Assembly: GCA_964431835.1 (NCBI GenBank) | Contig: CAYSKO010000010.1 | Coordinates: 267 to 64,266 of the forward strand | DNA: 64,000 nt | From: an uncultured Planctomycetia bacterium | GTDB taxonomy: Bacteria > Omnitrophota > Gorgyraeia > 2-02-FULL-51-18 | Reading direction: 5' to 3' | Shown here: piece after piece, positions 1 to 64,000 of the stretch | How positions within the stretch are numbered: position 1 is the stretch's first letter | Layout: every line of letters starts with the position of its first letter | Program-made: the position numbers and the translations under genes | The notes under the pieces: model-generated | What the model was told of the DNA's origin: nothing | Databases searched by the model: none | What the model saw: the letters and a program-made list of their open reading frames with translations, nothing else

Positions 1-69
1 CGCAAGCTGCTCGACGCCGGCGAGAATGGAGCGGCGGGCTTCATCGCTGAATTGAAGTTGTTTAGCCAT
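1..69 (-). CDS. groEL: Chaperonin GroEL, N-terminal fragment; the gene continues beyond the window start
   Basis: Reverse translation from the ATG at 69..67 reads MAKQLQFSDEARRSILAGVEQLA, a typical GroEL N-terminus. An AAGAGGA RBS lies upstream. It sits directly downstream of groES. Confidence 0.6.
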   Translation of the reverse strand, partial: MAKQLQFSDEARRSILAGVEQLA

Positions 70-99
70 TTTCTTGTCGTGTCCTCTTTTTATTTTTGC

Positions 100-396
100 T
101 TAGCGAATGATCGCGAGAATGTCGTCTTCTTTGACGATCAGGTAGTCGTTCGCGCCGACCTTGACCTCGGTGCCGGCGTAACGGCCGAAAAGCACGAGAT
201 CGTTGGCCTTCACTTCGAGCGGCGTGATCTTGCCGTCCTCGGTGACACGGCCCTTACCGACCGCGATGACCTTGCCGCGCTGCTGCTTTTCCTTGGCGGA
301 GTCGGGAATGACGATCCCGCCGGCCGTCTTTTCTTCGGCCTCGAGAGGCTCGACGAGTACCCGGTCGGCCAGCGGTTGAACCTTTTGCTTCTCCAT
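100..396 (-). CDS. groES: Co-chaperonin GroES (10 kDa chaperonin)
   Basis: 98-aa [50 protein letters not shown]..., the canonical GroES fold sequence. An AAGGAGG RBS sits 6-8 nt upstream of the ATG. Confidence 0.95.
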
Positions 397-462
397 TTGA
401 AACGTCCTCCTTATGATTCGGTGCAGGGGGCCGGAAAGCCCCGAAAATTGGCTGTTCAGTCG

Positions 463-489
463 TTAGCACTCAGAATAAAGGAGTGCTAA
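463..489. promoter_or_regulatory. CIRCE inverted repeat (HrcA operator) upstream of groES
   Basis: Perfect match to the CIRCE consensus: TTAGCACTC-N9-GAGTGCTAA (ttagcactc agaataaag gagtgctaa). It lies between the groES promoter and its RBS. Confidence 0.85.
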
Positions 490-497
490 CAACGCTG

Positions 498-525
498 ATT
501 CTACGTCATGGAACTTATTTGTCAA
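498..525 (-). promoter_or_regulatory. Sigma70-type promoter of groES-groEL (TTGACA-N16-TAGAAT)
   Basis: On the minus strand, TTGACA (520-525) is followed by a 16-nt spacer and TAGAAT (498-503). It sits immediately upstream of CIRCE. Confidence 0.6.
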
Positions 526-536
526 GCCGAAAAAAA

Positions 537-1299
537 TTAGACCGCGCCCGGAGAGGGCTTAAAAGAGGCGTACGTGAGGAGGATACCCCGAACGGTGAGG
601 TCGGGGTCGATATGATCCACCCTGCGGCAATAACGGGCCATGAAAGCGGCGTTGCCCCCTGTGAAAACCACCGTCGGACGAGTCTTTTGAGTCCGGCTGA
701 TCTCCTCGACCAAGCGGTCGCAGAGGCCTCCCAGACCGTAAGTACAACCCGATTGGATACTCTCGACGGTGTCTTTTCCCACGACCCCGGAAGGATCGGC
801 GAGTTTGATCTTAGGAAGAAGGGCCGTCCTCTCGAAGAGCGAGTCGAGTGTGATTTCGATACCGGGGGCGATCACGCCGCCCAGATACTCCCCTTTGGAT
901 GAGACGACGTCGAACGTGATCGCCGTGCCGAAATCCACGACGATGCAGGCGCGTTCATGCTCCTCCCAGGCCGCCGCGGCGTTCAGGAGGCGGTCGGTGC
1001 CCACTTGCCGGGGATCGCGGTACCGGTTCGGGACGGGCACATCGAGATCGGTCCCGATGAGGAGCGCGCGCGTTTTCGCGCGCAAGAGAGCGGTTTTAAG
1101 TTTCTTTCCCGCCTCGGGAACGACGCTTCCGATCACGACGGCTTCCGCCCGCTCGCTCTTAGCGAGCGCGGCGACGGCCCGCGCGGCCTTCGTCTTCACC
1201 TCCGAGGTCGCGAAGCGCAGGCGTTTCAAGATACGGCCTTCCGCGAAAAGCGCCACGTACACACTCGTGTTACCGATGTCGACCGCGAGCATTCTCATG
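537..1299 (-). CDS. coaX: Type III pantothenate kinase
   Basis: Translation from the internal ATG reads [18 protein letters not shown]...GGNAAFMARY, which fits type III CoaX. The long N-terminal extension in the ORF track is a high-GC read-through. It overlaps the birA stop by 4 bp. Confidence 0.85.
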
Positions 1300-2278
1300 G
1301 GTTCCGGCCTCCGGTTTTGGGTTTGACTGCCTCGACGTCGCCTGCCATCACGCGTTCCTGAAGCCCGTCGTCGCGGCGTATCCAAAGTGCGCCGTCGGCG
1401 TCGATGCCCGTCGCTTGCCCTTCCACACGCCGGCCGAGCACGGTCGCCGTCACCCGGCGGCCCGAGGTCACCGAATGAGACTCCCAGTCGCGTGCGATTT
1501 CCTCGAACTTGCCGTCGCGCAGGCGCAGGTACTCGACCTCGAGCTCGGAAAGAAGGTCCCGCGCGAAATCCACGCGCGACACCGCGTGCCCCGCTGCTTC
1601 TTTTAGGGATACCGCCCCAGGCGGAAGCTCCGAGGCCCCGGAATTCACGTTCACGCCGATGCCTAGGACCACAAATTTCACGCGGTCCTGTTCGGCGCTC
1701 ATCTCGGTGAGAATCCCGCATAGTTTCCGGCCGTCTAGAAGCACGTCGTTCGGCCACTTGATGCCGGGGGTTTTCCCCGTGTGTTTCGCCGCTGCGCGCA
1801 CCACTGCAAGCGCCGCGGCGAGCGTGATGCGGGAAGCCTCGGCCGGAGGCAGCGCCGGCCGCAGCAGCACGGAAAAGAGAACGTTTTTCCCTTTAGGAGA
1901 CGCCCAGGCTCGCCCCAGGCGCCCGCGTCCCTTCCGCTGGTGCTCGGTGAACACGCAGACGCCTTCTTTCAGTCCTTGCTCGCCGAGCTTGAACGCGACG
2001 TCGTTGGTTGAGTCCGTTTCGTCGAACGAGAGGATCTCGCGTCCGACGATTTTATTTGTCAGGCCGTGCGCGATTTCGTCGGCGAACAATTTGTCCGGCA
2101 CCGACGAGAGCCTGTATCCCCGTCCCGGCAACGCCGAGATTTTGTATCCGATTTCCCTTAAATTTTCTATTTCCTTCCAGACCGCCGCGCGCGTGACTTT
2201 CAGTTTGGACGAAATTTCTTCGCCGGAGATCGGCTCCTTTTGGTTTCGCAGTAAAGCTAGAATCGGATCCTGTTTCAA
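1295..2278 (-). CDS. birA: Bifunctional biotin--[acetyl-CoA-carboxylase] ligase / biotin operon repressor BirA
   Basis: 327 aa with an N-terminal HTH ([29 protein letters not shown]) and a biotin ligase core ([14 protein letters not shown]..., KWPNDV). Confidence 0.9.
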
Positions 2279-4281
2279 CGGGCTGCTCTTTCTTTACGCT
2301 CTCTCTGCGGTTTCTCTTTTTCCATCTTCGCCTGCAGAATTTTGATCTGGTCTCTTAATTTTATGGCCTTCTCGAACTGAAGGAGCCGCGCCGCGTCTTC
2401 CATTTCGCGCTCGAGCTGGGCAAGCGCCTCATGCTCGTCGGCGGTTCCCTCGGTGATGCCCGCGGCCTCGTTCACGACGTCGCGCGCCTTGCGGATAGAC
2501 TCGATCCCCTCGCGGATCTCCTTCTTGATCGTGGTCGGCGTGATGCCGTGCTTCTTGTTGTACTCGACCTGCATCTTCCGGCGTCGGTTGGTCTCGCTGA
2601 TGGTGTTCTTCATCGAATCGGTGACGTTGTCGGCGTAGAAGATGACGTACCCGTTCGAATGACGCGCGGCGCGGCCGGAGACCTGGATGAGCGACGTCTG
2701 GCTACGCAGGAATCCTTCCTTGTCCGCGTCGAGCACGATAACGAGCGAAACCTCCGGAAGGTCGATGCCCTCGCGCAGAAGGTTGATCCCGACGAGGCAG
2801 TCGAATTTCTTCAGGCGCAGGTCACGGAGGATTTCCACGCGCTGGATCGCGTCGATCTCGGAATGGATGTAGGTGACCTTCACGCCCGCGTTCTCGAGGA
2901 ACTTCGAGAGGTCCTCGGCCATGCGCTTGGTAAGCGTAGTCACGATGGTGCGCTCCCCGACCTCGGTGCGTTTCTGGATCTCGGCGAGAAGATCGTCGAT
3001 CTGTCCCTTGGTCGGGCGAATATCGATCGGAGGATCCGTGAGGCCGGTCGGGCGGATCACCTGCTCGACGATCTTGGTGGAGTTCCTGATTTCGTATTCG
3101 GCGGGCGTCGCCGAGACAAAGAGCGTTTGACCGGTCACGATCTCGAACTCCTCGAAACGCAAGGGGCGGTTGTCGAGCGCCGACGGCAGGCGGAAACCGA
3201 AATCCACGAGCGTCTCCTTGCGCGCGCGGTCTCCGAAGTACATGCCCTTGATCTGCGGGATCGAGATGTGGGACTCGTCGATGACGAGCAGGTAGTCTTT
3301 CGGGAAGTAGTCGATCAGGCAAAACGGCCGCGAACCGGCGGGACGGCCCGTGATGATGCGCGAATAGTTCTCGATGCCGGAGCAGAAACCGAGCTCCTTC
3401 ATCATTTCGATGTCGTAGCGGGTGCGCTGCTCGATCCGCTGGGCCTCGACGAGCTTGTCCTGGGAATTCAGCGCCTTGATCCGCGCGTCCAGTTCTTCCC
3501 CGATCTCGACGCAAGCCTTCTCGAGGCGCGGCGCGGTCGTGACGAAATGTTTGGCCGGATAGACGGCGATGGAGTCCAGTTCGTGGAGGACTTTGCCGGT
3601 CAGCGGATCGATGCGGGAGATTTTCTCGATCTCGTCCCAGGCCGATTCCACACGGATCGCGGTCTCTTCATAGGCAAGGAACACCTCGATCGTGTCGCCG
3701 CGCACGCGGAACGTGCCGCGTTTGAAATCGACGTCGTTTCGCGTGTACTGGATGTCCACGAGCGCCTTCAGAATCTTGTCGCGCGGCGTCTTGTCTTTGA
3801 GTTTCAGGAAAACGAGGAGTTCCGCGTACTCGGCCGGCGAACCCAAGCCATAGATCGCCGAAACGGAAGAGACCACGATCGTGTCGCGCCTGGAAAGGAG
3901 CGACGAGGTTGCGCGCAGGCGCAGGCGGTCGATGTCCTCGTTGATTGAGGAATCTTTCTCGATGTAGGTATCGGTCTGGGGAATGTACGCTTCGGGCTGG
4001 TAGTAATCGTAGTACGAGACGAAATACTCGACGGCGTTCTCGGGGAAAATTTCTTTGAACTCGCTATAGAGCTGCGCGGCTAGGGTCTTGTTGTGGGAGA
4101 GGACGAGTGTGGGCCGCTGGACCTTTTCGATCACGTTCGCCACCGTGAACGTCTTGCCGCTTCCCGTGACGCCGAGAAGCGTCTGGTAGCGCTCGCCCTT
4201 CAAGAGCCCTTGCGTGAGCTTCTCGATGGCTTGGGGCTGATCCCCCTTCGGGGTCATCTCGGAGATGATTTTGAAATTCAT
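2275..4281 (-). CDS. uvrB: Excinuclease ABC subunit B
   Basis: 668 aa. Walker A GVTGSGKT is present, with UvrB-characteristic blocks and a C-terminal UVR coiled-coil region. Confidence 0.95.
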
Positions 4282-4310
4282 ACGACCATTATAACCCTTA
4301 AAACGGGTTA

Positions 4311-5162
4311 TTAAGCGACGATATCGAGGGAGACGTCGAGCTGTTTCGCGCTGTGGGTGATCGCGCCGATGGAAATGCGTTCGATACCGGTCTCGGCGTA
4401 TGCGCGGACGTTGTCGAGATTCACGCCGCCGGAGACTTCGAGCTCCATCGCGGGAGCAATCTCACGGCGCATCGCGACGCACTCGCGGATCTTCTCGACG
4501 GACATGTTGTCGAGCAGGATATAGTCGGCGCGGCTTTTCAGGGCCTCCTTCAGCTCGGCTAGGTTCTTCACTTCGACGCCGATGACGGTATTCTTGAGGA
4601 CTTTGTTTTTGGCCCGTTCGACGATCTCGACCAGGGGCTCATTTCTCAAGATGCGGAGATGGTTATCCTTGATGAGAACCTGGTCATACAGGCCGAACCG
4701 GTGGTTCGCCCCTCCGCCCATGAGAACGGCGTACTTCTCAAGGACGCGCAGGTTCGGCATCGTCTTCCGCGTGTCGAGGATTTTCACCTTCGTCCCGTGG
4801 ACCTTGTCCACGAACTGGCGCGTCAGCGTGGAGATACCGGAAAGGCGGCCGAGGAAATTGAGTGCGGTACGCTCCGCGACGAGGATCGAGATGGCGGGGC
4901 CTTCGATGTATGCGGCCTCGCGACCCTTCTCGACCTTCTCCCCGTCCTTCACGGTCGGCAAAAAACGGATCGTGTCGTCGACGATGCGGAACACGCGCTC
5001 GACGAGGCCGATCCCGCAGGCGACGCCGTCTTCTTTAAATTCGATGTCGGCTTTGAGATGAAGGTTCGGCGGGATGACGGCGCTCGAAGTGATGTCCTTC
5101 ACGCCCACATCTTCCTTCAGAGCGAGGCGGACGATCAGGTCGATGATGTTGGTGCGGATCAT
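4311..5162 (-). CDS. nadC: Nicotinate-nucleotide pyrophosphorylase (quinolinate phosphoribosyltransferase)
   Basis: 283 aa with a NadC/QPRTase signature (…[20 protein letters not shown]…KILDTRKT…LIKDNH…). Confidence 0.9.
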
Positions 5163-5181
5163 TTCGGCGCTTTCCGGCTTC

Positions 5182-7932
5182 TTAGGCCAGGGTGCGGAGG
5201 TTCTCTTCGAGACGGACTTTGCGGTTTTGCAGCTCCTCGAGACGCTTCTTTTCCTTCTCGACGATTTCCTTGGGAGCTTTTTTGACGAATTCCTCGTTCC
5301 CGAGGCGCCCTTCGAGGCCGCGGATCATCTTCTCGACCTCGCCTTGCGCGGCTTCGATGCGCGCACGCTCGACGGCGACGTCGATGAGCCCGGCCAGGAC
5401 GACGTACGTCTCCACGCGGCCCACGTTCGCAACCGCGGATTCCTTCGGCCGCTCGATGTTCTTGCCGATTTGGAGCGATGAGACGCGCGCCATTCGGACG
5501 ATATGGTCCGAATTCTCGCGAAGCACCTTCATCTCGCGGTCGCGCGAGGTCTTTACGTGAACGGTCACCGTTTCTTTCGGATTGATCTGCCAGGCCGAGC
5601 GGACGTTGCGGATCGCCTGGATCTCGCCGATCACGAGATCGATCTCCGCCTCGAGCTTCTTGTCGATGCGCGCTTTCTCGGCTTTAGGCCACGGCGCGAT
5701 CATGATCGACTCGCCTTCGTGCGGAATCTTCTGCCAGATCTCCTCCGTGATGAACGGCATGACCGGGTGCAGAAGCTTGAGCGTGCGGTCGAGCGTGTAG
5801 GCGAGGGTCCACTGCGTGCCCTTCGTCTTGATGTTGGGCTTGGAAAGCTCGAGATACCAGTCGCAGTACTGGTGCCAGAAAAAGTCGTACAGGGTCTGTA
5901 TCGCCTCGTTGAAACGCATCTTCTCGAGACTCTCGGTGACGTCGATCACGGTCTGGTTCATGCGCGAGAGGATCCAGCGGTCCGCCGTCGAGAGCTCCGA
6001 AGGCTTGGGGGCCTTCTTCGCCATTTTGGGGTCGATGTTCATGAGGACGAACCGCGACGCGTTCCAAATCTTGTTCGCGAAATTGCGTCCGACCTCGAAC
6101 TTCTCCTTCGAGGCGTACACGTCCTGGCCTTCGGCGGTGATGGAAATGAGCGCGTAACGAAGCGCGTCGGCGCCGAACTCGTCGATCACGTCGAGAGGAT
6201 CGACCGCGTTGCCGAGCGACTTCGACATCTTCGCGCCCGTCTCGTCGCGGACAATGCCGTGGATGTAGATCCGCTTGAACGGCTCTTTCCCCATGAATTC
6301 AATTCCCGCCATCATCATGCGCGCGACCCAGAAGAAGATAATTTCGTAACCAGTGACGAGCGACGAAGTGGGGTAAAAATACTTGAGGTCCGGGTTCTTG
6401 TCCGGCCAGCCGAGCGTCGAGAACGGCCAGAGCCACGAGGAGAACCAGGTGTCGAGCACGTCCTCGTCCTGCACGATCGCCGTACCCCCACAGTCCGGAC
6501 ATTTCTTCGGCGTTTCGCGCGCCACCATCATGCCCGGCTCTTTATAGACAGCGCCGGCTGTGAATTTAGACTGGGTTCCCGCCGCCTTCGCCTTCTCGCG
6601 GCAAGGCGTGCAGTACCAGACCGGGATCCGGTGGCCCCACCAAATCTGACGGGACACGCACCAGTCCTTGATGTTTTCCATCCACTCGAGATAGACCTTC
6701 GTCCATCGTTTCGGGACGAATTCGGTACGACCTTCCCTCACGGCGGCGATCGCGGGCTTCGCGAGCGGCTTCATATGGACGAACCACTGAAGCGAAAGGT
6801 ACGGCTCAACGACCGTCGAGCACCGGTAACAGTGACCGACGGCGTGCACATGATCTTTCACCTCAACGAGGAGGCGCCGCTCTTCGAGCTCGGCGACGAG
6901 CTTCTTGCGCGCCTCGAAACGGTCGAGGCCCTTATAGGGACCAGCCGCGTCGTTTAGCGTGCCGTCGGGATTCATTACGTTCAGGAATTCGAGGCCGTGC
7001 TTCTGCGCGAGCTGATAATCGACGGGATCGTGCGCGGGCGTGATCTTGAGCGCGCCCGTGCCGAACTTCGGGTCGATGTCGGCGTCCTGGATGATCTTGA
7101 GCCGCCGGTTCAGGATCGGGAGGATCGCGGTCTTCCCTTTCAGATGCTGGTAGCGCTCGTCTGTGGGATTGAAGCCGATTGCCGTGTCGCCGAGGAGCGT
7201 TTCGGGACGTGTCGTCGCGATCGTCACGTGCTCGTCGGTTCCGTCGATCCGGTATTTGATGTGGTAGAGGTGGCCCGTGATGTCCTTGTGCTGCGCCTCT
7301 TCGTCCGAGAGCGCGGTCTGGCAGCGCGGGCACCAGTTGATGATGCGCGTGCCGCGGTAGATGAGACCCTTTTCGTACAAGCGCACGAACACCTCGCGCA
7401 CGGACTTCGAGAGACCCTCGTCCATCGTGAAGCGCGTACGGCTCCAGTCGCAGGAATTCCCGAGCCGGTGCATCTGGCGGATGATCGTGTTGCCGTATTT
7501 CTCACGCCACTTCCAGACGCGTTCGACGAACTTTTCACGACCGAGCATGTGGCGGTTGAGCTGCTCTTCGCGGAGGGATCTCTCGACGACGTTCTGCGTC
7601 GCGATACCCGCGTGATCCGTGCCGGGCATCCAGAGGGCTTCGTAGCCCTGCATCCGCTTCGAGCGGACAAGGATGTCCTGGAGCGTGTGGTTGAGGGCGT
7701 GTCCCATATGCAGGATGCCGGTCACGTTCGGCGGCGGGATCACGACCGTATAGGGCTTCTTCTTGGATTTGGGATCCGCGTGGAAATAACCCCTCTTCGT
7801 CCACGTCTGGTACCACGTCTTCTCAACGTGCTTGGGGTCGTACGCCTTCGCGAGCTCTTCCCGGCCGCTCGCGGATTCGGGCGCGGGGTTCGGGTTCGGC
7901 GTCGGGCTGGGGACCGCGTTCGGATCGGTCAT
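5182..7932 (-). CDS. valS: Valine--tRNA ligase
   Basis: 916 aa class-I aminoacyl-tRNA synthetase. HIGH-type motif [15 protein letters not shown] and KMSKS (AKMSKSLGN) are present, with a C-terminal coiled coil typical of ValS. Confidence 0.95.
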
Positions 7933-9480
7933 CGGAGAGCCAGTTTGTAGCGGTACGCGTCGATAAGTGCCTTCCAGCTCGCCTCGATGATGTTCGTGGA
8001 AACACCGACGGTCGCCCAGACGCGGTCCTTGTCGTGGAATTCGATGACGACGCGAACCTTCGCGGCCGTGCCTTCGTGGGAGTTCACGATGCGGACCTTA
8101 TAATCGTCGAGCTCGACCTCGCTCACGCCTGGATAGAATTCGGAGAGAGCCTCTTGAAGCGCCTTGCCGAGGGCGTCGACCGGACCGTCGCCGGTTTTCG
8201 TGACGTCCTTTTTCTTCCCTTCGACGTCCACGTGGACGACGGCGGTCACGTTCGGGTTCTCCTCGCCGATCCGCTCGCTCTTGATCTCGGCGGTGGCGCG
8301 GAAGAAATCGCGGCGCTGGCCGATCTCCTGGCGGATGAGGAGCTCGACGGTCGCTTCTGCGCCCTCGAACTGGTACCCCTCGTTCTCGAGACGCTGCACT
8401 TCGTAGAGGATCTTCTTCGTCTCGGGCGCATCCTTCTTGAGCTCGATCCCGAGCTCCTGAGCCTTCAGCATGATGTTCGTACGGCCCCCGACTTCGGAAA
8501 CGAGATGCTTCCTGTGGTTGCCGACGACTTCGGGGTTCACATGCTCGTACGTTTCAGGGTTCTTCTTCACGGCATCGATATGCACGCCGCCTTTGTGAGC
8601 GAACGCGCTCTGGCCGACGTAGGGCTGGCCCTTCGCGGGCACCATGTTGCAGACTTCGTTCACGTAAAGCGACAGCTTGGTGAAATCTTTAAGCTTTTCG
8701 GCGGGCAGGCAGTCGAGTCCGAGCTTGAGCTGGAGATCGGCGATGACGGGGATGAGGTCGCAGTTACCGCAGCGCTCGCCGATGCCATTGACCGTGCCTT
8801 GCACCTGGATCGCGCCGGATTCGACCGCCGCGATCGCGTTCGCCGCCGCACAGGCGGAATCGTTGTGGGTGTGGATGCCCAGAGGATGTTTCACGCGGAC
8901 GGCCACTTCCGCTACCACCTTCGCGATACGGGACGGGATTCCGCCGCCGTTCGTGTCGCAGAGGACGAGCGTTTCGGCTCCAGCGTCCCGCGCGGCCTCG
9001 AGCGTATGAAGCGCGTACTCGGGGTTCGCCGCGTAGCCGTCGAAGAAGTGCTCGGCGTCGTAGATCACGGTCTTCCCTTTCGAGCGCAGGTATTTCACGG
9101 ACTCGGAGATCATGCGCAGGTTCTCTTCGAGCGGCACCTTGAAGACCTCGCGCACATGGAGATCCCAGCTCTTTCCGAAGATCGTGATGACGGATGTTCC
9201 GGCCGCGACGAGGCCGTTCAAAACCGCGTCGTCCTCGGCTTTGCCGTTCGGTTTCATCGTGGATCCGAACGCGGCCAGGCGGGCGTGCTTCAGCTTCTCG
9301 CCCTTCATCTTCTCGAAGAACTCGACGTCCTTGGGCGTGGCTCCGGGCCAGCCGCCTTCGATGAAGTCGAAACCCATCTCGTCCAGGCGGCGCGCGATGA
9401 GGAGCTTATCCTGGACGGAGAAGGAGATTCCCTCGCCTTGGGAGCCGTCGCGGAGCGTCGTATCGTAGACTTGGATCTTT

Positions 9481-9491
<11 letters not shown>
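7929..9491 (-). CDS. 2-isopropylmalate synthase / (R)-citramalate synthase family enzyme (CimA-like)
   Basis: 520 aa starting [21 protein letters not shown] (DRE-TIM aldolase fold), with a LeuA-dimer-type C-terminal domain. It resembles the short CimA/LeuA-2 class. Confidence 0.8.
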
Positions 9492-10712
<1,221 letters not shown>

Positions 10713-10716
<4 letters not shown>

Positions 10717-11849
10717 TTCGAGAAAAACCTCGTGATGAGCTTATGTCCTTCCACAAACGACTTGCCCTGAGCGGCCGTCTTCTCTCCGAAATACGCGGCG
10801 TTCGACGCCTCGAAGCCGGGCCCGAAAAAGACGTAAGGCACCGCCCCGTGGAGCACGGCGCCCTTCTCCAGCGATTCGGGCGCGTCGGTGGTCACACACA
10901 CACGAGCGCCTTCGGATTCCGCTATTTTAAGCGCCGGACCGAGGATTGCGTGGTCGAAGTCCTCGATCGCGCGGACTTTGGTCTTGAGATCGAACGTCCG
11001 CGGTTCGGCGGCCGGGACATACGCGAAGACGAAATCGTGCTTCGCGATCGCGCGTTCCAAATCCTTTTCCGTCTCGAGGCCGGAAATCTTTCCGAGTCCT
11101 TTCACGAAATCTGCGTCGGACACGACCGCGCCCGAGAGGCCGTGACGAGCCTTGAATCCGGGCAGCTTCGGATGACGGCCCTGCCCCCAAGGCCAGATCA
11201 TGTTCGCCGGGTTTTCGCCGAGATCCACTCGTACGCGGTTGATTTCGTGCGCGTCCAGGATCGCGCGGGCCTTTTCGACGAGCTCCAGGAGAAGCGCCTG
11301 CGCCTTGCCCTTCGGCAGGTGCTTGGCAAATTTGGACCCGGCGACCGCGTAAGGCGGCGTGCAATCGAGTTCGTCCAGATTCTCGGCGAGCTCGGCGTCG
11401 GAGACGATCAAAAGGTTCTTGTAGCCGTGCCCGGAGTGAAAACGCAGGCGTGGAGTCGAAAGCTTCGCGTCGAGTTCGGCAACGAGAAGCTTCGCCTCCT
11501 TCTGCGAGATGCGTCCGGCCATGCGGTCGACAAGCGTGTCGTCGAGCGTCGTGACCAGATCGCACCGGAAAATGATTTCGAGATCCTTCTGGGCGACTCC
11601 GAGCGCCGCCGCGTCGAGGGGCGCGATGCCGGTGTAGAACTCCGAAGGATCGTAGCCGAGCATCGAAAGACACGTTGCATCCCCGCTCGTAGGGAGGTCG
11701 TGCAGGGTGAACGTCGCCGTGCCGACGGTGCCGGCCTTCGCGAGGCGGTCCATATTCGGCGTCTTCGCGGCTTCGAGCGGCGTGCGCCCGGAAAGCTCCT
11801 CGACCGGCTCGTCGGCAAGGCCCTGCGCGGCCAAGAAGACGTATTTCAT
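10713..11849 (-). CDS. Cofactor-independent phosphoglycerate-mutase-like alkaline-phosphatase-superfamily protein (COG3635/ApgM family); predicted non-orthologous homoserine kinase
   Basis: 378 aa starting [19 protein letters not shown]...[14 protein letters not shown].... It is wedged with 4-bp overlaps between lysC and thrC-hom, and no canonical thrB is present. Confidence 0.6.
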
Positions 11850-12925
11850 ATCTTCATCGCCTTCAGGATAGCGTCGATCCGCGCGGGGATCGCCTTCGGC
11901 ATCTTCACCGACGCGAGGGCGCGGTCCGGGTCCTTCAGGCCGTGCCCGGTCAAGATACAGACGATCCGAGACGATTTTTTCAACTTTCCTCCGAAGTAAC
12001 CCTTTTTCTTCAATTTGAGAAGCCCGGCCACGCTCGCGGCGCTCGCCGGCTCACAAAATACGCCTTCACGGTTCGCCAGAAGCTGATACGCCGCGAGGAT
12101 TTCCTTGTCCGACACCATGTCGATAAGCCCGCGCGATTCGGACGCCGCGTTCTCGGCGAGCTTCCAGCTGGCGGGATTGCCGATTCGTATCGCGGTCGCG
12201 ATCGTCTTGGGCGCCGGAACGATCTTCTTGCGGACGATCGGGGCGGCGCCTTCGGCCTGGAACCCGAGGAGCACTGGCTTCGAAGAGGACTTCCCCTTCG
12301 CGTGGTATTCCGTGTAACCCTTCCAATAAGCCGAGATATTTCCCGCGTTACCGACGGGAATCGAGTGAAAATCGGGCGCGCCGCCGAGCTGATCGCAAAT
12401 TTCGAACGCGCCGGTCTTCTGCCCCTCGAGCCGGTAAGGGTTCACCGAGTTGACGAGCGTCACCGGATATTTCCCGGCGATTTCGCGCACCATGCAAAGC
12501 GCCTGGTCGAAATTGCCGTCGATCGCGAGAACCTGCGCGCCGTGGATCAGCGCCTGCGAGAGTTTACCGAGAGCGATCGCGCCTTTCGGAATGAGCACCA
12601 CGCACTTGATGCCGGCGCGCGCGGAATACGCGGCAGCCGAGGCGGACGTGTTGCCGGTGGACGCGCAGATCACGACCTTCGCGCCGTCCTCTTTCGCCTT
12701 CGAGAGGGCCATCGTCATTCCGCGGTCCTTGAACGAACCCGTGGGATTCAGGCCCTCGTACTTGAGATAAACTTCCGCGCCGAGCTCCGCTGAAAGCGAG
12801 TCGGCACGCACGAGCGGAGTGTTCCCTTCGCAAAGCGTCACGACGGGCGTAGCCGGAGTCACCGGGAGGAATTCCCGGTACCGCTCAATCACGCCCTGCC
12901 ACATGCCCTCGACCGCGGTCCTCAT
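11846..12925 (-). CDS. thrC: Threonine synthase
   Basis: PLP-enzyme motifs [10 protein letters not shown] and [11 protein letters not shown] are present. The true start is the internal ATG ([10 protein letters not shown]...); the 507-aa track ORF is an upstream extension. Confidence 0.9.
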
Positions 12926-14208
12926 TTCTCCACCCGGAGGACGACCGTTTTCTTCGAAGTTTCCTTCATCGCGTCGATTTCCTTCAAGGCCCGGCGCAGA
13001 TTCCGCTCGCGCGCCTCGTACGTGAGAATGATGACCGGCACCGATTTCGAATCGCGCGATTCCTTCTGGTGTACGGAGAGAATGGAGATGTCGTTTTTGC
13101 CGAGCGTTTGGGCGATTTTGCCGAGCACGCCCGGGCGGTCGAACACCTGGAAACGCAGGTAATAGCGCGAGACGATGTCGCCCACCGGCAAAGCCGGCAT
13201 TTTTACTGCGGCGGATTCCGGCTCCGACGGCGGACCTTCGCGCTTGGCGATGTCCAATATGTCGCTCACGACGGCGCTCGCGGTGGGCATCATTCCCGCG
13301 CCACGCCCGTAGAAAAGAAGATCGCCCGCCTGGTCGCCGTGCACGAAGACGGCGTTGTACACGCCCCACACGTTCGAAAGCGGGTGGCCGAAAGGCAGCA
13401 TTGTCGGGCTCACGCGAAGTTCGAGGCCCTTCTCGGTTTTCTTCCCGATCGCCAGGAGTTTGATGACGTAGCCGAGCTCGTACGCGAACGCGATCTCGTC
13501 GGCGGTGAGATCCCGGATTCCTTCCATCTGGATCGAGCCGAACGGAACGTCCGCGCCGAACGCCAGGCGCGCGAGCACCGCGAGTTTGTGCGCGGAATCG
13601 ACGCCGTCGATGTCGAGACCCGGGTTCGCTTCGGCGTAGCCTTTGTCCTGCGCCTCTTTGAGAGCCGCGCTAAAATCGAGCGACCTCTGCGACATCCCGG
13701 TGAGGATGTAGTTGCAGGTGCCATTCACGATGCCCATGAAGTGCGTGATGGTGTTCGAGACCAGGCCTTCGCGGATCGACTTGATGATCGGGATGCCGCC
13801 GCAGACCGACGCTTCGATGCCGATGCGGCGCTTGGCCTTCGCGGCGGCTTGGAAGATGCCCGCACCGTCTTCGGCGAGGAGTGCCTTATTGGCCGTCACG
13901 ACGTGCTTGCCCTCTTCGAACGCCTGGCGGAGGATCCGGCCCGCGGGCTTGAGGCCCCCGATCAGCTCCACCACGATGTCGATGGAGGGATCCTTCACGA
14001 CCTTTTCGTAATCGGTCGTGAGGAGGCTCTTCGAAACGCGTACGGCGCGCTTCTTGGAAAGCGACTTCACGCAGACGCGGCGCAGCACGAGCTTCACGCC
14101 CGTGCGCTTCTCGATCGACGCCGATTCCTCCTGGAGGATCTTGGCGACACCCGAGCCGACCGTTCCGAGGCCGATAAGGCCGAGATTGACGACTTTCGCG
14201 TTCGACAT
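12922..14208 (-). CDS. hom: Homoserine dehydrogenase
   Basis: Starts [20 protein letters not shown] (NAD-binding), with a C-terminal ACT domain. The track ORF's N-terminal 38 codons run through the tRNA-Pro gene and are not coding. Confidence 0.9.
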
Positions 14209-14249
14209 TTTTCTTCCCGTGACTCTGGGGTTACTTTCCGACCAAAAAT

Positions 14250-14328
14250 TGGTCGGGGCGGCGGGATTCGAACCCACGATCTCCTGCACCCCAAGCAGGC
14301 GCTCTAGACCAAGCTGAGCCACACCCCG
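14250..14328 (-). tRNA. tRNA-Pro (anticodon GGG)
   Basis: Minus strand reads CGGGGTGTGGCTCAGCTTGGTCTAGAGCGCCTGCTTGGGGTGCAGGAGATCGTGGGTTCGAATCCCGCCGCCCCGACCA. It folds as a cloverleaf with anticodon loop TTGGGGT, a GGTTCGAATCC T-arm and an encoded CCA. Confidence 0.85.
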
Positions 14329-14414
14329 ACGTAAACTTTTCGATTTTTAATTCAGGAACCGGCATAGGGTTTGCCGATCTCCTAGCCCCTCACGCCCTAA
14401 CCGATCACGCTGGT

Positions 14415-15062
14415 TTATTCCGTCGTGCCCGTCTCGGACGCGCTCGGTTCAACTGGCGGCGGCGCGCTTCCTGTGAAAGCGACCGGCGGTTCCGATTCTG
14501 CGAGAGGCGCGTCGCTCGGCGCGGCCTCCGCGATCGTCTTCGCCTTCGCGGCCGCGTCGGCTGCTTCTTTCTCGGCGTCCCAGGGGCTTTTTTTATCGTA
14601 GTCCCATTCGATCGCCGGAAATTCGTAGCCGGCCAGGCGTCGCGAGCCATCCCAATCTTCGCCGTGGCCGATCTCGACCACGCGGCCGGTCGTGATTTCC
14701 ACCGTCGCGGTCAGGTGCGACGAGAACGGCAGCGTCGTCTGGTACCAAAGCTCTTCGTAGTCCCCGCCGACGGACGGCGTCGTAAAATCGGGCACGCCGA
14801 CTTTCTCGACGAATTCCTCGCGGGTGCCGCCGATCTCGAACACCTTCGCCCGCTCGGACTCGAGCTCTTGGCCGTCGGTCAGCGTCTCCGTTCCTGTATC
14901 CGTGCCCGTCTCGGAGGAAAATTCGAGATCGGAATCGCCGGGACCCGGACCCGCGTCGAGCGCGTCGGGCAACTCGCTCTCGGTGCCGATACTCGCATAC
15001 GCGCGCACGGCGGCGACCAGCATGAGAACGGCGATCCCTACGAAAAGCTTCGAAATTTTCAT
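14415..15062 (-). CDS. Secreted hypothetical protein (signal peptide; acidic, T/E/D-rich)
   Basis: 215 aa. N-terminus MKISKLFVGIAVLMLVAAVRAYA is a signal peptide. I recognise no domain. The start lies 1 nt after the stop of the upstream small ORF. Confidence 0.55.
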   Translation of the reverse strand: MKISKLFVGIAVLMLVAAVRAYASIGTESELPDALDAGPGPGDSDLEFSSETGTDTGTETLTDGQELESERAKVFEIGGTREEFVEKVGVPDFTTPSVGGDYEELWYQTTLPFSSHLTATVEITTGRVVEIGHGEDWDGSRRLAGYEFPAIEWDYDKKSPWDAEKEAADAAAKAKTIAEAAPSDAPLAESEPPVAFTGSAPPPVEPSASETGTTE

Positions 15063-15063
15063 C

Positions 15064-15249
15064 TTACCGCAGCGGTCGTTTCGACCCGCGGAACAAAAGC
15101 CACGAAATCCAAAATTGTCCTAGAGCGACGGAGGCGACGATCCAGCTCATCGCCCAGTCACCGCGTTTCAGCGGAGCGATCAGGTACGACAGCGTCGCCG
15201 CGCCAGTGGCGATCAGCGCCCACGCGGCGGCGACGAACGCGGCCTTCAC
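15064..15249 (-). CDS. Small membrane protein (61 aa, two predicted TM helices)
   Basis: MKAAFVAAAWALIATGAATLSYLIAPLKRGDWAMSWIVASVALGQFWISWLLFRGSKRPLR. The start overlaps the gpsA stop (ATGA) and third-position GC is high. Confidence 0.45.
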   Translation of the reverse strand: MKAAFVAAAWALIATGAATLSYLIAPLKRGDWAMSWIVASVALGQFWISWLLFRGSKRPLR

Positions 15250-16253
15250 TCCCGCTCGTTTCGCTGGTCGCTACACATGAGCGCTTGGACCACGACTTTC
15301 GGGTCGCGGCGCCGGAAAAGAACGTCGTGGACGGCTTCCGCGATCGGCATCTTCACCTTCAGCTTCTTGGCGAGGCGGTAAGTGGCCAGGGCGGTATCGA
15401 CGCCCTCGACGACCATCTCCGTCTCCCCTAAAATTTTCTTGAGCGCCTTCCCCTTGCCAATCTCCTCGCCAAGCGAGCGGTTGCGGCTGTGGGGCGAAAG
15501 ACAGGTGGTCGCGAGATCCCCGAGGCCCGAAAGGCCCATAAACGTTTCCCGGCGCGCTCCCATTGTTTGACCCAAGCGCGCCATTTCGGCCACGCCGCGC
15601 GCGAAAAGAACTGCACGGGTGTTCGAACCGTAGCCGAGCCCTTGCACGATGCCGGACGCGATCGCGAGGACGTTCTTCACGGAGCCTCCGAGCTCGACGC
15701 CGATGACGTCGCTCGTCGTGAAAAGCACGAACGTGTCGGTCATGAACGCTTCGCGTGTCTTCTCGGCCAGCGTGGCGCTCTTCGACGCCACCGAAGCGGC
15801 CGAAGGGTACTTCATCGCGACGTCGCGCGCGATCGTCGGTCCCGACAGAACGGCGACGCTCACGCTCCCCAGCTCTTCACGCACGACCTCGGACATCGTT
15901 TTCAAAGATCCGGTCTCGATCCCCTTCGACACGATCACGAAGGACTTCCGCTTCAGGTTCAAACCACGCAGTTTCCGCACCACGGGCCGCATGTACTGGG
16001 ACGGCGCGGCGAGCACGATCCACTCGGCATCGGCGACCGCCTTCGGCGCATCGGAGATAAGCTCGATCGAAGCGGGAATTTTGAATCCCGGCAGAAATTT
16101 TACGTTCTCACGGCGCTTTTTCATCTCCTCGACGTACTCGGAGGAAGCGCCCCACAGCGACGGACGGTACCCGTTTTGTGCCAACAAAAGAGCGAGGGTG
16201 GTTCCCCACCCCCCGTTTCCCAAAACAACGATTTTTGTATCTTTTGATGGCAT
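15246..16253 (-). CDS. gpsA: Glycerol-3-phosphate dehydrogenase [NAD(P)+]
   Basis: 335 aa starting MPSKDTKIVVLGNGGWGTTLALLLAQNGY (Rossmann fold), with a GpsA C-terminal domain. Confidence 0.9.
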   Translation of the reverse strand: MPSKDTKIVVLGNGGWGTTLALLLAQNGYRPSLWGASSEYVEEMKKRRENVKFLPGFKIPASIELISDAPKAVADAEWIVLAAPSQYMRPVVRKLRGLNLKRKSFVIVSKGIETGSLKTMSEVVREELGSVSVAVLSGPTIARDVAMKYPSAASVASKSATLAEKTREAFMTDTFVLFTTSDVIGVELGGSVKNVLAIASGIVQGLGYGSNTRAVLFARGVAEMARLGQTMGARRETFMGLSGLGDLATTCLSPHSRNRSLGEEIGKGKALKKILGETEMVVEGVDTALATYRLAKKLKVKMPIAEAVHDVLFRRRDPKVVVQALMCSDQRNERE

Positions 16254-16297
16254 AAGGACTTAGAAGGTCGTCTCGCGCCTCTTTTGGTGAAAAAATA

Positions 16298-16326
16298 AGT
16301 ATAGCAAACCTAGGGGGTAGGGTCAA
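16298..16326 (-). promoter_or_regulatory. Sigma70-type promoter of gpsA (TTGACC-N17-TATACT)
   Basis: On the minus strand, TTGACC (16321-16326) is followed by a 17-nt spacer and TATACT (16298-16303), about 45 nt upstream of the gpsA ATG. Confidence 0.55.
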
Positions 16327-16345
16327 TTCCGAAAATTGCCGTAAC

Positions 16346-16765
16346 TCAGGCGTTTTGAGGGAGATTCGCTCCGAACGGAGAGCCACCAGGGAACCGGTCG
16401 GAGAGCATATCGAACTTGATGGTGTGCATAAAGACGACCGCGAAGACGTGCAGATCCTGAACGACGTAGAAACTTCCGATCACGCGGTAAATCATCTGTC
16501 CGACGCCGGTCTTGTGATCGAAGGTCTTCCGGATGGAGACGTGGCGGTCTTTTTTCGTGTACCCGCCGTGGGACTGGACATTCATCCAGCTCTTCAGTTG
16601 CTCGGCGCTCTTCGACGTATTCTGCTCCGAGACGTAGTAGGAGTACTTCTTCTCCGCGCGCGCCACGACCCCGTCCTGATCGATCAGCTCCACGATCGAG
16701 AGATTCTTGCGTTTATGGTTGTTCGACGTCGTGGTCTTGATGCTGATCTCTCTCATGGGATTCAC
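16346..16765 (-). CDS. Hypothetical protein, translationally coupled to the HD-GYP gene
   Basis: 139 aa (MNPMREISIKTTTSNNHKRKNLSIVELIDQDGVV...). Its ATG overlaps the HD-GYP stop (ATGA). GC3 is high and no domain is recognised. Confidence 0.5.
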   Translation of the reverse strand: MNPMREISIKTTTSNNHKRKNLSIVELIDQDGVVARAEKKYSYYVSEQNTSKSAEQLKSWMNVQSHGGYTKKDRHVSIRKTFDHKTGVGQMIYRVIGSFYVVQDLHVFAVVFMHTIKFDMLSDRFPGGSPFGANLPQNA

Positions 16766-17430
16766 GCGGCCTTCACTCGTTTGTGAGGAATCTCTATCTT
16801 TTTGACGGGACGCCCCGTCTCCACGATCTTGAGGAACGCTTTCACGAGATGCGGGTCGAACTGCGTGCCGGAACAGCGATGGAACTCCGCGATCACTTCG
16901 TCCATGGCGAGGGCTTTTCGGTAAGGCCGGTCCGTCGTCATCGCGTCGAACGCGTCGGCGATGGTGATGATCTTGACCTCGAGCGGGATCTGGTCCTTCT
17001 TCAAACCGTACGGATACCCTTTCCCGTCGAAGCGCTCGTGATGATGGAGGATGATCGGGATCCCCTGCTTGATGAACTTGAGATCGCAGAGGATTTCGGA
17101 ACCGTAAAGCGGGTGAAGCTCGATCTGCGCGCGTTCTTCGATCGTGAGCTTCCCGGGCTTGAGGAGGATATTATCCGATACCCGGATTTTGCCCACGTCG
17201 TGCAGGCGGCAGCAGTGACGAAGGAGTTGGAGCTTCTTTTTGCCCAGCGCCAGGTGCGCCCCGAGCCAAACTGCGTAAGTCGTTACCCGCTCCGAGTGGC
17301 CGCGCGTGTAAGGATCGCGCGCCTCAATGGCGTAAGCGAGGGTGTTGATCGTCGCGATATTCGAATTCTTATTCGCCAGGATCAATTGACGCTGGCGATA
17401 GTCCGATATGCGCCTAGGAATCATGTTCAC
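16762..17430 (-). CDS. HD-GYP domain phosphodiesterase (c-di-GMP/cGAMP-type), stand-alone
   Basis: HD motif RLHDVGK is present with ...HHERFDGKGYPYGL (the GYP motif). The track start is GTG at 17430; ATG at 17424 (MIPRR) is an alternative. An AT-rich 5' region lies upstream. Confidence 0.8.
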   Translation of the reverse strand: MNMIPRRISDYRQRQLILANKNSNIATINTLAYAIEARDPYTRGHSERVTTYAVWLGAHLALGKKKLQLLRHCCRLHDVGKIRVSDNILLKPGKLTIEERAQIELHPLYGSEILCDLKFIKQGIPIILHHHERFDGKGYPYGLKKDQIPLEVKIITIADAFDAMTTDRPYRKALAMDEVIAEFHRCSGTQFDPHLVKAFLKIVETGRPVKKIEIPHKRVKAA

Positions 17431-17560
17431 CCCATCCGCTATGACATTTTAAATAAATTAAAGAACTACTCTAAAAAAAAATCGCCGTACAACAGGAGTA
17501 TACCCGGGTAGGCAGGGGTTACCAAGAGTCGGCGCCACCGAACAGTAAATATTGTATCTA

Positions 17561-18166
17561 CTAACTAATCTTTTTCTCTTCCCCTTTCTTGAGCCGGGAG
17601 ATGTTTTCACGGTGCGTCCATACGACGAGGCCCACCATGATAAACGCGCAGAGCACTGTCCCTGCGTTCACGTGGATACGAACGATACCCAGGATCACCG
17701 CAGTGATGAGAAATGCTACGAGCGCGGCGAGCGAGCTAACGGAAACGATGCGGGTGGTTTTGAAAGTCGAAAGCCAGACAGGCAGAGCGGAGGCGAATGC
17801 GACGGGAAGTCCCGCCGCCGCTGCGCCGGCTCCGGTGGCGACGCCCTTCCCGCCCTTGAAACCCAGGAAAGGCGTGAAGACATGCCCGAGCATCGCCGAT
17901 AGACCGATCCAAAGCGCGCGCTCCGGCGGCCCGTCGGCCAGCCGGAAAAGAAGTGCGGGAAGAAGTCCCTTTAAAAAATCCACCGCAAACACGATACGCC
18001 CCGCGTCTTTTCCGAGCACCCGGAACGCGTTGGTCGCGCCGACATTCCCGCTTCCGTGCTTCCGGATGTCCGTTTTAAAGAAAACACGCCCGAAGACGTA
18101 AGCCGTAGGAAACGATCCGGCGAAAAACGCCACGACCATAAAAAGAAGCATCTGGCGGCTGCTCAT
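17561..18166 (-). CDS. plsY: Glycerol-3-phosphate acyltransferase PlsY (acyl-phosphate dependent)
   Basis: 201-aa multi-TM protein with the PlsY signature HGSGNVGATN. Confidence 0.9.
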   Translation of the reverse strand: MSSRQMLLFMVVAFFAGSFPTAYVFGRVFFKTDIRKHGSGNVGATNAFRVLGKDAGRIVFAVDFLKGLLPALLFRLADGPPERALWIGLSAMLGHVFTPFLGFKGGKGVATGAGAAAAGLPVAFASALPVWLSTFKTTRIVSVSSLAALVAFLITAVILGIVRIHVNAGTVLCAFIMVGLVVWTHRENISRLKKGEEKKIS

Positions 18167-18723
18167 GGGATAAGCCTTTTACCGATGCGGATGTACAGGA
18201 TGCCCGAAGCAACCGTCAGGATTCCGGTGAGTCCAAAAAAAAGATTCCGGAGCGGTTCGGGAGCCGCCACGAGCGCCAAAAGGATGGTGAGCATCTGGAC
18301 GAGGGTCGTGGCCTTGCTCGTGAAGAGCGGTTCGGCCTTGAGTCGGCCCGTCGTCATGAAGACGACGCCTGATCCGGAAAGGATGAGAAGATCGCGCGCG
18401 AGAACGAGAATCGTCGTCCACGCGGGCACGCGGATCTCGGGCGGGAGATGGTTCATGTACGTCAGCGAAAGAAATCCGGACACGAGGAGAAGCTTGTCGG
18501 CGATCGGATCCATGTAGGCGCCGAACGCGGTCAGTTGGTTCAGCCGCCGCGCAAGGTAGCCGTCCAAGGCGTCCGTCGCACACGCGACGAGGAAGGTCAG
18601 TATCGCGAGTTTGAGGAAATACGGTTTATCAGGAGCCGCGTACGTGAGGCAGGTCACGAAAACCGGGACCAGAAGCGCGCGGAGGATCGTGAGATTGTTG
18701 GCGACGTTCCGGCCGCCGGCCAT
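18163..18723 (-). CDS. pgsA: CDP-alcohol phosphatidyltransferase (PgsA-like; CDP-diacylglycerol--glycerol-3-phosphate 3-phosphatidyltransferase family), paralog 1
   Basis: 186 aa with the motif DALDGYLARRLNQLTAFGAYMDPIADK (D-G-x2-A-R-x8-G-x3-D-x3-D). Confidence 0.75.
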   Translation of the reverse strand: MAGGRNVANNLTILRALLVPVFVTCLTYAAPDKPYFLKLAILTFLVACATDALDGYLARRLNQLTAFGAYMDPIADKLLLVSGFLSLTYMNHLPPEIRVPAWTTILVLARDLLILSGSGVVFMTTGRLKAEPLFTSKATTLVQMLTILLALVAAPEPLRNLFFGLTGILTVASGILYIRIGKRLIP

Positions 18724-19284
18724 CTATTCCAGCTTGCCGACGCGCCGCGGCGGCCACCAGCGGAAGAACGCCTTCCCGAGCACGTTCTTCGCGGGCACGA
18801 AGCCCCAGAAGCGGCTGTCGGTGGAATTCGCGCTGTTGTCTCCGAGCACGTAGTAGGAATCCGCGGGGACCTTCACGACGACGCCGGGGCCGCCGTAATC
18901 CTCGTGGTTGTAATAATAGAAGCGGTTGAATACCTCTTCGGTGACCGGACGTCCGTCGACGAAGAGCTTCCCGTCCCGGATCTCGACGGTCTCGCCGCCC
19001 TTGGCGACCAGACGCTTGATGAAATCTTTCTTTTTATCCTGGGGATACTTGAAGACGACGATGTCGCCGCGTTCCGGATCCTGGAAGCGGTAGATAAACT
19101 TGTTCACAAAGAGCTTGTCGCCCTCGAGCAGGGTCGGCCGCATCGAACCCGACGGGATCTTGAATGCCTGAACGACGTACGTGCGGATCACGAGAGTCAG
19201 GACCAGCGCGATCAGGATCGACTGGATCCATTCGCGCGTCTCGCGCTTCACGTCTTCCTTCGTGATTTTAGGAAAAAGGCCCAT
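18724..19284 (-). CDS. lepB: Signal peptidase I
   Basis: 186 aa with N-terminal TM, catalytic Ser box (IPSGSMRPTL), Lys box (KRLVA), and GDNSANSTDSRFWG. Confidence 0.9.
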   Translation of the reverse strand: MGLFPKITKEDVKRETREWIQSILIALVLTLVIRTYVVQAFKIPSGSMRPTLLEGDKLFVNKFIYRFQDPERGDIVVFKYPQDKKKDFIKRLVAKGGETVEIRDGKLFVDGRPVTEEVFNRFYYYNHEDYGGPGVVVKVPADSYYVLGDNSANSTDSRFWGFVPAKNVLGKAFFRWWPPRRVGKLE

Positions 19285-21084
<1,800 letters not shown>

Positions 21085-21100
21085 TTGAGGGTTTCTTTTT

Positions 21101-22510
21101 TCAGGCGCCGACCGGCAGGTTCAGCGAAAGTTCCTTGCCGCGCGCCACGAAGGATTCCGCGAGCTTCTGCGAAGTCGCTTCGGAGTAGATCCTAAGGAGC
21201 GGCTCGGTGCCCGAGAGGCGGAAAAGAAGCCAGCTTCCGTCGTCGGTCACGAACTTCATGCCGTCTTTGGGGTTCACCTCGACAACCTTCTTGCCCTCGA
21301 TCTCCTGGGGCGGGTTCTGCCGGAGATAGGCGAAGAGCTTGGGCTTTAAGTCGTTCGGATATTCGATATCCTGGCGCGTGTAATAGAGTCTGCCGAATTC
21401 GCGTTCGACTTCCTTCAAGATCTCGTCGATGGTCTTGCCGCGCATCGCCATCATTTCCATGAGAAGGAGGCCCGACAGCATGCCGTCGCGTTCGTACATG
21501 TAATCCGGAAATCCGAGACCGCCCGATTCCTCGCCGCCGAGAAGAATTGGCTCGCGCCGCATGATCTCGGAGACGTATTTGAAGCCAACCGGCGTCTCGT
21601 ACACTTTGAGGCCGTGCTTCTTGGCGATCTTGTAAAGGAGGCGCGTGTTCGAGACGGTTGTGACGATATTCCCCTTCTTGCCGAGATCCTCGCAGAAATG
21701 GATGAGGATGAGCGATAGGATGACCCCCGGCGTGATGAATTCGCCGCCTGGTCGGATCGCGCCGACGCGGTCGGCATCTCCGTCGGTCACGACGCAAAGG
21801 TCGTAATCGCCGGACTTCATGAGCTCGGTCGCGTTCTTGAGGTAATTCGGAATGGGCTCGGGGGCGTGCCCGCCGAAGGCGACGTCGCGATTGCCGCGGA
21901 TCGTCTTTACGCTGATCTTGCCGCCGGCGAGGATGCGCTCGACGTTGTCCGCGCCCACGCCGTGCATGGAATCGACGAGAATGCGGTAAGGGGAGTTTTT
22001 GATCGCGTCGAACTTCACGTAGCTCTTCAGGTACTCGAGATACTTTTCGTTAAAATCGCGCACGACAGGATTCGACGCCGTCAGAGCGGCTTTCTTGACG
22101 GGAGACTCTCCGATCAGCGCTTCGACGGCGTCGGTGACGGTCTTGTCGGCCGAACCGCCCCAACTCGTCTTGATCTTAATTCCGTTGTAGCCGGGCGGAT
22201 TATGACTCGCCGTGACGACGATGCCCGCGGTCATTTTGCCGCTGACAATCGCGTAACTCACCGCCGGCGTCGGGCACGCCCGGGACGAAAGCTCGACCTT
22301 GAAACCGTTGCCGACGAGGACTTCGGCGAACGCTTTGGCGAAATTCTCGGAGTTTTGGCGGTAATCGTAACCGATCGCCACCGCGGGGGTGTCGGTCGAC
22401 GCGAGCGTGTAGTCCGCGAAAGCCTGAGCGAGGCTCACGACGTTCTGGGTCGTGAAGTCCTTGTCCATGAGCGCGCGCCAGCCGTCCGTACCGAATTTGA
22501 TCACTGACAT
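21101..22510 (-). CDS. Phosphomannomutase/phosphoglucomutase (alpha-D-phosphohexomutase family)
   Basis: 469 aa with the active-site Ser loop [13 protein letters not shown] and a GTDGWR N-terminus. Confidence 0.85.
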
Positions 22511-23142
22511 CTGAGGTCCTCGATTGCGCGTTTAGCGTCGGGTTTGCCGAAGACCGCGGTACCGGCCACGAGAACGTTCGCGCCGGCCCTCACGACTTCC
22601 GGAGCCGTTTCTTTGTTGATCCCGCCGTCCACTTCGATATCCCCCGTCCAGCGCCCGCGGAGATCGCGGATCTTGGGAAGAACCTCGGGCATGAACGCCT
22701 GGCCGCCGAATCCGGGATTCACCGTCATGAGGAGAACCAGGTCGAGCCTGTCGAGGTCGCGCTCGATCGCCGAGAGAGGCGTCGCGGGCTTGAGCGACAC
22801 GCCGCGACGGACTTTGCGGGAGCCGATCTCATCGAGCAGCTGGGAAAGATTTCCGTTACACGCCTCGACGTGTACCGTGATACTGTCCGCGCCCGCGTCT
22901 GCGAAAGCGCCCACGTATTTCTCGGGATACTCGATCATGAGATGCACGTCGAGCGGAAGCTTCGTGACCTTGCGGATCGCTTTCACGACCACCGGCCCGA
23001 TGGTCAGGTTCGGCACGAAATGGCCATCCATCACGTCGACGTGCAGCCAGTCGCAGCCGGCCGCCTCGACCCGCGCGATCTCGTCTGCGAGCCGTGCGAA
23101 ATCCGCCGACAGGATCGACGGGGCGATCTTCACTTGCGGCAA
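22501..23142 (-). CDS. rpe: Ribulose-phosphate 3-epimerase
   Basis: 213 aa starting IAPSILSADFARLADEI...HVDVMDGHFVPNLT. Confidence 0.9.
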   Translation of the reverse strand: MPQVKIAPSILSADFARLADEIARVEAAGCDWLHVDVMDGHFVPNLTIGPVVVKAIRKVTKLPLDVHLMIEYPEKYVGAFADAGADSITVHVEACNGNLSQLLDEIGSRKVRRGVSLKPATPLSAIERDLDRLDLVLLMTVNPGFGGQAFMPEVLPKIRDLRGRWTGDIEVDGGINKETAPEVVRAGANVLVAGTAVFGKPDAKRAIEDLRCQ

Positions 23143-23187
23143 CTTTGCCTCCCAAACGTCAAAAGGTTTCCGGAAGAAGGCATTAGT

Positions 23188-24462
23188 TTAGCACGCGGAA
23201 AGGAGTTGCGAAAGCTCCCGCTCGACGCTTTCCGATACGGGGCCCACCACCGCCATGTCGAGCGGCTTGCCCTCGAAGAGCGAAGCCGCGACCCGGCGGA
23301 CGTCGTCCGGGGTCACCTTCTCGATTCCGGCGAAGACTTCCTCGGGTGCCCGGCAGCGACCGAGGCTCACCATGCTCTCACCTGCCCAAAGCATCCCGTT
23401 CATCGTGTTCTCGAGCGAAAGGTCGAGCTGGCCCGTCGTGAATTCCTTCGCGCGGCGGAGTTCGTCGGCCGACGGCGGCTCCTTCGCGATGCGGCGGAGT
23501 TCGGCGAGAATCACCTCTAGCGCCTCACGGATCTTCTTCGCGTCGATGCCCGCGGACACGACGAAAGCGCCGGTCTCGTGGTACTTCCGCACCGACGTGC
23601 CAATGTCGTACGCCAGGCCCCGCTCCTCACGCACTTCGTTGAAGAGCCGGGATGACATATTGCCGCCGAGAATCGTCGAAAGGACGTCGAGCGCGTGTTC
23701 ATCCGGATGTTCCTTCGCGAATGTCCGGAGACCGAGCGCCACGTGCGTCTGCTCGATCGGCTTCCGGACGACTCGCAGTAAAGATTTGGGCGAGGACTCC
23801 CTGAAAAGGCCGAGCTCCCTCGTGGTCTTCTTCCGCGATCCGGCGAACGCGCGTTCCGAGATTTCGAGGAGTTGCTTGGAAGTGACATCGCCGGCGGCGA
23901 CCACCGTGATGAGTCCCGGATTGTAGAACGAGTCGCGGTAATCGACGAGGTCCTTCCGCGTGAGCCCGGTCACGGTCTCAACCGTGCCGGTCAGCGCGCG
24001 GCCGAGCGCGTGGCCCGGCCACATGATCTCGGCGAGGATTTCCTCGGCGTATTGCGAAGGCTGGTCTTGGGTCATCTTGATCTCTTCGATGATGACCGTA
24101 CGCTCTTTCTCGAGGTCCGCTTCGGTGATCGAGGCGTCGAGAACCATGTCGGCGAGCACGTCGAACACCGTCTCAAATTGACGGCTCGAGGCCTTTGCAA
24201 GGAAGCACGTGCACTCCTCGGAAGTGAAGGCGTTGAGCGAGCCGCCGGAACCCTCAACGGATTCCTTGATCTGGTTAGCGGTGCGTTTTTTTGTGCCTTT
24301 AAAGACGATGTGCTCGAGGAAATGCGAAACACCCGAGAGCCGCGGTTCTTCGTCGCGGCCGCCTGTGTGGACCCAGATTCCGATGGAGACCGAGCGGCGC
24401 TCCTTCATCGGCACGGCGAGCGCGCGAATTCCGTTGGAGAGAGTCGAGATTTCGACGTTCAC
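23188..24462 (-). CDS. M16-family zinc metallopeptidase (insulinase/pitrilysin-like)
   Basis: 424 aa with the inverted zinc motif HFLEH...E. Confidence 0.8.
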   Translation of the reverse strand: MNVEISTLSNGIRALAVPMKERRSVSIGIWVHTGGRDEEPRLSGVSHFLEHIVFKGTKKRTANQIKESVEGSGGSLNAFTSEECTCFLAKASSRQFETVFDVLADMVLDASITEADLEKERTVIIEEIKMTQDQPSQYAEEILAEIMWPGHALGRALTGTVETVTGLTRKDLVDYRDSFYNPGLITVVAAGDVTSKQLLEISERAFAGSRKKTTRELGLFRESSPKSLLRVVRKPIEQTHVALGLRTFAKEHPDEHALDVLSTILGGNMSSRLFNEVREERGLAYDIGTSVRKYHETGAFVVSAGIDAKKIREALEVILAELRRIAKEPPSADELRRAKEFTTGQLDLSLENTMNGMLWAGESMVSLGRCRAPEEVFAGIEKVTPDDVRRVAASLFEGKPLDMAVVGPVSESVERELSQLLSAC

Positions 24463-24872
24463 CGGCGTTTGGACTCCAGATAAGTTTGAAGGATCAACGT
24501 CGCGGCGACCCTGTCGCTCGTTTCGCGCTGGCGGCGCCGCGACAGCCCGCCCTCGATCATGAAACGCGTCGCCTCGCGGCTCGAGAGCCTTTCGTCCCAG
24601 GTGCTCACCGGAACGCCGAGCGCGGCCTCGATCTTCGGGACGAGTTCGAGCACTTCTTTGGCCTTCGGGCCGTGCGTGCCGTTCATGTTGATGGGAAGGC
24701 CGATCACGACTTCCGTCACTCCGTACTCGAGCGCCACCTTTTTCAGCCCTTCCAGCACCGCGCTCTTTTTCGTGTTCGCGAGCGTCTCCAAACCCTGTGC
24801 GGTCCAGCCCATCGGATCCGACACGGCGAGACCGATCCGCTTTTCACCGTAATCGATCCCGAGAACCCGCAC
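24459..24872 (-). CDS. ruvX: Putative pre-16S rRNA nuclease / Holliday-junction-resolvase-like YqgF/RuvX
   Basis: Reads VRVLGIDYGEKRIGLAVSD.... The likely start is GTG at 24872, 1 nt after the upstream stop; the longer track ORF would overlap the upstream gene by about 58 nt. Confidence 0.8.
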   Translation of the reverse strand: MRVLGIDYGEKRIGLAVSDPMGWTAQGLETLANTKKSAVLEGLKKVALEYGVTEVVIGLPINMNGTHGPKAKEVLELVPKIEAALGVPVSTWDERLSSREATRFMIEGGLSRRRQRETSDRVAATLILQTYLESKRR

Positions 24873-24873
24873 G

Positions 24874-25893
24874 TTATTTAGTCGATTTCTTGAAGAAGAG
24901 CGCGGCTTCTTCGGCGCGGCCGCGGCGTGCAACGAGCGTCCCCCGCTCGGTGTGGACCACGACGATGTCGTCGAGTCCGAGCGCCACGAGCGGGTGCGAG
25001 GCTTGGTTCACGAAGAGCGCTTTCTTGCAGTCTTTCACGCGCGAGTCGCCTTGGACGCCGTTCCCCGCCGCATCCTTGGCCGATTTATCGTAAAGCATGT
25101 CCCAGTTTCCCATGTCGCACCAGTCCATCGCCGTCTTGAATACGGAAATGTTGCCGGCTTTCTCAAGAAGCGCGTAATCGATGGAGAGATTCGGCAGCTT
25201 TTTATAGCTCGTCTCGAGGTCCTCGAGACGGAAAGAGCTAGGGAATTCAGGCGAGTACCGGCGCATTGCGTCCATGAACGTCTGCGTGCGCCACGTGAAA
25301 ATGCCGGCGTTCCAGAGGAAACCGCCGTCCTTCACGTACTTTTTAGCCTTCGGGAGATCCGGCTTCTCGACGAAACGCTCGACCCGGAAAGCACCCTTAT
25401 GCCCCTTCACGGGCTTCCCCGTTTTAACGTATCCGTAGCCGGTGGCCGGGAACGAGGGCTTGATGCCGATCGTAACGAGCGACGACTCCTTTTCCGCGAG
25501 CGCGATGGCGCCGTTGACGGTGCCGGCGAACGTTTTTTCGTCCTGGATGAGATGGTCTGCCGGGAAGAAGGAGACGATTTCGTTCGCGTCGAAACGACGC
25601 TCGATGCGGGCGCAGGAAAGGTAGATTGCGGCGGCCGTGTTGTTACGCACCGGTTCGATGATCAGGTTCTCTTTGGGGAGCTTGGGGAGTTCCTCGCGGA
25701 TGAACGAGGCATGCTCGGCCGTCGTGACCACGTGGATGTTGCCTTCCCCGTAGACCTTCGCGAGACGCCGTTCGGTTCCGACCAGAAGCGAGGTGCGTCC
25801 GTCGAACCGCAGGCGGTACTTTGGAAAACCGGCGTGCGTCATCGGCCAGAAACGCTCGCCCTGCCCACCGGCCATGATCACCGCTTGCGCCAC
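24874..25893 (-). CDS. Mannose-1-phosphate guanylyltransferase-like sugar-phosphate nucleotidyltransferase
   Basis: 339 aa starting MAQAVIMAGGQGERFWPMT (G-x-G-x-R nucleotidyltransferase loop). It has a left-handed helix C-terminus and no cupin/PMI domain. Confidence 0.75.
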   Translation of the reverse strand: MAQAVIMAGGQGERFWPMTHAGFPKYRLRFDGRTSLLVGTERRLAKVYGEGNIHVVTTAEHASFIREELPKLPKENLIIEPVRNNTAAAIYLSCARIERRFDANEIVSFFPADHLIQDEKTFAGTVNGAIALAEKESSLVTIGIKPSFPATGYGYVKTGKPVKGHKGAFRVERFVEKPDLPKAKKYVKDGGFLWNAGIFTWRTQTFMDAMRRYSPEFPSSFRLEDLETSYKKLPNLSIDYALLEKAGNISVFKTAMDWCDMGNWDMLYDKSAKDAAGNGVQGDSRVKDCKKALFVNQASHPLVALGLDDIVVVHTERGTLVARRGRAEEAALFFKKSTK

Positions 25894-25894
25894 G

Positions 25895-26701
25895 TCAGCT
25901 CCTCCGCTTGCCGAGAGCCGCGGCGAGTGGGCGGACGAACTTCGCCGCGAACGCTCCAGCCGAGAGTTTGGGGTTGGCGTCGATCGCCTTCACGATGGCG
26001 CTCCCGACGATCACGCCGTCCGAGATTTTGCCCATGCGCGCCGCGTCGCCGGGCGTGGAAACGCCGAAGCCGACGCACACGGGTAATTTGCTGACTTTAC
26101 GCGCCTTCGAAAGATGCTCGACGATGGACGGCGCGGCTTTCTGCCGCGCGGCGCCGGTCACGCCCGTGATCGAGACGTAGTACACGAAACCGCGGGAAGC
26201 GCGAGTGACGAGCTTCACGCGGTCGGGCGGGCTCGTCGGCGCCAGGAGATAGACGACGTGGATTCCGTGCTTGGTCATCGTCGCCGAAATCTCCTTCCCT
26301 TCGTCGGGCGGGAGTTCGGGGAAAATGAGGCCGTCCACGCCCGCCGCCTTCGCGTCTTTGGCGAAACGCTCGAGGCCGTAGCGAAGCACCGGATTGAGGT
26401 AGCTCATAAGGAGAAGCGGAAGCTCCGAGCGGCGCCGGATGCGGCGCACGAGTTCCAGGATCTGACGCAGGTTCGTTTTCTTCGCGAGTGAGCGCATGGA
26501 CGCGGCCTGGATCACCGGCCCATCGGCCATCGGATCGGAAAACGGCACTCCGATCTCGAGGAAATCTACGCCTTCCTTCTCGAAGGCCAGCGCGAGCTCC
26601 TCGTTCTTCTTGAGCGAAGGGTCCCCGGCGGTGATAAAAAGGATGAGCGCCTTTTCACGGCGCGCGGCGAGTTCTCGGAATTTCGCGTCGATGCGATTCA
26701 T
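25895..26701 (-). CDS. trpA: Tryptophan synthase alpha chain
   Basis: True start is [28 protein letters not shown]; the ATG overlaps the trpB stop (ATGA). Confidence 0.9.
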
Positions 26702-27906
26702 GCCGTCTTCATCGCCTTGGCGATCTGCGCGACGTCTTTGTCGCCCCGGCCCGAGAGGCAAAGGACGACGACGTCGGATTTCTTGAAGCGCTTCTTGTTC
26801 TTGAGGAGCCAGCCGATGGCGTGGGCCGTCTCGAGCGCCGGAATAATCCCCTCGGTTTCACTGAGAGCCCGAAGACCTTCGAGCGCTTCCGTGTCCGTGA
26901 TCGAATGGTACTCGACGCGGCCTGTGGTCTTGAGATACGCGTGCTCGGGACCGACGCCCGGATAATCGAGCCCCGCAGAAATCGAATGCGCGATTTGGAT
27001 TTGGCCGTCGGCGTTCTGCAGCACTTCGCTCTTCGAGCCGTGTAGCACTCCGATCTTGCCGCCGGTGAGCGTGGCGGCATGAAGGCCGCTCCTCAGTCCG
27101 TGCCCCGCAGCCTCGACCCCGACGAGCTTGGACCTCGTGGACAGAAGCGGGTGGAACATGCCGATGGAGTTTGAGCCACCGCCGACGCAGGCGACGACCC
27201 AGTCGGCTTCGCGAACCCCGTTTCGTTTAAGCTGGGCGGCCGTCTCACGGCCGATCACCGACTGAAAGTCGCGCACGATCATGGGGTACGGATGGGGGCC
27301 GATCACCGAACCGATGATGTAGTGCGTGTCGCGCACGTTCGTGACCCAGTCCCGGATAGCCTCGTTCACGGCGTCCTTCAGGGTCTTCGAGCCGGAAGTC
27401 ACGGGAATGACCTTGGCACCGAGAAGCTTCATGCGGAAAACGTTCAGCGACTGACGCTCGACATCCTCCTCGCCCATATAGACTTCGCATTTGATCCCTA
27501 AAAGAGAACAGATCGTGGCGGTCGCGACGCCGTGCTGGCCCGCGCCGGTTTCCGCGATGACGCGCTTCTTCCCCATCCTCACGGTCAGGAGGCCCTGGCC
27601 GACGGTGTTGTTGATCTTGTGTGCGCCGGTATGATTCAGGTCTTCACGCTTGAGATAAAGCTTTCCGACGCCCAGCCGGGCACCCAGGCGCTTGGCTTCG
27701 GTGAGCTGGGTCGGACGGCCGACGAATTCACGGAGTGTTTTTTCGAGCTCTTTCTTGAAGGAGCGGTCGGCGCGGGCGCTGCGGTACTCGCGCTCGAGCT
27801 CGAGGAGGGCCGCCATCAGGGTTTCGGGGACGTAGCGGCCACCGTACGGGCCGAAATGGCCGTTCCGATCCGGGAGCGGGATGCTTTTTTTACGCGCGTT
27901 TGGCAT
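26698..27906 (-). CDS. trpB: Tryptophan synthase beta chain
   Basis: True start is [34 protein letters not shown] motif HTGAHKINN is present. Confidence 0.9.
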
Positions 27907-28501
27907 GACGAATGAACTCCTCGACGAGCTTAGGGTCTTTCTTTCCGGGGGCGCGCTCGACGCCGCTCGAGGTATCCACCCCGAAAGGCTTGAGAAGGCG
28001 GATCGCCTTGCCCACATTCTTCGCGTTCAGTCCGCCCGAGACGATCATCGGCCGGTCGAAACGCCGCCGCACGAGATCCCAGTCGAACGTCTTTCCCGTT
28101 CCCCCGGCGAGCCCTTCGATACGCGAATCGAACAGGAAGGCGTCGGCCTCGTACTTCGCCGCGACGTCCGCCTCGAAACCGGGCCCGACCCGGAACGCCT
28201 TGATCACGCGGACGTCCCGCATGAGCGTGCGGGCGACCGCGGCGCTTTCCGAGCCGTGAAGCTGGATGTCGGTGAGCCGGCAGCTCTCCGAGATGCGCCG
28301 GACTTTCTCCGGCTTCTCGTCGACGAACACGCCGACCGCGGCGATCCACGGCGGAAGCTCCTCGACGATGCGGCGCACCGTGTCGGGCGTCACCTGCCGC
28401 GGGCTGACGGCGAAAATGAAACCGAGCGCGTCGGCGCCGCTCTCGACCGCGTGGCGCGCGTCCGCCAAATTCGTGATTCCGCAAATCTTCACTCGGGTCA
28501 T
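27890..28501 (-). CDS. trpF: N-(5'-phosphoribosyl)anthranilate isomerase
   Basis: 203 aa starting [15 protein letters not shown]. Confidence 0.9.
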
Positions 28502-29289
28502 GCCGGGCCTCCCAAAAGTTTTCTCAGGGCGACCGCGACGTCGTCTTCGCGCATCAAACTCTCTCCTACGAGCGCCGCGTCGACTCCCAGGGTCCTCAAG
28601 TATAGCAAATCCTCGTGTTTTTGGATGCCGCTTTCCGAGACGAGGACGGCCTTGCCGGCAAAGCGGCGGGCGAGGCGTTCGGTCGTCTTGAGATCGACGG
28701 AAAACGTCTTTAGATCGCGATTGTTGATACCTACGAGCGGAGCGCCCGCCTCCTCGGCCTTTTCGGCCTCCGCTTCGTCGTGGATTTCCACGAGGGCGTC
28801 GAGCCCGAGCGAACCGGCGAGCTCCGAGAGCCGGCGGATTTCGGCAACGGAGAGAATAGCCGCGATGAGGAGGATCGCGTCGGCGCCCATGAGACGCGCC
28901 TCCAAAACATGGTACTCCTCGAGCGTGAAATCTTTCCTCAAGATCGGAAGGCTCGACGCGCGGCGCGCGACCCGGAGAGCTTCTTCCGAACCGCCGAAGA
29001 ACGGGCCGTCCGTGAGGACCGAGAGTGCCGCGGCGCCCGCGGATTGGTACGCCAAGGCGATGGCCGCGGGATCAAAATTCTCCCGGAGAACCCCCTTGGA
29101 CGGCGAGCGGTGTTTAACCTCCGAGATCACCGTCACGGAGCCGGTTTTTTTAAGCGCCTTTGCGAAAACGCGCTCCTTAAAAGGAAGTTTGGCCACTTCG
29201 GCGCGCAGGACTTCGATCGGCCGGGTACGGCGGAGCGCCTCGAGCTCCCGGCGCTTCGAAATGACGATCTCGTCCAGAATCGGCGTCAC
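28498..29289 (-). CDS. trpC: Indole-3-glycerol phosphate synthase
   Basis: Reads ...VISEVKHRSPSKG...LRKDF...INNRDL. The start is probably GTG at 29289, overlapping the trpD stop (GTGA); the longer track ORF is an extension. Confidence 0.85.
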   Translation of the reverse strand: MTPILDEIVISKRRELEALRRTRPIEVLRAEVAKLPFKERVFAKALKKTGSVTVISEVKHRSPSKGVLRENFDPAAIALAYQSAGAAALSVLTDGPFFGGSEEALRVARRASSLPILRKDFTLEEYHVLEARLMGADAILLIAAILSVAEIRRLSELAGSLGLDALVEIHDEAEAEKAEEAGAPLVGINNRDLKTFSVDLKTTERLARRFAGKAVLVSESGIQKHEDLLYLRTLGVDAALVGESLMREDDVAVALRKLLGGPA

Positions 29290-30317
29290 GCGTCCCCGGG
29301 CTTCGTTGCGGCGACGATCTTCTCGACGGCGCGGAGCGCCGCGCCGCTCTTCAGCGTCTCCTGCGCGAGAAAAACACCCGCCTTGATCGAACGTGAACGG
29401 CCCGACACGAAAAAAGCCGCTCCGGCGTTCAGGCAAACGATGTCGGACTTGGGGCCCCGCTCACCGGCGAGCACGGCGTGGGCGGCCGCGAGTGCTTCTT
29501 CCTTCGTGGTTACGACGAGATCCTCCACCGAGGAGCGGCGCAGGCCGATATCTTCGGGCGAGACGACGTGGCGGATGATGGAACCGCGATCGACCTCCGC
29601 CACCATCGTTTCGTCGCAGGTTGTCAGCTCGTCCATGCCGTCGCGACCGTGCACGACGAACGCGCGGCGCACTCCAAGATCGACCAAGACGCGGGCGAAT
29701 ATTTCGACGAGCTTCTCGTCATAGACTCCGACGAGTTGGAACGCCGCGCCCGCGGGATTCGCGAGCGGACCAAGAAGGTTGAAAAGGGTCTTTCCCTGGA
29801 TGCGTTTCCGGGCGGGCATCGCGAAACGGGTCGCGGGATGGAAGCGGGGCGCAAAGAAAAAGCCGAAACCGGTCTTCTGGATGCAGCTCTCGACGACAAG
29901 CGGGCCTGGATCGACCGTGACGCCGAGCGCCTCGAGAAGATCGGCGCTGCCGGAGACGCTCGAAACCGAGCGGTTGCCGTGCTTGGCCACGCCGACGCCC
30001 GCTCCGGCACAGACGAGCGAAGCGAGCGTGGAGACGTTCAAAGTGCGGCGCGCGTCTCCGCCGGTTCCGCAGGTGTCGAGAAGCTCGGGGTACGTGCGCG
30101 AAAGAGGAACCGCATACCGGCGCATGACCGCGGCCGCGGCGGCTATTTCGGTGGGCAGCTCTCCCTTTTTGCGGAGCGCAGACAGGAAGCTCTCGATCGC
30201 GTCGTCAGTTGCGTGCCCTCCGACGATAGCTTCCATCGCGGCGGTCATCTCGGTGGCCGTCAGGTCTTTCCGGTGGTCGAGGCGCTTCTGCGCCGCGTCG
30301 AGTCCCGTCGGGCTCAT
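29286..30317 (-). CDS. trpD: Anthranilate phosphoribosyltransferase
   Basis: 343 aa with DTCGTGGD and NLLGPLANP. Confidence 0.9.
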
Positions 30318-30886
30318 CGGCGCGTCAGAGAAAGAAAATTACGCAGGAGATCCTTGCCGGATTGGGTGAGAATCGATTCCGGGTGGAATTGGACGCCGTA
30401 GATGGGAAATTTCCGGTGACGCAGGCCCATGATTTCCTTCTCTTTCGTTTCAGCCGTGATCTCAAGGACCTTCGGGAACGATTTCCGCTCGACCAGGAGC
30501 GAGTGGTAACGCGTCGCGGTGAACGGATTGTCGAGGCCCTTAAAAACACCCTTGCCATCGTGAAGAATCGGCGATGTTTTGCCGTGCATCTGGCGCAGGG
30601 CAATCACGACTTTTCCGCCGAAGACCTCTCCGATGCATTGGTGGCCGAGGCAAACGCCCAAAAGCGGCGTCGTAGGACCGAGCTCGCGGATGAGAGCGTT
30701 CGAAACGCCGGAATCCTTGGGGCTTCCCGGGCCGGGCGAGATCACGATGCGTGAGGGCTTGAGTTTTCGCACGGCGTCGACCGTGATCTGGTCGTTGCGG
30801 ACCACTTTCAGTTCCTGCCCGAGCTCTCCCAGGTACTGAACGAGGTTGTAGGTGAACGAATCGTAATTGTCGACCATAAGAATCAT
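30314..30886 (-). CDS. trpG: Anthranilate synthase component II (glutamine amidotransferase)
   Basis: 190 aa starting [19 protein letters not shown]...GVCLGHQ...FHPES. Confidence 0.9.
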
Positions 30887-32382
30887 GCGAGCGCCCCGCT
30901 TTCGGCGAATGCGATAGCTTTCATGAGAGCCTTCGCTTTGTTCACGGTTTCGTCGTACTCCTTGTCGGGATCGGAATCCGCCACGATCCCGGCCCCCGCC
31001 TGCGCGTGCGCGACGCCGTCTTTGACGACCACGGTCCGGATCGCGATGCAGGAATCAAGATTCCCCGAATAACTGAAATAGGCGACGACGCCCGCATAGA
31101 GGCCGCGGCGTCTGTTCTCAAGCTCGTCGATGATCTCCATCGCGCGCACTTTCGGAGCGCCCGAGATCGTGCCCGCGGGAAACGTCGCGCGGAGAAGATC
31201 GAAGGCGGTCTTGTTTTTTTGGAGATCCCCCTCCACGTGGCTGACGATGTGCATCACGTGAGAGTAACGCTCGATGGCCATGAACTCGCTCACCTTCACG
31301 CTCTTGTAGTCGCAGACGCGCCCCAGATCGTTCCGGCCGAGATCGACGAGCATGAGATGTTCGGCGCGTTCCTTCGGATCAGCGAGAAGCGACTTCTCGT
31401 GCGCGGCGTCCTCTTCGGGATTACGGCCGCGCGGACGCGTTCCGGCGATGGGGCGAAGTGCCGCGCGTTTGCCGTGGCACCTCACGTGGATCTCGGGCGA
31501 CGAGCCCGCGACCCGGAACGAGCCGCAGTCGAGATAAAAAAGATACGGCGAAGGGTTGATCGAGCGAAGCGCGCGGTACACGTCGAACGCCTCCGAGCGG
31601 ACAGGCGCCTGGAACGCCTGCGAGAGCACGATCTGGAACGCGTCGCCTTTCTTGATGTATTCCTTCGCTTTTTTGACGGCCGCGCAATAGCCCGCCCGCG
31701 TGAAGTTGGATGACACCTCGAGCTTGTCCGCCCGGCCGGCCTTCGAAGCCGAGACGCGCTGAGGGCCGGGCGAGCGCAGGCGGCGCACCTGTGCCTCGAT
31801 ACGCTCGAGCGCGCGGTCGTAGGCGGCGGACGCGTCCTTCGGCGATTCGACGACGGCGTTGGCGATCACCTGAACGTTGCGTTTCAGGTTGTCGAAAGCC
31901 AAGAGCGTATCGGTGAACGCGAAAAGAGAATCGGGAACGCCGAGGGGATCCGGATTCGAATCGGGAACTTTCTCGATGAAGCGCACCGTGTCGTAGCCGA
32001 GATAGCCGACGGCGCCACCAGAGAACGGCGGAAGCCCTTCGACCGGCGCCTGGCGGAAGCGTTTCAGGAGTTTCTCGAGCTCGAAGAGCGGATCGCGCGC
32101 CGTCTCGAACGAGACTTCCTTCTTACCCTTCTCGGAAAGTACGATTTTCCGGCCTTTCGAACGGAAAAGCAGATACGGATCGCCGCCGATGAAAGACCAC
32201 CGCCCGACGTTCGCACCGCCCTCGACCGATTCGAGCAGGAAGGAATAGGGTCGGCCCGCGGTCTTCATGAAGGCGGAGACAGGAGTTTCCATGTCGGCGA
32301 CGACCTCTCGCCGCACGGGGATCACGTTGTAGCGGCGCGCGAGCCGCATGAATGTTTTCTTATCGGGGAATGCTTCGGACAA
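30883..32382 (-). CDS. trpE: Anthranilate synthase component I
   Basis: 499 aa chorismate-binding enzyme (…AGTISGAPK…). Confidence 0.9.
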
Positions 32383-32778
32383 TCAGTACACTTTCTCGGG
32401 ATCGAACACCCGCTCGTCGGTGGTTTTTTGCGTGCCGTCGTCTCCGATCCGGTCGAAGTAGCAACTGAGGAAACCCTTGTGGCAGCCGGCGACCTTCTGG
32501 TCGATCACGAAAAGAAACGACTTGCCCTCGCAGTCCAGGCGGAATTCTTTCACGGCCTGCGTGTGGCCGGACGTTTCGCCTTTTTTCATGAGCTTGTTCT
32601 GCGAACGGCGGAAAAGATGAATGTAACCAGTGTCGAGTGTCGCCCGGAGCGCGATGTCGTTCATGTAGCAAAGTGTGAGCACCTTGCCGGACTTCTCATC
32701 CTGGATGATGGCCGGGATCAGGCCGTCGGCTGCGTATTTGATCTGGGCTTTCACTTTCTCGAATGCCGAATCCGTCAT
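32383..32778 (-). CDS. hisI: Phosphoribosyl-AMP cyclohydrolase
   Basis: 131 aa reading ...GLIPAIIQD...TLCYMN.... The stop directly abuts the trpE start codon. Confidence 0.85.
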
Positions 32779-33520
32779 AAGCGTACCGGAATTCCCTTCT
32801 TTTGGAGGTACCGTTTCGCCGCGCGCACCGTGTGCTCGCGGAAATGGAAAATACTCGCGGCCAGCACCGCGTCCGCCTTCCCCTTCGTGAATCCGTCGGC
32901 GAGATGATCAAGCGTCCCGACGCCGCCGGAGGCGATCACCGGAATGGAAACCGACTCGGAGACGGCGCGGGTCAGCGCGAGGTCGTAACCGGCTTTGGTC
33001 CCGTCGCAGTCCATGCTCGTAAGGAGGATCTCGCCCGCGCCGAGCTTCTCGACGGCCTTCGCCCAAGCGACCGCGTCCTTACCGGTCGCGTTCCTGCCGC
33101 CGTGAGTGAAAACTTCCCAGCGCCCTTTCTTGCCGGGAACGCGGCGCGCGTCGATGGCCACGACCACGCACTGCGAACCAAAACGCGCGGCCGCCTCGCG
33201 GACGAACGAAGGCTTCCGCACGGCGGCCGTGTTGATCGAAACCTTGTCGGCGCCCGCGTTGAGCAGCGTGCGGATATCTTCGACCGAGTTTACGCCCCCG
33301 CCCACCGTCAGCGGCATGAAGACCGTCTCGGCCGTCCGACGCACGACGTCGAGGAGGATCGGTCTCTTCTCGTGAGACGCCGTGATGTCGAGGAAAACGA
33401 GCTCGTCCGCGCCGTCCTTGTCGTAATGGCGTGCGCACTCAACCGGATCCCCCGCGTCCCGCAGCTCCAAGAAGCGAGTTCCCTTGACGACGCGTCCCTC
33501 TTTAACATCCAAGCACGGAA

Positions 33521-33539
<19 letters not shown>
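32775..33539 (-). CDS. hisF: Imidazole glycerol phosphate synthase cyclase subunit
   Basis: Reads [23 protein letters not shown]...; probable GTG start at 33539 overlapping the hisA 3' end. Confidence 0.9.
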
Positions 33540-34248
<709 letters not shown>

Positions 34249-34252
<4 letters not shown>

Positions 34253-34875
34253 TTGGCCTCCGTTTTAAGATCGACGAAATTCTTGATGATGCGCAGTCCG
34301 GCGTCCTGGCTCTTCTCGGGATGGAACTGCGTCGCGTAGACGTTGTCCTTCCAGACGGCGGAAAGGAATTTCCCGCCGTACGGAGTCACCGTGAGCGCCC
34401 AGGAGCGATCGTCGGGAACACCGAAGTACGAATGGACGAAATAGAAATGGTCGTCGGCGCGCACTCCCTTTAAGAGCGGGCAGCCGGACTTCTTCACTTC
34501 CAGCGTGTTCCAGCCCATGTGGGGCACTTTAAGCTTCGTGCGGAAACGCTTCACGGGCCCCGGGATGACGCCGAAACCGGCCACGCGCGAACCTTCTTCG
34601 CTGCGGGAAAAAAGGAGTTGGAGACCGAGGCACAGGCCGAGGTACGGCGTCCCCGCCTCGATCTTTTCGCGGATGGGTTCGACGAGTTTGAGACGCCGGA
34701 GCTCGCGCATCGCCTGGGTAAACGCTCCCACGCCGGGGAGGACGATTTTGTCCGCTTTCTCGATGTCGCGAACGAGCGAAGTGACTTTCGGACGCGCGCC
34801 GGCCGCCTCGAACGCCTTTTGGACGCTCCGCAGGTTGCCCATTCCGTAATCGACGATGGCGATCACGGGTTTCAC
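34249..34875 (-). CDS. hisH: Imidazole glycerol phosphate synthase glutaminase subunit
   Basis: 208 aa starting MKPVIAIVDYGMGNLRSV...GLCLGLQ. Confidence 0.9.
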
Positions 34876-35501
34876 AGGTAACCCTTGGTGGAAGGGACGC
34901 CTCCCTGGCGCGAATCGAAAGCGACGGCTTGATCAAGCGCCTTGGCGAGCGCTTTGAACGCCGCCTCGGCCACGTGATGAGGCTGCTCGCCGGATACGAG
35001 CTCGAGATGCAGCGTGATCCCGGCGTTCTGCGCGAAAGACTCGAAGAAGTGCTTCATGTCTGAGAGCGTGTAGTTCATGGAGTTCGGCTTCATGCGCACG
35101 GCCGGGTGATCGACCCACCGCGTTTTGGCGGTCGTGTGCATGTGGAACGAGCCGCGGCCGGAGATATCAAGCGAGACGCGGACGCCTGCGAGCGCTTCGT
35201 CGAGCGGCGCGCGGAAATCTGCGAACCGGCGGATGCCCTTTTTGTCCCCCACGGCCTTCCGGAACGCCTCGCCGAGCGCGATCGCGACGTCCTCGTTGGT
35301 GTGGTGCGTGTCGATGTCGACGTCGCCCTTGCACCGGACCTTGATGTCGAACATCCCGTGTTTGGCGAGCGCCTCGAGCATGTGGTCGAGAAAACGCACT
35401 CCGGTGCGGATGTCGCCCTTGCCGGAACCGTCGAGATTGAGTTCGAGCGCGATGTCGGTCTCGCGGGTCTTTCGGCCGAGCTTCACGCGGCGGGCGTTCA
35501 T
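34872..35501 (-). CDS. hisB: Imidazoleglycerol-phosphate dehydratase
   Basis: 209 aa with RKTRETDI...HHTNED... motifs. Confidence 0.9.
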   Translation of the reverse strand: MNARRVKLGRKTRETDIALELNLDGSGKGDIRTGVRFLDHMLEALAKHGMFDIKVRCKGDVDIDTHHTNEDVAIALGEAFRKAVGDKKGIRRFADFRAPLDEALAGVRVSLDISGRGSFHMHTTAKTRWVDHPAVRMKPNSMNYTLSDMKHFFESFAQNAGITLHLELVSGEQPHHVAEAAFKALAKALDQAVAFDSRQGGVPSTKGYL

Positions 35502-36733
35502 ACTTTTTTGATCTCCTTGTCGAAGCGAACCTTCACGGACTCCATGTGCCGCGGCAGCCCTTCGAGCGTGGCGAGGTGTTCAACGACCCCCTTCACACGC
35601 TCGAGCGCCTTGCGGTTGTAGGAAATGACGTGCGTGCTCTTCATGAAATCCGAAATACAGATACCCGAGAAGAAACGCGCGGTTCCGTTGGTCGGAAGCA
35701 CGTGGCTTGGCCCCGCGACGTAATCGCCGACGGCGGTCGGCGTGTACGGGCCAACGAAGATGGCACCCGCGTGCTTCACGTCCTTCAATATCCTGTTCGG
35801 ATTCTTCACCATGATCTCGAGATGTTCGGGCGCGATGCGATTGATGACGTCGACGCCTTCGGTCAAGTTTTTGACGTGCACGATCCAGCCACGGGCGGGG
35901 ACCTTCTTCATCGCCTTCGCGAGACGTTTCGAAGTGGTCACGAGGATCGAAGTTCCCTGATGATGTTCGCTCTGCGCCAGAAGATCCGCGGCGACGAAAT
36001 CGGGGTCGGAGTGGTCGTTCGCGAGGATCACGACCTCGGACGGCCCCGCCACCATGTCGATGTCGCAGTACCCGAACACTTGGCGCTTGGCTTCCGCGAC
36101 GTACGAGTTCCCGGGGCCGATGATCTTGTCGACGTGGGGTATCGTCTTCGTCCCGAACGCGAATGCGCCGATCGCCTGTGCGCCGCCAGCCTTGAACACG
36201 CCGTCTACTTTAAGCAGGTTCGCCACCGCCAGGATGTGCGGATCGACACTCTTGTACTTGTTGGGCGGCGTAATGAGGTAAACTTTCTCGACGCCCGCGA
36301 GCTTTGCCGGCAGGACGGTCATGTAGACCGTGGACGGCAGCGGGACGGTGCCCGAGGGAACGTACACGCCGACCGACTCGAGCGGCCGGATCTTCTCGCC
36401 GAGGACGACGCCGTCCTCCGAAAACATCTTCCAGGACTTCTTCGTCTGCTTCTTGTAATACCGGCTCACGTTCTCGACCGCGACCTTCAGCATGGAAACG
36501 AACTCCGGGCTGATGTTTTGGTACGCGCCCGAAATCTCGCCTTCCGTGACGCGGAGTTCCTTCGGCGTAAGTTTCACTTTGTCGAATTTGCGCGTGTAGC
36601 GGATCACGGCGTCGTCGCCGTGGACCCGCACGTCCTCGAGGATCCGGCGAACTTTGTCTTCGACGCGCGGGTTCCTGATCTGCCTTTGAAAGAGGTTCTG
36701 GAATTTCTTCGAACCGGGTCGGATCTGCTTCAA
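35498..36733 (-). CDS. hisD: Histidinol dehydrogenase
   Basis: HisD-family conservation begins around LKQIRPGSKK... (VRRILEDVRVHGDDAVIRYTRKFD). The likely start is TTG, preceded by GAGGTGA and overlapping the alaS stop (TTGA). The 73-codon Arg/Gly-rich upstream extension in the track ORF is not coding. Confidence 0.8.
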   Translation of the reverse strand: MKQIRPGSKKFQNLFQRQIRNPRVEDKVRRILEDVRVHGDDAVIRYTRKFDKVKLTPKELRVTEGEISGAYQNISPEFVSMLKVAVENVSRYYKKQTKKSWKMFSEDGVVLGEKIRPLESVGVYVPSGTVPLPSTVYMTVLPAKLAGVEKVYLITPPNKYKSVDPHILAVANLLKVDGVFKAGGAQAIGAFAFGTKTIPHVDKIIGPGNSYVAEAKRQVFGYCDIDMVAGPSEVVILANDHSDPDFVAADLLAQSEHHQGTSILVTTSKRLAKAMKKVPARGWIVHVKNLTEGVDVINRIAPEHLEIMVKNPNRILKDVKHAGAIFVGPYTPTAVGDYVAGPSHVLPTNGTARFFSGICISDFMKSTHVISYNRKALERVKGVVEHLATLEGLPRHMESVKVRFDKEIKKV

Positions 36734-39306
36734 CGCATCACCTCGAGTGCCAGTGACTCCCCTTTGGCGAGCGCCTCGGCCGCTTTCGAGGCGTCCTTGC
36801 CGCCGCCGACCGCGAAATCCGGCCGCCCGCCGCCGTTCCCGCCGACCACCGCCGCCATCTCCTTGACGACCTTGCCGGCGTTGAACCCTTTTTTGACGAG
36901 CTCGTCCGTCGCGCCGACCGCGAACGTGACCTTTCCTTCGGCGCCGCACTGCCAAAGCGCGACGAAGGGGGTCTTCTGGCCCTTCAGGTGCGAGAAAACT
37001 TTCTGGAAAAGATCGGGAGTCGCGTCTCTAGAAACCATCTTGAGAACGCGCGCGCCGCCGGTTTCGGGCGCTTTCGCGAGCGCGGCCTCGTAACCCCTGC
37101 GCAAACTTTCGAGCGTCCGGCCCTCAAGTATGCCCTTCAACCCGTCCACTTTCGCGCGGATCTCTTTCGTGCGACGGAGCACATCCCCGGCGTCGTTCTT
37201 GGCGCCGAAAAGCTTCGCCATCTCCTCCACTTCGTTTTCGCGGGCCTTCACGTAGTCCTCGGCCCAGCGGCCGGTAACGGCCTCGAGACGGCGGACGCCC
37301 GCTTGAATCGAGCTTTCGGAAACGATCTTGAAAAGACCGATCTGACCGGTCGAATCCAGATGCGTTCCACCGCAAAGCTCCTTCGAAAAATCGCCGATCG
37401 TGACGACACGGACTTCGTCGCCGTATTTTTCGCCGAAGAACGCCATCGCGCCTTCCTTCATGGCTCGCTCCTTCGAGAGCACGCGTTTGTCGAGTTTCAC
37501 GTCCTTCTTCACTTCGCCGTTCACGAGCGATTCGACCTCGGCAAGCTGTGCCGCGTCGACCGCCTTGAAATGCGTGAAATCGAAGCGCAGGTAATCTTTC
37601 GCGACGAGCGAACCCGACTGCTTCACGTGGTCGCCGAGCACCTTGCGGAGCGCGCTGTGGAGAAGGTGCGTGGCCGTGTGATTCTTGGCGACGTCACCGC
37701 GACGATCCTCGTGGACCGTCATTTTCATGGGCATATTCGCCTTGAGCGTGCCCTTCTCGACAAAAACCTTGTGGGCCGCGCATTTTTCGATCCACTGGAC
37801 GTCTTCGACGCGGGCCTTGGCGCCGCAACCCTCGAAGAATCCCGTATCTCCGATCTGGCCGCCGGACTCGGCGTAAAACGGGCTCTTGTCGAAGAAAACG
37901 AGACCCTCTTCGCCTTCCTTGAGCGCGTCGACCGCGGTCTGGCCGCGGACCACGCGCAGGACTTTTCCGTCGCCGGCCATTCCGGTGTAACCGAGGAACT
38001 CGGTGTTCGGAAGCCCTTCGATCAGCTCGAAGATTCCCTTGTTCCCGAAGATTTCTCCCGCGATCTTGGAGGAGTCGCGCGAACGCTGGCGCTGTTCTTC
38101 CAGGAGCTTCTCGAACTCTTCTTTCGAATACTTGATGCCGACGGACTCGGCGCAAGCCGCAATCGTCTCGACTGGCACGCCAAACGTGTCGTAATAACGA
38201 AACGCGAGCTCAGCTGGGTTCTTTCCCGAGCGGAATTCTTCCGTCAGCGCCGGAACGCGCGTGCGAAGAATCTCGAGGAACGACTTCTCCTCGTTCTCGA
38301 GGATACCCGTGATGGTTTTTTGGCGGTCGGCGATCTCGGGATACACGTGCCCGTAGATCGAAACGACGGCCGGGACGAGCTTACTGAAGGATCCTGGCTC
38401 GAGCGCGCCGGCCTTCATGAGATGGTCCGCGCCGAGGCGGATGATTTTGCGGATCACGTAGCCGCGGCCCTCGTTGGAAGGAAGCGCACCGTCGGCGATC
38501 GAGAAAACGACCGCGCGGATGTGGTCCATGACCGCGTTCTCGCGCGAACGGTCGTTCGAACCTTCTTTAAGGAGCTTTTTCAACTCGGCGCGCAGGCGCA
38601 CGAAGTTGTCGGTGTCGAAATTTGAATCAACGCCCTGCATGACGGCCGAGACGCGTTCGAGACCCATGCCGGTGTCGATGTTCTTCTGCGGCAGCGGAAC
38701 GAGCGAACCGTCAGATTGGCGGTCGAACTGCGTGAAGACGAGATTCCAGATCTCGACGCCCTTGCCGGGGATTTCGCCGACGTAGATCTCCGAGCACGGA
38801 CCGCACGGGCCGTTCGGGCCGTCCTTGGGCGCGTTCGAGGGCCAGAAGTTGTCTTCGGCGCCCATGCGCACGATACGGACTTCCGGGACACCGATCTTAT
38901 CCCTCCAAATCGCGAACGCCTCGTCGTCTTCCTGGTAGACAGAGACCCAGAGCTTCTCTTTCGGGAAGTTGAGTGCCTTCGTGACGAATTCCCAGGCGAA
39001 GGCGATCGCCTCTTCCTTGAAATAGTCACCGAACGAGAAGTTTCCGAGCATTTCGAAGAAGCTGTGGTGGTACGCCGTCTTACCGACGCGGTCGAGATCG
39101 GCCGTGCGCAGGCACTTTTGGCAGCTCGTCGCGCGCGCGACGTCCTTCTTGAGACCGAGGAAGTACGGCTTGAACTGGTTCATGCCGGCACCCGTGAAAA
39201 GAAGAGACGGATCATCGTGCGGCACGAGGGAGTCGCTCGAATAAGCGCGGTGCGCCTTCGATTTGAAGAAATCCAGGTACGTTTGTCTGAGCTGGTCGGT
39301 TTTCAT
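36730..39306 (-). CDS. alaS: Alanine--tRNA ligase
   Basis: 858 aa with class II AlaRS catalytic, editing (HxxxH...CGGTH) and C-terminal DHHA1-like domains. Confidence 0.95.
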   Translation of the reverse strand: MKTDQLRQTYLDFFKSKAHRAYSSDSLVPHDDPSLLFTGAGMNQFKPYFLGLKKDVARATSCQKCLRTADLDRVGKTAYHHSFFEMLGNFSFGDYFKEEAIAFAWEFVTKALNFPKEKLWVSVYQEDDEAFAIWRDKIGVPEVRIVRMGAEDNFWPSNAPKDGPNGPCGPCSEIYVGEIPGKGVEIWNLVFTQFDRQSDGSLVPLPQKNIDTGMGLERVSAVMQGVDSNFDTDNFVRLRAELKKLLKEGSNDRSRENAVMDHIRAVVFSIADGALPSNEGRGYVIRKIIRLGADHLMKAGALEPGSFSKLVPAVVSIYGHVYPEIADRQKTITGILENEEKSFLEILRTRVPALTEEFRSGKNPAELAFRYYDTFGVPVETIAACAESVGIKYSKEEFEKLLEEQRQRSRDSSKIAGEIFGNKGIFELIEGLPNTEFLGYTGMAGDGKVLRVVRGQTAVDALKEGEEGLVFFDKSPFYAESGGQIGDTGFFEGCGAKARVEDVQWIEKCAAHKVFVEKGTLKANMPMKMTVHEDRRGDVAKNHTATHLLHSALRKVLGDHVKQSGSLVAKDYLRFDFTHFKAVDAAQLAEVESLVNGEVKKDVKLDKRVLSKERAMKEGAMAFFGEKYGDEVRVVTIGDFSKELCGGTHLDSTGQIGLFKIVSESSIQAGVRRLEAVTGRWAEDYVKARENEVEEMAKLFGAKNDAGDVLRRTKEIRAKVDGLKGILEGRTLESLRRGYEAALAKAPETGGARVLKMVSRDATPDLFQKVFSHLKGQKTPFVALWQCGAEGKVTFAVGATDELVKKGFNAGKVVKEMAAVVGGNGGGRPDFAVGGGKDASKAAEALAKGESLALEVMR

Positions 39307-39809
39307 GAGTCCGTCGTATCCTCTTCCGTCATTTCCTTGAAAACTTGGGCGAACACCGCCGAAATCACGTCCGAACGGAACCCTCTCCGCTTGAGAAGCC
39401 CGAAAAGCCGGGTCTTTTTCTTGAGGAGCGGGAGCGCTCCCATTTTCGACAACCGCGAACGCGCGAGCGCGAGAGCCGTTTCCTTTTCGTTCCCGGCGCC
39501 TTCCGACACCGCTTTGGCGATCTCCGTTTCGGGAACGCCTTTCCTTCGAAGCTCTGTCTCGACGAGCCGCCTGCCCGAAGGCCGCGAATTTGCGCGGGAC
39601 TCGACGAAGAGCTTCGCGAACTTCGCGTCATCGATGAAGCCCAGGCGCTTCAGCGTCTCGATCGTCTCCTGGATCACGGACGCCTCGTGCCGTTTCTGAC
39701 GCAAACGCGCCGCGAGCTCCGAAGAGCTGCGCGCGCGGAACGACAAAAGACGCATCGCGTCGCTTTTTGCCTTGAGAAGCCGCTCTTGGCGGCCGGTATC
39801 TTCAGTCAT
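39303..39809 (-). CDS. recX: Regulatory protein RecX
   Basis: 168 aa alpha-helical repeat protein (…AMRLLSFRARSSSELAARL…) immediately downstream of recA. The ATG follows a terminator T-tract with no obvious SD. Confidence 0.8.
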   Translation of the reverse strand: MTEDTGRQERLLKAKSDAMRLLSFRARSSSELAARLRQKRHEASVIQETIETLKRLGFIDDAKFAKLFVESRANSRPSGRRLVETELRRKGVPETEIAKAVSEGAGNEKETALALARSRLSKMGALPLLKKKTRLFGLLKRRGFRSDVISAVFAQVFKEMTEEDTTDS

Positions 39810-39811
39810 GG

Positions 39812-39850
39812 CTAAAAAAGCGCGCCCCGCCCTCTTCAGGCGGGGACGCG
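39812..39850 (-). terminator. Rho-independent terminator/attenuator between recA and recX
   Basis: Minus-strand RNA is CGCG(U)CCCCGCC-UGAAGAG-GGCGGGGCGCG followed by CUUUUUU, about 11 bp of GC-rich stem plus a U-tract. It sits about 25 nt after the recA stop and ends 3 nt before the recX ATG. Confidence 0.7.
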
Positions 39851-39874
39851 TTCGACCGTTTCAGCTTTTACCGG

Positions 39875-40984
39875 TCACGCGCCCGCTTTAGCGGCTTCGG
39901 CGACCTTCACGTGAATCTGCTTTTCGATCTCGCCCAGGATCTTCGGGTTCTCGCGAAGATACGCTTTGGCGTTCTCCCGGCCCTGGCCGAGCTTGTCGTC
40001 CCCGTAGAGAATCCAGCTGCCGCTCTGCTTGGTGATGTTGTACGTCTCGGCCATGTCGAGGATCGAACCCACTGCCGAAACGCCTTCGTCGTACATGAGA
40101 TCGAACTCCGCCTGTTTGAACGGCGCGGCGACCTTATTCTTCACGACCTTCACGCGCACGCGGCCACCGACGGTTTCCTCGCCGCGCTTGATCTGCGCGA
40201 TGCGCCGGATGTCGAGACGGACCGACGAATAGAACTTGAGCGCGCGGCCGCCCGGCGTGGTTTCGGGGTTGCCGAACATCACGCCGATCTTCTCGCGGAG
40301 CTGATTGATGAAAATGATGCAGGACTTCGATTTCGAGATCGTGCCCGTGAGCTTGCGGAGCGCCTGACTCATGAGACGCGCCTGGAGACCGACGTGGGAA
40401 TCGCCCATCTCGCCTTCGATTTCGGCCTTCGGCGTCAGCGCCGCGACGGAGTCGACGACGACGAGATCGACCGCGTTCGAACGCACGAGCATCTCGGCGA
40501 TTTCGAGCGCCTGCTCCCCGGTGTCGGGCTGGGACACGAGAAGATCGTCAAGATTCACGCCGAGCTTCTTGGCGTAGGTGGAATCGAACGCGTGCTCCGC
40601 GTCGATGAAGGCGGCCGTGCCCTTCTTCTTCTGCGCCTGCGCGATGATGCTCAAGGTAAGGGTGGTTTTACCGCTGGATTCCGGCCCGTAGATCTCGATG
40701 ATTCGGCCGCGCGGGATGCCGCCGATGCCGAGCGCGAGATCGAGTGCGATCGCTCCCGTCGGAATGGCGGGAACGTCGCTCTTGGTATTCTGGCCGAGAG
40801 TCATGATCGACCCTTTGCCGAAAAGTTTCTCTATCTGCAAAACGGTCGCGTCGAGCGATTTCCGGCGGTCGGCCATTCCGTCCTTCGTGGCGTCTTTCGA
40901 GTTGTCGCGCGCGTGGCTCACCTGACGCGCGTCCATCTTCTGCTGCTCTTTTTCTTCTTTTTTCATTGCGAAGCTCTTGGCCAT
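39875..40984 (-). CDS. recA: Recombinase RecA
   Basis: 369 aa with [10 protein letters not shown] Walker A and the canonical RecA core. Confidence 0.95.
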
Positions 40985-41034
40985 CGCTTCCTCCGATTAT
41001 AAAACACAATCTTGCCTGGACTTGGCACCGCGCG

Positions 41035-41050
41035 GTCTCGAATAGGAGAC
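41035..41050. promoter_or_regulatory. Inverted repeat GTCTC-N6-GAGAC overlapping the predicted recA transcription start; candidate repressor (SOS-type) operator
   Basis: ggtctcgaataggagac is a perfect 5-bp inverted repeat (an 18-nt near-palindrome GGTCTCGAATAGGAGACa), lying 3 nt downstream of the -10 hexamer. Confidence 0.35.
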
Positions 41051-41053
41051 AGC

Positions 41054-41082
41054 ATTATACAATCCCCCTTTTTGACTGTAAA
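41054..41082 (-). promoter_or_regulatory. Sigma70-type recA promoter (TTTACA-N17-TATAAT)
   Basis: On the minus strand, TTTACA (41077-41082) is followed by a 17-nt spacer and TATAAT (41054-41059). A GGAGGAAG RBS lies before the recA ATG. Confidence 0.6.
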
Positions 41083-41235
41083 GGACCAAGCGTTCTTCCT
41101 ACTAGACGTTTGAAGGCCGGTTATTCGTTCAATAAAAGAGAGGTCATATATATTTTTGGTCTTCTAACGAAATAGAAAGGCCGGGTCGCGACTTTTTCGC
41201 CCCAAAAGGTACTTAAGGTCCTCTATACTAGACGC

Positions 41236-42471
41236 ATGAGAGCGGAAATCGTATCCATCGGAACGGAGCTTCTCGTCGGCTCGACCATCAACACCAACGC
41301 GGCTTACCTTTCGGCGCGCCTGGCGGATCTGGGCATCGACGTCTACCGGCACACGGTCGTCGGAGACAACGTCGATCGGATCGTTTTGGCGTTCGAAGAG
41401 GCGGCAATGCGCTCCGAACTCGTCTTGTGCACGGGCGGTCTCGGTCCTACGGAAGACGACGTGACGGCCGAGGCCGCCGCGCGTTTCGTCCGCGAACCGC
41501 TCGTGATGCACCGTGCGAGCGAGCGCCACATCGAGCGCGCGCTGAAAGCACGCGGACTGCGGATGACGAAACTGATTCGCCGCCAATGCTTCGTTCCGCG
41601 CGGCGCCGTCGTTCTGCGCAACCTTCGGGGCACGGCGGCCGGTTGGCTCGTGCGCACGCCAGGCGGTTCCCGCCTCATGGCTCTCCCCGGCCCCCCGCGC
41701 GAGCTCAAGTCAATGATGGACGACGCCGCGATTCCGGCGCTCACGAAACACATGCATCTGGCGCCGGCGTGCCTCGTGCGCCGCAGCGTGCGCCTCGCAG
41801 GCCTCATCGAAGTTCAGGTCGCTGCGAAAGTACACGATCTCCTCAAGCTTCGGCCTCCGGTCACCGTCGGCATTTACGCCAAGGCCGGCGAAGTGGAGCT
41901 CAAGATCATGGCGAAAGCTTCTTCCGAAAAAAAAGCCTCCGAGGCCGCCGACCGCATCGAACGCACGATCCGCCGACGTTTCGGAGACCGCGTTTACGGA
42001 ACGGATTCGGACACGATCGGGGCGGCGGCGGGAAAACGCCTGGCAGGGTTGGGGAAAACACTCGCTGTGGCTGAATCCTGTACCGGAGGCGCGTTAGCCA
42101 ACCTCTTTACGGACGTTCCCGGCAGCTCGGAGTGGTTTAAGGGCGGGATCGTCTCCTACGTCGCGGGAACGAAGGAGGCGCTTTTGGGGGTGCAGCTTGG
42201 AAAACGCGATCCCGTGAGCGGTGCGGTCGCGGTGGAACTTGCTCGGGCCGCACGGGAACGTTTCCAGTCGGATTTCGGGATCGGGGTCACTGGGAATGCG
42301 GGGCCGGGAAAAGACAAGGGCTCCCGGGAGCCGGTGGGAATTGTCTTCATCGCCGTCGCGGACGCGCGCGGCGTGCGGACGAAAAAAAGCCGTTTCGCCG
42401 GCACCCGCGCCGAAATCAAGGCGCGAGCCGCCCGCGAAGCGGCGAATTTAATCCGTACGCAAGCGCGCTAA
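41236..42471 (+). CDS. cinA: Competence/damage-inducible protein CinA (MocF-like domain plus CinA C-terminal deamidase domain)
   Basis: 411 aa starting MRAEIVSIGTELLVGSTINTNAAYL..., a full-length CinA. It is the only plus-strand gene and is divergent from recA. There is no SD-like sequence and a TATACT hexamer sits 6 nt upstream of the ATG. Confidence 0.85.
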   Translation: MRAEIVSIGTELLVGSTINTNAAYLSARLADLGIDVYRHTVVGDNVDRIVLAFEEAAMRSELVLCTGGLGPTEDDVTAEAAARFVREPLVMHRASERHIERALKARGLRMTKLIRRQCFVPRGAVVLRNLRGTAAGWLVRTPGGSRLMALPGPPRELKSMMDDAAIPALTKHMHLAPACLVRRSVRLAGLIEVQVAAKVHDLLKLRPPVTVGIYAKAGEVELKIMAKASSEKKASEAADRIERTIRRRFGDRVYGTDSDTIGAAAGKRLAGLGKTLAVAESCTGGALANLFTDVPGSSEWFKGGIVSYVAGTKEALLGVQLGKRDPVSGAVAVELARAARERFQSDFGIGVTGNAGPGKDKGSREPVGIVFIAVADARGVRTKKSRFAGTRAEIKARAAREAANLIRTQAR

Positions 42472-42500
42472 GACGGCCGCGCTTCGGCTTTCCTCCCCTT

Positions 42501-43364
42501 TTAGCGCTGAGATTCTTCCTGCACCAAAACCGCTTCGGCCCGGAGCGTCCGTGGTTCGTACTGCGCTTTGACGAGGGCGCCTTCCTCCAAATCGTCGACG
42601 ATGGCCGGCGATACGGCTAGCGTGACGTTTTTGCCTGAAAATTGGTCGCTCACGGTGATCTCTGCGCGCGGACGATCGACGTCCACGAGCCGCCCAACCG
42701 CGGTGTCGAGCACGGTTTCGGGCGTCGAGGGGCGTGTCACGCCGGCGGTCAGAATCTGGTTTTCGGTGCTCACGAGAGGCGCCGCCACGCCCACGCTCCC
42801 GACCGGAACCACGGTGGCCGCCGACGGAGAACCGGGACCGCCCGGCGCGGATGGGAACGAGCGAGTGCCGTTGGCGTCGAGCCCCGGAGGCTCGCCGAGG
42901 AATTCGGTCCGTCCGGGCTGGACGGATGCGGCGCCGCCACCGCCATTCCCGACGGGTAGCTCGGTCACGAAACGATTCGCCTGATCGTTCGAGTCTGCCG
43001 TCCTCACCGCCTGGGTCTGAGCGCCGACGTTCGCTGCCGAGCGGTCGTTGACGTTGACGAACGGCCCGCCGCCGTCGCGGAAGCCCTGAAAACCCGCCGT
43101 ACTGCGCGAGCCGCCGTCGAAAGCAGAGTTCGAAATCGAAGGAGGAACGTCGAGGGCCGACGTCGCGGGGAGACCGGTACCGGAGCTTTGAAATCCCGTC
43201 GATACGGCGGTGCTCGTTCCGCCCGCCGCGGCGGCCTGCTGCGCCGCTGGGGGAGCCGTGGCTCCCGGATCGCTCTGCGAATTTTCGGCGAAAGCGGATA
43301 AAGAAAAAACCGCCCCGAAGGCGGCAACTAAGATCGAAAGTGCGGAAACGCGGAACGTTTTCAT
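42501..43364 (-). CDS. Secreted low-complexity (G/A/S/P-rich) protein with conserved C-terminal small beta-domain (secP1)
   Basis: 287 aa. Signal peptide MKTFRVSALSILVAAFGAVFSLSAFA; GGAGGAAG RBS. The C-terminal approx. 60 aa (RAEITVSDQFSGKNVTLAVSPAIVDDLEEGALVKAQYE) is shared with the two upstream secreted proteins. Confidence 0.6.
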   Translation of the reverse strand: MKTFRVSALSILVAAFGAVFSLSAFAENSQSDPGATAPPAAQQAAAAGGTSTAVSTGFQSSGTGLPATSALDVPPSISNSAFDGGSRSTAGFQGFRDGGGPFVNVNDRSAANVGAQTQAVRTADSNDQANRFVTELPVGNGGGGAASVQPGRTEFLGEPPGLDANGTRSFPSAPGGPGSPSAATVVPVGSVGVAAPLVSTENQILTAGVTRPSTPETVLDTAVGRLVDVDRPRAEITVSDQFSGKNVTLAVSPAIVDDLEEGALVKAQYEPRTLRAEAVLVQEESQR

Positions 43365-43442
43365 GGTCTTCCTCCGTGGGGCTTTCGCGGCTCGCGTCGC
43401 CCCTTGAGTAGCAACTCCCGGAATTCGGGAGCGATAGTGAGA

Positions 43443-43850
43443 CTAGACACCCGCACCGTCTTCGGCGCCCCGGGCGAGCAGTCCTTCGTCGACAGGCAGG
43501 CCCACTTCGACGCTTTCCGCTTCCTCCGGATTCAGCTGAACCGTCCGGTTTTCTCCCGTTTCCCCGTCTTTCACAACGACTTCGCCGGTCTCCTCGTCTT
43601 TGGCCACGACGTTCCACCGCGTTTCTTCGTCGCCCAAAGCGCCTGCGGGCTGCGAAAAGGCGTCGGTTTGCGGACCCAACGCCGGATCCGCCGACGATTC
43701 GGCCGGTTCAAAGGCCGCTTCGTCGGCGGAAAGGGGTGCCAAGGCTTCCCCCGATTCACCGTCGGATCCAAACCCGTCCCCCAACTCGGCCCAAGCGGAG
43801 GGCGCGAAGAGGAGCGAGAGAACCGTGGCGATCGGAAGGAAGCGGGTCAT
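43443..43850 (-). CDS. Small secreted acidic protein with the same C-terminal beta-domain (secP2)
   Basis: 135 aa. Signal peptide MTRFLPIATVLSLLFAPSAWA; the mature part is D/E/G-rich. C-terminus is WNVVAKDEETGEVVVKDGETGENRTVQLNPEEAESVEVG. The start lies 6 nt after the secP3 stop. Confidence 0.55.
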   Translation of the reverse strand: MTRFLPIATVLSLLFAPSAWAELGDGFGSDGESGEALAPLSADEAAFEPAESSADPALGPQTDAFSQPAGALGDEETRWNVVAKDEETGEVVVKDGETGENRTVQLNPEEAESVEVGLPVDEGLLARGAEDGAGV

Positions 43851-43856
43851 GTCGGC

Positions 43857-44663
43857 TTACTCGTTCGTGATACGGACGCCCTGAGCGCGCTTGCCGCTAC
43901 CCGAGGCGAGATCCACGCGAACGCTGTCGCCGATGGCGAGAGTCGAAGCGGACATCACGTTCGGATCGACCGTGATACGGCGGTCGCCCTTAGTGACGTC
44001 GTCCTTGATGGTGATCTCGTTGTCCATTTTGTCGATGGAGACGATCGTGCCTCGGATCATCTGCTCGGAAGCGGTCGACTCGTCGTTGACTCCCATCCCG
44101 GTGGTGGCGACGGCCGCATCGGCGGAAGTCACGTTGGTCGTGGGATCGCCGGTGGCGCTATCGGAGGCGGACATGCCAGCCGAAGCCGAAGCGTCCATGC
44201 CTGAAGCGTCGGTCGTGGCGGTGACGTCGGTCGAAGCGGTATTCATGTCGGCTGTGCCTTCCGTCGTGGCGACCACGGAGGTGTCCGCGTCGTTGGCGTC
44301 ACCCGAAACGTCCGCGTCCGCGGCGGTCCGGGACGTCAGCGGGCTCGAGCCTGCCGCGCTTTCAGCGGCGCTGTCGGCGGCGGGATCGTTAGAGGAAGCG
44401 TCCGCGTTGATCGCGTCGTTGGTCGCGTTCGCCGGATTGGCGCCTGCGGTCGTCGCGTCGGACGGATCGGCCGTCGTCGTGGTCGTCATGGCCGCGTCCG
44501 TCGTACCCACGTTCGCGCCTGAATTCGTGTTGGCGTCCGTCGCCTCAACGACGGTTCCTTCCGCTCCGGCTCCCGTGGCGACTACGTCGATCTCCGCGTA
44601 GGCGGCTGTCGAAAAGAACGCGACTGAGAAAAGTGCGAGGATAAAGCTCATGGATTTGTTCAT
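43857..44663 (-). CDS. Secreted T/A/D-rich low-complexity protein with C-terminal small beta-domain (secP3)
   Basis: True start is MNKSMSFILALFSVAFFSTAAYA (signal peptide) with an AGGAG RBS. The C-terminus is IRGTIVSIDKMDNEITIKDDVTKGDRRITVDPNVMSASTLAIGDSVRVDL. The longer track ORF (to 44711) lacks an RBS. Confidence 0.6.
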   Translation of the reverse strand: MNKSMSFILALFSVAFFSTAAYAEIDVVATGAGAEGTVVEATDANTNSGANVGTTDAAMTTTTTADPSDATTAGANPANATNDAINADASSNDPAADSAAESAAGSSPLTSRTAADADVSGDANDADTSVVATTEGTADMNTASTDVTATTDASGMDASASAGMSASDSATGDPTTNVTSADAAVATTGMGVNDESTASEQMIRGTIVSIDKMDNEITIKDDVTKGDRRITVDPNVMSASTLAIGDSVRVDLASGSGKRAQGVRITNE

Positions 44664-44703
44664 TTTGGTCTCCTGAATGGGTTGTTTAAGTGCCTTTGAA
44701 CTT

Positions 44704-44760
44704 GGACTCACTATAGCGCCGGGTGGATTAAAGGACCCTTAAAACAAGATTAAAATAACC
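44704..44760 (-). promoter_or_regulatory. Candidate OmpR-family response-regulator binding site (TTTAA x3 at 11-bp phasing) with a -10 TATAGT, upstream of secP3
   Basis: Minus strand: ...TTTAATC-N4-TTTTAAG-N4-CTTTAATC.... TTTAA starts are spaced exactly 11 bp apart (plus-strand ttaaa at 44728, 44739, 44750). The third repeat overlaps the -35 position of TATAGT (44710-44715). It lies in the 126-bp gap between the HK stop and the secP3 start. Confidence 0.45.
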
Positions 44761-44789
44761 TAATCCATTCGGACGCGTGAGTGATGCGC

Positions 44790-46268
44790 TCAGGGAGATG
44801 TGGCGGGGAGGAAAACGGTAAACGTCGTGCCGAGCCCGGTATGACTACGTACCTTGATGTCGCCCTGGTGGGCTTGAGCGATGGATTTGGCGATCGAAAG
44901 GCCGAGACCGAAACCTTCGCTCGAGCGCGCCTTGTCCACGCGGTAGAAGCGCTCGAAGATGTACGGCAGTTCGTTGTCGGGGATTCCGATTCCGGAATCG
45001 CTGACTTCCACGACGGCCAGATCGTTGTCGCGCGAGAGCGTGAGCGCCACTCGGCCCCGCTGAGGCGTGTACTTGATCGCGTTGTCGATTAAATTGATGA
45101 AAAGACGGCGGAGCTGGTTCTCGTGCCCGTTGATCACGGTCGTGCCGTTCTGCAGGTAGTTGATCTGGATTTGCTTTTGGTCCGCGAGGATCTTCATGTG
45201 CGCGGCGACCTTCTCCATGAGAAGATTCAAATCCACCGGCTGGGCAGCGCTCGCCATCTCCTTCGAGTCGTAACGCGCCAGAAGAAGAAGGTTGTCCAGG
45301 ATACGACGGATCTTATCGATCTCCTCAAGCGCACTGAAGAGAATCCCCTCGTACTCTTCGGGAGTCCGGCTCTTTTTGAGCGTGACTTCGAGCTCGCCTT
45401 TCAGGATCGTGAGCGGCGTTTTTAGCTCGTGCGAGATATCCTGGTTGAAGCGCTGCTGGGACGTAAACGCGCGCTCCAGACGTTCGAGCATTTCGTTGTA
45501 GGTCTCGGAAAGACGGCGGATCTCGTCGTTGGTAAGCGGGACTTTAAGGCGCATCTTGAGGTTATCCGCTTTGATCTCACGGATGGAGCGCACCATGTCG
45601 TCGACCGGCCGCAGCGTCATCTTGACCAGGAACGACCCCGCGAGACCCGTCAGAAGAGACGTGAGCGGCACGAGTAGGATCAGGATTGCTTTCAGATTGT
45701 TCAGCTCTTTCTGGATCGCCGTCAGCGAGCTCGCCACCTGAACAATGTATGCCACGCGCCGGCGTTCGATGACCGGGGAGGTCACCGCTCGCAGGGAAAG
45801 CTTGTCCCCCTCGGACGATAGCACGTCGAAGTTGTCGAACCGCGGCGTTCCCTTCAGGACGTACTCAAAAATGACCGGCCGCATCGTCGTCGAATCGGGA
45901 AGATCTTTCGACGAGGCGATCGGTTTCCCCTGCGCGTCGAACACGTGGACCACGAAATTGATGAGGTCGGGGTCGCTCGACTTGTCCTTGATCCAGCGGT
46001 CCACGAGATTCGCCAGCTCCGCGCCGCTCGCGCGACTGATGTTCGATTTCCCCTGCGTGCGGGTCACCTCGGAGTGATGCGCCTCGCGGTACGCCTCGAT
46101 GGACGTCACGATGCCGGCGGCTTTCAGCTTCAGCAGGTCGTCGATGTTCTTGTAGAGGCTGTGGCTGAAATTGCGGTACAGCAAGACGCTGAAGAGTGAC
46201 AGCGTCGCCGCCGACATCAGGATGTACAGGAGGATGATCTTGAAACGGATCGTACGGAAGAAGAACAA
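44790..46268 (-). CDS. Sensor histidine kinase (two TM helices, periplasmic sensor, HAMP, HisKA, HATPase_c; EnvZ/CpxA-like)
   Basis: 492 aa with H-box ISHELKTPLT and N/G1/F/G2 boxes (...NLIDNAIKYT...DSGIGIP...GFGLGLSI). Confidence 0.9.
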   Translation of the reverse strand: MFFFRTIRFKIILLYILMSAATLSLFSVLLYRNFSHSLYKNIDDLLKLKAAGIVTSIEAYREAHHSEVTRTQGKSNISRASGAELANLVDRWIKDKSSDPDLINFVVHVFDAQGKPIASSKDLPDSTTMRPVIFEYVLKGTPRFDNFDVLSSEGDKLSLRAVTSPVIERRRVAYIVQVASSLTAIQKELNNLKAILILLVPLTSLLTGLAGSFLVKMTLRPVDDMVRSIREIKADNLKMRLKVPLTNDEIRRLSETYNEMLERLERAFTSQQRFNQDISHELKTPLTILKGELEVTLKKSRTPEEYEGILFSALEEIDKIRRILDNLLLLARYDSKEMASAAQPVDLNLLMEKVAAHMKILADQKQIQINYLQNGTTVINGHENQLRRLFINLIDNAIKYTPQRGRVALTLSRDNDLAVVEVSDSGIGIPDNELPYIFERFYRVDKARSSEGFGLGLSIAKSIAQAHQGDIKVRSHTGLGTTFTVFLPATSP

Positions 46269-46277
46269 GGCTGTCTT

Positions 46278-46949
46278 TTAGCCCTTGAAGATGTACCCGC
46301 GGCCGCGAACCGTCTGGATGAGCTTCTTCTTGTGTCCCCCGTCGATCTTCGTGCGGAGGTAGTTGATATACACGTCGATGACGTTCGTCGACACGTCGAA
46401 GTGGATGTCCCAGACGTGTTCTGAGATCATCGTGCGCGTGACGATCTGGTTCGCGTTCCTCATGAGGTACTCGAGGAGAGCGTACTCCTTCGCCGTCAGC
46501 GCGATCTCTTTGCCGGCCCGTTCGACCTTGTGGTTCAAGAGGTCGAGTGAGACGTCGGCGACCTGGAGCTTCGTCGAAGCTTGGCCGTCCTTTTTCTTTC
46601 GGAGCATCGCCCGGACACGCGCGAGGAGTTCCTCGAACGCGAAGGGCTTCGTCACATAGTCGTCGGCGCCCGCGTCCAGACCGGCGACCTTGGACTTCAC
46701 TTCGTCCTTGGCCGTCAGCATGAGAATCGGCGTGCTCACCTTCTGGTCCCGGAGCTTCTTGCACAGCGTCATGCCGTCCAGCTTCGGGATCATGAGGTCG
46801 AGCAGGATCGCGTCGTACTCGTTCGTCGTGGCCATAAAATGGCCATCTTCGCCGTCGAGAGACACGTCGACCGCATACCCTTCTTCTTTCAGACCGCGCT
46901 TGATGAAGCTAGCTATCTTCTCCTCGTCTTCGATTACGAGTATTCGCAT
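46278..46949 (-). CDS. OmpR/PhoB-family response regulator
   Basis: True start is MRILVIEDEEKIASFIKRGL.... Receiver residues D...D52-like (LLDLMIP), T/S and K are present, with a C-terminal winged-helix (…TVRGRGYIF). The track ORF extends through a GTG into pgpA. Confidence 0.9.
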   Translation of the reverse strand: MRILVIEDEEKIASFIKRGLKEEGYAVDVSLDGEDGHFMATTNEYDAILLDLMIPKLDGMTLCKKLRDQKVSTPILMLTAKDEVKSKVAGLDAGADDYVTKPFAFEELLARVRAMLRKKKDGQASTKLQVADVSLDLLNHKVERAGKEIALTAKEYALLEYLMRNANQIVTRTMISEHVWDIHFDVSTNVIDVYINYLRTKIDGGHKKKLIQTVRGRGYIFKG

Positions 46950-46962
46950 TGTCAGCCTCCTT

Positions 46963-47424
46963 TTATCGGTTGAGATACAGGATGATTTGAAGGACAGCGT
47001 TCCCCATAATTCCGGCCGCCACGTCGTCGGCCATGATGCCGTAGGCACCCTCCATCCGGTCTAGTCGACCAACCGGCCAGGGCTTAAAAATATCGAGAAT
47101 TCGGAAGAGAAGGAAAGCGCCAGCGAACCAGAGAAGCTCGCGCGGAACGAACAAAAGCGTCAGAGACATGCCCGCGGCCTCATCGAGCACGAAGCGTTGG
47201 GGATCTTTCGATCCGAAAGCGCGCCGCGCGGGAGCGCAGAGTGCGAAACCTAAAAGGGTCGTAACCGCCGCGAAGACCGGGAGCGCCTGGGGCCAGAACC
47301 ACGCCACGAAGAGGGGCGGTAGGCTGCCGAACGTTCCGGGCATGAACGGCGCGTAACCCAGGTAGAAGAAGGACGCCAGGCAGCGAACCGCCCCGCCTGT
47401 GCGCGGACGGCCGTGTTCGTTCAC
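46963..47424 (-). CDS. pgpA: Phosphatidylglycerophosphatase A
   Basis: PgpA signature ...YLGYAPFMPGTFGSL...FRILDIFKPWP.... The likely GTG start at 47424 overlaps the upstream stop (GTGA). Confidence 0.8.
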   Translation of the reverse strand: MNEHGRPRTGGAVRCLASFFYLGYAPFMPGTFGSLPPLFVAWFWPQALPVFAAVTTLLGFALCAPARRAFGSKDPQRFVLDEAAGMSLTLLFVPRELLWFAGAFLLFRILDIFKPWPVGRLDRMEGAYGIMADDVAAGIMGNAVLQIILYLNR

Positions 47425-47984
47425 CGCGGGGCCGGTGCGCGGCGGACGGCCGCCAGGTACTGGACGCCGCTCCAGACCGTGTAGGCGACGACCAGAAGCA
47501 TCCCGTAATGAATGAACTGCCGCGCAGGGCTTTCCCATGCGGGTTTCCAGGATGCCGTTTCACGCACGGCGATGATCGTGACCGCCGCGACAATGTAGAA
47601 GAGCTGGAAAGCCGTTTTTTTCTTGCCGCTCGAATGCGCAGCCTGTTTATCGCCGGATTTCATGAAAAGACGCGTGATGGTGAGAAGGACGTCCCTGCCC
47701 GCCACCACGAGGACCGTCCAAAGCGGCAGGAAGCCGAGCGCCACGAACGACCCGAAAGCGGAAAGGGTCAGTAGTTTATCGGCGATTGGGTCCATCAGCT
47801 GTCCGAACGGCGTGATCTGGCCCGTGCTGCGCGCGATCTTTCCGTCCAGGTAGTCCGTCGCGGATGCCGTCAGGAACACCGCGAGGGCGACGAATTTAAG
47901 AGTTGCGTCGGCCTCGAGGAACAGTACGAGGAACACACCGGCCAGCACGATTCGGACGCAAGTGAGCACATTGGGAACGTTCAT
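47421..47984 (-). CDS. CDP-alcohol phosphatidyltransferase (PgsA-like), paralog 2, adjacent to pgpA
   Basis: 187 aa with motif ATDYLDGKIARSTGQITPFGQLMDPIADK. Confidence 0.8.
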   Translation of the reverse strand: MNVPNVLTCVRIVLAGVFLVLFLEADATLKFVALAVFLTASATDYLDGKIARSTGQITPFGQLMDPIADKLLTLSAFGSFVALGFLPLWTVLVVAGRDVLLTITRLFMKSGDKQAAHSSGKKKTAFQLFYIVAAVTIIAVRETASWKPAWESPARQFIHYGMLLVVAYTVWSGVQYLAAVRRAPAPR

Positions 47985-48030
47985 GAGATGCCCTCGAGGA
48001 CGCTTCGCCCGGAACCGCCGGGCGCGGGCG

Positions 48031-49371
48031 CTACTTCGGGACTGCGACTAGGTCGTATTCGAGCGCGTCGATAACGCGCACGTCCACGAACTGGCCCGGA
48101 GAGAGTTTTTTGGTGGAACGGACCACGACTTGGCCGTCGACGTCCGGCGCGTCCGCGTGACGACGGCCGTAATAGACGCCGGGCTCTTTCGCTGGTTCGT
48201 CGATCAAGACGCGTGCTTCGCTCCCGACGAGCGCGTCGTTCTGCTCGATCGAGATCTCGCGCTGGAGCGCCATGACGGCGTTAAAGCGCTCGCGCTTCAC
48301 GTCGTCTGAAATTTTTCCTTCCATCCCAAATGAGCGGGAGCCTTCCTCATCCGAATACAAGAACGCTCCGAGACGTTCAAAACGGACGTCACGCACGAAA
48401 TTCATGAGATCTTCGAATTCCTCGTCCGTCTCACCCGGAAAACCGACGATCACGGTTGTCCGAATCGCGACGGCGGGCATCCGTTTGCGGAGCGTATCGA
48501 TGCCCCAAAGCATTTTCGCGCGCGTCACGCCGCGGTTCATGCGCACGAGCATCGCGTCGTGGCTGTGCTCGATAGGAAAGTCGACGTACTTGCAGATCCG
48601 CGGATTCGCGGCGATCGCTTCGATCATTTCCTCGGTCACGTGGCCGGGGTGGGCGTACAGGAGCCGGATCCACGGCACGAGACCCTGTTTCTCGACGGCG
48701 TTCAAGAGCTCCGCCAGGGTAAAGCGCCTCTCGCGGTCGATACCGAATGCCGCGGTGTCCTGGCCAATCAAATTGATCTCTGAGATCTTCCTCTCGGAGG
48801 TGATTTTCGCGATCTCGGCGAGTACGGACTCGATCGAGCGCGAACGGTGCGGCCCCTTCATCTTGGGAATCATGCAGTAAGAACAGGCGTTGATGCACCC
48901 TTCAGAAATTTTGACGTACGCGTAATGCTCGGGCGTCAGCGTCACGCGAGGGCTCATCTCATTGAGCAGGTAGCGCGGCTTCTCCTTCACCTCGTATACG
49001 CGCTGGAGCGACTTGAGCCGGATCGGCTCGAGGAGACGCGGGAGATCCTCGAAGCTGTCAGTGCCGATGATAGCGTCGGCTTCGGGGATTTCCTTCCGGA
49101 GCTCCTCGCCGTGCCGCTGGGCAAGACAGCCGAGCACCACGACCGCGGAGAGTTTTCCTTTTTTCTTCAGTTCGCAGAGGCGCAGGATCGTTTCGATTGA
49201 TTCGGCCTTCGCCTCTTCGATGAATCCACAGGTATTCACGACGGCGACGTCGGCTTTCTTCACGTCGCGCACGATGTCGTAACCCTCTTTTTTGAGGGAG
49301 CCCAGCGCGACCTCCGAATCAACGAGCGTACGCGCGCAGCCCAAACTAACGAGACTGACTTTCATGTGCAC
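48031..49371 (-). CDS. rimO: Ribosomal protein S12 methylthiotransferase RimO (radical-SAM MTTase with TRAM domain)
   Basis: 446 aa. N-terminal MTTase Cys triad (VSLGCARTLVDSE...NTCGFI...VLGCLAQR), radical SAM CxxxCxxC (CINACSYC) and a C-terminal TRAM. Confidence 0.85.
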   Translation of the reverse strand: MHMKVSLVSLGCARTLVDSEVALGSLKKEGYDIVRDVKKADVAVVNTCGFIEEAKAESIETILRLCELKKKGKLSAVVVLGCLAQRHGEELRKEIPEADAIIGTDSFEDLPRLLEPIRLKSLQRVYEVKEKPRYLLNEMSPRVTLTPEHYAYVKISEGCINACSYCMIPKMKGPHRSRSIESVLAEIAKITSERKISEINLIGQDTAAFGIDRERRFTLAELLNAVEKQGLVPWIRLLYAHPGHVTEEMIEAIAANPRICKYVDFPIEHSHDAMLVRMNRGVTRAKMLWGIDTLRKRMPAVAIRTTVIVGFPGETDEEFEDLMNFVRDVRFERLGAFLYSDEEGSRSFGMEGKISDDVKRERFNAVMALQREISIEQNDALVGSEARVLIDEPAKEPGVYYGRRHADAPDVDGQVVVRSTKKLSPGQFVDVRVIDALEYDLVAVPK

Positions 49372-49407
49372 CTTCCGTGGAGACGTTTTAGGAACGACGG
49401 ACGAAAA

Positions 49408-50208
49408 TTAAGAAGGAATCTTGACGCCGCGGTGCGTGACCTGGAGCTTCTTGACCACGCCCTTACCCGGGGATCCCAGATTGAAGCCGTTCAGCGAAAG
49501 AACCATGTTCGAAGAGTTTCCGGACCAGATCTCGATCGATTCGCGCGCGGTCCAAGTCTCCGCGGCACCGCGCTTCAGGATAGACTGGAACATCACACGT
49601 CCGTCGGAGGTCACCCGCATCCAGACATTGTCCACCGCCTTGATGCGGAGCTCGAGCGGCGCTTTCTTCGGGATCGAAGGGAAATTCCCTTGCTCGGGAC
49701 TTCTCAGCCAGTCCGAAGAAACTTTCTTTTCGGAATCGGCACGAGGCGGGGTCGCTTTCCGGTCTGCCTTGGCCGCTCGCGCGGATGGCTTCGGCCACTG
49801 AGGCTTCGGCATAGCCTCCCAAAGCGTCTTCACCATGATGAAGAGGACGACCGCCGCGAACACCGCGATCGCGATAGCCGCCGGAACAGCGAACCATTTC
49901 TTGGAGATCGCTGGCGCTGCGAGCCTCTCGTCGGCCGTGCGCATGAAAATGTGGTCCTGCGGGGGTTCCACGGGCTTTTTGTCGCCTCTTTCGTACGCCC
50001 GCACGAGATCGTCCGCATCGACACTCAGGAAATCCGCGTAGCTCCGGAGGAAACTTTTCGCGAAAAGCGGGCTCGGGAGCTTGTCGAACTTGTCCTCTTC
50101 AAGGAGCTGCAGCACCCGCGGGTGGATCTTGATCTTCGCGTGGATTTCCTCGAACGAGAGCGCCTGACGGTTGCGCGCCTCCTTCAAAGTCGCGCCGATG
50201 GGAGTCAT
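49408..50208 (-). CDS. rodZ: RodZ-like cytoskeleton protein (XRE-type HTH, single TM, C-terminal DUF4115-like domain)
   Basis: 266 aa. N-terminal HTH (TLKEARNRQALSFEEIHAKIKIHPRVLQLLEEDKF), TM (WFAVPAAIAIAVFAAVVLFIMV) and a C-terminal beta domain. Confidence 0.7.
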   Translation of the reverse strand: MTPIGATLKEARNRQALSFEEIHAKIKIHPRVLQLLEEDKFDKLPSPLFAKSFLRSYADFLSVDADDLVRAYERGDKKPVEPPQDHIFMRTADERLAAPAISKKWFAVPAAIAIAVFAAVVLFIMVKTLWEAMPKPQWPKPSARAAKADRKATPPRADSEKKVSSDWLRSPEQGNFPSIPKKAPLELRIKAVDNVWMRVTSDGRVMFQSILKRGAAETWTARESIEIWSGNSSNMVLSLNGFNLGSPGKGVVKKLQVTHRGVKIPS

Positions 50209-52496
50209 GCGCCGCTTTCCTCTCGGGCGGTCTCGAGAGGGTTCTTCGCGCTCGGGCGCTCGACCAGGATATCGCGCGGTTTCGCGCCGCGGAACGGACC
50301 GACGATCCCGTCCTCTTCCATCATGTCGATGAGCCGTGCGGCACGCGTGTAACCCAGGCCGAGCCGACGCTGGAGCATCGAGGTCGAGGCTTGGCCGGTC
50401 TCAAGGACGACGCGCTTAGCCTCGTCGTACATTTCGTCTTTTTTGTCGCCGCCGAGCCCGCCGGGTTTGCCCGAGGCTTGCGCCTGGATCACGCCTTCCT
50501 GGTACACGGGCTTGCGCTGGTTCTTGATGAAAGCTGTCAGCTTTTCGATCTCGGCGTCCTGCACCCAAGCGCCCTGTGCTCGGATCAATTTGGACTTCCG
50601 GGGATCCATCAGGAGCAGGTCGCCGCGGCCGAGGAGCTTGTCCGCACCGTTCTCGTCGAGGATCGTACGCGAATCCACCTTTGAAGCGACCTGGAACGCG
50701 ATGCGCGCAGGAAAATTGGCCTTGATCACGCCCGTGATAACGTCCACCGAAGGCCGCTGGGTCGCGAGGATCATGTGGATGCCGACCGCACGCGCCAGCT
50801 GAGCTAGGCGCGTGATCGAGGCTTCGACCTCGTTCGCCGAAGTCATCATGAGATCCGCCAGCTCGTCGATGACGAGAACAATGTAGGGCATCTTGCGCAC
50901 CACCACAGGTTCATCTGCGTTGTTCGCGTCGTGCTTCAGTGTCTCCGGCGCGATCGACTTCGCGTCGACTTTCTCGTTGAACGAGACCAGGTTCTTCGCG
51001 CCGACCTTCGAGAGCAGCTTGTACCGCCGCTCCATCTCGGCGAGAAGCCACGCGAGCACCCCGGGCGCCTTCGTTTTGTCGGTCACGACCGGCGCGATCA
51101 GATGCGGCAAGTCGTTGTAGAAATGAAGCTCCACCATCTTCGGGTCGATCATCAGGAAGCGTACTTCCTCGGGGGTCGCGCGGTACAGGATGCTCGTGAT
51201 GATGCTGTTGATGCAGACCGATTTACCGGTGTTCGTCGCACCCGCGATCAGCATGTGCGGCATGTCGGCCAGATTGCAAACGATGGGCGCGCCCGCCGTG
51301 TCCTTGCCGATCACGAGCGTCACTTTGGATTTCTCGTTCATGAATTCCGGCGACGAAAGCACTTCGCGGATATAAACCGTCGAGGCCGAGCTGTTCGGGA
51401 CCTCGATACCTACCCTGGCTTTACCCGGGATCGGGGCGACGATGCGGACACTCGTGGCGCGCATGGCAAGCGCAATGTCGTTCTCGAGCGTCGTGATCTT
51501 CTGGACCTTCACACCAGCGGCCGGCTGCAGCTCATAGCGTGTGATCGTGGGACCCTGCTCGACCTCCACCACCTTCGCGTCGATCCCGAAGTCGCGCAGC
51601 GTGTCTTCGAGTACACGGGAGCTTTCCTCGAGATTTGTCTGCATTTTCGAGCGGTCGATCGGAGGCGCGTTCTGGAAAATGTCGATGGGCGGAAGTTTGT
51701 AGTCCCCGCTCGTCTCGTCGGCTTGAAGCGCGCGTTCGACCTTGGGCTCTGGCTTCGGTTCCTGTTTTGGGATCGAAATGCGGATCTGCGGTTTCGAGTC
51801 CGGTCGGATTTCCGCAGGCGGCGCTTTGGGTTCGGGCTTCGGTTCGGGTCTCTCCCCGCGTGCGAACGCCGGAAGTTTCGATTCGGGCTTCTCTTTCGGT
51901 TTCCCCGCCTCTTTCAGACGGTTCTTCTCGTCGATCATCTCGAGTCCGCCCGCGATCGCAGGCAGGAGTGCTTCCTTCATCTTGCCTGCGACCCCGGTGG
52001 CGGCCTGAAGCACGAGCAGTTCGGTCGCGAGAATGACCGAGAGAATGAAGACCGACAGGGCGACGAATATGGCTGCATTGCCGAAAACCGCCGCGGCGCC
52101 GGCCGAAAGGTAGAAACCGATGATGCCGCCCGATTGGAATCGCCGGGCCGCTACTTCGTCTCCGACGAGAGAGAAAAGAGCGCAGGCGGAAGCGAAAAAG
52201 ATGAGAGTCGAAAAAACCTTGAGCCACAGCTTCTGGCTTTTCTTGCCCGACCACTTGGCGAGCGCCCAGACCAGGAAGAGTGGGACGAGGAAGTAGGACG
52301 TCTTTCCGAAAAGGAGGATCAGGACCCAGGCCGTGTAGGCGCCGGCGATCCCAACGAAATTATGCGCCGGAGAATTCGGCGTGGAGATTTCGAACGGAAT
52401 ATCTTCGGGCGTGAAGGAAAGAAGCGACAGGAGCGTCAAGACCGAGACGACGAACCAGAAAAACGCCAGCACTTCGCTTCTTTTTTGGTCGTCCAC
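50205..52496 (-). CDS. ftsK: DNA translocase FtsK
   Basis: 763 aa with N-terminal TM helices, a P/E/K-rich linker, a motor domain (Walker A GATNTGKS) and a gamma winged-helix. Confidence 0.95.
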   Translation of the reverse strand: MDDQKRSEVLAFFWFVVSVLTLLSLLSFTPEDIPFEISTPNSPAHNFVGIAGAYTAWVLILLFGKTSYFLVPLFLVWALAKWSGKKSQKLWLKVFSTLIFFASACALFSLVGDEVAARRFQSGGIIGFYLSAGAAAVFGNAAIFVALSVFILSVILATELLVLQAATGVAGKMKEALLPAIAGGLEMIDEKNRLKEAGKPKEKPESKLPAFARGERPEPKPEPKAPPAEIRPDSKPQIRISIPKQEPKPEPKVERALQADETSGDYKLPPIDIFQNAPPIDRSKMQTNLEESSRVLEDTLRDFGIDAKVVEVEQGPTITRYELQPAAGVKVQKITTLENDIALAMRATSVRIVAPIPGKARVGIEVPNSSASTVYIREVLSSPEFMNEKSKVTLVIGKDTAGAPIVCNLADMPHMLIAGATNTGKSVCINSIITSILYRATPEEVRFLMIDPKMVELHFYNDLPHLIAPVVTDKTKAPGVLAWLLAEMERRYKLLSKVGAKNLVSFNEKVDAKSIAPETLKHDANNADEPVVVRKMPYIVLVIDELADLMMTSANEVEASITRLAQLARAVGIHMILATQRPSVDVITGVIKANFPARIAFQVASKVDSRTILDENGADKLLGRGDLLLMDPRKSKLIRAQGAWVQDAEIEKLTAFIKNQRKPVYQEGVIQAQASGKPGGLGGDKKDEMYDEAKRVVLETGQASTSMLQRRLGLGYTRAARLIDMMEEDGIVGPFRGAKPRDILVERPSAKNPLETAREESGA

Positions 52497-52500
52497 TACC

Positions 52501-52950
52501 TTACACCCCCGTGTGTCCGAAGCCGCCTTCTGCGCGAGAGGTGTCCGAAAGCTCGCCGACCTCCTCGATCTGGGCCCGGACGACTTCCTGGATCACCATC
52601 TGCGCCATCCGAGCCCCGCGCTTGACGACGTAGGGCGTCTTGCCGAGGTTCGTGACGATCAGGGAGACGACGCCCCGGTAGTCGCTGTCGATGGTGCCGG
52701 GCGTGTTCACGAGCGTGATTCCGTGCTTGAGAGCCAACCCGCTGCGCGGACGGATCTGCGCTTCGTAGCCCTGCGGGATCGCCAGCGAAATCCCCGTAGG
52801 GATCAGCTTGATCTCGCCCGGAGAAACCGTTTGGTCTTCCCCGACGTCCGCGTAAAGGTCCATTCCCGCCGCGCCGGCCGACATATAGGCCGGCAACGGA
52901 AGGTCATGAGAACCAGGACTTCTTCTTAGGCTTATCTTGACCGTTTTCAA
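52501..52950 (-). CDS. dut: dUTP diphosphatase
   Basis: Reads ...[18 protein letters not shown]...GTIDSDYRG.... The likely start is TTG at about 52950 (AGGAG-N4-TTG), which places the first approx. 15 codons over the 3' end of pnp in another frame. The long upstream track ORF is antisense read-through. Confidence 0.8.
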
Positions 52951-55309
52951 CGCGCTCCTGCTGACCCTGTGTCGGTTGAGACGGGGCCGGCTGAGCCTGA
53001 GGCTGTACCTGTGCCTGAGACTGCTGAGGACGGTCGCCTTCGCTGCGAAGCTCGCGGTTTTCGCGAGGTTCACGGTGTTCGCCGCCGCCGCTGCGCGGAC
53101 GATCTCCGCGGTAGCCACCTCGGTCACTGCCGCCACGCGGACCCCGGTCACTGCCGCCGCGAGGACCCCGGTCGCTGCCGCCGCGCGGACCGCCTTCGCG
53201 GTCTCCACGGGTGCGTCCGGCCGCCGTGCCTTCGAGCACCGCGGTGCGCTTAGAAAGATTGATGCGTCCTTGCTGGTCGATTTCAATGACCTTGACCATG
53301 ACTTCGTCGCCGATTTTGACGGCCGCGTCGACGTTCTCGACGAACTCGTCCGCGATCTCGGAGACGTGGATCAGACCTTCCTTGCCGGGAAGGATTTCGC
53401 AGAAGGCGCCGAAATTCATGATGCGCTTGATGGTGCCCTTGTAGATCTTTCCCACTTCGGCCTCGGCCGTGATCCCGCGGATCATGTCGATGGCCTTCTG
53501 CGTGGCTTCGCCTTCGGCGGACGCGATCGTCACCGAACCGTCATCCTCGACGTTAATCTCGGCGCCTGAATCCGCGGAGATCTTGCGGATCATCTTGCCG
53601 CCGGGGCCGATGATTTCGCGGATCTTCTCGGGGTCGATCTTGATCGTCGTGATGCGGGGCGCGAACGAGGAAATCTCGGCACGCGGAGCACCCATGGCGG
53701 AAGTCATCTTCTCGAGGATGTGGAGACGCCCTCGCTTGGCTTGGTCGAGCGCCTTGCGGAGCGTGTCGATCTCGAGCGAGTCCTTCAGTTTGATATCGAG
53801 CTGGACGGCCGTGACGCCCTTGGCCGTGCCGGTGACCTTGAAGTCCATATCGCCGAGGTGATCTTCGACGCCCGCGATGTCCGAAAGGATCGCAACGCGC
53901 TTACCCTCTTTGATGAGACCCATCGCGATTCCCGACACGGGTTCCTTGATCGGAACGCCTGCGTCCATCAGCGCGAGCGAGCCCGAGCAGACGCTCGCCA
54001 TGCTCGACGAACCGTTCGACTCGAGGATCTCCGAGACGAGGCGGATCGTGTAGGGGAAAGAATCCTTCGACGGGATGACCGGCTTCAGGCCGCGCTCTGC
54101 GAGCGCGCCGTGGCCGATTTCACGGCGTCCCGGACCGCGGTTCGGCTTGATTTCGCCTACCGAGAATGCGGGGAAATTGTAATGGAGCATGAACGGCTTC
54201 GAGACGTCGCCTTCGATGGTCTCGATCATCTGCTCGTCGCGCGGCGTGCCGAGCGTGGCGACGCCGAGGGACTGCGTCTGACCGCGCGTGAAAAGCGCCG
54301 AACCGTGAACGCGCGGGAGCACGCCCACTTCGCAGGTGATCTGCCGGATTTCGTCGGATTTACGGCCGTCGGTGCGGAGACCCTGGAGGATGAACTCGCG
54401 GACGCTCTCCTTCTCGACGTCGTGGTAAGCGGTCTTCACCTGTGGGAGCGTGTAAGCGCCGCCTTCCACCATAAGCTGCTCCTGAACCTTTTTCGAAATC
54501 GCGTCGAGGCGGTCGGAGCGGTCTTCCTTGCTCTTGGCCTCGTGGTTGATCTTGTCGATTTCCTTGAGCGCGATTGCGCGGACTTTGTCCATCAGGTCCT
54601 TCGCGGGAACCTGCAGCACGGGCTCGTAGCGCGGTTTGCCGATTTCCTTCTGCATCTTTTTCTGAAGCTCGAGGACGGGCTTCAGCGCTTCGCTGGCGAA
54701 TTCAAGCGCTTGGACGATGCGGTCTTCGGAAACCATGTTCGCGCCGGCCTCGATCATGATGATCCCGAGGTCGGTGGTCGCGACCACGATCTCGAGCGTC
54801 GCCTTCTCGGACTGCTTGTAAGTCGGGTTGATCACGAACTGCCCGTCGACGTCCGCGACGCGGCAGGCCGCCATGGGACCCATGTACGGCGCGCCGGAAA
54901 TGATAAGCGCCGCCGAGGCCGCGTTCATCGCGATCACGTCGGCGTTGTGCTCTTTGTCGCTGGCGAGCACGGTCGCGGTGATCTGGACTTCATGGAAGAA
55001 GCCTTCGGGGAAAAGCGGGCGGATCGGACGGTCGATGAGGCGCGAGGTCAGCGTCTCCTTCTCGCTCGCCTTGCCTTCGCGGCGGAAATAGCCGCCGGGG
55101 ATATTGCCACCGGCATAGGCTTTCTCCTGGTAATCGCAGGTCAGCGGGAAGAAATCGCCGCCTTCCTTGGCTTTGCGGGAATAGCAAGCCGCGACGATGA
55201 CGGTCGTGCCGCCGTACGAGGCGACGACGGCGCCGTCGGCCTGTTTGGCCATACGGCCCGTTTCAAAAACGATCGGCAGACCGCCGAGGGAGACTTGGTA
55301 ATTTTTCAT
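52904..55309 (-). CDS. pnp: Polyribonucleotide nucleotidyltransferase (PNPase) with approx. 100-aa RGG/Q-rich C-terminal extension
   Basis: 801 aa with two RNase PH domains, KH and S1, then ...[33 protein letters not shown]...[20 protein letters not shown]...KKKSWFS. Confidence 0.95.
53121..53192. repeat. 3 x 24-bp tandem repeat within the pnp 3' region, encoding (GPRGGSDR)x3
   Basis: Three near-identical consecutive 24-mers: cggtcactgccgccacgcggaccc / cggtcactgccgccgcgaggaccc / cggtcgctgccgccgcgcggaccg. Confidence 0.85.
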
Positions 55310-55365
55310 GAAATCTTTCTTTTGTTTTTAGCGCGTTTGTCTTAGCGCGTACGGGTGGTCTCGAT

Positions 55366-55635
55366 TTACTTACGGAGATCGAGCTGTTCGATGAGTTTGA
55401 AATACTCGGCCTGATTTTCCCTCTTCAGGTAATCAAGCAGTTTGCGGCGCTGGGAGACGAGCTTGAGGAGGCCGTGGCGTGAATGGTGGTCCTTCACGTG
55501 GGATTTGAAATGAGCCCCGAGATTGTTGATGCGCTCAGTGAGGACCGCGACTTGGACGTACGGGGAGCCCGTGTCTTTGTCGTGAATCTTGTGCTTTTCG
55601 ATAACTTCGGTCTTACGGGTTTTGGTGATCGACAT
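55366..55635 (-). CDS. rpsO: 30S ribosomal protein S15
   Basis: 89 aa ending ...[23 protein letters not shown]. Confidence 0.95.
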
Positions 55636-55675
55636 AACCTAACTCATTCTCCTTGATTGTTTTTTATTGTGCTTA

Positions 55676-55704
55676 ATTATACTTGTTTGGCTTTCTTTTG
55701 TAAA
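55676..55704 (-). promoter_or_regulatory. Sigma70-type rpsO promoter (TTTACA-N17-TATAAT)
   Basis: On the minus strand, TTTACA (55699-55704) is followed by a 17-nt spacer and TATAAT (55676-55681), in the AT-rich 86-bp gap between ribF and rpsO. The -35 lies within the inverted repeat GGCTTT-N7-AAAGCC. Confidence 0.55.
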
Positions 55705-55721
55705 GCCGAAATATTAGAGTG

Positions 55722-56639
55722 TTACTTTAGTATTTTCAATGACTTGCGAATATCTTTGCGTATTTGATTAGCAAGTTCTAAGGCGTTTTCGAACCGGTGC
55801 AGCTCCCGGATGTAACCCGCAAAAACGATCTCGACGTTCCGGCTGTACAGATTTCCGCGAAATCCGGGGAAATGCGCCTCGACGCTCGGCTCGCGGTCGC
55901 CGAAGGTCGGACGTTCGCCCACGTGCAGCACTCCTTTGAGCTTCCTTTCACCCACGAGGCCCCAAACAGCGTAAACACCGGCCGGCGGCAACGCTTCGTG
56001 GTGCGGGTTCACGTTGGCCGTCGGAAACCCCACGCGGCGCCCACGACCGCGGCCGTGGACCACATTGCCGTAGAGCGATACCGGCCGGCCCAAAAGCCGC
56101 GCGGCCTCCCGCAACTCCCCTTTTTCGATCAGCTTCCGGATACGAGTGCTCGAAACGCGTTTCCCGCCCGCTTCAAGCGGTGCCACGAGAGAAAGATCGA
56201 ACCCGAGTCCGTCCGCGCGGGCGGCGAGATACCGTACGTCGCCCGCCCCTTTTTTACCGAACCTGAAATCCGGCCCGACCGAAAGCGAGCGCATGCCCAG
56301 CCGCGCGACAAGCGTCTTCTCGAGAAAGCGTTCGCGGGTCGCCCCGGCGAAGCGGCGATTGAAACGAACCACGAGCGCCTCGTCGAGCCCAAGCGCCTCG
56401 AAAAAACGAAGGCGGTGAGGGAGAGACAGAATCGCGGCGTCCTTTTTCCCTCCAAGCACACGGCTTGGATGCGGATCGAACGTGACGACCGTCGAGCGCA
56501 AGCCCCGGCGGCGCGCACGGCGAACGGCGTCTTCGAGGATTCGCTTATGCCCCCGGTGCACGCCATCGAACACGCCGATCGCCACCGACCGCCTGGCGCG
56601 CTTAAGCGTCGGGTCCGAAAAACCGCGGAATATCTTCAC
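55722..56639 (-). CDS. ribF: Bifunctional riboflavin kinase / FMN adenylyltransferase
   Basis: Reads VKIFRGF...VAIGVFDGVHRGH...GFPTANV.... The likely start is GTG at 56639 overlapping the truB stop (GTGA). The 97-codon upstream extension in the track ORF is not coding. Confidence 0.85.
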   Translation of the reverse strand: MKIFRGFSDPTLKRARRSVAIGVFDGVHRGHKRILEDAVRRARRRGLRSTVVTFDPHPSRVLGGKKDAAILSLPHRLRFFEALGLDEALVVRFNRRFAGATRERFLEKTLVARLGMRSLSVGPDFRFGKKGAGDVRYLAARADGLGFDLSLVAPLEAGGKRVSSTRIRKLIEKGELREAARLLGRPVSLYGNVVHGRGRGRRVGFPTANVNPHHEALPPAGVYAVWGLVGERKLKGVLHVGERPTFGDREPSVEAHFPGFRGNLYSRNVEIVFAGYIRELHRFENALELANQIRKDIRKSLKILK

Positions 56640-57312
56640 CGGACGAGCGCAGCCTCGAAGCGTTCCGAGGAGTATTCCCTCACACGCGTCTCGTCGAGCG
56701 CCCGCTCGAGCGAGTAAGGGCCGATCCGCGTACGCACGAGCGCCGAGAGCGTCGCGCCGCAGCCGAGGCGGCGGCCCACCTCTTCGGCGAGGGACCGGAC
56801 GTACGTCCCTTTCGAACAGCTGAGAAAAAAACGGGCTTCCGGCTTTTCGTAGCCCAAAAGATCGAACCGCGAAACGACAACCGCGCGCGGTTGGGGCGCT
56901 ACGGTTATTCCGCGCCGCGCCATGTCGCACAGCTTTCGCCCGCCGATCTTGATTGCCGAATAACTCGGCGGGATCTGCTCGATGGGGCCCGTGAGCGCTG
57001 CGAACGCTCCCCGCAGGTCGGTCTCGCCCGCTTCGACTTCGGACGTCGAGAGCACGCGCCCTTCCATGTCGAGGGTGTCGGTCGTCATTCCTAGGCGAAT
57101 CGAACCGCCGTAGTCCTTGTCGAGGCCCATGAGTTCGTTCGAACGCTTGGTCGCCTTCCCTAAAAGGAGGACAAGGAGCCCCGTGGCGAGCGGGTCCAGC
57201 GTGCCGGCGTGCCCGATGGCTTTCTGCGAGAGGCGGCGGCGTAGAAAATCGACCGCATCGTGGCTCGTCCAGCCGATTGGCTTATTGAAAAGAAGGATTC
57301 CGTCCAGGATTA
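56636..57312 (-). CDS. truB: tRNA pseudouridine(55) synthase TruB (5' end uncertain; no canonical start codon upstream of the conserved N-terminal region)
   Basis: The track ORF starts at ATG 57130 (MGLDKDYGG...). The same frame continues upstream, stop-free, as ...VILDGILLFNKPIGWTSHDAVDFLRRRLSQKAIGHAGTLDPLATGLLVLLLGKATKRSNEL. This contains the TruB catalytic-Asp motif, reaches the rbfA stop codon, and has no ATG/GTG/TTG. Confidence 0.75.
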
Positions 57313-57663
57313 CTCTTCTTCCGGCTTCTTGATCTTCTTCAGGATGTCGTCGATGCGAAAAGCGTCGTCGATCGACTTATCAAGCTCGAAACGGATTTCG
57401 GCCGCGTATTTCATGTTGATCCGCTGGACGGCGAGGCGGCGGATGAAACCCGCGTTCTCGGCGAGAGCTTCTTCGGTTAGCTCCTTCTGTTCCGCGCTCC
57501 CGAGCACGCTGTAGAAGACGCGCGCGAAGCGGAGGTCGTCGGTCATTTCGATGCGCGTGATCGTCACGAAACCCATACGCGGATCGCTCGACATGTCCTC
57601 GATGAGGATGAGGCTCATGATTTTCCGGAGTTCTTCGGCGACTTGACTCGAGCGCTGAGACAT
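57310..57663 (-). CDS. rbfA: Ribosome-binding factor A
   Basis: 117 aa (MSQRSSQVAEELRKIMSLILIEDMSSDPRMGFVTITRIEMTDDLRFARVFYSV...), a KH-like RbfA. Confidence 0.9.
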   Translation of the reverse strand: MSQRSSQVAEELRKIMSLILIEDMSSDPRMGFVTITRIEMTDDLRFARVFYSVLGSAEQKELTEEALAENAGFIRRLAVQRINMKYAAEIRFELDKSIDDAFRIDDILKKIKKPEEE

Positions 57664-57674
57664 TTTCGGTTCCT

Positions 57675-58574
57675 TTATCCTCTCGGATGGAATTTCTGAT
57701 GGATTCCCTTGAGCCTCGCCTTCTCGACGTGCGTGTAGATTTGCGTCGTCGAGATATCCGAGTGCCCGAGGAGCTCCTGCACGACGCGCAGGTCCGCGCC
57801 GCCCTCCAAAAGATGCGTCGCGAACGTATGCCGCAGGATGTGCGGGTAAATCTTCTTACGGATCCCCGCGCTCTTGGCGTGCTGCTTGAGCACGGTCCAC
57901 ACGGTCTGCCGGGTGATCCCCTTCTTGAGACGCGAGACGAAAAGCCGCTCCTCCGAGCGGCCGGCCAGGAACTTCTCTCGTGCGGCCAGGTACGCGGCCA
58001 AGCACTTGCGGGCCACCGAACCGACGGGAACGATCCTTTCCTTCTCGCCCTTGCCCCGGACGCGAAGCATGCCCTCGGGCAGGTTGAGCTGAGACACGCG
58101 GAGCGCGGCGGCCTCGCTCGCCCGCACACCCGACGCGTACAAAAGCTCGAGAAGCGCGCGGTCCCGGTGCCCGGTGAACGCTTTCTTCGGACCGCCTTCG
58201 GCCGTCGGCGCGGCCAAGAGAGCCTCGACTTCGGACGCCGACAGCGCCTCGGGGAGATGCTTCCAAAGCTTCGGAGCCTCGATCGCGTCGGTGATATCTT
58301 CGGCGATCTTGCCCTCGTCCACGAGGTACCGGTGAAACATGCGGATCGCCACCAAGGCCCGCGCGACCGACCGCGGGTTCAGCCCCCGTTCCCGCTCGGC
58401 GATGAGGTGATCCATCACGTGGCGGCGCGTCACGTCCTTCGGCGACGCCGCTTTTGCCTTTTCGAGGTGGGCCGCGTAGAGCCCAAGGTCGCGCGCGTAC
58501 GAAAGCCGGGTGTTCTTGGAAAGTCCCCGCTCGATCGTCAGGTGATCGAGAAAAGCCTCGATCGGCTCGCGCAT
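57675..58574 (-). CDS. xerD: Tyrosine site-specific recombinase XerD/XerC family
   Basis: 299 aa with catalytic residues R...K...HxxR...Y (…HILRHTFATHLLEGGADLRVVQELLGHSDISTTQIYTHV). Confidence 0.85.
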   Translation of the reverse strand: MREPIEAFLDHLTIERGLSKNTRLSYARDLGLYAAHLEKAKAASPKDVTRRHVMDHLIAERERGLNPRSVARALVAIRMFHRYLVDEGKIAEDITDAIEAPKLWKHLPEALSASEVEALLAAPTAEGGPKKAFTGHRDRALLELLYASGVRASEAAALRVSQLNLPEGMLRVRGKGEKERIVPVGSVARKCLAAYLAAREKFLAGRSEERLFVSRLKKGITRQTVWTVLKQHAKSAGIRKKIYPHILRHTFATHLLEGGADLRVVQELLGHSDISTTQIYTHVEKARLKGIHQKFHPRG

Positions 58575-58582
58575 CGGCGAGG

Positions 58583-59089
58583 TCAGGCGCCCAGGTCGAC
58601 TTTGTCCGGGACGACCGACGCCTTCACCTTGTCGTAATAGAAGTCATTCTGAATAAGGCGCTTCAGCTTCTCGAGCTCGTTGCGGACGCCGGGCTCCTCG
58701 GATTCGGAGTATCCGCCGGCCTCGATACGAAGGACGATCTTCTTCATTGCCGCGAGGTCGTCGTCCATCTCGACGGCCTTCTCCGGAACGAGCAGCCGGT
58801 GCAGGGAATCCAGGTGGTTGTAGGCTTCCTGCGCGCAGCGCTCGACCTTCTTCCGGTTTCCGCCGAACGCGTTCAAGAGCTCGTCATGCCAAGTCTTCCA
58901 GAGCGTGTAATGGGTGCGGTAGTAATAGTCGTTCGAGAATTTCTTCTGATACGGGCCCTCCTCGATCGCCATGACGGCGCTGACGTGCTTGGGCACTTTC
59001 TTCTTACGCGTGAACTTCTTTTGGACGGAAGCGCAGCCGGCCGTGAGGAGGACCGTGGAGGCCAGGACGATCGCAATCGCTCGTTTCAT
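58583..59089 (-). CDS. Hypothetical lipoprotein
   Basis: Likely start is MKRAIAIVLASTVLLTAGCAS (lipobox LTAGC). It is basic and alpha-helical, with no recognised domain. Confidence 0.5.
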   Translation of the reverse strand: MKRAIAIVLASTVLLTAGCASVQKKFTRKKKVPKHVSAVMAIEEGPYQKKFSNDYYYRTHYTLWKTWHDELLNAFGGNRKKVERCAQEAYNHLDSLHRLLVPEKAVEMDDDLAAMKKIVLRIEAGGYSESEEPGVRNELEKLKRLIQNDFYYDKVKASVVPDKVDLGA

Positions 59090-59140
59090 TCTTTCTCCAT
59101 GAAGGTTGGTTTCGACTGGTTCCATTCTAGCGTTTCCTCT

Positions 59141-61475
<2,335 letters not shown>

Positions 61476-61479
<4 letters not shown>

Positions 61480-62807
61480 TTCTTTTTCCCTTGAGGCAGG
61501 TGCGCGATGAGACGCGCGATCTCGTCGCGGAGCTTGGCGCTGTCGTGGCGTACGAGCTCCGTCTCGTTGCCGACGTCCGCGAGGATGAGCTTGGCGTGCG
61601 TCACCCGGCGCAGGCGAGCCGGGGCGGGCGGCGCGACGGGCTTCTGGTCCTTGCGCGCGTATTCCTCGATCGCTTCCTCGGAGAGGCACGTGTTCGAAAC
61701 GATCACCGAGTCGAGGCAGTCCTTGCCGAGATAACGCACGATCTCCCGCGCGTGGTCGGCGGCGTCGTAGCCCCACGTCTCGCCGGGTTTCGTCATGAGA
61801 TTGCATACGTAAACTTTCTTCGCGCGCGAGCGCACCACCGCTTCGCGGATGTCGGCGACGACGAGATTCGTGGCGACGCTCGTGAAAAGATCGCCCGGGC
61901 CGATCACGATGAGGTCCGCGTGCACGAGGGAGGAAAACGCCTCGGCGTCGCATTCGGGGGGAGGATCGTGCCAGAGGCGCTTCACGCGCGCCTGGGGCGG
62001 ACGGCCCACGCAGCGGTCGATCTTGCTCTCCCCTTTCACCACCGCACCGTTCGAAAAACGCGCCACGAGCGAGGTGAGCGTACGTGTCGCCGGGAGCACG
62101 ATTCCCTGGATGTTCAAGATGTCCGAGAGCGCTTTCACGGCCTCTGACATCGATCCTTTCACCTCCGCGAGCACCGTGAGGAAGATGTTTCCGAAGCTGT
62201 GTCCATGGAGATCGCCGCGCTTCTCGAAGCGGTGCTGGATGATCTGGTTCATGACGTCCGGCGCGTTCGAAAGCGCGACGAGGCTGCGGCGGATGTCGCC
62301 AGGAGGCAGGATGCCGAACATCTGAGAAAGCTTGCCCGAGGAGCCGCCGTCGTCCGACATGTTCACGATCGAGATGACGAGCGCGTTCGGAAGCGTCTTG
62401 ATACCGAGAAGGAGCGTAAAAAGACCCGTGCCGCCGCCGATGCACGCCACGCGCTTCTTTTTTTGGACGACCGCGTTGAAGCGCATGATGAACTCGCGCT
62501 GATTGAACGGCCGGAGAACGGTGTCGGAAGCGCCGAGCGCGGCGGAGCGAAGGATTGCCTCGCGGTCTTTCTGGGCGGAAACGGCGATAAACGGGACGCC
62601 GGCTCGCTTCAGGCGTCTCATGATACGCTCCTTGCGCGCGGCGTCCATGAAGGGGTCGTTGTCAATGACGGCCGCCGCGGGACGTGTGCGGAGCGCCCGC
62701 TCGAGCGCGGCCTCGTCCGGCACGGCGTGCACCCGCAACGGCATGCGCGCGAGAATTGTCGCTATTTCAGCGTGAAGGGCGGGATCGCCGACGGCTAGAA
62801 TGTTCAA
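61476..62807 (-). CDS. Receiver-domain / YvcK (gluconeogenesis-factor, UPF0052/CofD-like) fusion protein
   Basis: 443 aa. Residues approx. 1-115 are CheY-like (MNILAVGDPALHAEIATILAR...AAAVIDNDPF...FIAVS...). Residues approx. 120-443 are YvcK-like (ACIGGGTGLFTLLLGIK...MSDDGGSSGKL...PPGDIRRSL...VIGPGDLFTSV). Confidence 0.75.
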
Positions 62808-63220
62808 ACGCCGAGCTCCGGGGCGACTAATTCGAAGAAAGCGCGGTCCTTGGCGTGTGTGAGGAGGCGTGACACCTCGCCGACCGGCACCCAGCGCGCT
62901 TCGGGGTTGTCGGGATCGATGGGCTTAAGCTCCATCTGGGCCGTCTTAAAAAGAAACATTTCAATGATCTTGAGCTCGGCCGGGTCGTCGCCACCGCCCT
63001 TGGCGATACGCGGACGCTCGTAGCGTCCGAGCTCCCGCACGAGCGTGAGGTCGTTCACACCCGATTCCTCGAGAATCTCGCGGCGCGCGGCCTCAAGGAC
63101 GCTTTCGCCCGGATCGACATGGCCTTTAGGCAGGGACCACGAATCACGGTTCTGGTTCACGACGAGCACCTCGCCGCGGCGGTTCAGCACCACGCCGCCG
63201 GCGCTTAAGGATTTCTTCAT
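62804..63220 (-). CDS. NUDIX hydrolase
   Basis: 138 aa with Nudix box GHVDPGESVLEAARREILEESGV. Confidence 0.85.
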   Translation of the reverse strand: MKKSLSAGGVVLNRRGEVLVVNQNRDSWSLPKGHVDPGESVLEAARREILEESGVNDLTLVRELGRYERPRIAKGGGDDPAELKIIEMFLFKTAQMELKPIDPDNPEARWVPVGEVSRLLTHAKDRAFFELVAPELGV

Positions 63221-63239
63221 AGGACCATTCTATCAGGCG

Positions 63240-63761
63240 TCACTCGATTTCGTCGATAGCGTGCGCATAGGCTGCGAACGTCTCGTCGTCGAAGCACGCG
63301 ACGATCACGCGCTCAATCGGTGCGCCCCGCTCGAGGTGGCGGCGAATTTCGGCGACGGCGATGCGGGCGGCACGGTCGAGCGGAAAGCCGTAGGCTCCCG
63401 TGGCGATGGAGGGAAAGGCGATGCTGCGGACGAAGCATTTCTCCGCAAGCGTAAGGCAGCTCCTGTAGCACCGCGCGAGCGCGGCGTCTTCGTCGTCGGC
63501 GCCGCCCTTCCAGCGCGGACCCACTGTGTGGATCACCCAGGGAGCAAGCAGCCGGTAACCGGCGGTGATTTTGGCGTCACCCTTCGGGCAGCCGTCGAGC
63601 TTTTTACATTCCTCGAGGAGATCCGGACCCGCGGCGCGATGAATCGCGCCGTCCACACCCCCTCCGCCGAGAAGCGACGAGTTGGCGGCGTTCACGACGG
63701 CGTCGACGCGCAGCTTCGTGATGTCTTCACGGAGGATCGTGAGCTTATCGGTCCAGGCCAT
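63240..63761 (-). CDS. Macro-domain protein (O-acetyl-ADP-ribose deacetylase / ADP-ribose-1''-phosphate-processing type, YmdB/MacroD-like)
   Basis: True start is MAWTDKLTILREDITKLRVDAVVNAANSSLLGGGGVDGAIH.... The track ORF's N-terminal 39 codons are a read-through of the tRNA-Pro gene. Confidence 0.85.
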   Translation of the reverse strand: MAWTDKLTILREDITKLRVDAVVNAANSSLLGGGGVDGAIHRAAGPDLLEECKKLDGCPKGDAKITAGYRLLAPWVIHTVGPRWKGGADDEDAALARCYRSCLTLAEKCFVRSIAFPSIATGAYGFPLDRAARIAVAEIRRHLERGAPIERVIVACFDDETFAAYAHAIDEIE

Positions 63762-63816
63762 GACGCCCTCGAAAATGAAAATGCCGGGCTCGGGGGCCCG
63801 GCATTCGCAGACAAAA

Positions 63817-63894
63817 TGGTCGGGATGGTGGGATTTGAACCCACGGCCTCTTGGTCCCGAACCAAGCGCGCTAGCCAAGCTGCGCTACATCCCG
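63817..63894 (-). tRNA. tRNA-Pro (anticodon CGG)
   Basis: Minus strand reads CGGGATGTAGCGCAGCTTGGCTAGCGCGCTTGGTTCGGGACCAAGAGGCCGTGGGTTCAAATCCCACCATCCCGACCA. Anticodon loop is TTCGGGA; a canonical cloverleaf with encoded CCA. Confidence 0.85.
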
Positions 63895-63919
63895 ATTCAA
63901 ACGATTCAATTGAAGGGCT

Positions 63920-63948
63920 ATTATAGACGAGAAGAAGGCTTCTGTAAA
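63920..63948 (-). promoter_or_regulatory. Sigma70-type promoter of tRNA-Pro(CGG) (TTTACA-N17-TATAAT)
   Basis: On the minus strand, TTTACA (63943-63948) is followed by a 17-nt spacer and TATAAT (63920-63925), about 25 nt upstream of the tRNA 5' end. Confidence 0.6.
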
Positions 63949-64000
63949 TCTCCGACACGAGAAGAACTTTCGCCCGATTCGGCTAGGGCTTTGTAAACGA

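Follow-up and report, generated by a model that had tools for sequence, protein, structure and literature searches.

A two-component system paired with three secreted proteins carrying a predicted OB-fold module in a bacterium known from metagenomes

Introduction

CusF and SilF (CusF_Ec, PF11604) are periplasmic Cu(I)/Ag(I) chaperones, and the copper site of CusF is built from His, Met and Trp residues. QseBC controls YgiW/VisP, a member of the BOF family, which we take to be Pfam PF04076. DUF5666 (PF18914) and DUF1344 are themselves uncharacterised small secreted beta-barrel domains. In V. cholerae the two-component system VC1638-39 controls the BOF protein VCA0732 and is linked to envelope stress (PMC5636140). 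The pmra-box consists of two xTTAAy hexamers, 5 nt apart, overlapping the -35 element, with CTTAAT and CCTAAG as the half-sites of the K. pneumoniae pbgP box (PMC10570014).

The locus described here lies in a 64-kb window (the whole stretch of DNA that was analysed), and its host organism is known from metagenomes only. Its three secreted proteins, named secP3, secP2 and secP1, resemble CusF and SilF in being small, Sec-exported and, by prediction, five-stranded OB barrels, and they adjoin a two-component system that scores just below the CusS/CusR subfamily cut-offs. They differ in that the module lacks a metal site and falls below the Pfam model, no cusCBA efflux pump is found near the secP genes, long acidic linkers precede the domain, and the operator is made of xTTAAy direct repeats. 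By analogy, QseBC-YgiW/VisP and VC1638-39/VCA0732 would offer the same arrangement of a two-component system with a small periplasmic OB-fold protein as principal target, although they belong to other phyla, whereas the nearest profile relatives of secP are CusF_Ec and DUF5666, and the secP genes lie downstream of the system, on the same strand and behind a triple operator. The xTTAAy half-site, the 5-nt spacing and the replacement of the -35 element are shared with the pmra-box of PmrA (BasR), but there are three repeats here rather than two, and the regulator, at 199.7 bits, is well short of the 330-bit cut-off for the PmrA equivalog, with a DNA-binding domain nearest to that of PcoR. The module equals DUF5666 and DUF1344 in size and strand pattern, and a protein called DUF5666 by Pfam occupies the equivalent place after the kinase at one related locus (L019), whereas the window secP proteins have no significant match to either domain. 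We lean towards reading the locus as a conserved signalling module that serves locally above all to produce exported OB-fold proteins, which would act as envelope effectors.

Results

Organization of the locus

All genes of the block at 42501-47984 lie on the minus strand, in the order pgsA, pgpA, regulator, kinase, secP3, secP2 and secP1, confirming the initial annotation, which had placed the two-component system downstream of pgsA2-pgpA and ahead of a 126-bp gap and three signal-peptide genes. The closely spaced pgsA-pgpA-regulator-kinase string opens with pgsA (CDP-diacylglycerol-glycerol-3-phosphate 3-phosphatidyltransferase, 47421-47984; TIGR00560, 110.7 bits, above cut-off, with a PF01066 match), which overlaps by 4 nt with pgpA (phosphatidylglycerophosphatase A, 153 aa, 46963-47424; PF04608, E=2.6e-38), whose gene call was taken from the identical contig L001. 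The start codon of the regulator follows 13 nt later, its true ATG being at 46949. This regulator (223 aa, 46278-46949) belongs to the OmpR/PhoB family, as had been claimed, with Response_reg and Trans_reg_C domains, and is of the CusR/CopR/PcoR type. The sensor histidine kinase (492 aa, 44790-46268) shows the Pfam architecture of a transmembrane segment, periplasmic domain, second transmembrane segment, HAMP, HisKA and HATPase_c, and is separated from secP3 by the gap at 44664-44789.

Only 6 nt separate the secP3 stop codon from secP2, whereas a 78-nt spacer precedes secP1 and contains, by sequence reading, the hairpin CTCCCG-AATTC-CGGGAG (43415-43431, minus strand), so that a promoter shared by secP1 with secP3-secP2 is uncertain. 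This hairpin was absent from the terminator-like sites of a terminator scan and, since it lacks a T-run, is perhaps not a terminator but an attenuator or stabiliser. At the related locus L002 the secP3-like and secP1-like genes are 19 nt apart.

The secreted proteins and their family

Each secP protein begins with a Sec-type signal peptide, read from the sequence, whose AxA cleavage site has E as the next residue (AYA|E, AWA|E and AFA|E). In secP3 (268 aa, 43857-44663) the signal peptide (residues 1-23) is followed by an A/T/D/S-rich acidic linker and a C-terminal module at about 201-268 (nt 43860-44063); in secP2 (135 aa, 43443-43850) residues 1-21 precede a D/E/G/A-rich linker and a module at about 74-135 (nt 43446-43631); and in secP1 (287 aa, 42501-43364) residues 1-26 precede a G/A/S/P-rich linker and a module at about 220-287 (nt 42504-42707). 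The low complexity ascribed to the mature proteins was borne out by their composition, with net charges of -28, -24 and -11 and pI values of 4.05-4.4. Their DNA shows compositional bias and not tandem repetition, and its GC3, at 0.70-0.80, is consistent with genuine coding frames.

The related module proposed for the three C-termini (about 65 aa) was recovered in pairwise Smith-Waterman alignments, with z scores of 5.0-6.6 over 500 shuffles and observed scores reached by 0-2 shuffles, indicating on sequence grounds that the three modules are truly homologous. When 1.84 billion representatives were searched with a profile built from them, 156 proteins matched at E<=1e-3; secP2 matched the module HMM with E=1e-25, being itself in the training set. 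No Pfam or NCBIfam model matched the window secP proteins, and Pfam yielded none even at E<=1, in agreement with the statement that they could not be assigned to a described family. The profile places them in a large family without a name, whose members, at least 156 representatives, are small secreted proteins; a hydrophobic N-terminus was present in 109/120 of the representatives. Orthologues of secP3 (P0004, P0006, P0007, P0008 and P0012) were 46-63% identical in the module and differed in linker length, and orthologues of secP1 were found in P0009, P0014, P0102 and at positions 1741-2574 of L002. In place of the usual single gene of about 109 aa, the window lineage has an expanded set of three. 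Family representatives were mostly basic (93/124), whereas the proteins of the window lineage were strongly acidic, and a single common ligand for the family is therefore not obvious.

Fold of the module

The AF2 model of the module (pLDDT 81) predicts a five-stranded OB barrel with the topology beta1-beta2-beta3-helix-beta4-beta5, and Foldseek searches against the PDB gave E. coli CusF (1zeq) as the best match (E=4.6e-4, TM 0.69, 24% identity), supporting the OB-fold likeness suggested earlier. The hhalign comparison with CusF was in register, at 20% probability and E=1e-3, making the sequence-level link weak. Among 137 family members, 29 matched CusF_Ec at sub-threshold to significant levels and 10 matched DUF5666. 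BOF was not found for the window proteins against Pfam at E<=1, nor for the 137 relatives among the 25 most-matched of 49 families at E<=0.01. In the hhalign register, D stands in place of CusF H36, the loop bearing W44/M47 is lost and M49 becomes R/K, as expected from the earlier remark that the CusF ligands are missing, and the in-domain content across the family was 0.75% His, 1.3% Met, 0.1% Cys and 0.1% Trp.

The kinase and the regulator

The kinase had been described as EnvZ/CpxA-like; by model scores it is closer to CusS/CopS, with 290.6 bits against TIGR01386 (the CusS/CopS/CzcS 'heavy metal sensor' subfamily, cut-off 292.55) and 143.8 bits against CpxA. Homologues numbered 2791 at E<=1e-40, with identities of 46-77% across almost the whole protein in the best 120, and source annotations label the orthologues 'heavy metal sensor kinase'. 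The sensor (approximately residues 30-190) is PDC/PAS-like in the AF2 model (pLDDT 82.6), with Foldseek matches to the sensor domains of WalK, KinD and CusS. In the window kinase it departs from several near-invariant residues (W61R; NNINF to SGAEL). The regulator scored 269 bits against TIGR01387 (cut-off 279.2), and the closest solved structure to its DNA-binding domain was the PcoR domain 2jzy (E=2.9e-25).

These scores, the annotations and the PcoR-like domain, together with CusF or SilF as the closest solved fold and the negative charge of all three mature secP proteins, would suit a heavy-metal or divalent-cation sensor whose secP proteins serve as periplasmic cation buffers or chaperones, an analogue of CusRS-CusF with acidic linkers holding the cations; at the Nitrospirae locus L016, moreover, there is an overlap between the kinase gene and a gene for a P-type cation ATPase, and the box and OB-like proteins come after the latter. 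We consider this reading unlikely, given that the ligands of CusF are lost by substitution or deletion, soft-metal ligands are nearly missing from the domain family-wide, and, across 54 orthologues, the share carrying His, Met or Cys does not exceed 46% at any sensor position. The predominantly basic family representatives have K-rich tails, which would repel cations, and no RND, MFP or multicopper-oxidase genes were found flanking the system in the window, L010 or L011.

The promoter box and its conservation

A phased direct-repeat site had been noted in the kinase-secP3 gap. It corresponds to a putative response-regulator operator (44727-44755, minus strand; TTTTAAT-N4-TTTTAAG-N4-CTTTAAT), in which three direct hexamers (TTTAAT, TTTAAG and TTTAAT) with 5-nt spacers and an 11-bp phase fit the xTTAAy pattern and occupy the position of the -35 element. 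A putative -10 hexamer, TATAGT (44710-44715, minus strand), follows the third repeat at a distance of 11 nt. A generic sigma-70 scan found no -35/-10 pair at this putative promoter, as expected if it is activator-dependent. The triple box was the single match in the window even allowing 2 mismatches, with 0 expected from shuffles, and in 232 kb of non-redundant sequence it occurred 9 times, always directly 3' of an orthologous kinase gene and on the coding strand (the window, L002, L010, L011, L012, L014, L017, L019 and L020). The hexamers varied among TTTAAT, TTTAAG, TCTAAT and TCTAAC, and a TAnnnT hexamer stood 11 nt past the box in 9/9 loci (TATAAA, TATAAC, TATAGT, TACAGT, TATGTT, TATAAT or TAAACT). 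Hosts included Eisenbacteria, Omnitrophica and Nitrospirae, their genomes ranging in base composition from AT-rich up to about 60% GC, and the box was not found in loci with unrelated kinases (L003-L008). The box thus has the character of a phylogenetic footprint, and wiring of the regulator to secP is well supported by this comparison.

Most triple-box loci next encode small secreted OB-like proteins. Family HMM matches 3' of the kinase were found in L002 (E=6e-22, 3e-17 and 2e-5), L010 (6e-10), L011 (1e-10 and 7e-18), L014 (3e-22) and L020 (1e-19), showing that the arrangement is kept in these relatives, and L016, L017 and L019 carry OB-like variants, those of L016 and L019 being weaker, DUF5666-like matches (E about 2e-8).

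The first gene 3' of the orthologous kinase almost always encodes a small periplasmic protein under the box, an arrangement that would also be expected if the OB proteins bound the periplasmic PDC domain of the kinase and tuned its activity, the regulator-driven promoter closing a feedback loop. Such logic has precedents in CpxP-CpxA, ZraP-ZraS and YycH/I-WalK, and the sensor model resembles the extracellular domain of WalK, which is regulated by accessory proteins; the residue losses in the window sensor, too, occur in the lineage where the small proteins became acidic and multiplied. Some orthologous systems, however, have no OB-type neighbour (at L012/L013 a HAD phosphatase and an aminotransferase are encoded after the box, and at L015 there is just a 75-aa K/T-rich secreted peptide), and module proteins are also encoded away from any two-component system, one example being L009 from the MAG that contains L002. 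The small proteins also vary in number (1 to 3) and type, as would be more natural for effectors than for an obligatory partner, and we regard the feedback loop as improbable.

The initial annotation had further described the block as accessory, with lower GC in the kinase and regulator genes; the latter holds for total GC (0.58 vs about 0.61), but the deficit lies at codon position 2, reflecting amino-acid composition, and not at position 3, where GC3 (0.80-0.84) equals that of recA and is normal. A horizontally acquired island, in which the two-component system and secP would have no ancestral link, is thus very improbable and already contradicted, as the window contains further 1-kb bins of equal or lower GC, no mobile-element genes were found adjacent to the block, and the order rimO-pgsA-pgpA-regulator-kinase-[module gene]-cinA-recA is kept in L010 and L011, with kinases 67-68% identical. 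Given this preserved gene order and the normal GC3, the block is not an accessory one.

Discussion

Returning to the reading of the secP proteins as envelope effectors, the domain architecture suggests that the kinase would sense a periplasmic or envelope cue through its PDC/PAS-like domain and phosphorylate the regulator. The regulator would then bind the three phased hexamers at the -35 position, upstream of TATAGT, and, much as PhoB or PmrA does, activate transcription of secP3-secP2 and probably of secP1. Carried out of the cytoplasm via Sec, as their signal peptides indicate, the three products would each consist of an acidic linker, presumably disordered from its composition, ending in a CusF-like OB barrel. 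Since a Cu(I)/Ag(I) site is missing from this barrel, its most likely ligand would be a non-metal envelope molecule or a protein partner. The secP proteins would thereby serve the stress response as periplasmic effectors, in the way of YgiW/VisP and VCA0732 from the BOF family. Such an envelope-stress function is what we infer from these parallels, and the biochemical role might be that of an envelope effector, a kinase feedback partner or a cation buffer.

The packing of the two-component system with the phosphatidylglycerol genes pgsA and pgpA in the window lineage fits an envelope role; the same packing order is seen in L010 and L011. The promoter box, found across several uncultivated phyla, suggests that the regulator switches secP on. 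The pairing of this two-component system with the secP proteins is real and uncharacterised, and follows a familiar pattern.

Organization of the RR-HK-secP region

The region is encoded on the reverse strand, in the order pgsA (47421–47984), pgpA (46963–47424, overlapping pgsA by 4 nt), an OmpR-type response regulator of 223 aa (RR; 46278–46949, starting 13 nt past pgpA) and a histidine kinase of 492 aa (HK; 44790–46268, starting 9 nt past the RR gene), all four confirmed by Pfam and NCBIfam. A gap of 126 bp separates the HK gene from three consecutive signal-peptide genes on the same strand, secP3 (43857–44663), secP2 (43443–43850, 6 nt past secP3) and, after a 78-nt spacer, secP1 (42501–43364). 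The next genes are cinA and recA, in convergent and parallel orientation; the neighbours in the window are rimO, pgsA, pgpA, cinA and recA. A public assembly contig of 12.4 kb (L001) was identical to this region. No terminator-like site was found between pgsA and the 3' end of the RR gene, the nearest weak one (46267–46285) lying over the RR stop and the HK start; given this absence and the tight packing, RR and HK are probably co-transcribed with pgsA and pgpA, two genes of phosphatidylglycerol synthesis. The pgsA-pgpA-RR-HK string (44790–47984, reverse strand) was also kept in two syntenic database loci, L010 (444–3647) and L011 (3309–6490).

A perfect 6-bp hairpin without a T-run (CTCCCG-AATTC-CGGGAG, 43415–43431, reverse strand) is present in the secP2-secP1 spacer and could be an element of RNA processing, stability or attenuation. 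A terminator-like hairpin with a T-run (GCCGCCTTCGGGGCGGT TTTTTCTTTA; 43309–43325, reverse strand) lies within the part of secP1 that codes for the signal peptide; six terminator-like sites were found in the region, against 6.3 expected by chance. The neighbouring RecA ORF encodes 369 aa (39875–40984, reverse strand; 366 aa in the L010 relative), with a K/E-rich N-terminal extension of about 30–35 residues relative to E. coli RecA. An Rfam scan of the window gave no family at threshold besides two tRNA-Pro genes (14250–14328 and 63817–63894, both on the reverse strand, anticodons GGG and CGG).

The SecP proteins and their C-terminal module

The three secP products, described in the initial annotation as exported, low-complexity proteins that could not be matched to a described family, each carried a classical Sec signal peptide ending in AxA|E and a marked compositional bias in the mature part (secP3: A 19%, T 16%, D 12%, S 11%; secP2: E 16%, A 15%, G 14%; secP1: A 14%, G 12%, V 10%, S 10%). 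They were acidic (net charge -28, -24 and -11 for secP3, secP2 and secP1; pI 4.05–4.4) and entirely devoid of His. Pfam (to E ≤ 1) and NCBIfam searches with the three proteins yielded zero matches, in agreement with that description. Tandem-repeat DNA was rejected as the origin of the low complexity, the bias being compositional and the DNA free of tandem repeats; spurious ORFs were likewise rejected on the strength of the signal peptides, the orthologues and a GC3 of 0.70–0.80, which agrees with the annotated reading frames.

The C-terminal ~65 residues, which had been proposed to form related modules, shared 22–24% pairwise identity. Pairwise Smith-Waterman alignment gave z values of 5.0–6.6, the observed score being reached by 0–2 of 500 shuffles, and an exhaustive HMMER search of 1.84 billion cluster representatives with a three-segment profile retrieved 156 proteins at E ≤ 1e-3; the likeness of the modules is therefore real and not due to chance, as proposed. 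At 50% identity the family falls into no fewer than 156 clusters. When the secP3 module served as query of a word-indexed homologue search, no match emerged, and a 35-sequence family profile brought up 7 proteins only. Additional module copies elsewhere in the window were looked for and rejected, and a metagenome-contig scan with the secP3 subgroup returned a single, unrelated multi-domain protein (L018).

A typical family member has about 109 aa and consists of a signal peptide, a short linker, a single module and a short, usually lysine-rich tail. Single-domain representatives predominated (n = 124), a few proteins carrying 2–5 tandem modules (P0003, for example), and the N-terminus was hydrophobic in 109 of the 120 representatives beginning with Met. 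Most representatives were basic (n = 93), the acidic members (n = 21) being the orthologues of the window proteins. Those of the secP3 type (P0004, P0006, P0007, P0008 and P0012) showed module identities of 46–63% and variable linker lengths, and those of the secP1 type were P0009, P0014 and P0102; the genes of P0004, P0006, P0007 and P0008 were on contigs of 1–3 kb. The mature N-terminus of secP3 (44574–44594 region), EIDVVATGAGAEG, was almost identical in P0004 (ELDAVETGAGAEG), the remaining linker not being conserved beyond it, and the residues in common may represent a short functional motif. Among 137 module relatives, weak to significant CusF_Ec matches were detected in 29 and DUF5666 matches in 10; P0137 alone was clearly above the Pfam threshold for CusF_Ec, and the link to the window proteins is transitive. 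Some small members had ExtJ-like NCBIfam matches, but at 28.6 bits these stayed under the cut-off (52.5) and were not taken as a relationship.

Structural comparison with CusF

An AlphaFold2 model of the secP3 module based on a 10-sequence alignment (mean pLDDT 81) showed the beta1-beta2-beta3-helix-beta4-beta5 order of an OB topology. The top Foldseek (3Di+AA) match of this model was E. coli CusF (1zeq; E = 4.6e-4, TM 0.69/0.61, 24% identity), followed by further CusF and SilF entries. By sequence, a PDB profile search gave insignificant cold-shock and OB matches only (best E 0.025), and hhalign placed the family profile in register with CusF, yet weakly (E = 1e-3, probability 20%). The Cu(I)/Ag(I) ligands of CusF are His36, Met47, Met49 and Trp44. 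In the hhalign register His36 is replaced by Asp and Met49 by Arg or Lys, and the Trp44/Met47 loop is missing; family-wide, soft-metal ligands were scarce in the domain (His 0.75%, Met 1.3%, Cys 0.1%, Trp 0.1%). This bears out the initial description, a CusF-like OB fold that lacks the ligands. The modules thus share with CusF_Ec (PF11604) the small periplasmic five-stranded OB barrel, but the window proteins fall below the Pfam gathering threshold (zero matches at E ≤ 1), they lack the metal site, and their genes are not in the CusCBA-type RND pump context of CusF; no RND or MFP genes were present in the syntenic loci L010 and L011. The module family is one of small secreted CusF-like OB proteins, unnamed and incapable of CusF-style copper binding.

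A conserved putative operator behind the kinase gene

The gap between the HK gene and secP3 had been noted for a phased direct repeat, which corresponds to three xTTAAy hexamers in an 11-bp phase (TTTTAAT-CTTG-TTTTAAG-GGTC-CTTTAAT, 44727–44755, reverse strand), with a putative -10 hexamer (TATAGT, 44710–44715, reverse strand) 11 nt past it. This triple box was the sole match in the window at ≤2 mismatches, and none occurred in 100 shuffles. A relaxed version (NTNTAAN-N4, three times) was used to scan both strands of the window and the loci (232 kb, non-redundant); it occurred nine times, in every case immediately past an orthologous kinase gene and on the coding strand, and all nine boxes (9/9) had a TAnnnT hexamer 11 nt downstream. 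Near-variants were present at the same position in L015 and L016, two loci with related kinases, and the box was absent from loci with unrelated kinases. A canonical sigma-70 -35/-10 promoter and an intrinsic terminator were both rejected for the gap.

Published pmra-boxes consist of two xTTAAy hexamers with 5-nt spacing that replace the -35 element, the hexamers of K. pneumoniae pbgP being CTTAAT and CCTAAG (PMC10570014). Half-site and spacing equal those of the window box (TTTAAT-N5-TTTAAG-N5-TTTAAT), whereas the window proteins missed the equivalog scores of PmrA/PmrB (BasRS), with 199.7 bits against 330 for RR (PmrA) and 135.9 against 314 for HK (PmrB). Judged by sequence comparison, the conserved box is a phylogenetic footprint that extends over several lineages of phylum rank and over widely differing GC contents, and as such provides the strongest evidence that RR drives the downstream genes from a predicted activator-dependent promoter. 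RR would bind the box and activate secP3-secP2(-secP1), whose products would act in the periplasm.

The two-component system

The HK has the layout of heavy-metal two-component systems with an OmpR-type regulator (TM, periplasmic PDC, TM, HAMP, HisKA and HATPase_c, by Pfam). Its best NCBIfam family was CztS/SilS/CopS (TIGR01386; 290.6 bits, cut-off 292.55) and that of RR was CztR/SilR/CopR (TIGR01387; 269 bits, cut-off 279.2), both narrowly missing membership; the EnvZ/CpxA-like assignment of the initial annotation did not hold, as CpxA scored only 143.8 bits. The solved structure nearest to the RR DNA-binding domain was the PcoR domain (E = 2.9e-25). At E ≤ 1e-40 the HK had 2791 homologues; the 120 best aligned with it over nearly the whole length, including the sensor domain, at 46–77% identity, and the named sources among these 120 were Omnitrophica and Nitrospirae MAGs, labelled "heavy metal sensor kinase".

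The sensor model (pLDDT 82.6) was PDC/PAS-like and resembled the sensors of WalK, KinD and CusS (CusS 5ku5, E = 1.6e-5). Among 54 HK orthologues no sensor column was dominated by His, Met or Cys, the maxima being His at 46% and 44% in two positions; Tyr, Gly, Leu, Val, Arg and Gln residues were invariant, and Trp, Asp and Glu nearly so. CusS-type metal coordination thus finds no support in the sensor sequence. A metagenome-contig scan with the sensor domain found no relative. Residues 59–89 of the window HK (~nt 46002–46094, reverse strand) diverge from near-invariant residues of the 54 orthologues, TYWE being changed to AYRE (W61R) and NNINF to SGAEL (N82G, N84E, F85L), while the L010 and L011 kinases retain both consensus motifs. 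Finding a CusF-like fold beside a CusS-like kinase does not prove metal handling, and the "heavy metal sensor" label on a system so common in uncultivated phyla is probably misleading.

Conservation of the gene neighbourhood

Module or OB-like genes were found behind the kinase gene in L002, L010, L011, L014, L016, L017, L019 and L020, so that the proposed pairing extends to relatives. In a Candidatus Eisenbacteria MAG (L002, kinase 77% identical) three signal-peptide module genes follow, of the secP3 type, the secP1 type and a third type, and in L010 and L011 (kinases 67–68%; order rimO-pgsA-pgpA-RR-HK ... cinA-recA) one or two. In an Omnitrophica MAG (L014, 52%) and a metagenome contig (L020, 49%) the kinase gene is followed by genes for a 41-aa lipoprotein-like peptide, a module protein (105–108 aa; E = 3e-22 and 1e-19) and, as a second small type, an OB-like protein, and in the Nitrospirae loci L016 and L019 by genes for DUF5666-like and related small secreted barrels. 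The second OB-like type alone follows in L017 (Omnitrophica), a HAD phosphatase and an aminotransferase in L012/L013 (54%), and a 75-aa K/T-rich secreted peptide in L015 (50%). The association between the two-component system and the module genes is strong but not obligatory, because module proteins also occur apart from such systems, as in L009, from the same MAG as L002, where one is remote from any two-component system.

The second recurrent small secreted type (~120 aa; motif G-x-V-x-S-[IV]-x-x-A-D-P-x-K-G-T-K-S-E-I-V-V) joins or substitutes the module protein behind the kinase gene (L014 3228–3639, L016 9086–9466, L017 6528–6923, L019 4192–4569, L020 7029–7496); the type had no Pfam match, and by strand pattern it looks OB- or DUF5666-like. 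In L016 (Nitrospirae MAG JACRLN010000034.1, 5001–9909) the kinase gene runs into the 5' end of a P-type cation ATPase gene (Cation_ATPase_N/C, E1-E2); a variant of the triple box and genes for two small secreted proteins of OB-like type are found downstream of the latter. In L012 (6176–8388) and L013 (3788–6000) the triple box is upstream of the HAD-type phosphatase (Put_Phosphatase) and class-III aminotransferase genes, with no OB proteins. In L014 (Omnitrophica MAG JAPLMJ010000011.1, 3933–5903) genes for two enzymes lie past those of the small secreted proteins, one a polysaccharide deacetylase, the other a PMT/PMT_2 glycosyltransferase, of the families that include ArnD and ArnT; they hint at envelope modification genes beside an orthologous system.

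Discussion

From its sequence, the region is best described as a CusRS-clade two-component system, as yet uncharacterised, whose triple operator is PmrA-like and which putatively controls periplasmic CusF-like proteins without the ligands; these form an unnamed family that in the window lineage is expanded to three acidic, linker-bearing paralogues. We lean towards the secP proteins being effectors of this system, wired to it through RR, because the small proteins vary by lineage in both number and type, are missing in some orthologous systems, and the module is also found alone. That they would instead buffer cations under a true metal or cation sensor seems unlikely; heavy-metal family labels, the acidic linkers and the P-type ATPase of L016 speak for it, but ligands are missing from both module and sensor, and the relatives are mostly basic. 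Equally improbable to us is a role as feedback partner or co-sensor of HK, for which the position of the genes directly behind the kinase gene, the resemblance of the sensor to WalK and the departures of the window HK from near-invariant sensor motifs speak.

Chance adjacency or horizontal acquisition of the RR-HK-secP block is effectively excluded. The initial annotation had regarded the region as accessory and lower in GC; the total GC of the HK and RR genes is indeed 0.58, but their GC3 (0.80–0.84) is like that of recA (0.82), other window bins are equal or lower in GC, and flanking synteny is kept in L010 and L011, so that the accessory character fails. The deficit sits in GC2 and therefore mirrors amino-acid composition, from which alone a dip in total GC may stem.

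Returning to the effector reading, the pairing follows the logic of QseBC-YgiW and formally matches CusRS-CusF. Set against the BOF family (YgiW/YdeI; PF04076), the secP proteins have a modelled OB fold and an export signal, and their genes a conserved regulator-type box and putative RR control; no profile match to BOF was obtained for the window proteins (no Pfam match at E ≤ 1), and BOF was absent from the 25 most often matched of the 49 Pfam families hit by the 137 relatives (E ≤ 0.01). The same logic is seen in VC1638-39 with VCA0732, a two-component system paired with a periplasmic OB-fold protein (PMC5636140). The RR-HK-secP module is well defined and widespread, and its general pattern is not surprising; no description of it was found in the literature on CusF-like proteins with two-component systems, on DUF5666 or on Eisenbacteria.

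Tentatively, and as a rather doubtful proposition, RR-HK and the triple xTTAAy operator would constitute a signalling clade of ancient origin and wide distribution, as yet uncharacterised and routinely given the erroneous annotation "heavy metal sensor kinase"; it would monitor envelope charge or lipid state, not metals, with ligand-less CusF-like OB proteins as dedicated outputs. Envelope sensing is pointed to by the pgsA-pgpA operon, the ArnT-like and deacetylase genes of L014 and the PmrA-type box. The orthologues in such a clade may number in the thousands across Omnitrophica, Nitrospirae, Eisenbacteria and their relatives; its OB outputs may be a new periplasmic family, of proteins that bind the envelope or modulate the kinase, and the acidic triad a lineage-specific elaboration. 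The conserved box provides a concrete, testable regulon and putative operator for a two-component system very common in uncultivated phyla, and the region is a deep-branching example of a recurring but poorly understood arrangement, in which envelope two-component systems are paired with OB-fold proteins of the periplasm.

Follow-up and report, generated by a model that had tools for sequence, protein, structure and literature searches.

An array of phased half-sites just past a sensor kinase gene, a predicted operator of the adjacent OmpR-family regulator, is conserved across ten orthologous loci

The locus described here belongs to a window of 64,000 nucleotides, the whole stretch of DNA that was analysed, in which a two-component system and three genes for secreted proteins follow one another on the minus strand (Table 1). 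The domain content of both partners agrees with an earlier note on this DNA, which had placed an OmpR-family regulator next to the repeats; in the regulator, D51 is the predicted phospho-acceptor and TNVIDVYINYLR the recognition helix. Between the stop of the histidine kinase gene (44790) and the ATG of secP3 (44663) there are 126 bp, the same length as given before, and a Shine-Dalgarno sequence, AGGAG, precedes secP3 at 44670-44674. Only secP3 lies directly behind the site described below. The gene secP2 starts 6 nt past the stop of secP3 and is probably co-transcribed with it, whereas secP1 comes 78 nt after secP2, in a gap where no operator or promoter match was detected; on the basis of these two gaps, of 6 and 78 nt, a single secP3-secP2-secP1 operon seems likely. 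Counts of D+E versus K+R were 39/12 in secP3 and 29/6 in secP2, and neither His nor Cys is present in secP1, secP2, or secP3.

Table 1. Genes and predicted regulatory elements of the locus, with positions in the window; distances to the transcription start apply if +1 is near 44703.
Feature	Position	Strand	Description
OmpR/PhoB-family response regulator, 224 aa	46278..46952	-	Pfam Response_reg 4.6e-29, Trans_reg_C 2.9e-28
Sensor histidine kinase, 492 aa	44790..46268	-	Pfam HAMP, HisKA, HATPase_c; periplasmic sensor domain
Inverted half-site ATTAGG	44759..44764	-	Block gaTtAga, same register in 10 loci
Direct repeat 1, TTTTAAT	44749..44755	-	About -52 to -46; TTYTAAT in 10/10 loci
Direct repeat 2, TTTTAAG	44738..44744	-	About -41 to -35; TTYTAA in 9/10 loci
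Direct repeat 3, CTTTAAT	44727..44733	-	About -30 to -24; 11 bp upstream of the -10
Predicted -10 hexamer, TATAGT	44710..44715	-	TAnnnT equally spaced from repeat 3 in 10/10 loci
secP3	43857..44663	-	ORF; signal peptide, about 170 aa of acidic T/A/D/S-rich low complexity, C-terminal beta-barrel of about 65 aa
secP2	43443..43850	-	Secreted acidic protein, degenerate copy of the secP3 C-terminal domain
secP1	42501..43364	-	Secreted low-complexity protein with a secP3-type C-terminal domain

Inside the 126-bp gap, the minus strand from 44756 to 44725 reads ATTTTAATCTTGTTTTAAGGGTCCTTTAATCC, identical to the sequence quoted in the earlier note, and the three TTTAA copies that it had described, beginning at 44754, 44743, and 44732, are indeed present (44754-44750, 44743-44739, and 44732-44728) with a step of exactly 11 bp. 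That TTTAA is repeated thus holds, but the pentamer is not the whole unit: the conserved repeat is the 7-mer TTYTAAT, each copy being followed by a variable spacer of 4 bp, and a fourth half-site in inverted orientation had been missed. This fourth block, gATTAGa, is located upstream of repeat 1, in the same 11-bp phase, and corresponds to the reverse complement of the half-site (TCTAAT). Together with repeat 1, it forms a 16-bp inverted repeat of 6-4-6 layout (ATTAGG-TTAT-TTTAAT, 44764-44749). The full element consequently has an inverted ATTAGR and, 4 bp further on, three direct TTYTAAT copies, which makes four half-sites that keep an 11-bp phase.

The search for further TTTAA-N6-TTTAA-N6-TTTAA sites that had been suggested returned this single occurrence on both strands of the 64-kb window, compared with 0.00 expected from 100 dinucleotide shuffles, and even the two-copy version, TTTAA-N6-TTTAA, was found within the window at this site only. 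As a stricter null, we used a Markov model for which this AT-rich intergenic region provided the training sequence; under it, the TTTAA triple had a probability of 5e-6 per 126-mer, and any pentamer tripled at 10-12 bp a probability of 9e-4. Multiplied by the approximately 60 intergenic regions of the window (an estimate, not a count), the latter value amounts to about 0.05, which would leave some room for a common, AT-rich pentamer to be so arranged by chance, and because so many regions have to be allowed for, the array in this window alone is suggestive at most. It is its conservation in other genomes that settles its reality: in ten of ten loci, including three that were kept apart from the construction of the search matrix, the array was found in the same register with respect to both the -10 and the kinase stop, so that chance is almost certainly not the explanation.

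These ten loci, a sample of orthologous kinase loci made up of the window and nine further distinct ones, include metagenome-assembled genomes (MAGs) of Eisenbacteria, Omnitrophica, and Nitrospirae, and in all of them the array is located just past the kinase stop (kinase identities of 47-100%). The closest relative, L001, comes from a Candidatus Eisenbacteria MAG (kinase 77% identical) and was the sole useful locus from a scan of genome contigs, the other six matches being distant kinases; a scan of metagenome contigs with the kinase alignment gave no orthologous loci, only paralogues of 25-31% identity. Loci L013 and L014 (68% and 67%) are syntenic with the window in the order rimO-pgsA-pgpA-regulator-kinase-small protein, with cinA and recA also downstream in L013. 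More distant are L015 (with an identical copy, L016), L017 (an Omnitrophica MAG), and L018, with kinases of 52-54% identity, and L019, L020 (a Nitrospirae MAG), and L021 (an Omnitrophica MAG), with 48-50%. Among these six more distant loci, L015 to L021, the genes flanking the regulator-kinase pair vary, from which it follows that the pair and the array travel as one module. The regulator gene adjoins the kinase gene in all nine loci in which that region was covered.

A position weight matrix of the half-site was built from the first seven loci (21 half-sites), leaving the other three as held-out cases. In each of the three (3/3), the top match of the matrix over the whole 8-9.5 kb, both strands included, was directly after the kinase gene. 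When the matrix was run on the window, the array scored 38.4 bits, followed at 13.3 bits by the array itself offset by one repeat, and the best unrelated match reached 12.7 bits. With this matrix, no second operator site was found in the window, including the regions upstream of the regulator gene, secP2, and secP1, and none appeared upstream of the regulator genes in the loci scanned. The anchored alignment of the ten loci, with the consensus gaTtAga.t.TT.TAAT.Tt.TTcTAA...t..TTTAAT......t....TAta.t, carries information in the operator and -10 columns only, the flanks being unconserved. Repeat 2 departs from its pattern in L017 (CTCTAA) and is variable at its seventh base, and repeat 3 keeps TTTAAT in 8/10 loci, the exceptions being L021 (CTAAT) and L019 (TTAAT).

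This pattern also bears on whether the block works through its composition instead of its letters, as phased T-tracts that are intrinsically curved, in the manner of an UP element, and stimulate a constitutive promoter without any specific regulator. Such tracts, placed once per helical turn, can bend DNA, and nowhere in the locus is the AT content higher than in the array region (44-46% GC versus 61% for the window). However, conservation is base-specific and not compositional: the 21 half-sites of the matrix all share T2, T4, A5, and A6 of the 7-mer, the family consensus being T(T/C)TAA(T/C/G), and the C tolerated at position 3 would break a T-tract. Moreover, an inverted copy of the half-site is kept at a fixed register, and the tracts cover the -35 and the spacer, whereas UP elements act upstream of -40. 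We consequently regard a curvature effect as quite improbable.

The position of the array within the promoter differs in part from what had been proposed. The earlier note had put the last repeat at the -35 of a TATAGT promoter; the array does straddle the -35 position, but repeat 3 itself falls at about -30 to -24 and the -35 between repeats 2 and 3. The distance from repeat 3 to the TAnnnT motif is 11 bp in the ten loci, with the exception of L018, where it is 10 bp; the PHO box ends about 10 bp from the -10. At a spacing of 17 bp, the -35 would be GGGTCC (44738-44733), which coincides with the four spacer bases that separate repeats 2 and 3, together with one base from each of the two. The whole operator would span about -61 to -24, and its arrangement resembles that of a PHO box, an array predicted to straddle the -35 position and not one in which repeat 3 replaces it. 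The promoter scan returned no sigma-70 promoter whose -35 would be usable, and the -35 columns are unconserved in the ten-locus alignment; as no -35/-10 promoter of the sigma-70 type is detectable, dependence on an activator fits well. On the other hand, the operator begins only 25 nt after the kinase stop with no terminator in between, so part of the transcription of secP3 may be read-through that is independent of the site.

The same closeness raises the question of a role in RNA, with the block acting on the read-through transcript of the kinase as a terminator, an attenuator, or a processing site, and it is true that it lies directly after the kinase stop, that no other terminator is present, and that the intergenic RNA (132 nt) has a slightly more stable fold than shuffled sequences (z = -1.9, with 10/200 shuffles as good). 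Nevertheless, the Rfam scan of 44400-45000 was empty at E <= 1, and RNAalifold on the ten loci returned the 6-4-6 palindrome alone (columns 21-27 with 32-38, seven AU/GU pairs, -1.4 kcal/mol) with zero compensatory pairs. Furthermore, no T-run follows the block, and both the 11-bp period and the fixed distance to the -10 are features of a DNA site. The bare palindrome, the lack of compensatory changes, the empty Rfam scan, and a fold only marginally better than shuffles thus indicate that the element is a DNA site and not an RNA one, and we consider the latter very improbable indeed.

Several operators of the OmpR family share parts of this architecture. The PHO box consists of 11-nt units (7 conserved plus 4) around the -35 (PMC4415409, PMC8601176), with NTKTMAY as its degenerate unit (PMC8601176). 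As in the PHO boxes of PhoB from E. coli and PhoP from Bacillus and Streptomyces, the direct 7+4 repeats of the window are on the coding strand around the -35, in a promoter with a -10 but no -35; TTTTAAT fits NTKTMAY, and an 18-bp unit of 7+4+7 (TTTTAAG-GGTC-CTTTAAT, 44744-44727) ends 11 bp from the -10. Against this likeness, the G and the C of the PHO unit CTGTCAT are absent from the half-site of the window, which adds an inverted fourth half-site. Membership of the Pho regulon itself is contradicted by the score of the regulator against the PhoB equivalog (213.4 bits, cut-off 296.2) and by the targets, which are small secreted proteins and not pst or pho genes; in addition, and differently from the Pho system, the kinase here has a large periplasmic sensor domain.

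The second group is that of the heavy-metal regulators, represented by the AgrR box and by the cop box of CopR and PcoR (C. metallidurans, P. syringae, and plasmid pRJ1004), the subfamily to which the regulator and the kinase of the window are nearest. The AgrR box is an inverted repeat of 6-4-6 type, ATKACA-N4-TGTMAT, with optional in-phase direct repeats, and constitutes a Type II activator site in promoters whose -10 is good but whose -35 is poor (PMC7380067). The 16-bp 6-4-6 inverted repeat was found here too, but not the TGTMAT/ATKACA half-site: the half-site of the window is TYTAAT, with no G at position 2 and always A at position 4 in the 21 half-sites, and three direct repeats are present in place of the single optional extra one of the AgrR box. 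AgrR is also positively autoregulated (PMC7380067), a feature not seen here, as the regions upstream of the regulator genes yielded no operator. For the CusR box, the literature offered only a generic mention of a consensus.

The half-site itself is almost identical to that of a third group, CiaR of streptococci and HP1043/HsrA of Helicobacter pylori, which bind TTTAAG-N5-TTTAAG with 11-bp spacing, as experimentally verified (PMC9603419, PMC5253667). In the window, repeat 2 is TTTAAG and the others TTTAAT, giving the N5-spaced series TTTAAT-N5-TTTAAG-N5-TTTAAT on the coding strand, as in those boxes, whose binders also belong to the OmpR family. The CiaR and HP1043 boxes have two repeats, in contrast to the three direct and one inverted of the window; neither protein was among the best 25 NCBIfam matches listed for the regulator, and HP1043 is an orphan regulator independent of phosphorylation, whereas the regulator of the window has a cognate kinase. 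Taken together, these comparisons suggest that the predicted operator joins the 6-4-6 palindrome of a cop box with a direct-repeat array of the PHO type.

With respect to the proteins, the best NCBIfam match of the regulator was the heavy-metal response regulator family TIGR01387 (269 bits versus a cut-off of 279.2), ahead of CusR, HprR, RppA, and PhoB, and the kinase scored 290.6 bits against TIGR01386 (cut-off 292.55). Judged by these scores, both are borderline and not certified members of the heavy-metal subfamily, and because they fall just under the cut-offs, the binding mode of AgrR and CopR transfers to them by analogy only. The recognition helix TNVIDVYINYLR is invariant in nine loci, although the regulators are 70-83% identical overall, an invariance that parallels the conservation of the half-site. 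It differs at three positions from TNAIDVAVKRLR, which we take to be the helix of E. coli CusR, a comparison that serves as a lead only.

The kinase family is large: at E <= 1e-60, the search gave 937 homologues, many of which carry the automatic name "heavy metal sensor kinase". We aligned the sensor domain (residues 31-195 of the kinase) in 34 sequences, from 120 homologues among the matches listed; this alignment was applied to the sensor domain only, and not to the operator. It contains 42 columns with at least 90% identity, and no conserved His, Met, or Cys was found among them. A search of the PDB with the sequence of the sensor domain returned no relative. The "heavy metal" label thus appears to be without support from ligand residues, and the annotation of the family as metal-sensing looks doubtful.

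Since the array is strictly linked to the regulator-kinase pair even where the neighbouring genes are unrelated, the protein that binds it is more likely to be the cognate regulator than another factor favouring AT-rich phased sites. The sense of the control deserves a separate consideration, as OmpR-family regulators can repress or activate depending on the position of their site (PMC7380067), and an array at about -61 to -24 covers the region contacted by RNA polymerase, so that the site could equally well be bound but negative, induction then being derepression. Nonetheless, a -35 is neither present nor conserved, the promoter without its activator would be weak and in no need of a repressor, and the last repeat lies 10-11 bp from the -10, the geometry of activating sites of the PHO type. 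Negative control, or binding by an unrelated factor, is in our opinion unlikely. We consider it probable, instead, that the element serves as the operator in a promoter of secP3 that depends on an activator, namely the adjacent OmpR-family regulator, and a class II activator site is its most likely nature. The proposal that this was a candidate operator of that regulator consequently gains support from the linkage in ten of ten loci, the fixed distance to the -10, the invariant helix, and the geometry shared with known sites.

From these features of the DNA and of the predicted proteins we infer the binding of the regulator, its activating and not repressing effect, a transcription start near 44703, and the following distribution of protomers on the half-sites. 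The kinase would phosphorylate the regulator at D51, after which regulator dimers would occupy the array. The proximal pair, formed by repeats 2 and 3 in the 18-bp 7+4+7 unit, would compensate for the lack of a -35 and bring in RNA polymerase, in a class II activation like that of PhoB at the PHO box. The distal pair, that is, the inverted half-site and repeat 1 in a 6-4-6 palindrome like those of AgrR and CopR, would add affinity or cooperativity. One transcript covering secP3, secP2, and secP1 would probably be driven from this promoter.

Regarding the genes that such a promoter would control in other genomes, in nine of the ten loci the gene called next after the array codes for a small protein whose N-terminus, as judged by eye, is a hydrophobic leader resembling a signal peptide. 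In L015 (5584-5819, corresponding to 3685-3920 in L016), the operator and the -10 are followed by 235 bp without a called gene and then by a HAD-hydrolase gene; a small ORF was overlooked there, or else the regulated gene is a different one in that lineage. A domain of approximately 55-65 aa, with the pattern G-x-I-V-S-I-D-x4-E-I-T-V-K-D...R-x-I-x-V...L-x-V-G-D-x-V, is shared by six loci (the window, L001, L013, L014, L017, and L018); in the window, each of secP1, secP2, and secP3 has it at the C-terminus, preceded by a signal peptide and a long acidic segment rich in T, A, D, and S. Pfam gave only sub-threshold matches for it, to CusF_Ec (E 8.6e-4) and to DUF5666; a homologue search with the C-terminal domain of secP3 found nothing, and a profile search of the PDB with the small-protein domain gave insignificant matches only. 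An AlphaFold model of the secP3 domain (pLDDT 79), built from an alignment of the three paralogues of the window, had CusF (1zeq) as its best match among solved structures (E 1.5e-3, TM 0.70), with SilF also present, among generic OB folds; as the model rests on these three paralogues only, the match is suggestive and not firm.

This fold is reminiscent of cusF, which belongs to the cusCFBA operon controlled by CusR (PMC10920338), and it is the first product downstream of the operator that carries it. However, the positions of the metal ligands of CusF are not kept in secP3, which has no His at all. As regards the two-component system, differences from the heavy-metal systems are found in the sensor domain, devoid of conserved His, Met, or Cys, and in the region upstream of the regulator gene, where no site is present. 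A broader reading, which we put forward as a possibility that at present looks rather doubtful, is that this kinase-regulator family, with homologues in Omnitrophica, Nitrospirae, Eisenbacteria, and others, would form an envelope-signalling module of its own, without metal sensing. The promoter just downstream of the kinase gene would then be the sole output that is both conserved and hard-wired, driving small periplasmic or secreted proteins of CusF fold whose metal ligands have been lost, by means of a hybrid operator of cop-box and PHO type.

Control elements of this kind are well known, and the proposed mechanism will not surprise those who work on the OmpR family; it is the two-component family that is unstudied, albeit widespread. 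What the analysis provides is a concrete, if predicted, assignment of regulator, operator, and target for a two-component system common in uncultivated phyla, along with a 40-bp consensus that can be used for regulon mapping in complete genomes. It also suggests how a single site may unite the architectures of the cop box and the PHO box, and it advises caution with the automatic label of "heavy metal sensor", given the absence of conserved soft-metal ligands in the sensor domain and of the binding residues of CusF in the CusF-like outputs.

Some additional features were noticed along the locus. The gap between secP2 and secP1 holds a near-perfect palindrome on the minus strand, TCCCGAATTCCGGGA (43416-43430), without a T-run after it. 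A hairpin followed by a T-run, GCCGCCTTCGGGGCGGTTTTTT (43309-43325, minus strand), resembles a terminator and lies within codons of the secP1 signal peptide (AAFGAVF); it was dismissed as a terminator for being inside the coding sequence, where it is probably a coincidence of the codons, although it could attenuate transcription into secP1. Two long ORFs, at 39911-41002 on the plus strand (363 aa) and at 42448-43617 on the minus strand (389 aa), run through recA and secP1 in antisense orientation or in another frame, and were discarded as genes, their Arg-rich, low-complexity translations being artefacts of the high GC content.

In other loci, a second family of small proteins with signal peptides, characterised by the motif G-K-V-E-S-I-x-L-A-D-P-x-K-G-T-K-S-E-I-V-V, was found downstream of the operator in L017 (3240-3446), L018 (3198-3533), L020 (4210-4572), and L021 (5567-5926); in L020, a protein annotated as DUF5666 comes after it. 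Finally, L018 contains a second site similar to the operator, with two repeats, TTTTAATGTTGCTTTAACG (3602-3620, 20.1 bits), located just past a hairpin with a T-run; a TTATAT box follows after about 12 bp, and then, at 3647, the start of an alpha/beta-hydrolase gene, which may be an additional member of the regulon in that genome.
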